NCBI GenBank assembly: GCA_025786725.1
Contig: JAHLTZ010000018.1
Coordinates: 62,001 to 126,000 of the forward strand
DNA: 64,000 nucleotides
Direction of reading: 5' to 3'
Source of the DNA: Syncephalis fuscata S228
Lineage: Eukaryota; Fungi; Zoopagomycota
Below are positions 1 through 64,000 of the stretch, one piece after another (position 1 is the stretch's first letter; each line of letters starts with the position of its first letter). A model generated the notes under the pieces. It was not told the DNA's origin. It made no database searches and worked only from the letters and a program-made list of their open reading frames with translations. The position numbers and the translations under genes were made by a program.

Positions 1-818
1 AAATGTTAATTATCTATATAAATTAGTAATTGGTATTAATTATTGTAAATTCCGCTATGATAGAAATAAAATATAAAATGAATCAAAAGGTGTACTATTT
101 AAATTGAATACAGATCTATACTGCAGTTTAATTATTTTATTAAAATTTGCAGGCAAATTTATGTCTTCATAGTTTATAAAACCTGAATCTATTAATCGTT
201 TATTTCTACATATAGTTCAATATATTAATAGTGTATATGATATTACTTCAATGACTATTATTATATTTTAGTTATAAATTCCAATTTAGTCTTATAGTAT
301 TGCTTGATATCCAACTGTTTTCAAGCTACAGGTTACATATTAACTCAATCTCGACGATAAAATACCAACTACCTTTTAAGGACTTTTTATTTATGTGGAA
401 TCTTTAGTAAAATAACTAAATTATAGAAAAATTTCAATGTGTTTTGTAAATGGCATAACAATTATGATTATCATCTAAATATAACACGTAGGTTAGCAAT
501 ATTAACCAATTAAAATTGATGCATACTTTGTTGCACAGAAACATTTGTTGCTTTATGACGTATGTCCCCAGTTTGTATAACAACACGCATTAATGGCTCA
601 TGACCATAGTTCTCGGTAATTACAATACCGAATGGTCTTTATAAAATAAAATTGCTATTAGACATACCTGAATGAATAAATAATCACTGAATGGATCTAA
701 ATAATTGAATAAAAATATGTTACAACACTACTACCCGTGTAATTACCGGTAATTTATGTAACTAGATACCGAGTCATAATTAATAATAGATGAGACTATA
801 GAAACTGAAAAAAAGCTA

Positions 819-3479
819 ATGATCCGTGGTAATATAAACATTATACCTTCTAGAATGTTTGTCAAATGACTTAAGGCATGAATTACGGATTTAAAACCGG
901 TTTGCAAATACTCAACACGTGGGCAAGTTTTTCCATGCCGATGACACTCAAGGCTGCATGGTATATAAGCTGCGCATTAGCTATTGTTCATATTGTCTAT
1001 TCCTGCATAATTTAAATTTGTTTTTTTTTACATTTTCTGTCTTATTTACTGCAAAGTAAAACATTATCACTGTCAACATGGCCATCTTATCAACACTTAT
1101 CGGCTCGCTCAAAGATAGTCTGCTTGATTGGCAATTTATTGGAGTTACTATTGGTGCCTGTATTGCTGGACAGGTAATTAATTCATTATAATAAGGAAAG
1201 ACAACTTACACATTTGCTGGTATTTAGATTATATACGATGAATTTTTTTCACCAGGATCAAAAATACCTGGACCACGGCCACGATTTTTGGGCAAACTTA
1301 TTACAATGTATTATACCGTGAACGGCGAAATGATGAATCACCATAATGAGTTGAGCAAAAAATATGGTAGTGTCTCTTGGCTTTGTAAGTAATATTAATT
1401 AATATAAAGCATTAATTAATCGTCGTTTTACAGTACCAAAGTTTGTTTCTCTTGCCGATCCAGATGCTGTTAGAGTGATATCCACTTCAACCAAAATAAC
1501 AAAAGGCAATCTATACCAATCGTTCCAGTTTCATCGTGATAACATTTTCTCTACACAGTAAGTATATACATACAGCTCATTCAGTGTATTGACGGCTATT
1601 GTGGCATTATAGAGATGTTGCTTTTCATCGGAAGCTGGTTAGTTCATGTGCTATGGCAAACAAGGTTTTAGCTAACAAATAAAACAGAAACGTACTATTG
1701 GTCCAGTATTTTCACTTGCTTCTGTATCCGACATGGAGCCACTAGTTTATGAGGCTGGTCTTAAACATCTCGTAAGAAGAATTAATGAATATGCTGAATC
1801 AGGAAAAACATTCGATGTTATGGAGCTGCTCCACTATACAACATTGGTAATTGATAGCTGATCAGTATAGTACCCCGTCATACTAATCTTAATTTTATTA
1901 GGATGTTATTGGCGCAGTAAGCTTTGGTGGATCTTTTGAAACATTAATTGTTAAGCCGGGAGAGAAACCTCATCCAATTATTCATTGGATTTCCGATATA
2001 ACTCTTTTGGGTATTATGGTAAGTATTTATAATATCAATTTGTCAATTATTAATCAATGTTAAAGAAACAAGTATTTGGCCGATTTTGTAATCGATGGAC
2101 TTTTCCAAAACACTTTAAGTCTGAGAGGCAGATAGCTGAGGTATAATATATATATGTGTAATAACATACTGGTAACTCAACTAATATCGTTAACTTGATC
2201 TAGTTTACTCGTGAAGTAATTCTTAAACGTATGGCAAAGCAGCTGGAGGCTGAAAACGAAGATATTCCAGAGGGCACTGGCAAAGATGTACTGATGCGCC
2301 TTATTGAATCAGAAGATCCCGAGACCGGTGATAAACTTGACATTGAGCAGCTTATTGCCGAGTCCATTATTCAACTGTAAGTAGTGCAACTCGATAGAAA
2401 TGACACGATTGACCAACAGCCTAATTGCGATGACTAGTATTGGCGGCAGTGATACCACAGCACTAACAACTACTTGGTAAGCCATATTCATTAGTATTAT
2501 TTATTTTACTAACATCGCACTGCTATTAGGGCACTACATTTACTACATGATCATCCAAAAGTATTACATAAGCTCCTTGAAGAAGTTAAGGATATATGTC
2601 TCGATCGCACACACAATATTCAACATGATGAAATCAAAAACTTGCCTTATCTTAATGCTACGCTTTATGAAGTTATGCGTATGCGCCCAGTAGCTCCTGG
2701 TAGCGTGAAAATTTCACCACCTGGCGGTATTGACTTATGTGGCGTACATATACCCGAGGGAGTAAGTGTTAAGTTGTTTAACTTTTAAAACCGCAGCTAA
2801 TCAAATAATTTTATTTTACTTTATAGTATGATATCGGTATTTCTATTTGCTTTATACAATTTTCAACAAAGGTCTACGGTGAAGATGCAGACAAATTCCG
2901 ACCAGAACGTTGGATAGAAGCTGATTCTGAACAATTGAAATTAATGCGACAGTCGTTTATGACATTCTCCATAGGATCTCGCTCTTGTATTGGACAAAAG
3001 TAAGTGGTTACATACATAGCATCATATTGTTGTCTTTGCTAGTAAGCTTACACATATATTTAGTCTCGCGTGGATGGAACTCCGACTTTTATTGGCAACA
3101 TTGGTGCGTCAATTTGAGTTTGTAGTCCCGGCTGGCGAAGAAGTCGATATGCGACCAGCCTTTCGTTTTACCTCACAGCCACGTGGTGGTTGTTACAAGC
3201 TTCGCGCAACATTGCGCTCAGATTAGACATTCGTTTATCAATAAGTAACGGAAGTTACTGTAATACGCTATTTAGCCACTGCATGTATTACGATATTGTT
3301 ATACATACATATATTATATGAATTAAGTAAATAGCTTTTTTATTTTTGCAAATATCGGCAATTGTAACAGTTGTTTGTAATGAACATAAATTACATGATA
3401 TTTTTATTTATAGTTTATTCCATGTTATTCGGTAATTTCATACTTAAACAACAGCACGCATTACTATTTGTTAATTTGT
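819..3479 (+). repeat. Tandem duplication unit 1 (P450 gene plus flanks), paired with 4788-7439
   Basis: Near-identical sequence at an offset of about 3960 nt, including promoter, introns and 3' flank. Confidence 0.92.
1078..3226 (+). CDS. Cytochrome P450, copy A (about 11 introns)
   Basis: Spliced reading gives an N-terminal TM anchor, IPGPRP hinge, I-helix IGGSDTT, EVMR (ExxR), FRPERW and heme motif FSIGSRSCIG. Introns are GT-AG and the stop is TAG at 3224-3226. Confidence 0.93.
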
Positions 3480-4787
3480 TGATAACTCTATAGTTGCATT
3501 CATTACAAAATTGAATCAGTCAATAGTTTGTTTTCTGCATAGGTAATAATATACTAATAATATAAATAATACTACTCTAGTATCTATTATTAGATTTCAA
3601 TTATATATTATGCTTTCGGTTATATAATGTTGAATGATATTCAGCTGTTTTCAAGCTACAGGTTGCTTATAACAATTTAAACCCAATAACAGAATATTAG
3701 CTATTGTTGACATACTTGTGTTGAATACTGTAACCGTCGCTTATCTGCTTAAATGATTACATACATACTTGTTTATTTAACAATAAATGTTAATAAACAT
3801 TGCCTACCTTAGACGTAATGATTAATTGCAATACTGTAAAACGATAACAATTTTAAGCAATTAACAACTACGCTAGTTTAATGCCTGTAACTAGTTAGTA
3901 TTTGCAATAAAACTAAAAAAATAAAGTAATCGACAATGTTTACTGAAATAACAAATGACAATGTTTTTTTATAATAAAATGAGCTATAATAAGAGACAGC
4001 GGTAAAAGAAGAACCAGAACTTATTGTCTGTTCTTTCCATTTAATGATAAATGTGAATACTATTTTATCTTAAATAAATTAGCACCTATGCAATACATTA
4101 GACAGTAGAATAAAAGTAATAATTCAATTGTAAAAGTGTTGAGTCAATTATAAAATAATAATCGACTATAATGATCACTGCTACGCATCTTGAACAGGAC
4201 ATTACGCCGTATGCTTGCTAATAAATACATATATTAGTTGTAAATAAATCACGTGATCGTATACTAATTAATTACTATTGCCATAAATGGTAATAAGCAT
4301 AGAAAATTACATGACTAAACTATTAGTATGCATCCATAACAATACTTAGTAAAATAACAGGCTTGTAGAAAAATTAATAAAATGTTTTAAATGACATAAT
4401 AACTATGACTATTATTAAAAATATAACGTATAGATTAGCAATATTAGTCAATTAGAAAAAGGTGCATATGTTTTACGGGAATGGTTTGCCGTTTTATGAC
4501 GCATATTTCCGGTTTGTATAATAATACACCTTAGCAGTTCATGGCCACGGCTTTCGGTAATAACGGTACCGAATGTTTTATATAAAACAAAATTACTATT
4601 AAATATAACTGAATAATAAAGTTATTATTAAATTGAACTGATTAATTAATTAATTATTAAATAAATAGAAATAAATGAATAAAATAAACTGTAGTACCAT
4701 TGTATTTACAATTACCGATAGCATATACAGCTAAATACTAAATTGCAATTAATATTAAACAGGTTTATAGAGACTGCAAAAGGCCGA

Positions 4788-7439
4788 TGATCCGTGGTAA
4801 TATGAACATTATACCTTCTAGAATGTTTGTCAAATGACTTAAGGCATGGATTACGGATTTAAAACCGGTTTGCAAACACTAGGCACGTGGACAAGTTTTT
4901 CCATGCCGATGACACTCAAGGCTGCATGGTATATAAGCTGCGCATTAGCTATTGTTCATATTGTCTATTCATACGCAACTTAACATTTTTTACATTTTCT
5001 GTCTTATTTACTGCAAAGTAAAACACTACCACTGCCAACATGGCCATCTTATCAACACTTATCGGCTCGCTCAAAGATAGTCTGCTTGATTGGCAATTTA
5101 TTGGAGTTACTATTGGTGCCTGTATTGCTGGACAGGTAATTAATTCATTATAATAGGAAAGACAACTTACACATTTGCTGGTATTTAGATTATATACGAT
5201 GAATTTTTTTCACCAGGATCAAAAATACCTGGACCACGGCCACGATTTTTGAGCAGATTTGCTACAATATATTATTCAATTTCAGGCGCTATGATGAATT
5301 ACCAATACGATTTATATAAAAAATATGGCAATGTTGTCCTTGTTCGTAAGTAGCATTTATCAATCTTGTACATTAATTAACAGTTACTTTATAGGCCCGA
5401 ATATTGTTGCTCTTGCCGATCCAGATGCTGTTAGAATGATATCCACTTCGACTAAACTAGTAAAAGCAGATGTATATCACTCTTTCCAGTTTCATCGTGA
5501 TAACATTTTCTCTACACAGTAAGTATATACATACAGCTCATTCAGTGTATTGACGGCTATTGTGGCATTATAGAGATGTTGCTTTTCATCGGAAGCTGGT
5601 TAGTTCATGTGCTATGGCAAACAAGGTTTTAGCTAACAAATAAAACAGAAACGTACTATTGGTCCAGTATTTTCACTTGCTTCTGTATCCGACATGGAGC
5701 CACTAGTTTATGAGGCTGGTCTTAAACATCTCGTAAGAAGAATTAATGAATATGCTGAATCAGGAAAAACATTCGATGTTATGGAGCTGCTCCACTATAC
5801 AACATTGGTAATTGATAGCTGATCAGTATAGTACCCCGTCATACTAATCTTAATTTTATTAGGATGTTATTGGCGCAGTAAGCTTTGGTGGATCTTTTGA
5901 AACATTAATTGTTAAGCCGGGAGAGAAACCTCATCCAATTATTCATTGGATTTCCGATATAACTCTTTTGGGTATTATGGTAAGTATTTATAATATCAAT
6001 TTGTCAATTATTAATCAATGTTAAAGAAACAAGTATTTGGCCGATTTTGTAATCGATGGACTTTTCCAAAACACTTTAAGTCTGAGAGGCAGATAGCTGA
6101 GGTATAATATATATGTGTAATAACATACTGGTAACTCAACTAATATCGTTAACTTGATCTAGTTTACTCGTGAAGTAATTCTTAAACGTATGGCAAAGCA
6201 GCTGGAGGCTGAAAACGAAGATATTCCAGAGGGCACTGGCAAAGATGTACTGATGCGCCTTATTGAATCAGAAGATCCCGAGACCGGTGATAAACTTGAC
6301 ATTGAGCAGCTTATTGCCGAGTCCATTATTCAACTGTAAGTAGTGCAACTCGATAGAAATGACACGATTGACCAACAGCCTAATTGCGATGACTAGTATT
6401 GGCGGCAGTGATACCACAGCACTAACAACTACTTGGTAAGCCATATTCATTAGTATTATTTATTTTACTAACATCGCACTGCTATTAGGGCACTACATTT
6501 ACTACATGATCATCCAAAAGTATTACATAAGCTCCTTGAAGAAGTTAAGGATATATGTCCCGATCGCACACACAATATCCAGCATCATGAAATCAAAAAC
6601 TTGCCTTATCTTAATGCTACGCTTTATGAAGTTATGCGTATACGTCCAGTAGCTGGTGGAAGCATGAGAAATTCGCCGCCCGGCGGTATTGATTTATGTG
6701 GCGTACATGTACCCGAAGGAGTAAGTGTTAGATTATTTAGTTTTTAAATTTACAACTAATCAAATAATTTTATTTTAATTATATAGCATTCGATTGGTGT
6801 TTCTCTTTACTCCATGCATTTTTCAACAAAGGTCTACGGTGAAGATGCAGACAAATTCCGACCAGAACGTTGGATAGAAGCTGATTCTGAACAATTGAAA
6901 TTAATGCGACAGTCGTTTATGACGTTCTCCATGGGATCTCGCTCTTGTATTGGACAAAAGTAAGTGGTTACATACATAGCATCATATTGTTGTCTTTGCT
7001 AGTAAGCTTACACATATATTTAGTCTCGCGTGGATGGAACTTCGACTTTTATTGGCAACATTGGTGCGTCAATTTGAGTTTGTAGTCCCGGCTGGCGAAG
7101 AAGTCGATATGCGACCAGCCTTTCGTTTTACCTCACAGCCACGTGGTGGTTGTTACAAGCTTCGCGCAACATTGCGCTTAGATTAGACATTCGTTTATTA
7201 ATAAGTAACGGAAGTTACTGTAATACGCTATTTAGCCACTGCATGTATTACGATATTGTTATACATACATATATTATATGAATTAAGTAAATAGCTTTTT
7301 TATTTTTGCAAATATCGGCAATTGTAACAGTTGTTTGTAATGAACATAAATTACATGATATTTTTATTTATAGTTTATTCCATGTTATTCGATAATTTCA
7401 TACTTAAGCGACAGCACGCATTACTATTTGCTAATTTGT
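4788..7439 (+). repeat. Tandem duplication unit 2 (P450 gene plus flanks)
   Basis: Copy of 819-3479; similarity ends after ACAGCACGCATTACTATTTG. Confidence 0.92.
5040..7186 (+). CDS. Cytochrome P450, copy B (about 11 introns)
   Basis: Same exon structure as copy A, with IGGSDTT, EVMR, PERW and FSMGSRSCIG. Confidence 0.93.
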
Positions 7440-8330
7440 ACCAATCACTGTAAAAGTAATAAATGGCCGCAAAGGTACCTTTTGCCAATGACACGGTCAT
7501 CCGATAAAACGAAAATGTAGCTACAGAATGAGTTATGGCCCAAGCTAAAAGGGCAGGATCGAAACGTGCCACTGGTCGATTGTCTTTGGAACAAGGCCAA
7601 AGATTCAAAATTCGAAACGTGTAACGCCTACCTACTACGTATAAAACACCATATAAAAATGGTCCATTCGCTAATGTAGTGTTTCTACATTTGTATATGG
7701 CCTTATCTATTGTTTTAAAGCATGTGGAACTTAAAACGATTTGTGTGAACTTGCAATTAACGATGTTTATTAAAATAATAATTTGTTATTCTATCCACCA
7801 TTGATTAGAAAAAATAATTAAACTGCTAAATTACAAAGTGTCTATATTTAAAAACTTGGGTTCCATTGATAAAGATGTACTGTTGATTCATCACGTCATT
7901 TGAAACAGCCCGTACAATCCAACGGAATAACATTATAATTAGGCCCCTGGGGTAGGATAGGATGTAGGTGAACCTGTTTGCTTGTTTGGTGTTCCCCTCG
8001 AGCACGACTGTCTTTCCAGCGAGTTTCCATAGCGATATATCAGTCTGTTCGATGTGTGGGTGTGGGTGTATTGCTAATGAAGGTGCTCATTTTCACAACG
8101 GTAATTAAACGAGGAGCACGTTTATAAAAGGAGCTGGATATTCTAGTTTGGCCATGGCAAACATTAAAGCAACATCTTACTTTGGTCTACGATTCTACAC
8201 CACACTTTGTCCACCTTTTGTTCGCACTTTATTTGCACTACACATAACGCACTTTATTCACGGTTAAAACAGCCTTACATAAACCATCCATTAGTACTAG
8301 TACTACTACTACGATCATTATTAATACGCT

Positions 8331-10341
8331 ATGGCCATACTATCAACAATGCTCGGCTCACTGGCTGATGTTGTGCTCGATTGGCAGTTTGTCGGTGTTT
8401 CCATCGGTGCCATGATAGTCGGCAGAGTAAGTATGGATAAAACTCCGTTTACTTCAAACTAACGACACTATCGTATTATAGATTATCTACGACGAGTTCT
8501 TCTCTCCTATCGCTAATGTGCCCGGTGTTCGGCCACATTTCATTGGAAAGTTCCTTCCTGTTTACCATATGATTCGTGGCAACTATAACAACTATAGTGC
8601 TGCCTTGTCGGAACGCTACGGCAAGATTTATCGCCTGGGTAAGTCAATTATTGTTATTATAGTATGTCACTGCATTATTAATACTTTTCATCAGGCAAGA
8701 ACAAAGTGGGCATTACAGATTTGGACTCAATCAAGTTGCTCTACAGCTCTACTCGCTTCAACAAGTCAGAACTATATCGCAACTTTGAATTTCATCGCGA
8801 TAATATCTTTTCGACACGGTAAGTAAATTAAAACAAAATCTAATAAAATCCGATTAATGATTATTGATGTCAATTATTATCATTCTAATCTTATTAGCGA
8901 TGTTGCTTTCCATCGTAAATTGGTAAGCTACCTATTTTTGTTAATATTAATGCAAGACTAACAAATCTGTAACATTTTTAATAGAAACGTATGATTGCCC
9001 CGGTCTTTTCGGCCCTTTCTGTTTCAGAAATGGAACCACTTATTCACCGAGCTGGTGTTGAGCCTCTTGTTCAACGCCTCAGTGCCCATGCTGATGCTGG
9101 AGATACATTCGATATTATGATGATTCTTCATTATACTACTTTGGATGTCATTGGCGAAGTGGCATTTGGCGGCTCTTTTAACACAGTAGTTGTTAAACCA
9201 GGGGAAAAGCCACATCCAATCCTCCATTGGATTGATGACATCAGTTACCTTGGACTGTTGGTAAGTTACACTTAATAATTGATTATAATAATTAACGTTT
9301 ATTATTTATTTTAATAGCAAGAAGGTCTTGGTATCTTCTGTAATCCTTACTTCTTCCCAAGACACCACGAGTCGCGCGACCTTCTAGTTGAGGTATGTAG
9401 CAATAATAAGCAACATTCTCTTAAATATTTATATTAACTGTGCTTAATCTATTTAGTTTACTCGTTCAGTCATTCAAAAGCGTATGCTCGAGAACGAAGA
9501 GGCTCGTAATAATCCAGAAAAGGCTAGTGAGCGTGTTGACGATGTGCTGCAACGTATGATCGATTCAGTAGATCCAGAGACGGGCGAGAAGCTCGACGTT
9601 GACCAAATGATCGCTGAATCCATTATCCAGCTTATTGCTGGTACCGATACAACGGCTCTTACCGTTACTTGGGCCCTCCATTTACTTCATGATAATCCAG
9701 AAGTTTGCCGCATGTTACAGCAAGAACTATCGGAAACATTCCCCGATCCAAGTCAGCATTTTACCCATAACGATCTTAAGAATCTACCTTATTTGAATGC
9801 CACGATTTGGGAAACGTTGCGTCTGCGTCCCGTGGGTGGTGCCAGTCAGCGCACAATGCCAGAGGGTGGTGCCGTTATTTGCGGCCACTACTTCCCACAA
9901 GGCTATATTGTCCATCCAGCTACTCCAGCTGTCCATAAACTACCTGAAGTATTTGGTGAAGATGCTCATACTTTCCGTCCAGGTCGTTGGTTAGACTCGG
10001 ATCCAGAGCAATTGAAGCTGATGCGTCAATTCATTCTTACCTTTTCACTAGGTGCTCGTTCATGCATTGGACAAACGTAAGTGCAATACATTTATTTATA
10101 TACTACTCGTACCCGTTACTAATCCATTCATCCATCCATCTAATTACATATATATATATGTATTTATATGCTTTTTAATAGTCTGGCCTGGATGGAACTA
10201 CGCCTTATTCTGTCAACCATTGTACGCCGGTTCTCATTCACGGTGCCTGCCGGTGCAGAAACAGATATGACACCACTCTTTTTGTTTACAGTGAAGCCAC
10301 GTGGCAATTGCTACAATGTCCAACTTCAACACAATGCCTGA
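8331..10341 (+). CDS. Cytochrome P450, copy C (older paralogue, 7 introns)
   Basis: Starts MAILST like A and B. Motifs are AGTDTT, ETLR, RPGRW and FSLGARSCIG; the stop is TGA at 10339-10341. Confidence 0.93.
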
Positions 10342-10502
10342 TGATTACTTATTTCTTTTAACATTATGAATAATATACTATTTGTTTTACTTTTTATGTA
10401 CGCATACATTTGCACATACATTTAATCAATATCATTAGTATAGTAATCATTTAGCAAAAATATTTAATATTTGTGCATTGATGCATATCACTTTGTAATC
10501 AT

Positions 10503-11968
10503 TTAAACGTTAATCACACGGCTAAGTTTTTGAATACGGTTCAACAGTATATCGCCCTGTTTAATACAGGTTTGATACTGGGCATTCTTGGCATCTGGTC
10601 GATTGGTCTCAACAATACCGTTTACCTTATCGATAACACAGTGGAGACGGCCCAATGAGATGAAACGAGACAGTTCTCTATAATAATTCATGAATGCGTC
10701 AATTTACTGTAAATAAATGCTAGCCCACCTATATTGTAGGTGCCATTTAATTCTTACCGATCGATAAACTCTTCACTAACACCAAATGACGTAGCCATTG
10801 AACTAAGTGTAAGACTACGATAGCTTTCAAGTAGCTGTGCATAGGCATGAATACGCATTTCACGTACGTAATAGGTACGATGTGGATACAGGAATACTGA
10901 CGTCTTTATGTAACTCTGTTCTACCGCAGCTACTCATAAACCATTGTTATTAAATGTCTTAAATGGCGTTCTTCATCCAACTGCTTACCTAATGATTGGA
11001 AGAATTTTGCATACTCGCAGGCATGAAGTGATGTCATATAATCCTCAAGATTGGGCAGATCATTAATGACCTCTAATATTTCAGGTGCATCAATCACCTA
11101 ACAAATACAAATCAATTAAATTTTTAATATCAAATTATAATAATATTACAATTGCTTACTTTCTTTTTGATCTCCAAACGCTCAAGACTAATCGTGGCCG
11201 TCAATACAGCATATTTGACAAAATCACAATAGGACATCAACTCTGTACTAGTAAATGTTGAGATGGTATCAAGGAATAGGGTGGCTGCTCCTTTAAAGTC
11301 TCGAATGGACATAAGATAGGTGCCTTCATAAGCCTTAAGACGATTGCGTCGATCCCAATCGCCGCCCTCTTCAATAAGTAACTTGGCCTGTTCAATATAC
11401 CGACTAGTAACCTCTGGATCTTGATGAAAAATGCCAATACGAATTTGCGCAAAAAGAATATCCAGTCGATGGCCCAATGGTGCCGTTTTATCAAATGCCA
11501 CTCGATATGCATTGATGGCTTTATCCTAATATGCAGCTAATTAGTTAATATATCAATATGTAGCAAGAAACCTTACCTTTTCGCCTATTTGAGCCAAATA
11601 CTGGGCTTTAGCGATTAATGCATCACTAATATCTGTTTCACCAAGATTTTGCTCTGCATCTTCCAATTTAACATCCAATGCCTTTAATTCTTCAATATTA
11701 GCCGCTTCCATCTGAGATAGCAGTGCGTCATCAACTGTCCAGCCTAGTTCCTCGGACAACAAACGGTAGAAAGGCGCCATATCTATTGTATGTTTAGAGT
11801 AAGTATCCAGCTAAATATCTGCTTTACAAACCACTTACTTTGCTCTTTCAAAGCTTCTTGTAATTTACTAAGCGATTCATCGCGCAACTCTGTTGGGCCA
11901 CTGCCTAGAATAAATCGATGGTGAAGCAATTCAAGGTTTGGAATGCGTGGAATCTCAGTTTCTGACAT
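10503..11968 (-). CDS. RPN7: 26S proteasome lid subunit Rpn7 (PSMD6)
   Basis: [25 protein letters not shown] and the C-terminal [36 protein letters not shown] are diagnostic. Confidence 0.96.
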
Positions 11969-12427
11969 ATTGTCCGCAGGCTATGCTAGTTGCGCTAATA
12001 GAACAGAATAGAGTAGAATAGAACAGTAGAGGAGAGTAGTAATGGTAGGATTACTCTCGGTATTTGGCTATATTCAATAGATGGTAACTGTCTTGACAGT
12101 CTACTATTATCAACAACCAAGATCGAGACGGCAGAATAGAGAAAGAGTAGAGAGAGAAAGCGTATAGTTGGTGCAAGTAGTTGGAACAACAACAACAACG
12201 GATGATAAATAATTCAACGTAGACGTGTGTTCAGTGGTGTGTGTGTGTTGTGGATATCACAGTTATAACAGATTTATACGTAAACAATACAGATGACGTT
12301 TGTCCTTTTCCTTCTCTATTACTGTTAACACGCCGATCTTCATTTCACTACTACTACTGTAGCCACTATTATTGTTATTGTTGTATCTTGAACCTATCCG
12401 AGTAGTGTTGAATACGTGATAGTAACC
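11969..12427. promoter_or_regulatory. Bidirectional promoter/5' UTR region shared by RPN7 and RPN6
   Basis: There are 459 nt between the divergent ATGs, with ATGACGT at 12293 and CT/GA-rich tracts. Confidence 0.7.
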
Positions 12428-14285
12428 ATGCCGGCCAAAGAACTACTTGAACAGGCAGAGGCACTTGCTGAGATGCAGCCCGACAAGGCCGCGGAATTAT
12501 ACCGTCAAGTGCTAGATGACACGTCTGGTATATGCTCAAATGCTTATTAATATAAACGCTCTTATTAATAGATTGTATTTTATATAGATAAAACGGAAGA
12601 TCTGCTTAAGCAAAAAGAAACGGCGATCATCAAGCTCGGCGGCGTGTTTAAACAGCAGCGGTAAGTAGATGTACTGCAGTTTATTATTTATCAACTAAAC
12701 AAATGCTTTTTACTGTAAATTAGAGATGCAGTGGCCATGGCCGAGTTGATACGATCAAGTCAAACACTTATGGGCTCGATTGCCAAGGCTAAATCGGCCA
12801 AGATCGGTGAGTATCATTATAAGATATGCGGCAATTTGTAAAATAAATACTAATAGTAAGAACAAAATAATTATGGGCTATAGTACGAACATTAATGGAT
12901 ATATTCTCGGATATTCCTGACTCGCGTGAACTGCAAATTAGCGTTTGTCGCGAATGTATTCAATGGTCGATCGAAGAAAAGCGTATTTATCTTAAACAAG
13001 CGTTAGAAACACGACTAGTAGCTCTGTAAGTAGATAGGCTCATGTAATAAATCAATAGCTCATAACAATATCCAATTAATAGCTATTTGGATAATAAGCA
13101 ACATTCCGAGGCATTGCTATTAATTGCTGAATTGTTGAAGGAACTTAAGCGATTGGATGACAAAATGGCGTTGGTTGAAGTGCAACTGCTAGAAAGCCGT
13201 GCCTGCCATGCTCTTCGTAATTTGGCTAAAGCAAGAGTAAGTTGATGGATGGTTGATAATTAATAGTACTTATTAATAGTATAATTAGGCTGCTCTTACC
13301 TCGGCACGTACTTCGGCCAATTCAATCTATTGTCCACCACCTCTTCAAGCGGCTATTGATATGCAGTCTGGTGTTTTGCACGCTGAGGATAAAGACTACA
13401 AAACAGCGTACGAATTATAAAGCATTTTAATTTATTAACCTAATATGCTGTATTTATTTATCTAGTTATTCATATTTCTATGAAACAATGGAAACTTACA
13501 GCTCACAAGAGGATCGTCGTGCCGTATTAGCATTGAAATATATGTTGCTCTGCAAGATTATGCTTAATGCGGTAAGTAATTAATTGGCATAATCAATTCA
13601 CTATGATAATTGCTAATCTAGTCCATAGGCAGAGGATGTCCATATTATACTGAACGGTAAATTGGCACAAAGACATTCGGGATCAGATGTTGAAGCGATG
13701 CGTGCTGTGGCCAAGGCATACCAAAACCGATCTTTACACGAGTTCGAGAAGGCACTTGCCGATTATCGTGTTGAATTGGGTCAAGATCCCGTAACACGTA
13801 CACACTTGGCAGCATTGTACGACACACTTTTGGAACAGAATCTGTGTCGATGCATCGATCCATATTCACGTGTTGAAATATCGCATGTGGCAAAGATGGT
13901 TCGTCTACCGGTACCACAAGTGGAAGCAAAGTAGGAGCAAAGAAAAGATAACCGACCAACATTAACACACTAGCATGTAGATTATCGCAAATGATATTAG
14001 ACAAAATACTCTACGGTATTCTTGACCAAGGTGCTGGCTGTCTAGTGTTATTTGAGGAGAAACGTGCTGATGTAGGTACTTCTATAAGACTATAGATGGT
14101 ATTTGTCACATATGTACCTATTGACTAATTATGGAAATGATTAGAAAACTTACGATGCGGCTCTTGATACATTGAAGAATATGGGAAATGTTGTTGAATC
14201 ACTATACACAAAGGTAAGTTGATAGATGGATATGACACGAAGCAATAAGTAATGTTGTTTTGAATAGGCTGCCAAACTATCGTAG
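12428..14285 (+). CDS. RPN6: 26S proteasome lid subunit Rpn6 (PSMD11), about 10 introns
   Basis: [53 protein letters not shown] and the PCI-domain segment [14 protein letters not shown]. Confidence 0.96.
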
Positions 14286-14595
14286 ATGTACGTGGTTCTG
14301 TTTAATAATGGAATACTTGCTATTAGTCGCTTATTATTTGAACAACAACAATAAAGACATGTGATTTCCATAATAAATATAATCGACGCACGTAGAATTT
14401 ATTTTGATTTCCTTAATTACATTTTCAAACAGATGTTAATAGCCTAATATGGTAATGTAATTAAAACTCAGCAATGTCGATATAGTAATGCTATATAAAC
14501 CGCTTTTGATAATACTATAGTACTATTTTCTGTTTTTTCCATTATTTCATCTTTCACGACTATACATCTTTTGTTGTTAAACTAACGCGACAAAA

Positions 14596-15802
14596 ATGCG
14601 TTGTTTTACTTTCCCTATCGCTACCATTGCTTTGACTTTTATGTTAGACTCTACAAGTCAGCATGTAGGCGCATCCTTATTCAATAGTATGTAATATTCT
14701 ATAAGCTATGTAGATTTGCTACTAATTATCTATGTACACATGTATAAATTTTAGACCCATTTTCATCATCCAATGATTTGAATCAGCCAGGACTTAAAAT
14801 CACTCCTTATGAACGTGATGTTGTGGATAAATCATACAACCTCGTAACCTACAACGGTGTAGATGCAATTATTCGCTGTACGGATAATAGCCAAATGCAA
14901 CGAGGAAGCTTTTATGCCTACAATGCAAGTAGCGCCATATTTAAGTATTAGATTGTATATTTAACGAATTTTATTTAATAGACACTTTATGAAGCTGCCA
15001 AATCCAAAAGATTTTCAAGGAAGGTAAAGACTTTGTTTCTATTCCTTTACATCGATTCGAGCACAAAGGTCGCAAATGCTTTGTCATTGGTTTGAATTGT
15101 GACACAAATATTGGCCAATACTTTAAAGACCAACCAGTTAAAGTAATAATACCTCAGCTATTGAAGTTCGTCCGCCAAATTATAAGTGGTATGTGCTAAA
15201 TCTATACTCAGTTTAAGATGGCTAATATGCTGCTAATTAAAATGCAAAGGTCTCATGTTTATGCATCGATCAAGAGTGACCAACAATAGTATTGGTCCAA
15301 AGAGTAAGTTTAAAACAATAGATTTTACTAATAGTGCTAATGTGTATTTACTTGACTAGCCGTTTGCATTAATAAATCCATAACTGGCAGTCCAAGTGTA
15401 TTGTTGTATCATTTTGGTCTAGCACGACCGTTGGTATACAACGGAAACAGATTGGTTCCTGAAGACATGGAAGGCTCGCCGTTTTTATTTGAATCAGTTG
15501 AAGAAGAGAAAAATATAAAAAATGATAGAAGAAAATTTGATACATGGAGTGTTGGCGTTTTGATGTGTCAGCTGCTCGTTCAAGATGAATTTACTTGGGA
15601 TTTTAGCAACCAAGATATATTGCCAAACGAGACGGTTGAAATGGAATTGAAACAACAAACTACTGGTCAATTGCATTCTTCAATGCTTGCATCGGTACTC
15701 TTTACTCTACATAGATTAATGGCTAAAGATGCTAATCTTAGAGATACACCAGAGCAATTCCTATATACAACTAAAGCCATGCAAGGCTCTTTTGTAGAGT
15801 AG
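14596..15802 (+). CDS. Secreted protein-kinase-fold pseudokinase (4 introns; apparent 1-nt frameshift near 15006-15009)
   Basis: Hydrophobic N-terminus MRCFTFPIATIALTFML..VGA, then GLMFMH-RSRVTNNSIGPK (HRD loop degenerate), YHFGLA (DFG to HFG) and FDTWSVG (subdomain IX). Colinear with 51611-52785. Confidence 0.75.
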
Positions 15803-17060
15803 ATTTATGTTATTGTAACTCTGACACTACTGCAATTTTGCTCATCACTCTAAATAAACGATTTTAGATCCTTAAAATATTGCGCATTTATTTAATTTTA
15901 ATTTGATTATTTATAAACTAGAAGAAAGCTTTAATTATTTTTAGAATATTATCTCTATTATCATATATGTACCTTTAATTAATATAGTTTATCAAAGAAA
16001 CATTTATTGCACACATTCAATCGTGATAAAGCCGAATTTCCATATATTCTATTCTATCGAAATATTATTTTTCCCACCAAATCTTAGTTTAAATAGAATA
16101 TTCTTTGATTTGTAAATATTAGTGCCATCCTGTCTAAGTAGCACTGTTTGGATTTTTGTATTTCGCCAATTGCCAAATTATATACACAATATTTACAAAT
16201 GATGAGTTTTATGCAGATAAACTGATATTAAAAGCAAAACAATAAAAATAACTATTATGATAATAAAATGAAATACACAATACGACTAAATAGTCTAACA
16301 GCTACTGTAATTTATCGTTTGATTTTTATTTAAGCCTGTCATTCTAGAATATTGGCTGAGCTAGCTTGTACAATAGTATTAGTGCTATTTTTATTTCGGC
16401 TTCTAGACCGTCAATTCCATAAATAGTTTTAGTATAGCGTCATAATATTTTAGTACTATAGAAGCTCTATACGTTGCTATATCCGATAAAACTTATTCAC
16501 ATGAATTTGCAAGACTTATTTATGCTAGTTATTTAAGTTTATTCTAAATTTTGAATGGATTTAGATACAATTTCATTTGATGGGATATTATTATTGAATT
16601 CTACAAAATTTGCCTGTATAATAAACTTGAGCTGAATGGTATATATGAAATGTATGTAGCAATAATATTAAAAAACAAATAGTAACACATAACATTAATT
16701 AATTGGATGATAATTTCTTTACTTCGCTCATTCAATAGATTCTATACTGTTTCTGCGCACTGTACATTTGTAATTCTATTACATCATTTAGTTCTTTATT
16801 TACTTGGTCGTTTGGGAAAATAATTCATCGAAAATCTATATAAATTTGATTTCTAGAATATGAATCTAATTGTTCTTTTGAGTCTTTTTAACTTGATCGA
16901 TTTCTTAGTTATGGTTGATTTCCCTGACAAATTATAGTATAAATATCCAAGCTGATATGCATGTCAATTAACTCATCACACACACAAGTATCTAGTTTGA
17001 CTCACTATCTTAATCTAATTGTATCCAACATACACTACTCAACTACACCAACTAATCAAC

Positions 17061-17244
17061 ATGAAGTTCACCAGTGTAATCATTGCCACGCTGCCTTTTG
17101 GTCGCCGTCGTCTCAGTTGAAGCCGTACCAGGATTACCAAGCCACCCACCAACGGCTCGCCATGTGTTATTGGTACCCACCTGTGGTGCTCTTGAGTGCA
17201 AGGATAACGGTGACGGTACCTCCCGATGGGGCTGGAGATACTAA
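17061..17244 (+). pseudogene. Frameshifted copy of the small secreted 2-Cys peptide (pseudogene or consensus errors)
   Basis: Aligns end to end with 19100-19288 but has several single-base deletions and an early TGA. The end still reads KDNGDGTSRWGWRY*. Confidence 0.75.
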
Positions 17245-19099
17245 ATAGCCAGTAAATATTTACATGGTGGTGGTTTATTAAACATTAGCCAGCGGAAGCT
17301 GTTTATAAACAATGCAATCCGTTTATTAACGGCTATTGCAATTGTTTAATAAACTTTCATTATTAAGCATTATTATATTGTACAGTGTCATTATTATAGT
17401 ATTTGCACATAAACATAAACACTACTATAATGAGCTACAGTATTGTTGGATATCTCGCTATAGCAAGATACACTGCGTAATATTCTATATTAATTATATT
17501 AAATAGCACTTGAATTGCTACTACTATAATAATGAAATGTATCATCTCTTGGTGCAACTATACAATCACATTGTAGACAGTATGCATTGAGCAATCATTA
17601 CAAATGCTGCTTATTTTACCATCACCTTTTTTGGTTTTATCTCACTCATTGTAATGCTATTATTATATGCATTCAATTTTTATGTCTGTTATTATCAGAT
17701 CTTTACTAGCAACATTAGTAATAATATATGTATCTAGATGACTAAACCATTAAAATAAAATAAACAACCAAGATTATTTGTAATCGCCCCAACACTACTA
17801 AATAAACAGCGCAGTATTATAGTATTCAAAAATGGTATAAATCAATTATGGGTCAACTAGTTAAACTTGATAAACGATAGATGTAGCAATCTGTCTAGCA
17901 TAATAGCTAACAAATATCAGTTTAATTAAATAACATGCATTCTAGTTTAATATTTATTGCAATAAGTTAGTTTAATAAATACACACACATATGATTTAGT
18001 ATATAGTTGCTACAAACAGTTTTATTTGTATTACTTAGTATAGGCGTATTATTTGGTGCATTACTTAGCTGTATGGTATATCTGCTATTTTATATAAGCT
18101 AATCATATTTATAAAACAATACATTAATTCTATGGCTATAAATATTTCAGTATTAATTCTAAATATTTAATACTACAAACTATTTTATTATTGGCCAGGC
18201 AAGCATGAGCATGAGCATGCAATACAATGGCATGTCTGACTTGATTGGTAGTACGATCTGCTGTTGAAGCTATACCTCCTACTGTTCGGCTTGAGCAGTA
18301 GTTGCTTTATTTAGTATTTCCGTATTGGTAATGTCGTAGTTATAATTTTTTATGCTGAATATCTAGCATTATTCTGGCAAAAAATATATACCAAATCAAT
18401 GGAACATTCCTTATGACGATTTGACATATACAACTTGATTTCAGCAAATGTATATTTTTAGAATATCGGAACTTAAATCAAGTTTAAGCAGTTTAGGCAA
18501 TGCTCTTGCCTAATATAGCAATAATTGCAAAATAAACACCGACCCCTGTATACAAGGTTTTCCATGAAAAACTATATGTTTGTACGCAGTATTTAATCCG
18601 CACTCGAGTGTACCATTCAATTTAACCGCTCGATTAGTTGCATTTGACACTGTATCAATATACAGCAGCTTGATATTATATTAATTAATACTGATAGCCA
18701 ATGTATAAAATTGCTGATCTTACACGAGTAGAAAAGCCGTTATTTTATATGTTTAGCCGTATCATGCTGATTCCCACGTCTTATATAAATTTAGTAAGCA
18801 ATTATCCTATTGTTTAATACCTGGACTTGACTAAATCTATAGTTGATAGTTATTTTCCCAGTAATCCAAGGCTACTTTCTAAATCAAGGATTTGTCAATA
18901 TTGACGTGAGTATTGTTGTATTGGCCAATGGATGTATAGTTATAGTTAGTTTTACTGGCAGGTTACAGTATAAATATTCAAGCTAATATGCACGTCAATT
19001 ATCGCATCACACACACACACACAAGTATCTAGTCTGACTCGCTATCTTAATCTAATTGTATCCAACATACACTACTCAACCTACTACCAACTAATCAAC

Positions 19100-19288
19100 A
19101 TGAAGTTCACCACTGTAATCATTGCCACCGCTGCCCTTTTGGTCGCCGTCGTCTCAGTTGAAGCCGCACCAGGATTCACCAAGCCACCCACCAACGGCTC
19201 GCCATGTGTTATTGGTGCTGCACCCGTAGGCAATCTTGAATGCAAGGACAACGGTGACGGTACCGGTAACTGGGGCTGGAGATACTAA
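19100..19288 (+). CDS. Small secreted peptide (62 aa; ~40-aa mature peptide with 2 Cys)
   Basis: Signal peptide MKFTTVIIATAALLVAVVSVEA-AP, TATAAATA near 18969, CAACATG start context and GC-rich codons within AT-rich flanks. A paralogue lies at 17061. Confidence 0.88.
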   Translation: MKFTTVIIATAALLVAVVSVEAAPGFTKPPTNGSPCVIGAAPVGNLECKDNGDGTGNWGWRY

Positions 19289-19911
19289 ATAGCCAGTAGA
19301 TACTGGTGCCACGGCGGTTTATACAAAAGCAATCGACAGATCTTGTTTATACAGCTATATGCAAACTACTTATTAACAGCTATCGCTGTAATTGTTTATA
19401 ATAAACAGTCTATTATACATATATAATGTTCAAATATATTGTCGTAATATGTATTAGTTTAATGATTAGTTGATACGGAGCATCATGTTAATCAAATAGC
19501 ATTATTATAATATGGATAACTACCAAGAATACTTTTATAGAAATAATACATATTTTATTGTAAAAAACTATAAAATATTTATAGCTATCAGAACACAAGG
19601 ATCAGGTATAAAAAATAACAATAAATGATTAATAATATTGGATATAGTGTGATATAATTGTTATTATCTACGGCATAACTGTAACCAGTTTATTACCATT
19701 ATTCTAATATTTTACCAATACTTTAGAATATTTAATATACTATGTATAATTTAATATACAGTAATTTATCGCTCGTATAGTAAATTAGTTTTTATAAATA
19801 TAATTGCCAGTAATTTTTGTAATTATCTCAGTAATACTAAATAACAATAAAAATCAAGCCAATATACTACATCAAGTTTTAATATCCATTGTTAAATCTT
19901 TAAATGAAAAG

Positions 19912-21150
19912 TTACTGGTCTGGTTCCGCGTCAGGTGTATCTAGTGTCAAATCACCAAGTAGTTTTTCTACATTACGTTTCTTTTCTTCGGCCAATCGGT
20001 CCTCTTTGATTTTTCGCAATCGTTCCATCTCAGGCTTATACTCTTCATTGTACTCCTTTACACACTCGTCCACCTTACTAAATAGCTCTTCCATACCGGT
20101 ACCCGTTACTGCCGAAACACCAACCACCTAAATATTAAGCCGGTTAATACGTTAATATTACTCAACACTATCGATATCAGCCTACCTTCAAACAATTGTA
20201 AAACTCTTCGAGCATTAATGACATGCTTCCGTTAATGAAGCCATGTAAGTGTCGTCACGTGCATGAACATCGCGCTGGAATGCTTCAAAATCGGTCATCC
20301 ACTCAACGGCAAAATCGTGTGATTGTACATCAGTTTTGTTAAACACTAATAAAAATGGTAAACGAGTTTTGTACAGAATACTAATGAATTGTATTATTAC
20401 CGATAAACAAGTTAATTAACCCATTAGTATATTGTAATTACTAACCAACATACCTGCATGCATATAACATGTTAGACATAAATGTCGCCGGGCTATTACA
20501 CCGTGGTGTATCAATAACATAAAGTACGACAGCTGGATGCGACGAGGCAATAGCCTCAGTAATAATGGCCCCTGATGCTGACCACGTAAATATTTCAATC
20601 TGTCCTGGCGTATCAACTAGAACATGACTAACAATAGTAATAAGAATCAACATGAATGCTATATTATAAAGGATTGTTTACACGGTGTAACATATCCATA
20701 CCTAATTTGATCTGCTCGTTTATCTAAAAGATCAATTACTTGGTCAAATTTTGTTGTAAATAAGTTAAGTGCCGTAAGAATGCCACCATTAGGACCCATA
20801 TTATATCTAATGTGTTTAGCATTACAGTTTAGTATCACATAGCTAATAAATCAATTCCCCTTCCAAATTACTTACTGCTTCATAACTTCCTTGTAGTTGA
20901 CCGTATCTCGAATATCAATGTTAGGCGTATATGGTAGTTCACTCACGGCAGGATCAAGATTCAGCGTATATGGGGGCTGATCCTTTGAGTGCAAATACGC
21001 ATTCAATCGCTACATTGCCAACAAGCCGTATTAGCCGTTGAATCGACTGCCCGTCTCCTTGCCGCCTACCTGCATGAGTGTTGTCTTGCCAGAACCGGCC
21101 ATACCAATAAGGATCAAGGCCGGTGGTGCTCGTTTCTCTTTGTCTGCCAT
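19912..21150 (-). CDS. GPN1: GPN-loop GTPase 1 (Npa3/XAB1)
   Basis: [10 protein letters not shown]-loop, [33 protein letters not shown] and [10 protein letters not shown]. Confidence 0.95.
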
Positions 21151-21456
21151 AGCGTTCGTGTACGATGATCACTGGCCGAATATTGGGTACTTGAAGGCAA
21201 ATGAAAAAAGCAGTAAAAAGTTTATGATCAAAACCATGGGTTTATTTTGATATGAATTCCTCACAATGACGTTCCCTCAACATCATCGTAGTAATTACAC
21301 TATAACTATTGTAAGACTAGTTTATAACATCACTTCCAATATTCATAGCAAATAAAATGATGTATTATTAATTCAATTATACAATATCTACATTGGGCCA
21401 AATATCCAATAATGATTTTATTAGAATGTACTAGTTTGTATCTTTCAATATCATCA

Positions 21457-22273
<817 letters not shown>

Positions 22274-22949
22274 TGTTATACTGGTTAAAAAGGGATAGAA
22301 TAAACACTAGAGCTAGAGAGATAGATAGAGAAATAGAGTAACAAATAAGTTATGGTGGTGGTTATAGAAGGAAAGACATCCAATATACGACTAAATGACG
22401 TGGCAATTATAGATAATGCACTGCATAAGGTAGTACACACACACGCACACACGCAGGACTAAGGACTTGAAGTGTACTCTTCTATATATCACTATAGACA
22501 ATCTTTTATTATTCTTTAAGTCGAGTAACATAAAGAGAACAGTCTAGAATCATAGTTACAACAAAGAGATGTAAATGTGTATATTCAGTAACATGATTGG
22601 ATCATCAAAGTGTTTGTCTTTGAATTCAATGTATTTTATTACTATATTATTAACTATCTGTTAATACAAACAGATAATATCTAAATAAACTACACATTAA
22701 TAATTAGGGCGCTGTATTCGTATTCATCTTCTATATTTTATTCAATGATAGATAGTAAAAGTGTTATTTGTGTAAACGTCCAGTTAATCAATAATAAACA
22801 GATGTATTATTAACCAATCAGTGCACTAGCATCAAAAGCTGACGTCAAATGATGCTGTGGTCGTTTTTTCACTCATTTTTTTAGTTCAACTCATCAATAA
22901 GCACTATTGCTCTTCTGTGTGTCCAGCCTATTTGTTTATTATTATTGTC

Positions 22950-23953
22950 ATGACAACAGCAGAAAAGAATCCACGCGGTATTCCCAAAGCACTGTTTGTG
23001 GCAAGTATAGATTCATCATATATGCAGGTGAAGCTTACTGGATGATCTAGGAGGATGTGAGTGCTTTTCTTCAAGACCGTGAAGGATCCACGGAAGCTGG
23101 CCTACGTCAATTACAGGAAACGCTAAGGTAAGTAGCATAACATCTAGTCAGTATAATACTGCACAGTATTATTATTTATAGTGCATGTGTTAACCGGTAT
23201 GTCACGCTATTTGTAGCAAATACCGCTTTATGGAGAATAGTATGCAACAGCGCAAACGCAGCTTATTAGGTAAAATACCTGAGATAGAAAAGACACTTCA
23301 AATGGCCGAGTATTTGAATGAACGAAAGGTAATTAGATTATAAAAAAGATATAAGACATTTATATATCTATGAATATTATATACCATATGTATATACTCT
23401 TTTCTTTTTAGACAAATAACGAGACGGAACCCATTGCCGTCCAATATGAATTGCACGATACATTGTATGCTCATGCACGTGTTCAGCCACGAGATACTGT
23501 ATATCTATGGTTAGGTGTAAGTTATTATTTAACAATCCATATTCATTATTATGGTTAACAAGTAACCGATATTACTACTACGACTATTATTACTATCTAG
23601 GCTAATGTTATGCTTGAATATCCTATTTCCGAGGCTATTGCCATGTTAAATGATAAATTATCTACAGCTCAACGTAGTTTATCCAATGCCGAAGAAGATT
23701 TAGAATTTCTTCGTGATCAAATTACGGTAACTGAAGTTAGTATCCTTTATGATAATTACATATATACAATATAATATACAATATAATATACAATAGTTAT
23801 ATAGTATAGTATAGTATAGTATATAATCGTTTAAACTATATAGTGGTACATACCCTTAACTTTACTACAGATACAGCACGTGTTTACAACTGGGACGTTA
23901 AAACACGGCGCCAAACGGGCAATTCAGGCGGTGCCGCATCCACTTCAAACTAA
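22950..23953 (+). CDS. PFD3: Prefoldin subunit 3 (Gim2/Pac10/VBP1)
   Basis: NPRGIPKA.FV, KYRFME, VYLWLGANVMLEYP and [25 protein letters not shown]. Intron 1 is GC-AG and the last intron is U12-type. Confidence 0.95.
23740..23870 (+). other. U12-type (minor spliceosomal) GT-AG intron
   Basis: The donor is GTATCCTTT and the branch site ACCCTTAAC (23852-23860) ends 10 nt before the end of the intron (terminal AG). Removal restores the conserved [12 protein letters not shown]. Confidence 0.88.
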
Positions 23954-26900
23954 TAGTTGAATTGTTTCTACCCTCTTTCTCTCTCTCTCTCTCCGTTATT
24001 CGCAAGCCAACCAATGCCTATTTCCATTACCGTGGCATAATGCGGTTCTTCAGAATAAACGTTATTTCCATTTAATATTGTTGCAGGTACATGAATGCCT
24101 ACTATGAACGGTAGAGTACCTGATTAACCAACCAGCCAACCATTGCACAGCATCCTAGTCAAGGTATGAATTTATATGATCACACTTTCATGTGACACAT
24201 ACTAGCATGAATAGGCTTGACATGGTGGTTATACTCGCGTGCCACTCTTCTCTAAACAGCAACAGGAACAACTATACCGAACAAAGACGGGGTGTGGCAT
24301 TGTCATTTTAACGTGTGTGTGTGTGTGTGTGTGCATGGGTGGGTGGCAGGTATGTGTGCGCGCGTGCGTACATACATGTGCACTTGTCCCACCTCATGGC
24401 AAATAGTTGTTGTTTCAATAAATAACTTGTATTCACTTGTCGCTATTGAATAGCCTTGCTATTACGATTCACAATAATAACTGGTTAGTCATATGGTAGT
24501 TTAGTTTCTACCATGTGTTGTATATCACGCGTGGTTCTTCTCACACTGACCATGAATGCGATTATTGAGCCTACTGCATTGAGATGAACCGCGCGTTCAT
24601 TCCTGGCCATTATGCTTGTTTCATAGTGGCCAATAACACAGTCTATTTTGTTTAAGCTGGTGTTCGTCGCCATAGCTTATTGAACAGAATTACTACAAAG
24701 CAGCTAATAAAACGCTACTTCTTTGTTTAATACTGGTGCTTATCACCATGTTTTATTAAGTAAATGACTACAGAGCAACCAATAACACAATACACCAATA
24801 GGTATTCTAATTAGTCTTTCCTTTTTGGCATATCAATGTTGGACCATTTCATTCTTAATGGAATGTTATCCCTTAGACTGGTCACTCGCCTATTTTGGAT
24901 CACACTATTGACAAACACACTCACTCACACACATTGTATGGATGAATGGCATTGGCATCGTGGTCGCCGCTCTCCATTGAGTCCGCTCATGCTTCTCCGC
25001 TTGCCACTCTGTAGAAACAACTACTAGTATTAGTAGCCATAAGTAGGGAGAGGGAACACACGCACACACACACCTTTCTCCATTCTTCATCTTTTTCAAC
25101 ATTTGTTTTTCTAATTGACGTACACTGCCTAACTGACCTCGTTTGCTGTTGTCGTTGCTGCTGGTCTATTACTTTATTGAGTATAGCCGCCTTGCTTTTC
25201 TTTTCCTTCTCCTTTCTCATTTAATTATTCCTCATCAACTGTAATCATTGCGGTGTAATCGTGTCGATAGTCAAATATAGTGGCTTGTCCTCGTCAATAC
25301 TACTACTACCCTTTATTTGCGACTATTCACTCCGTTAACTTAAAGGTAAGTTATATGTATATGTATATGTGTATGTATATGTGTTTGTAGCATGTATGTA
25401 CTTTATTTTCTTTATTCTATTTGATGTTCTATTTTATATTATTGGTTATTTGTTTGTTTGTATGTTTGTTTGCTTGTTTGCTTATTTGTGCATCGCGCTG
25501 TTTTAACTATTGGCAATGCTGACCAGATTAGCTGCGGCAATATAAATTGGATATATGCTATAATGGTATCTATGCGTGTGTAACAGCATAGATATTCTGT
25601 ATTGCCATCTATCTGCATGGTTATGTATATATCCACATGGCCATACAGATAGATGGCCACAATGAAAGCATACATAGCCAGTGCAGTGCATACAGTGCTA
25701 TTGCAAAGATATTGTTGACTGTTGGCTAGTCATCGATCATATAGACGGTTGTATATTGTTTTCGCCTATCTTTGTACACTTCGTTGAACGTATGAGACTC
25801 TATGCTCTCATTTACAACGTCAACTGAGAAAAGGGCATAACTTAGCAGGTCGCGCACTCAACGCGTGTAACCAAGTGAATCATACGACAAACAGTATTCG
25901 TAACACTTTATAATGGATAAACAAGTCATAATTCATGAATGAATGAAATAATACGTAATCTTTACTGCATTGGATAGTAATTGTAGCTGTTACTTTCTGC
26001 CCTATTCCATATACTTTTTGTTGTTAAAAGTACATATGGACATGGACATGGATGTGAGTGCGTGCGTGTGCGTGCGTGCGTACTTGTACTTGTATACGCA
26101 TGTAAAATGATGATGGGTTTGGTCAAGGAACACCGATCCTGTTTAGCTGCAGGTTTAATCCTTTCATTCATTCCTTCTTCACCGTCTCTATCCTCTTTCA
26201 TTTGCGCTCTCCGTCTTTATTCTCTCTCTCTTTCTTTCTCTTTGATTTACTACCTATTCATACATTCGCTCTGTGTTACACCCATTATAATTCCCCTTTG
26301 CTCCTTTTTACTACTAAAGGTCTATTCATTCTGTTTCCCCTCGCACAACACACCCGCACACACGCACACACTCACATTTATTCACTCGTTTTCTGTCGTA
26401 TTTGTTCTATTTGTCTGTCTGTCTGTTTGTTTGTTTGTTCATCTTTGTCGCTTTTATCGTTCACGTTGACGTTCTCGTCTAACGCTAGTTGTTGTGTTAC
26501 CATTTCTATTGTCGTTTGTGTACACGTACGTTGCAGTAATTGCTAGAGTAGATAGTCTAGCATTGCTACTTGTTATATTATATCATTTTTGCTTATTGCT
26601 TGCCGTTATTAAGGGTGGGTAGACTTGGCGGTCAATATATGCGTGCGCGTGTGTGTGCGTGCGCATATAGCGTGCTCAAAACAAAAAGTGTCTTCATTGG
26701 TGGTGCAGTGCAGTGTCGTGTCGTGTGGTAGTGCCAGCTATCGTTGTGTAGTAAAGTGCACATGCGGTGTATCAATGGCTCTCTTTGTACGCCAATTATT
26801 ACTACTAGACCGTGTTAAAACACAGACAAAAGGCTTTTAGACATGCAACATTTAATGTAGTTTATAGCTCGGCATTGGTGCTTATGCTTTCCCTTTGTGC

Positions 26901-27436
26901 ATATACTGTGTAAAGTGATTGCTGAGGTCTATTACAGAGCTCATACGACTCCATTGGCATTCGTCACTGTCTTATTCGCTTATTCATTCTCATTTGCCTG
27001 TTTCTCCGCTTTACTGCAGCTTCCGTGCTTCAGAATATACTTAATCCCCTTTGATGGGGCTTATTACCCACGCTCTTTCCTGCACATTGTTACAAATACG
27101 TTTTTGTCGTTTCTCTTGCATAAATATCTTTGCTCATTGCAGCTCTTTTAGCAGTCTGAACTTGCACGCATGCACGCTAATAAGCAGTTGCATGCGACAG
27201 TGATAGCTGTATGAGCAAGTCAATCTCATTGACCATTGAGCAAACGATATCGTTGCTTTCTACCTTTTGTTGTATCCGTTTATTAAGTACTATTAGCTAA
27301 TCAACCATACTTGTTATTACTCTAGTTTAAAGCTTGGCCACCTGTTACGTGTTATCTACGCGAACCTTGTGACGACGACAACAACGACGAGTACGTTGTT
27401 TAACCTTTTATTTGCACTCTACACTCTTTTATCAGT

Positions 27437-29039
27437 ATGGCGGACGTCACTGCTGTTCCTCAATCGCCAACTGCTTTGGCCCACAGTGGCGCGGAAGAAG
27501 CACTTGCTGGCCTTATTACACAAGTGAGCCAAACTGGTCCATCTAACGGACTGCCAACTGCGGCAGAAATCGAAGCAGCCCGTCGTGGCGCGGCACAAAC
27601 TGTACCAGGTAGGCATGATGATAAGCTATGCAACTGATGATGGGATAGATAAAAGGATAGTTTTGCTATACTCGTGCAAAACTGTGCTATAAAAACGCAA
27701 ACAAAAACACGTGTATTAATATAAAAATGGCACTATTGTGATTATGTAGATAACGTTCCTACTCTGGCATCACCCCCCAAATCAAACCGCTCAGCATCGC
27801 GTCAAGCATCGGCCGAGTTGCGTCGTGCAGGTCGCGCACCCTCCACTGCCGGTGCATCAACTACTACGATCAGCAATGCCGGCAAGCCAAAACGCTCTAT
27901 GCGATCCGTATTGTCTTTGCTCTTTTTCTGCAGACCCAGCAATGGCGGCAATCGTCGTCACCACGGCAAAGATGGCCGACACCGCGCAGGTGTAGGTGCA
28001 AGCGGTGCAGGCATTGACGGCAATTTGGCAGACAAGTCGGGTGCCAACACTTCGGTACACCATACAGCAACTGCCGGCGTTGGTGCCAATCCTATTACAC
28101 AACAAATTGTTCTATCACCCGATAAGGAACTTGTTGCTGCAGCCCAAGCAGTAGTTGCAGCTGGTAGCAATCCTACCGGTGTACCAACCGATGGTGCAGC
28201 CACTCCATCTGAGGCCAGTGCTGCTAAGGTAAATATTGCACTTATAAATTAGCAGTTTTATGAATAGTTTACTAATCATTTAAATGCTACTGTTTAATCA
28301 ACCAATAGTCGGAACCCACCCGCTATTTATTGCCATCCATTTATCCGCATCATACTGGTCGCAAATGTCTAGTACTTGATCTTGATGAGACACTCGTTCA
28401 CAGCTCATTCAAGGTAATTAATGGTGTAGCAATAGAAAATGTATTATTTATTAATCATTTAATTTAGATGATTCCACAAGCGGATTACATCGTTCCCGTG
28501 GAAATTGAAAATCAAGTACATAACGTCTACGTACTTAAACGTCCCGGCGTCGATGAATTTATGCGCAGAATGGGTGAACACTTTGAGATTGTTGTATTCA
28601 CGGCCAGTCTATCCAAGGTACGTACTGAACTTGATAATGCTAATGAATCATTAATAACACTATTGTATAGTATGCCGATCCAGTCTTGGATTTATTAGAT
28701 AAGCACAAGGTGGTCCATCATCGTTTGTTCCGTGAATCATGCTACAACTACAAAGGCAATTACGTCAAAGTAAGTTGACTATTAATACATTAAAATGTCT
28801 ATATGCTTATTATAATCTAGGATTTATCGCAATTGGGCCGTGATTTGCGTCACACCATTATCATCGATAACTCACCGGCCAGCTACATTCTTCATCCAAC
28901 GAATGCCGTTCCTATCACCTCATGGTTCAATGACCCACATGATACTGAACTTTTAGATATGATTCCATTCTTGGAGGATCTACGTGATGTTGATGATGTC
29001 ACCATAGTACTTGATAGTGCCAATGATGAAGACGCGTAG
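27437..29039 (+). CDS. PSR1: SCP/Psr1-type small CTD phosphatase (HAD, NIF domain)
   Basis: [48 protein letters not shown] and IIDNSPASY. The low-complexity N-terminus carries an SLLFFC membrane-targeting-like motif. Confidence 0.93.
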
Positions 29040-31586
29040 TTATCTACCTAGACACCAGTACACATACACATACGCATACATTGTCCTATACATACACAGA
29101 AGCTTTTTTCCTATCGAATGCTACGATGATCCTTGCTCGTCTTGTCGTCGTTGTTATGTTGTATCATACTTGACAGCAATTGTAGCCATAACGACTTTTA
29201 AAAAGTACCGCCCAACGTTTATGTAATCATTGTTCCTCCTTTTTGTGTCTGTAAGCAGTGACTTGTTCAATGTACCTCTGTAGCATTGGACTATTAGACG
29301 TACTGCTGTTCTTGTTAGTGCCGTTTTTCTCTCATTCTCACACTCTTTCAATCACCTCCTTATGTTTCTTTTGTTCCTCTTATCATGTGTGTTTATTATA
29401 ATCATTGTAGTGGTGCTGACAGTGGCAACGATGATAATGATGATGATGATGATGATAAGAACAATGGTGATAATGACTATTTGCCGTAATGGACAACTGT
29501 ATTGTAACTATATATCGTATACATATATAGATACTCATACGTTGCTACTGTTCACTACACACATTCGCACCACTTATCGTATTATTCATAATTTCGAATG
29601 ACTTTGATAATGATGATGCTAAACTTTTATTATTATTATTATTATAATCATTATCATTATGCCATCGAAATATGACTTGGTATTTCTTTTTTCTATTTCG
29701 CTCTTACTTTCATTCCTTACTATTGTCACGTTTTGCTGTTATCTTTTTTATTTCATCGCTAGTCACACGCATAAAATTAGACATGGTGCTTTTCTCCAGT
29801 CATTGTTGTTTTATGGTTGTTATTATTGTTATTTTAACATCGGCCATGGCTGCCATTATTCTCTTGCATCCATGGGACCATCCATGTTGAGGATATGGCG
29901 CACGACTACTGGCAGTGCGTTGCTTCTTGGCCAACATTAATAGCACAGCATGTACGGGAATTGCGAGTAGACTAGCGGCTTATTTTTACTCTTTGGCTTC
30001 AATATTTTCCGGCTGCCATACTATTACATTTCGCCTTGGACACCATCACCACTGTTACCACTGTTGTTTCGGCCGAGCTTAAAGATCATCGTCCACAATT
30101 GACAACCACCCCATATTAACAACTACAACGATAACAAAAACCAGTCAGTCACTACCCCATTAACGAGTTATTATATCACATGGATATTAGCAACAGCGAT
30201 GACAAAAGCATTGGCGATTGGTTTGGATTCGACACGCGCATATGTTTGCTATGCTTTCGCTTCACGATCAAGATTCTATCATCATTATCGCTGTACAATA
30301 TATAGCCAAGCGTGTACGCGTGTTGTTATATGTTTGTGTGTTTGTGTTTGTGTGCGTGTGAGTCCTTTGCGTTTTCATATTATTTACGAATAGTTATTTT
30401 CATTTTCTATATTATCACACCTCTCACTGTCTTTAATAAACGACGTCGATGAGAAACATCTATTTAATTGTATTATTGCAAGTTGAATCTAAAGCCAAAC
30501 TCTATAAGTTATTGATACATTGTGATAACAGATGACAAATTGCACATGTAGTTATTTAATGGTATACGCACAACTACTACACACGATGTAAATAAATAAA
30601 AATAGATTATAATAACATTACACGATAGCAACACATGGTCATATTCTATTTATGTTGGGCTGGAGTAAGATATTTATTAACGGTAAGCTAAATGTGTAAA
30701 ATATCTTAAAATAAACAAGTGAATTGTGTTGGCAGAAAAATTATAATGGCTTTTAATATTATGAAAAAATAAATAAATAGTAAATAGTTCATATAATACT
30801 TACCTGAGTATTACAATTTATATTTTATTTATTTGATTAAGTATTAATATGCATATTGATACAATCTGTTGATCAACAAATAAACACGATTTTCCAGTCT
30901 TATCGAATTAAATTGGTACCATCACTTTAGTTTGCTTACTATTAGGCTGATACGGTACTTTTGTAACATGTTACACGCGTGCCATTATCAAGTATATTTT
31001 CCGTATTCAATTAACCAATTATATTGCTTTATTGCATGTAATATTGTGGGCATTAGCAGATTAATCGGTTAAAATAGCTTAAAACTAATGGCTGTTTGTT
31101 GTTTTTTACTATTCTACTTGTAGTAAAATAATAACGATACTATTCACAAAAAACTATTAATATCATCTCATTTTACTGATAAATTTATTATCTTCACCTT
31201 TACTCCATTGATTACCGCCTTGTTGTCTTATAATAAATGACGTCAATAAAAAATATTTATTTATTTGCATTTTTCAAATTCAACTTTGACCAAAACAGGG
31301 CTGAAATGGCATGAAAATAAACATCAGATTAGTATATCTTCACAAGGGCGCATCACATGGTTGTATTCCATTTCTGTTTGATTGGGGTAAAATCGTTATA
31401 ATAATGGCAATCCAGCTGTGCGGAATTCTTAAAATAACCAAGTAACTTGTGCTGGCGAAAATCATTTCTTTATTATAAAATTGACGCTAGATTTTTAGAA
31501 TTCTATATTATACGACACAAACTGACAAATTAACACATCTGCATTCTCCCTCTTCTTCCATTGATCTGTTCAACCATTAATATACA

Positions 31587-32807
31587 ATGTTGACTGGAAA
31601 CGTTGTACTATCAGTTTTATGGTCTTCACTGATAGTTAGCCAGTTATCTGTTGAAGTATCCGCTCAACCTAACAATTTCTTTTCGTCGCAACGTGTAGCT
31701 AATCAACTAAAAGATGCAACCTGTCGAGCTTATCGTACCGCTGTTACCGCGCGTTATTTATACGACACAATGACGCCGCGTAAAAGTAGCTCAACTGGTC
31801 AGCGAACAAGTCCAGCCAAGGATTATCTTAGCTTGGTTGACAAATCTTATGCAAAGGAATATGTTTTATTACCACAGCCTATGCTGCGTTCTGATTCATT
31901 GGATAATATTAAAAAAATGACAAGTATACCGCTTATTCACCGCTTTGCATTTTATGCCGCCGTTTCTTATTGTAACGATCAAGAAACGGCACAAAATTTA
32001 AAAGATGTACGTTTGGGTGACGATGCCTCAACGCCATTGCCAGTCACCGGCTATAAAATAACACATTGGTACAACCATAAATCAGTTGCACATTATGTAG
32101 CAGTCAATCCACAACAGCGTATGGTGGTACTAACATTCCGCGGCTCTAGCAATCTGCAGAATTACATTGACGCTGTTGATTCCGCATGGATTCATCCTGA
32201 TCCAACGCTTTTTAGCATACCAAAAGATGCCCCATCTGATATACCTCTAATGCCAGAGGAGGCGCGCCAATTCCGTGGGTATAATCGTGCTGCTGAAAAG
32301 CAAATAAAAATTGCTATAGCTGAGCTGGTTAAAGCTCATAAGGCATATCCTTATTATGCTGTAGTCATTAATGGCCATTCACTCGGCGGCACAATAGCGC
32401 AACTTGCCGCAACCTATGCACGACTACACTATCGCAAAAGTCTACGGCTTGCTGCAGTTTATACGTTTGGCGAGCCAATCTTTAGCAATGGAATATTTGC
32501 TGACTGGTCGGTTGATGTAATCAAACCGACACCTGTACTACGCTTTACAGCTAAGGATGATGTTGTGCCCATTTTATGGCACGAGGACGATGCTAGTCAG
32601 CCGGAGAAGAAACGTATGCGGCACGGCAAAGACTCTATTGAAATCCATTGCCCAGATCCAAAAAATCCAGCTGCTTTTCTTTGCCAGGGACATAATGATC
32701 AAGATTGCAGTGTCGGGCAAGATTGTCGTGTAGCTTCGTGGGAAAATCACGTCGATTATGCAGGCATGCGTATTTCTGGTCGATTTTGCAAGCTAGGGCA
32801 AAAATAA
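31587..32807 (+). CDS. Secreted class 3 lipase (intronless)
   Basis: Signal peptide, LTFRGS oxyanion region, GHSLGG nucleophile, YTFGEP, DVVP and a C-terminal His (HVDY). Confidence 0.92.
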   Translation: MLTGNVVLSVLWSSLIVSQLSVEVSAQPNNFFSSQRVANQLKDATCRAYRTAVTARYLYDTMTPRKSSSTGQRTSPAKDYLSLVDKSYAKEYVLLPQPMLRSDSLDNIKKMTSIPLIHRFAFYAAVSYCNDQETAQNLKDVRLGDDASTPLPVTGYKITHWYNHKSVAHYVAVNPQQRMVVLTFRGSSNLQNYIDAVDSAWIHPDPTLFSIPKDAPSDIPLMPEEARQFRGYNRAAEKQIKIAIAELVKAHKAYPYYAVVINGHSLGGTIAQLAATYARLHYRKSLRLAAVYTFGEPIFSNGIFADWSVDVIKPTPVLRFTAKDDVVPILWHEDDASQPEKKRMRHGKDSIEIHCPDPKNPAAFLCQGHNDQDCSVGQDCRVASWENHVDYAGMRISGRFCKLGQK

Positions 32808-33099
32808 ATACTAATACAGCTTTTAAAACTCTTTCCCTCGCATTCTCCAGTTTATCTTAATCTCTTTGTTCTAGTTTATAAATAGCATGATAGAAAGAAC
32901 AACGCCGCAAAAGCTGCCTTTGTTTTACATCTTAGTGTAACCATATGGCTATTAAAGGCCATTGTTTTACGTTAATAGAATTTATACATATTTTCTAAAG
33001 CAATAAACGTTTTTGCGCTACACATTCGACGTTTAATTCATTTTACTTTTAGCATTTCTAGCATCCATTTCTTAGCATTTGTTTATTTAAAATTCTAAC

Positions 33100-34712
33100 A
33101 TGGTTAATGTTGATATACCGATACACGAGCCAAAGCGCTTGATTATCGTACGTATTATAATCATTTTTATTATTGCTGTTGGCATTTTAGTATTTGCTGC
33201 TATTCAAATACGTCTTGCAATCTCGCCAGCAATGGTATATCAATCACGCTATGAGACAGGCCCTTTTATGTTGCCAGCCTTTATTATTTATAGTGCAAGC
33301 GGTCTTACCAATAGGGAAAGCTTTTCGCTATATGGTGTGGACTTGAGTCAAACATCATCTGGCAAACGGCAGTCCATTCACACTCAGTTAGAACTGAAAG
33401 AAATCACCAATCAAACGGCTAGCATGTTCAATATCAACTACAAGACATTAAAAAATCAAGCAGGCAATGGAAAAGTGTATTTATTTCGACCCGATCACGA
33501 CTTGAGATTTGCTTCTCCAATCTCCGAGGTCACGTCAAGTACTTTTAAAAACATCAAATACTATTCCAGCATAAAAATCAAATTGTATTTATCAGACATT
33601 GATCCTACGGGCAATAGACTTGATAGCGATATTAGTTTTACCGTTGGATTTATTAAAGATATCTCTGTACTGACTAAACTCGGAACAAAGCAAAAGCCAT
33701 GGGATATTAATATGCTGAGTCCTGATCTACGTTCAGAGGTTATGTGGGGCAAAAGTCGAGAGCTTGGGCTAAGGCAAATGAATACTACCGAAAACTCATT
33801 AAGCAGTACTCATCTTAGTATGCAGACAACAAATTACCAAGATTCGGTCAACGAGGCTTCATTCAGTATACAACCACTGAATGCGCCAATGAGTGATGGA
33901 AAAGAATTTAGTATTGAAATTCAAGATAAACGACCCAGTTTTACATGGTTTGATTGTTTCGGTACAGTGGGCGGTGCACTGACTCTTTCGTTATATGGTT
34001 TTACATTTCTATTTGGTCAGCGCCGACTTCGCCCATGGGGCATTGTGCAGCGCTATTTATTCCGCGATTATATTCTCGACAGATTTCCACGTGCTGTTGT
34101 CGAAGTTACTCCATCGTATATACCGCCAGAAAAGCCATCAAAAGACAACGCCGATCAACGTCTGACCAAGCTACAATGCCAAACAACGATACACAACAAC
34201 CAGCAGCACAAAATGTATATTTGGTCAACGAAAATGCCTCGTCACTCGTTAGTATACGTGTTGCATCTCCAATTTACGAAAGTCCACGGCATAGCTATGG
34301 CATGTCGAATCGATCGAGTATGGCTAGTGCATCCGAAATAGCTCAAGCTCTACCAACAAGGGCAACCAATACAGACGATGCGAATGCTACTATGCAAAAG
34401 CAAATTAAATATTTAATTCGAAAAGTCCATTTGCTGGAAAAGAAATTGATTCAGCGCGAAAGTGGTGCCTCTTTCTTTTCTCGAGAGGTTGAAAATACTG
34501 GCACTAATAATCGCCAATCAATGTCCAGTTTTGTTTCAAATATGCCGCCAATTATGGAAGTGCGTGTTGCAGAGCTAGAAGCTTTTCGACAACGGGCCGA
34601 ATCGTTCTTTTTTATCAACGATTTATTCTGGAAACGTGGTAACAAAACAAAATCCAAAAGAAATACTTTCTACGCATCAACTGATTATAATTGGAGTAGT
34701 ACGCAATTGTAG
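33100..34712 (+). CDS. Two-TM membrane protein with large ectodomain and cytosolic coiled-coil tail; apparent 1-nt frameshift near 34140
   Basis: TM1 is at aa ~14-39 and TM2 is GTVGGALTLSLYGFTFLFG followed by RPWGIVQ. The overlapping ORF 33954-34712 supplies the plausible C-terminus. Confidence 0.75.
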
Positions 34713-34906
34713 TAGTAATAAATTATTATTTTATTTGTTACATCTTGAATGTCATATTATTTGTATTGTATATAATTAATAATCAAATAAAAACAAATAT
34801 ATAACAAATACTATTCATATGCTCAATAATACTGTAGCAATTTTACTACTATGAGCATGCTGTTATGATAACATGTTTAAAGGCTATATTATACAATTGA
34901 ATAATG

Positions 34907-37900
34907 TATTGTTACGAATACATACTAATAGTTTAGTCATGTAATTTTCTATGCTTATTACCATTTATGGCAATAGTAATTAATTAGTATACGATCACGT
35001 GATTTATTTACAACTAATATATGTATTTATTAGCAAGCATACGGCGTAATGTCCTGTTCAAGATGCGTAGCAGTAATCATTATAGTCGATTATTATTTTA
35101 TAATTGACTCAACACTTTTACAATTGAATTATTACTTTTATTCTACTGTCTAATGTATTGCATAGGTGCTAATTTATTTAAGATAAAATAGTATTCACAT
35201 TTATCATTAAATGGAAAGAACAGACAATAAGTTCTGGTTCTTCTTTTACCGCTGTCTCTTATTATAGCTCATTTTATTATAAAAAAACATTGTCATTTGT
35301 TATTTTCAGTAAACATTGTCAATTACTTTATTTTTTTAGTTTTATTGCAAATACTAACTAGTTACAGGCATTAAACTAGCGTAGTTGTTAATTGCTTAAA
35401 ATTGTTATCGTTTTACAGTATTGCAATTAATCATTACGTCTAAGGTAGGCAATGTTTATTAACATTTATTGTTAAATAAACAAGTATGTATGTAATCATT
35501 TAAGCAGATAAGCGACGGTTACAGTATTCAACACAAGTATGTCAACAATAGCTAATATTCTGTTATTGGGTTTAAATTGTTATAAGCAACCTGTAGCTTG
35601 AAAACAGCTGAATATCATTCAACATTATATAACCGAAAGCATAATATATAATTGAAATCTAATAATAGATACTAGAGTAGTATTATTTATATTATTAGTA
35701 TATTATTACCTATGCAGAAAACAAACTATTGACTGATTCAATTTTGTAATGAATGCAACTATAGAGTTATCAACAAATTAACAAATAGTAATGCGTGCTG
35801 TCGCTTAAGTATGAAATTATCGAATAACATGGAATAAACTATAAATAAAAATATCATGTAATTTATGTTCATTACAAACAACTGTTACAATTGCCGATAT
35901 TTGCAAAAATAAAAAAGCTATTTATTTAATTCATATAATATATGTATAACAATATCGTAATACATGCAGTGGCTAAATAGCGTATTACAGTAACTTCCGT
36001 TACTTATTGATAAACGAATGTCTAATCTGAGCGCAATGTTGCGCGAAGCTTGTAACAACCACCACGTGGCTGTGAGGTAAAACGAAAGGCTGGTCGCATA
36101 TCGACTTCTTCGCCAGCCGGGACTACAAACTCAAATTGACGCACCAATGTTGCCAATAAAAGTCGAAGTTCCATCCACGCGAGACTAAATATATGTGTAA
36201 GCTTACTAGCAAAGACAACAATATGATGCTATGTATGTAACCACTTACTTTTGTCCAATACAAGAGCGAGATCCCATGGAGAACGTCATAAACGACTGTC
36301 GCATTAATTTCAATTGTTCAGAATCAGCTTCTATCCAACGTTCTGGTCGGAATTTGTCTGCATCTTCACCGTAGACCTTTGTTGAAAATTGTATAAAGCA
36401 AATAGAAATACCGATATCATACTATAAAGTAAAATAAAATTATTTGATTAGCTGCGGTTTTAAAAGTTAAACAACTTAACACTTACTCCCTCGGGTATAT
36501 GTACGCCACATAAGTCAATACCGCCAGGTGGTGAAATTTTCACGCTACCAGGAGCTACTGGGCGCATACGCATAACTTCATAAAGCGTAGCATTAAGATA
36601 AGGCAAGTTTTTGATTTCATCATGTTGAATATTGTGTGTGCGATCGGGACATATATTCTTAACTTCTTCAAGGAGCTTATGTAATACTTTTGGATGATCA
36701 TGTAGTAAATGTAGTGCCCTAATAGCAGTGCGATGTTAGTAAAATAAATAATAGTAATGAATATGGCTTACCAAGTAGTTGTTAGTGCTGTGCTATCACT
36801 GCCGCCAATACTAGTCATCGCAATTAGGCTGTTGGTCAATCATGGCATTTCTATCGAGTTGCACTACTTACAGTTGAATAATGGACTCGGCAATAAGCTG
36901 CTCAATGTCAAGTTTATCACCGGTCTCGGGATCTTCTGATTCAATAAGGCGCATCAGTACATCTTTGCCAGTGCCCTCTGGAATATCTTCGTTTTCAGCC
37001 TCCAGCTGCTTTGCCATACGTTTAAGAATTACTTCACGAGTAAACTAGATCAAGTTAACGATATTAGTTGAGTTACCAGTATGTTATTACACATATATAT
37101 TATACCTCAGCTATCTGCCTCTCAGACTTAAAGTGTTTTGGAAAAGTCCATCGATTACAAAATCGGCCAAATACTTGTTTCTTTAACATTGATTAATAAT
37201 TGACAAATTGATATTATAAATACTTACCATAATACCCAAAAGAGTTATATCGGAAATCCAATGAATAATTGGATGAGGTTTCTCTCCCGGCTTAACAATT
37301 AATGTTTCAAAAGATCCACCAAAGCTTACTGCGCCAATAACATCCTAATAAAATAAGATTAGTATGACGGGGTACTATACTGATCAGCTATCAATTACCA
37401 ATGTTGTATAGTGGAGCAGCTCCATAACATCGAATGTTTTTCCTGATTCAGCGTATTCATTAATTCTTCTTACGAGATGTTTAAGACCAGCCTCATAAAC
37501 TAGTGGCTCCATGTCGGATACAGAAGCAAGTGAAAATACTGGACCAATAGTACGTTTCTATTTTATTTGTTAGCTAAAACCTTGTTTGCCATAGCACATG
37601 AACTAACCAGCTTCCGATGAAAAGCAACATCTCTATAATGCCATAATAGCCGTCAATACACTGAATGAGCTGTATGTATATACTTACTGTGTAGAGAAAA
37701 TGTTATCACGATGAAACTGGAACGATTGGTATAGATTGCCTTTTGTTATTTTGGTTGAAGTGGATATCACTCTAACAGCATCTGGATCGGCAAGAGAAAC
37801 AAACTTCGGTACTGTAAAACGACGATTAATTAATGCTTTATATTAATTAATATTACTTACAAAGCCAAGAGACACTACCATATTTTTTGCTCAACTCATT

Positions 37901-39369
37901 ATGGTGATTCATTATTTCGCCGTTCACGGTATAATACATTGCAATAAGTTTGCCCAAAAATCGTGGCCGTGGTCCAGGTATTTTTGATCCTGGTGAAAAA
38001 AATTCATCGTATATAATCTAAATACCAGCAAATGTGTAAGTTGTCTTTCCTTATTATAATGAATTAATTACCTGTCCAGCAATACAGGCACCAATAGTAA
38101 CTCCAATAAATTGCCAATCAAGCAGACTATCTTTGAGCGAGCCGATAAGTGTTGATAAGATGGCCATGTTGGCAGTGGTAGTGTTTTACTTTGCAGTAAA
38201 TAAGACAGAACATGTAAAAAAAACAAATTTAAATTATGCAGGAATAGACAATATGAACAATAGCTAATGCGCAGCTTATATACCATGCAGCCTTGAGTGC
38301 CATAGGCATGGAAAAACTTGTCCACGTGCCTAGTGTTTGCAAACCGGTTTTAAATCCGTAATCCATGCCTTAAGTCATTTGACAAACATTCTAGAAGGTA
38401 TAATGTTCATATTACCACGGATCATCGGCCTTTTGCAGTCTCTATAAACCTGTTTAATATTAATTGCAATTTAGTATTTAGCTGTATATGCTATCGGTAA
38501 TTGTAAATACAATGGTACTACAGTTTATTTTTATTCATTTATTTCTATTTATTTAATAATTAATTAATTAATCAGTTCAATTTAATAATAACTTTATTAT
38601 TCAGTTATATTTAATAGTAATTTTGTTTTATATAAAACATTCGGTACCGTTATTACCGAAAGCCGTGGCCATGAACTGCTAAGGTGTATTATTATACAAA
38701 CCGGAAATATGCGTCATAAAACGGCAAACCATTCCCGTAAAACATATGCACCTTTTTCTAATTGACTAATATTGCTAATCTATACGTTATATTTTTAGAT
38801 AATAGTCATAATTATTATGTCATTTAAAAACATTTTATTAATTTTTCTACAAGCCTGTTATTTTACTAAGTATTGTTATGGATGCATACTAATAGTTTAG
38901 TCATGTAATTTTCTATGCTTATTACCATTTATGGCAATAGTAATTAATTAGTATACGATCACGTGATTTATTTACAACTAATATATGTATTTATTAGCAA
39001 GCATGCGGCGTAATGTCCTGTTCAAGATGCGTAGCAGTAATCAATATAGTCGATTATTATTTTATAATTGACTCAATACTTTTACAATTGAATTATTACT
39101 TTTATTCTACTGTCTAATATATTGCATAGGCGCTAATTTATTTAAGATAAAATAGTATTCACATTTATCATTAAATGGAAAGAACAGACAATAAGTTCTG
39201 GTTCTTCTTTTACCGCTGTCTCTTATTATAGCTCATTTTATTATAAAAAAACATTGTCATTTGTTATTTTCAGTAAACATTGTCGATTACTTTATTTTTT
39301 TAGTTTTATTGCAAATACTAACTAGTTACAGGCATTAAACTAGCGTAGTTGTTAATTGCTTAAAAATTG
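34907..39369 (-). repeat. Inverted dispersed segmental duplication of the P450 array, with ~485-nt direct repeats at both ends
   Basis: The reverse complement matches 3847-5040, then a P450 gene, then 3227-4345. Both 34921-35405 and 38885-39369 are copies of 3847-4330. Confidence 0.92.
36022..38167 (-). CDS. Cytochrome P450, copy D (A/B mosaic; I-helix GGSDST)
   Basis: Reverse-complement near-identity to copies A and B, with apparently intact splice sites, ExxR, PERW and FSMGSRSCIG. Confidence 0.92.
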
Positions 39370-39745
39370 CTATTTATAAATACATTATTAGTCATATGAA
39401 CAAATAACTTTGTGTTATGGAGGAAATAATGCAAAGCGTTCAAGTTTTATTATCGGCTTTATTTGCTATAGAGTATCAAATTTATTCAATGTCAATAAAT
39501 ACTTTTGATTATTAGTCTCTTATTATTTCAATGGCATAAAAAGTTATTCAATTTAATATAATGAAATTTAATAATTAATGACAAATAAAAAGTAATTCTA
39601 TTATCAATATATATATACATGTGTGTGTGTGTGTGACTACTATACTATTTGTATTCGTTATGAAAACAATATATCAATGAACTCTTCTCGCTATGCTGCA
39701 CGTTTTTAAGCACCGCCTTTTCTTTTCTTTTTCTTTTGCATAAAT

Positions 39746-64000: not shown

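Follow-up and report, generated by a model that had tools for sequence, protein, structure and literature searches.

A probable secretory-pathway pseudokinase in Syncephalis fuscata, and the Zoopagales family of leader-bearing, probably active kinases to which it belongs

Classical protein kinases are cytosolic enzymes, and to our knowledge few kinase families enter the secretory pathway. A locus in Syncephalis fuscata (the species named in the record of KAI9594739.1), an obligate mycoparasite of the Zoopagales, raises the question of what a protein with a hydrophobic leader in front of a kinase-like scaffold might do if the catalytic motifs of that scaffold have been lost. The locus was analysed within a stretch of 64,000 nucleotides of S. 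fuscata DNA (the window), to which all coordinates refer, and the analysis followed up an initial annotation made from the letters of the window.

An exon-by-exon reading of the window gave an intact five-exon gene at positions 14596–15802 of the forward strand (gene A), as the initial annotation had proposed. Its four introns (68, 50, 61, and 56 nt; phases 1, 2, 1, and 1) are all of the GT–AG type, and the coding sequence of 972 nt yields 323 amino acids. The exon translations, taken in order, make up protein P0011, which was retrieved with a profile of last-exon peptides from a library of representative proteins and is KAI9594739.1 (323 aa, Syncephalis fuscata; public title [quoted passage not shown]); public annotation and gene model thus concur. 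A GC–AG version of intron 2, which would match the phase of that intron in the paralogous gene B, was ruled out, as it has no in-frame acceptor. Only short open reading frames lie on the minus strand beneath gene A. Its upstream neighbours are a P450 gene and a PCI-domain gene of the proteasome-lid type, and AT-rich sequence follows downstream. The features of both genes are as follows:

14596–14686 (+): gene A, exon 1; start codon, predicted leader (residues 1–27, approximately 14596–14676), and first mature residues, ending at a phase-1 GTATGT donor
14755–14944 (+): gene A, exon 2; N-terminal extension, NQPGLKI (β1), no Gly loop, β3 with AIIRC, αC region without Glu
14874–14876 (+): Arg71 at the β3 Lys position, exon 2 (family alignment)
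14877–14879 (+): Cys72, exon 2 (family alignment)
14995–15188 (+): gene A, exon 3; β4, β5, hinge, αD, and αE
15077–15079 (+): Cys122 (β5, family-invariant), exon 3
15098–15100 (+): Cys129 (hinge, confined to a subclade), exon 3
15250–15303 (+): gene A, exon 4; 54 nt, degenerate catalytic loop
15282–15290 (+): NNS at the HxD position, exon 4, followed by Gly174 (Lys position), PK, and the split codon of Thr177 (Asn position)
15360–15802 (+): gene A, exon 5; β7 through the stop codon, including Arg304 of subdomain XI
15365–15367 (+): Cys179 (β7), exon 5
15410–15412 (+): His194 of YHFG at the DFG Asp position, exon 5
15500–15502 (+): Glu224, the APE Glu, within SVE (residues 222–224), exon 5
15539–15556 (+): DTWSVG, exon 5
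51611–52785 (+): gene B; P0016 = KAI9594751.1, 324 aa, a paralogue placed in the same pseudokinase subclade as gene A
51611–51725, 51777–51952, 52000–52213, 52263–52316, and 52370–52785 (+): exons of gene B

The kinase character of the product was assessed with profile searches and with a structural model. Whole P0011 scored 27.6 bits against the Pfam family PK_Tyr_Ser-Thr (PF07714; cut-off 23.1) and 30.9 bits against Pkinase (PF00069), the latter just below the cut-off of 31.7. Of the exons searched singly against Pfam, the last one matched Pkinase (E=7e-4), and no match was obtained for exons 2 and 3. A phmmer search of the protein against PDB sequences found DAPK1 at 1.5e-5. The AlphaFold2 (AF2) model, for which an alignment of 26 family members served as input, reached a pLDDT of 80.1 and a pTM of 0.81, with 146 residues above 90 and with strands and helices in the expected order. 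The hits listed by Foldseek against the PDB are all protein kinases (CASK, MK2, CHK1, SYK, CaMKII, ULK1, DRAK, and IRE1), at E values of approximately 1e-10 and TM scores of 0.55–0.70 over approximately 280 columns. The product of gene A is confidently modelled as having the eukaryotic protein-kinase fold, in agreement with the fold claimed for it at the outset and checked here with AF2 and Foldseek.

Motifs were assigned from the family alignment and from an alignment with DAPK1, which were in agreement. In gene A the β3 Lys is replaced by Arg71 (AIIRC), no residue aligns with the αC Glu, the HxD motif reads NNS with Ser172 in place of Asp, the catalytic-loop Lys and Asn are replaced by Gly174 and Thr177, respectively, and His194 (YHFG) stands in place of the DFG Asp. 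The motif GxGxxG is absent. Retained are the APE Glu (Glu224), DTWSVG with Asp237 and Trp239, and Arg304 of subdomain XI. With five ATP/Mg-binding or catalytic residues replaced, gene A is, by its sequence, catalytically dead and a pseudokinase, belonging to the fold and not to the active enzymes. Both alignments bear out the initial reading of AIIRC, NNS, HFG, and a retained DxWSxG. The assignment of APE to SPF had to be corrected, because the equivalent is SVE with the invariant Glu kept, and the statement that every motif is altered therefore stands for the β3 Lys, HxD, and the DFG Asp but fails for APE. The Gly loop is indeed absent, but its absence is not gene A's own decay: the pattern GxGxx[GAS], sought in the full-length family members, is missing in 22 of 23.

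The size of this family was estimated by genome searches. The last exon of gene A, used as a single sequence, found 12 further places, and at most of these the earlier exons match too, with unchanged spacing. With a profile built from 12 last-exon peptides, 136 places scored E ≤ 1e-3, 20 of them above approximately 83 bits; canonical kinases reach approximately 77 bits against this profile, so that the C-lobe profile alone gives no exact family count. The lower bound for the S. fuscata genome is approximately 20–25 loci at which a leader-like first exon is found as well, and the multi-copy nature expected from the initial annotation is thereby confirmed. The hits cluster locally, with tandem pairs on contigs C201, C314, and C361, four hits on C13, and seven on C90, the window's own contig. 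Some family loci carry in-frame stops inside the match (two TAA at C317:522949; one TGA in each of three 74-aa matches).

Named public members were found in S. fuscata, S. plumigaleata, S. pseudoplumigaleata, and Thamnocephalis sphaerospora, all of which are haustorial mycoparasites of the Zoopagales, and among the sequences found here the family appears restricted to this order. The public titles of its proteins are “hypothetical” or “kinase-like domain-containing”. A word-based homologue search with the family alignment (8000 candidates) was swamped by ordinary kinases, and P0033 and P0011 were the only family members that it scored. Long multi-kinase proteins of diatoms and chrysophytes were rejected as members, since their high scores are the sum of several ordinary kinase domains. 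In a search for an orthologue by synteny, the neighbours of S. plumigaleata P0154 (an M36 peptidase, an RRM protein, and Myb/Cef1) differed from those around genes A and B in the window. Full-text literature searches covering the genera Syncephalis, Thamnocephalis, and Piptocephalis, the secretomes of mycoparasites, and secreted kinases of fungi turned up no description of the family; kinases do not appear in the main text of a zygomycete secretome paper (PMC9391592) or in that of a 2026 paper on mycoparasite effectors (PMC13188720).

The best PDB matches of the family profile (ULK1, DAPK, PLK1, CDPK, MARK, and SIK, at approximately 1e-13) point to descent from ordinary CAMK-like kinases rather than from atypical secretory kinases. 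In a tree with three canonical kinases, the family was separated from these with an SH-aLRT support of 96. Some two thirds of the full-length representatives in public records retain the β3 Lys, HxD, the catalytic-loop Lys and Asn, the Asp at the DFG position (as DFD), and the APE Glu, which suggests that most family members are probably active kinases; their competence is predicted from these residues. Gene A would then be a branch that degenerated within a family of leader-bearing and, for the most part, probably active kinases. The proposal of a secreted kinase-like family in a parasitic fungus holds as regards copy number, the signal-like leader, and the parasitic nature of the organism, but not if it is taken to mean a uniformly dead family.

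Besides the leader and the missing Gly loop, family members have in common an N-terminal extension of the form FLGQ...GLKI, an invariant pair of cysteines, and an intron in the catalytic loop. The intron lies in phase 1 before the Asn position and occupies the same column and phase in genes A and B. In L006, L007, and L013, given here as examples, an acceptor and the start of an open frame immediately precede the start of the matching last exon, and in L013 a donor follows HGDLKPD. Exceptions are L004, L005, and L009, which read through this region in one long open frame.

Gene B, the paralogue within the window, is 24% identical to gene A. Its β3 Lys is replaced by Glu, but it retains the HxD Asp (as YPD), the catalytic-loop Asn, DFG with its Asp, and APE. 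The five-exon layout is common to both genes, and exon 4 measures 54 nt in each. The four shared intron positions claimed initially were only partly recovered: introns 3 and 4 coincide in alignment column and phase, and intron 1 has equal phase and about the same place within a poorly alignable stretch, but intron 2 is in phase 2 in gene A versus phase 0 in gene B and is shifted by approximately six columns. The common (N/G)QxGLKI start (NQPGLKI in gene A, GQLGLKI in gene B) and the common cysteines, which the family alignment identifies as Cys72, Cys122, Cys129, and Cys179, were both found as described. The gene 3' of gene B reads, by its sequence, as a RAD3-type helicase.

The cysteines set the family, and within it the subclade of gene A, apart. 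Cys72, directly after the β3 Lys position, occurs in all 22 rows aligned there, and Cys122 in β5 occurs in all 26, so that both are better conserved than any catalytic residue in the family alignment. Three canonical kinases recovered by the same search served as controls and lack equivalents of both. Degenerate members comprise P0011 (the most degenerate), P0015, P0067/P0154, P0016, P0008, P0051, and P0006. Cys129 and Cys179 occur together in P0011, P0016, P0015, P0067/P0154, and P0008 and in no other row. These rows form one clade with an SH-aLRT support of 98, with gene A inside; the clade joins several long branches, for which long-branch attraction is possible, and the rare second Cys pair common to its members gives it support independent of the tree. 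S. plumigaleata proteins with both Cys pairs belong to this clade, which suggests that the dead-kinase design predates S. fuscata and has been maintained. Judged by its residues, gene A has degenerated further than any other known member of the family.

A high divergence of gene A was evident from several measures. Its nearest relative among the best 150 profile hits is approximately 25% identical, its 90%-identity cluster contains one member, and its end branch of 1.99 is the longest of the family tree (gene B 1.92; median 1.14). As an aside, branch length and catalytic loss would also fit a gene drifting towards loss.

The N-terminus of gene A reads MR-CFTFPIATIALTFML-DSTSQHVGA, followed by S. 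Behind a single basic residue comes an apolar core of 15 residues (CFTFPIATIALTFML), then a polar stretch and VGA, which fits the -3/-1 rule with cleavage before the S. On this heuristic reading, residues 1–27 look like a cleavable signal peptide, in line with the signal peptide named in the initial annotation. With a best 19-residue Kyte–Doolittle window of 1.24, the core lacks the length and the hydrophobicity of a membrane helix. A check of the whole sequence beyond the leader found no other hydrophobic segment, no C-terminal anchor, and no ending of the HDEL/KDEL type. Residues 11–30 have pLDDT values below 50 in the AF2 model and are unstructured there. The leader is also a family trait, which lends support to the signal-peptide reading for gene A: a hydrophobic N-terminal segment is present in every full-length public model of the family; an ATG-initiated open frame with a hydrophobic start lies 700–900 nt 5' of the last exon at approximately 19 of 26 family loci of the S. 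fuscata genome (versus 16% of random 200-nt windows); and many paralogues have small residues at -3 and -1 and then x-Pro directly after the apolar core.

The reading that we consider probable, short of firmly established, is that gene A encodes a secretory-pathway pseudokinase in which the Cys pairs are disulfides and which leaves the cell or reaches the haustorial interface, where it binds rather than catalyses. The strands of the kinase N-lobe run in the order 1-2-3-5-4, with β3 and β5 as antiparallel neighbours. Counting from the VAIK Ala and from the gatekeeper makes positions 72 and 122 cross-strand partners, so that a β3–β5 disulfide is plausible. Cys129 lies in the hinge, and Cys179 sits two residues past the catalytic-loop Asn position, at a position whose residue contacts the adenine ring in active kinases. 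Conservation and the known strand order together suggest that the two pairs would form disulfides in the ER lumen: Cys72–Cys122 would staple β3 to β5, and Cys129–Cys179 would tie the hinge to β7 across the floor of the adenine pocket and hold the fold and both lobes in place without nucleotide. Disulfides would imply folding in the ER lumen and hence a secretory route, and it is from the heuristic leader in combination with the conserved Cys pairs that we infer secretion of gene A. The mature protein would then pass out of the cell or as far as the haustorial interface and would work by binding, either as a partner or regulator of active leader-bearing paralogues or as a binder or decoy of host-fungus proteins. 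A role as a secreted effector is plausible as a hypothesis. A wider version, in which Syncephalis and its relatives export Gly-loop-less active kinases together with disulfide-stapled dead ones such as gene A at or through the haustorium into host hyphae, with the dead proteins as decoys or partners of the active ones, is possible, but we hold it to be doubtful.

Gene A might instead be a resident regulator of the ER or Golgi lumen or of the wall, paired with an active paralogue and controlling phosphorylation of the fungus's own secreted proteins in the manner of FAM20A. Most family members look competent and share the leader and the Cys pair, and members occur in local clusters and tandem pairs, as would suit such a pairing. 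Active kinases, moreover, need ATP, which is present in the secretory lumen and mostly absent outside the cell. A precedent exists in FAM20A, a lumenal pseudokinase of the secretory pathway with its own disulfide pattern, which activates its kinase paralogue FAM20C (PMC4421793, PMC5413348). This resident role is nonetheless unlikely in our judgement, since gene A has neither an HDEL/KDEL-type ending nor a membrane anchor, since all species in which the family was found are obligate haustorial mycoparasites, and since paralogue identities of approximately 25% are more typical of host-facing proteins.

Loss of all catalytic residues, the longest end branch of the family, a one-member 90%-identity cluster with a best relative at approximately 25% among the best 150 profile hits, and the in-frame stops at some family loci (those at C317:522949 and in the three 74-aa matches) would all be expected if gene A were a decaying or silent relic duplicate whose frame is open by chance. 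That is improbable, however, for a frame of 972 nt that stays open over five exons, with four GT–AG introns in frame-keeping phases; all of the fold-determining residues Cys72, Cys122, Glu224, Asp237, Trp239, and Arg304 are kept, the AF2 model has a pLDDT of 80 with 146 residues above 90, and the subclade with both Cys pairs also occurs in S. plumigaleata. A protein that is not secreted at all, its leader being an uncleaved anchor or an organelle-targeting stretch and its kinase fold facing the cytosol, appears very improbable. Gene B and several paralogues do have apolar stretches of 18–24 residues that may be signal anchors, but the core of gene A spans only 15 residues with its Kyte–Doolittle maximum of 1.24, many paralogues place small -3/-1 residues and x-Pro right behind the apolar core, and invariant and co-occurring Cys pairs, which the control cytosolic kinases lack, are hard to explain in a reducing cytosol.

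The preferred reading, that of a secretory-pathway pseudokinase acting by binding, was compared with known families. The ROPK family of Toxoplasma (ROP18 and ROP17 active; ROP5 and ROP2 pseudokinases) is likewise an expansion, within a parasite lineage, of proteins with a signal peptide and a kinase fold, in which active and dead members are mixed and divergence is fast; its dead members act by binding, and ROP5-type pseudokinases bind host proteins. The Syncephalis family differs in being fungal and in its invariant Cys pairs, and its origin is independent. Kinship with ROPKs was rejected on the grounds that ULK1, DAPK, PLK1, CHK1, CASK, and MK2 lead the PDB matches by sequence and by fold, with no ROP chain among the matches listed. 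Kinship with the FIKK kinases of Plasmodium was likewise rejected: gene A has AIIRC at the place in question and no RxLxE/Q/D (PEXEL) motif between the leader and β1, and the likeness of the family consensus AF[IV]KC to FIKK is superficial. The apicomplexan ROPK/FIKK parallel drawn in the initial annotation is consequently an analogy only, the neighbours of gene A being kinases of the CAMK/ULK/PLK/CHK1 type.

WNG kinases of Toxoplasma are secreted, have lost the Gly loop throughout the family, and can still be active (PMC6442604). The Syncephalis family resembles them in that 22 of 23 members are without GxGxx[GAS] and most keep the catalytic residues; gene A differs in that its Lys, Asp, Asn, and Asp are gone as well, and no kinship is indicated. 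The FAM20A/FAM20C pair offers a model for gene A as the allosteric partner of an active kinase. The FAM20 kinases, which work in the animal secretory pathway (PMC7948968), are however a different, atypical kinase family, whereas the family of gene A is a classical eukaryotic protein-kinase family by Pfam and fold. Membership of FAM20, VLK-DIPK, or CotH was rejected, as neither P0011 nor P0016 matched anything besides PF00069 and PF07714 in Pfam at E ≤ 0.01. In microsporidia, large and fast-evolving families enriched in signal peptides are predicted to be exposed to the host, and two species have expanded protein kinases (PMC5423893). These are also fungus-related obligate parasites with predicted leader-bearing kinase families; they differ in lineage and hosts, the likeness is one of description, and conserved Cys pairs or a pseudokinase subclade do not feature in that paper. 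Gene A thus appears to be a member of none of the ROPK, FIKK, WNG, FAM20, VLK, CotH, and microsporidian families, with WNG and the microsporidian families being set apart by description.

What is new here is that most members of the family look active, that loss of the Gly loop is family-wide, and that a second Cys pair marks the pseudokinase subclade of genes A and B. Where they have been studied, the ROPK, WNG, FIKK, FAM20, and VLK kinases are central to parasitism or to extracellular phosphorylation. The pseudokinase subclade represents a natural experiment in which the kinase fold is kept after the loss of catalysis. The Zoopagales family would give a first molecular handle on the manipulation of fungal hosts, and the export reading, if true, would make it the first fungal kinase/pseudokinase effector system, convergent with ROP5/ROP18 of Toxoplasma and directed by one fungus against another.

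Members of the family, which comprises leader-bearing kinases of the Zoopagales with an invariant cysteine pair, are arranged in the S. fuscata genome as tandem or inverted pairs and as regional clusters, as follows:

Contig C201, 287664-289765
Contig C314, 72187-74368
Contig C361, 50238-52854
Contig C13, 15211-167225
Contig C90 (that of the window), 77362-428088

Seven matches of the last-exon peptide profile lie on C90 alone. Gene B, the paralogue of gene A at 51611-52785, is present twice together with its flanks:

Window 50872-54282 (locus L002), gene B and flanks
Contig C67, 13679-17089 (locus L001), second copy

The two loci differ at 11 of 3411 bases; only one of these differences (at 52288, in exon 4 of gene B) is exonic, and the exon-4 peptide is identical in both copies despite it. 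Near-identical pairs on small contigs were also found for several other family hits (C35/C193, C223/C205 and C90/C97), and such pairs may represent haplotigs or duplications of very recent origin. Gene A is without a near-identical second copy with flanks of this kind. A close-looking relative of its last exon (AICINKNKK...) is interrupted:

Contig C317, 522949-523185, minus strand (locus L007), open frame of 75 aa with two TAA codons within the profile match

Either the copy at this locus is broken or it has an extra intron.

Most family members conserve F-L-G-Q-x-L...A-F-G-Q-x-G-L-x-I in the segment that separates the predicted cleavage site of the leader from beta1:

Family protein alignment, columns about 75-135, in P0003, P0004, P0030, P0058, P0067, P0076, P0093, P0101 and P0129

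In gene A (residues 28-46), the stretch is weakened to SLFNN...NQPGLKI. This part has pLDDT values of 71-81 in the model and may be an N-terminal extension packing on the N-lobe; alternatively, because it directly follows the leader, it may be a motif for sorting or processing.

Another gene starts a short distance downstream of gene B:

Window 52990-53200, forward strand, read from its sequence alone as a RAD3/Chl1-type helicase

This neighbour places gene B among housekeeping genes. Gene A has such surroundings too, and neither gene lies in an obviously repeat-rich island.
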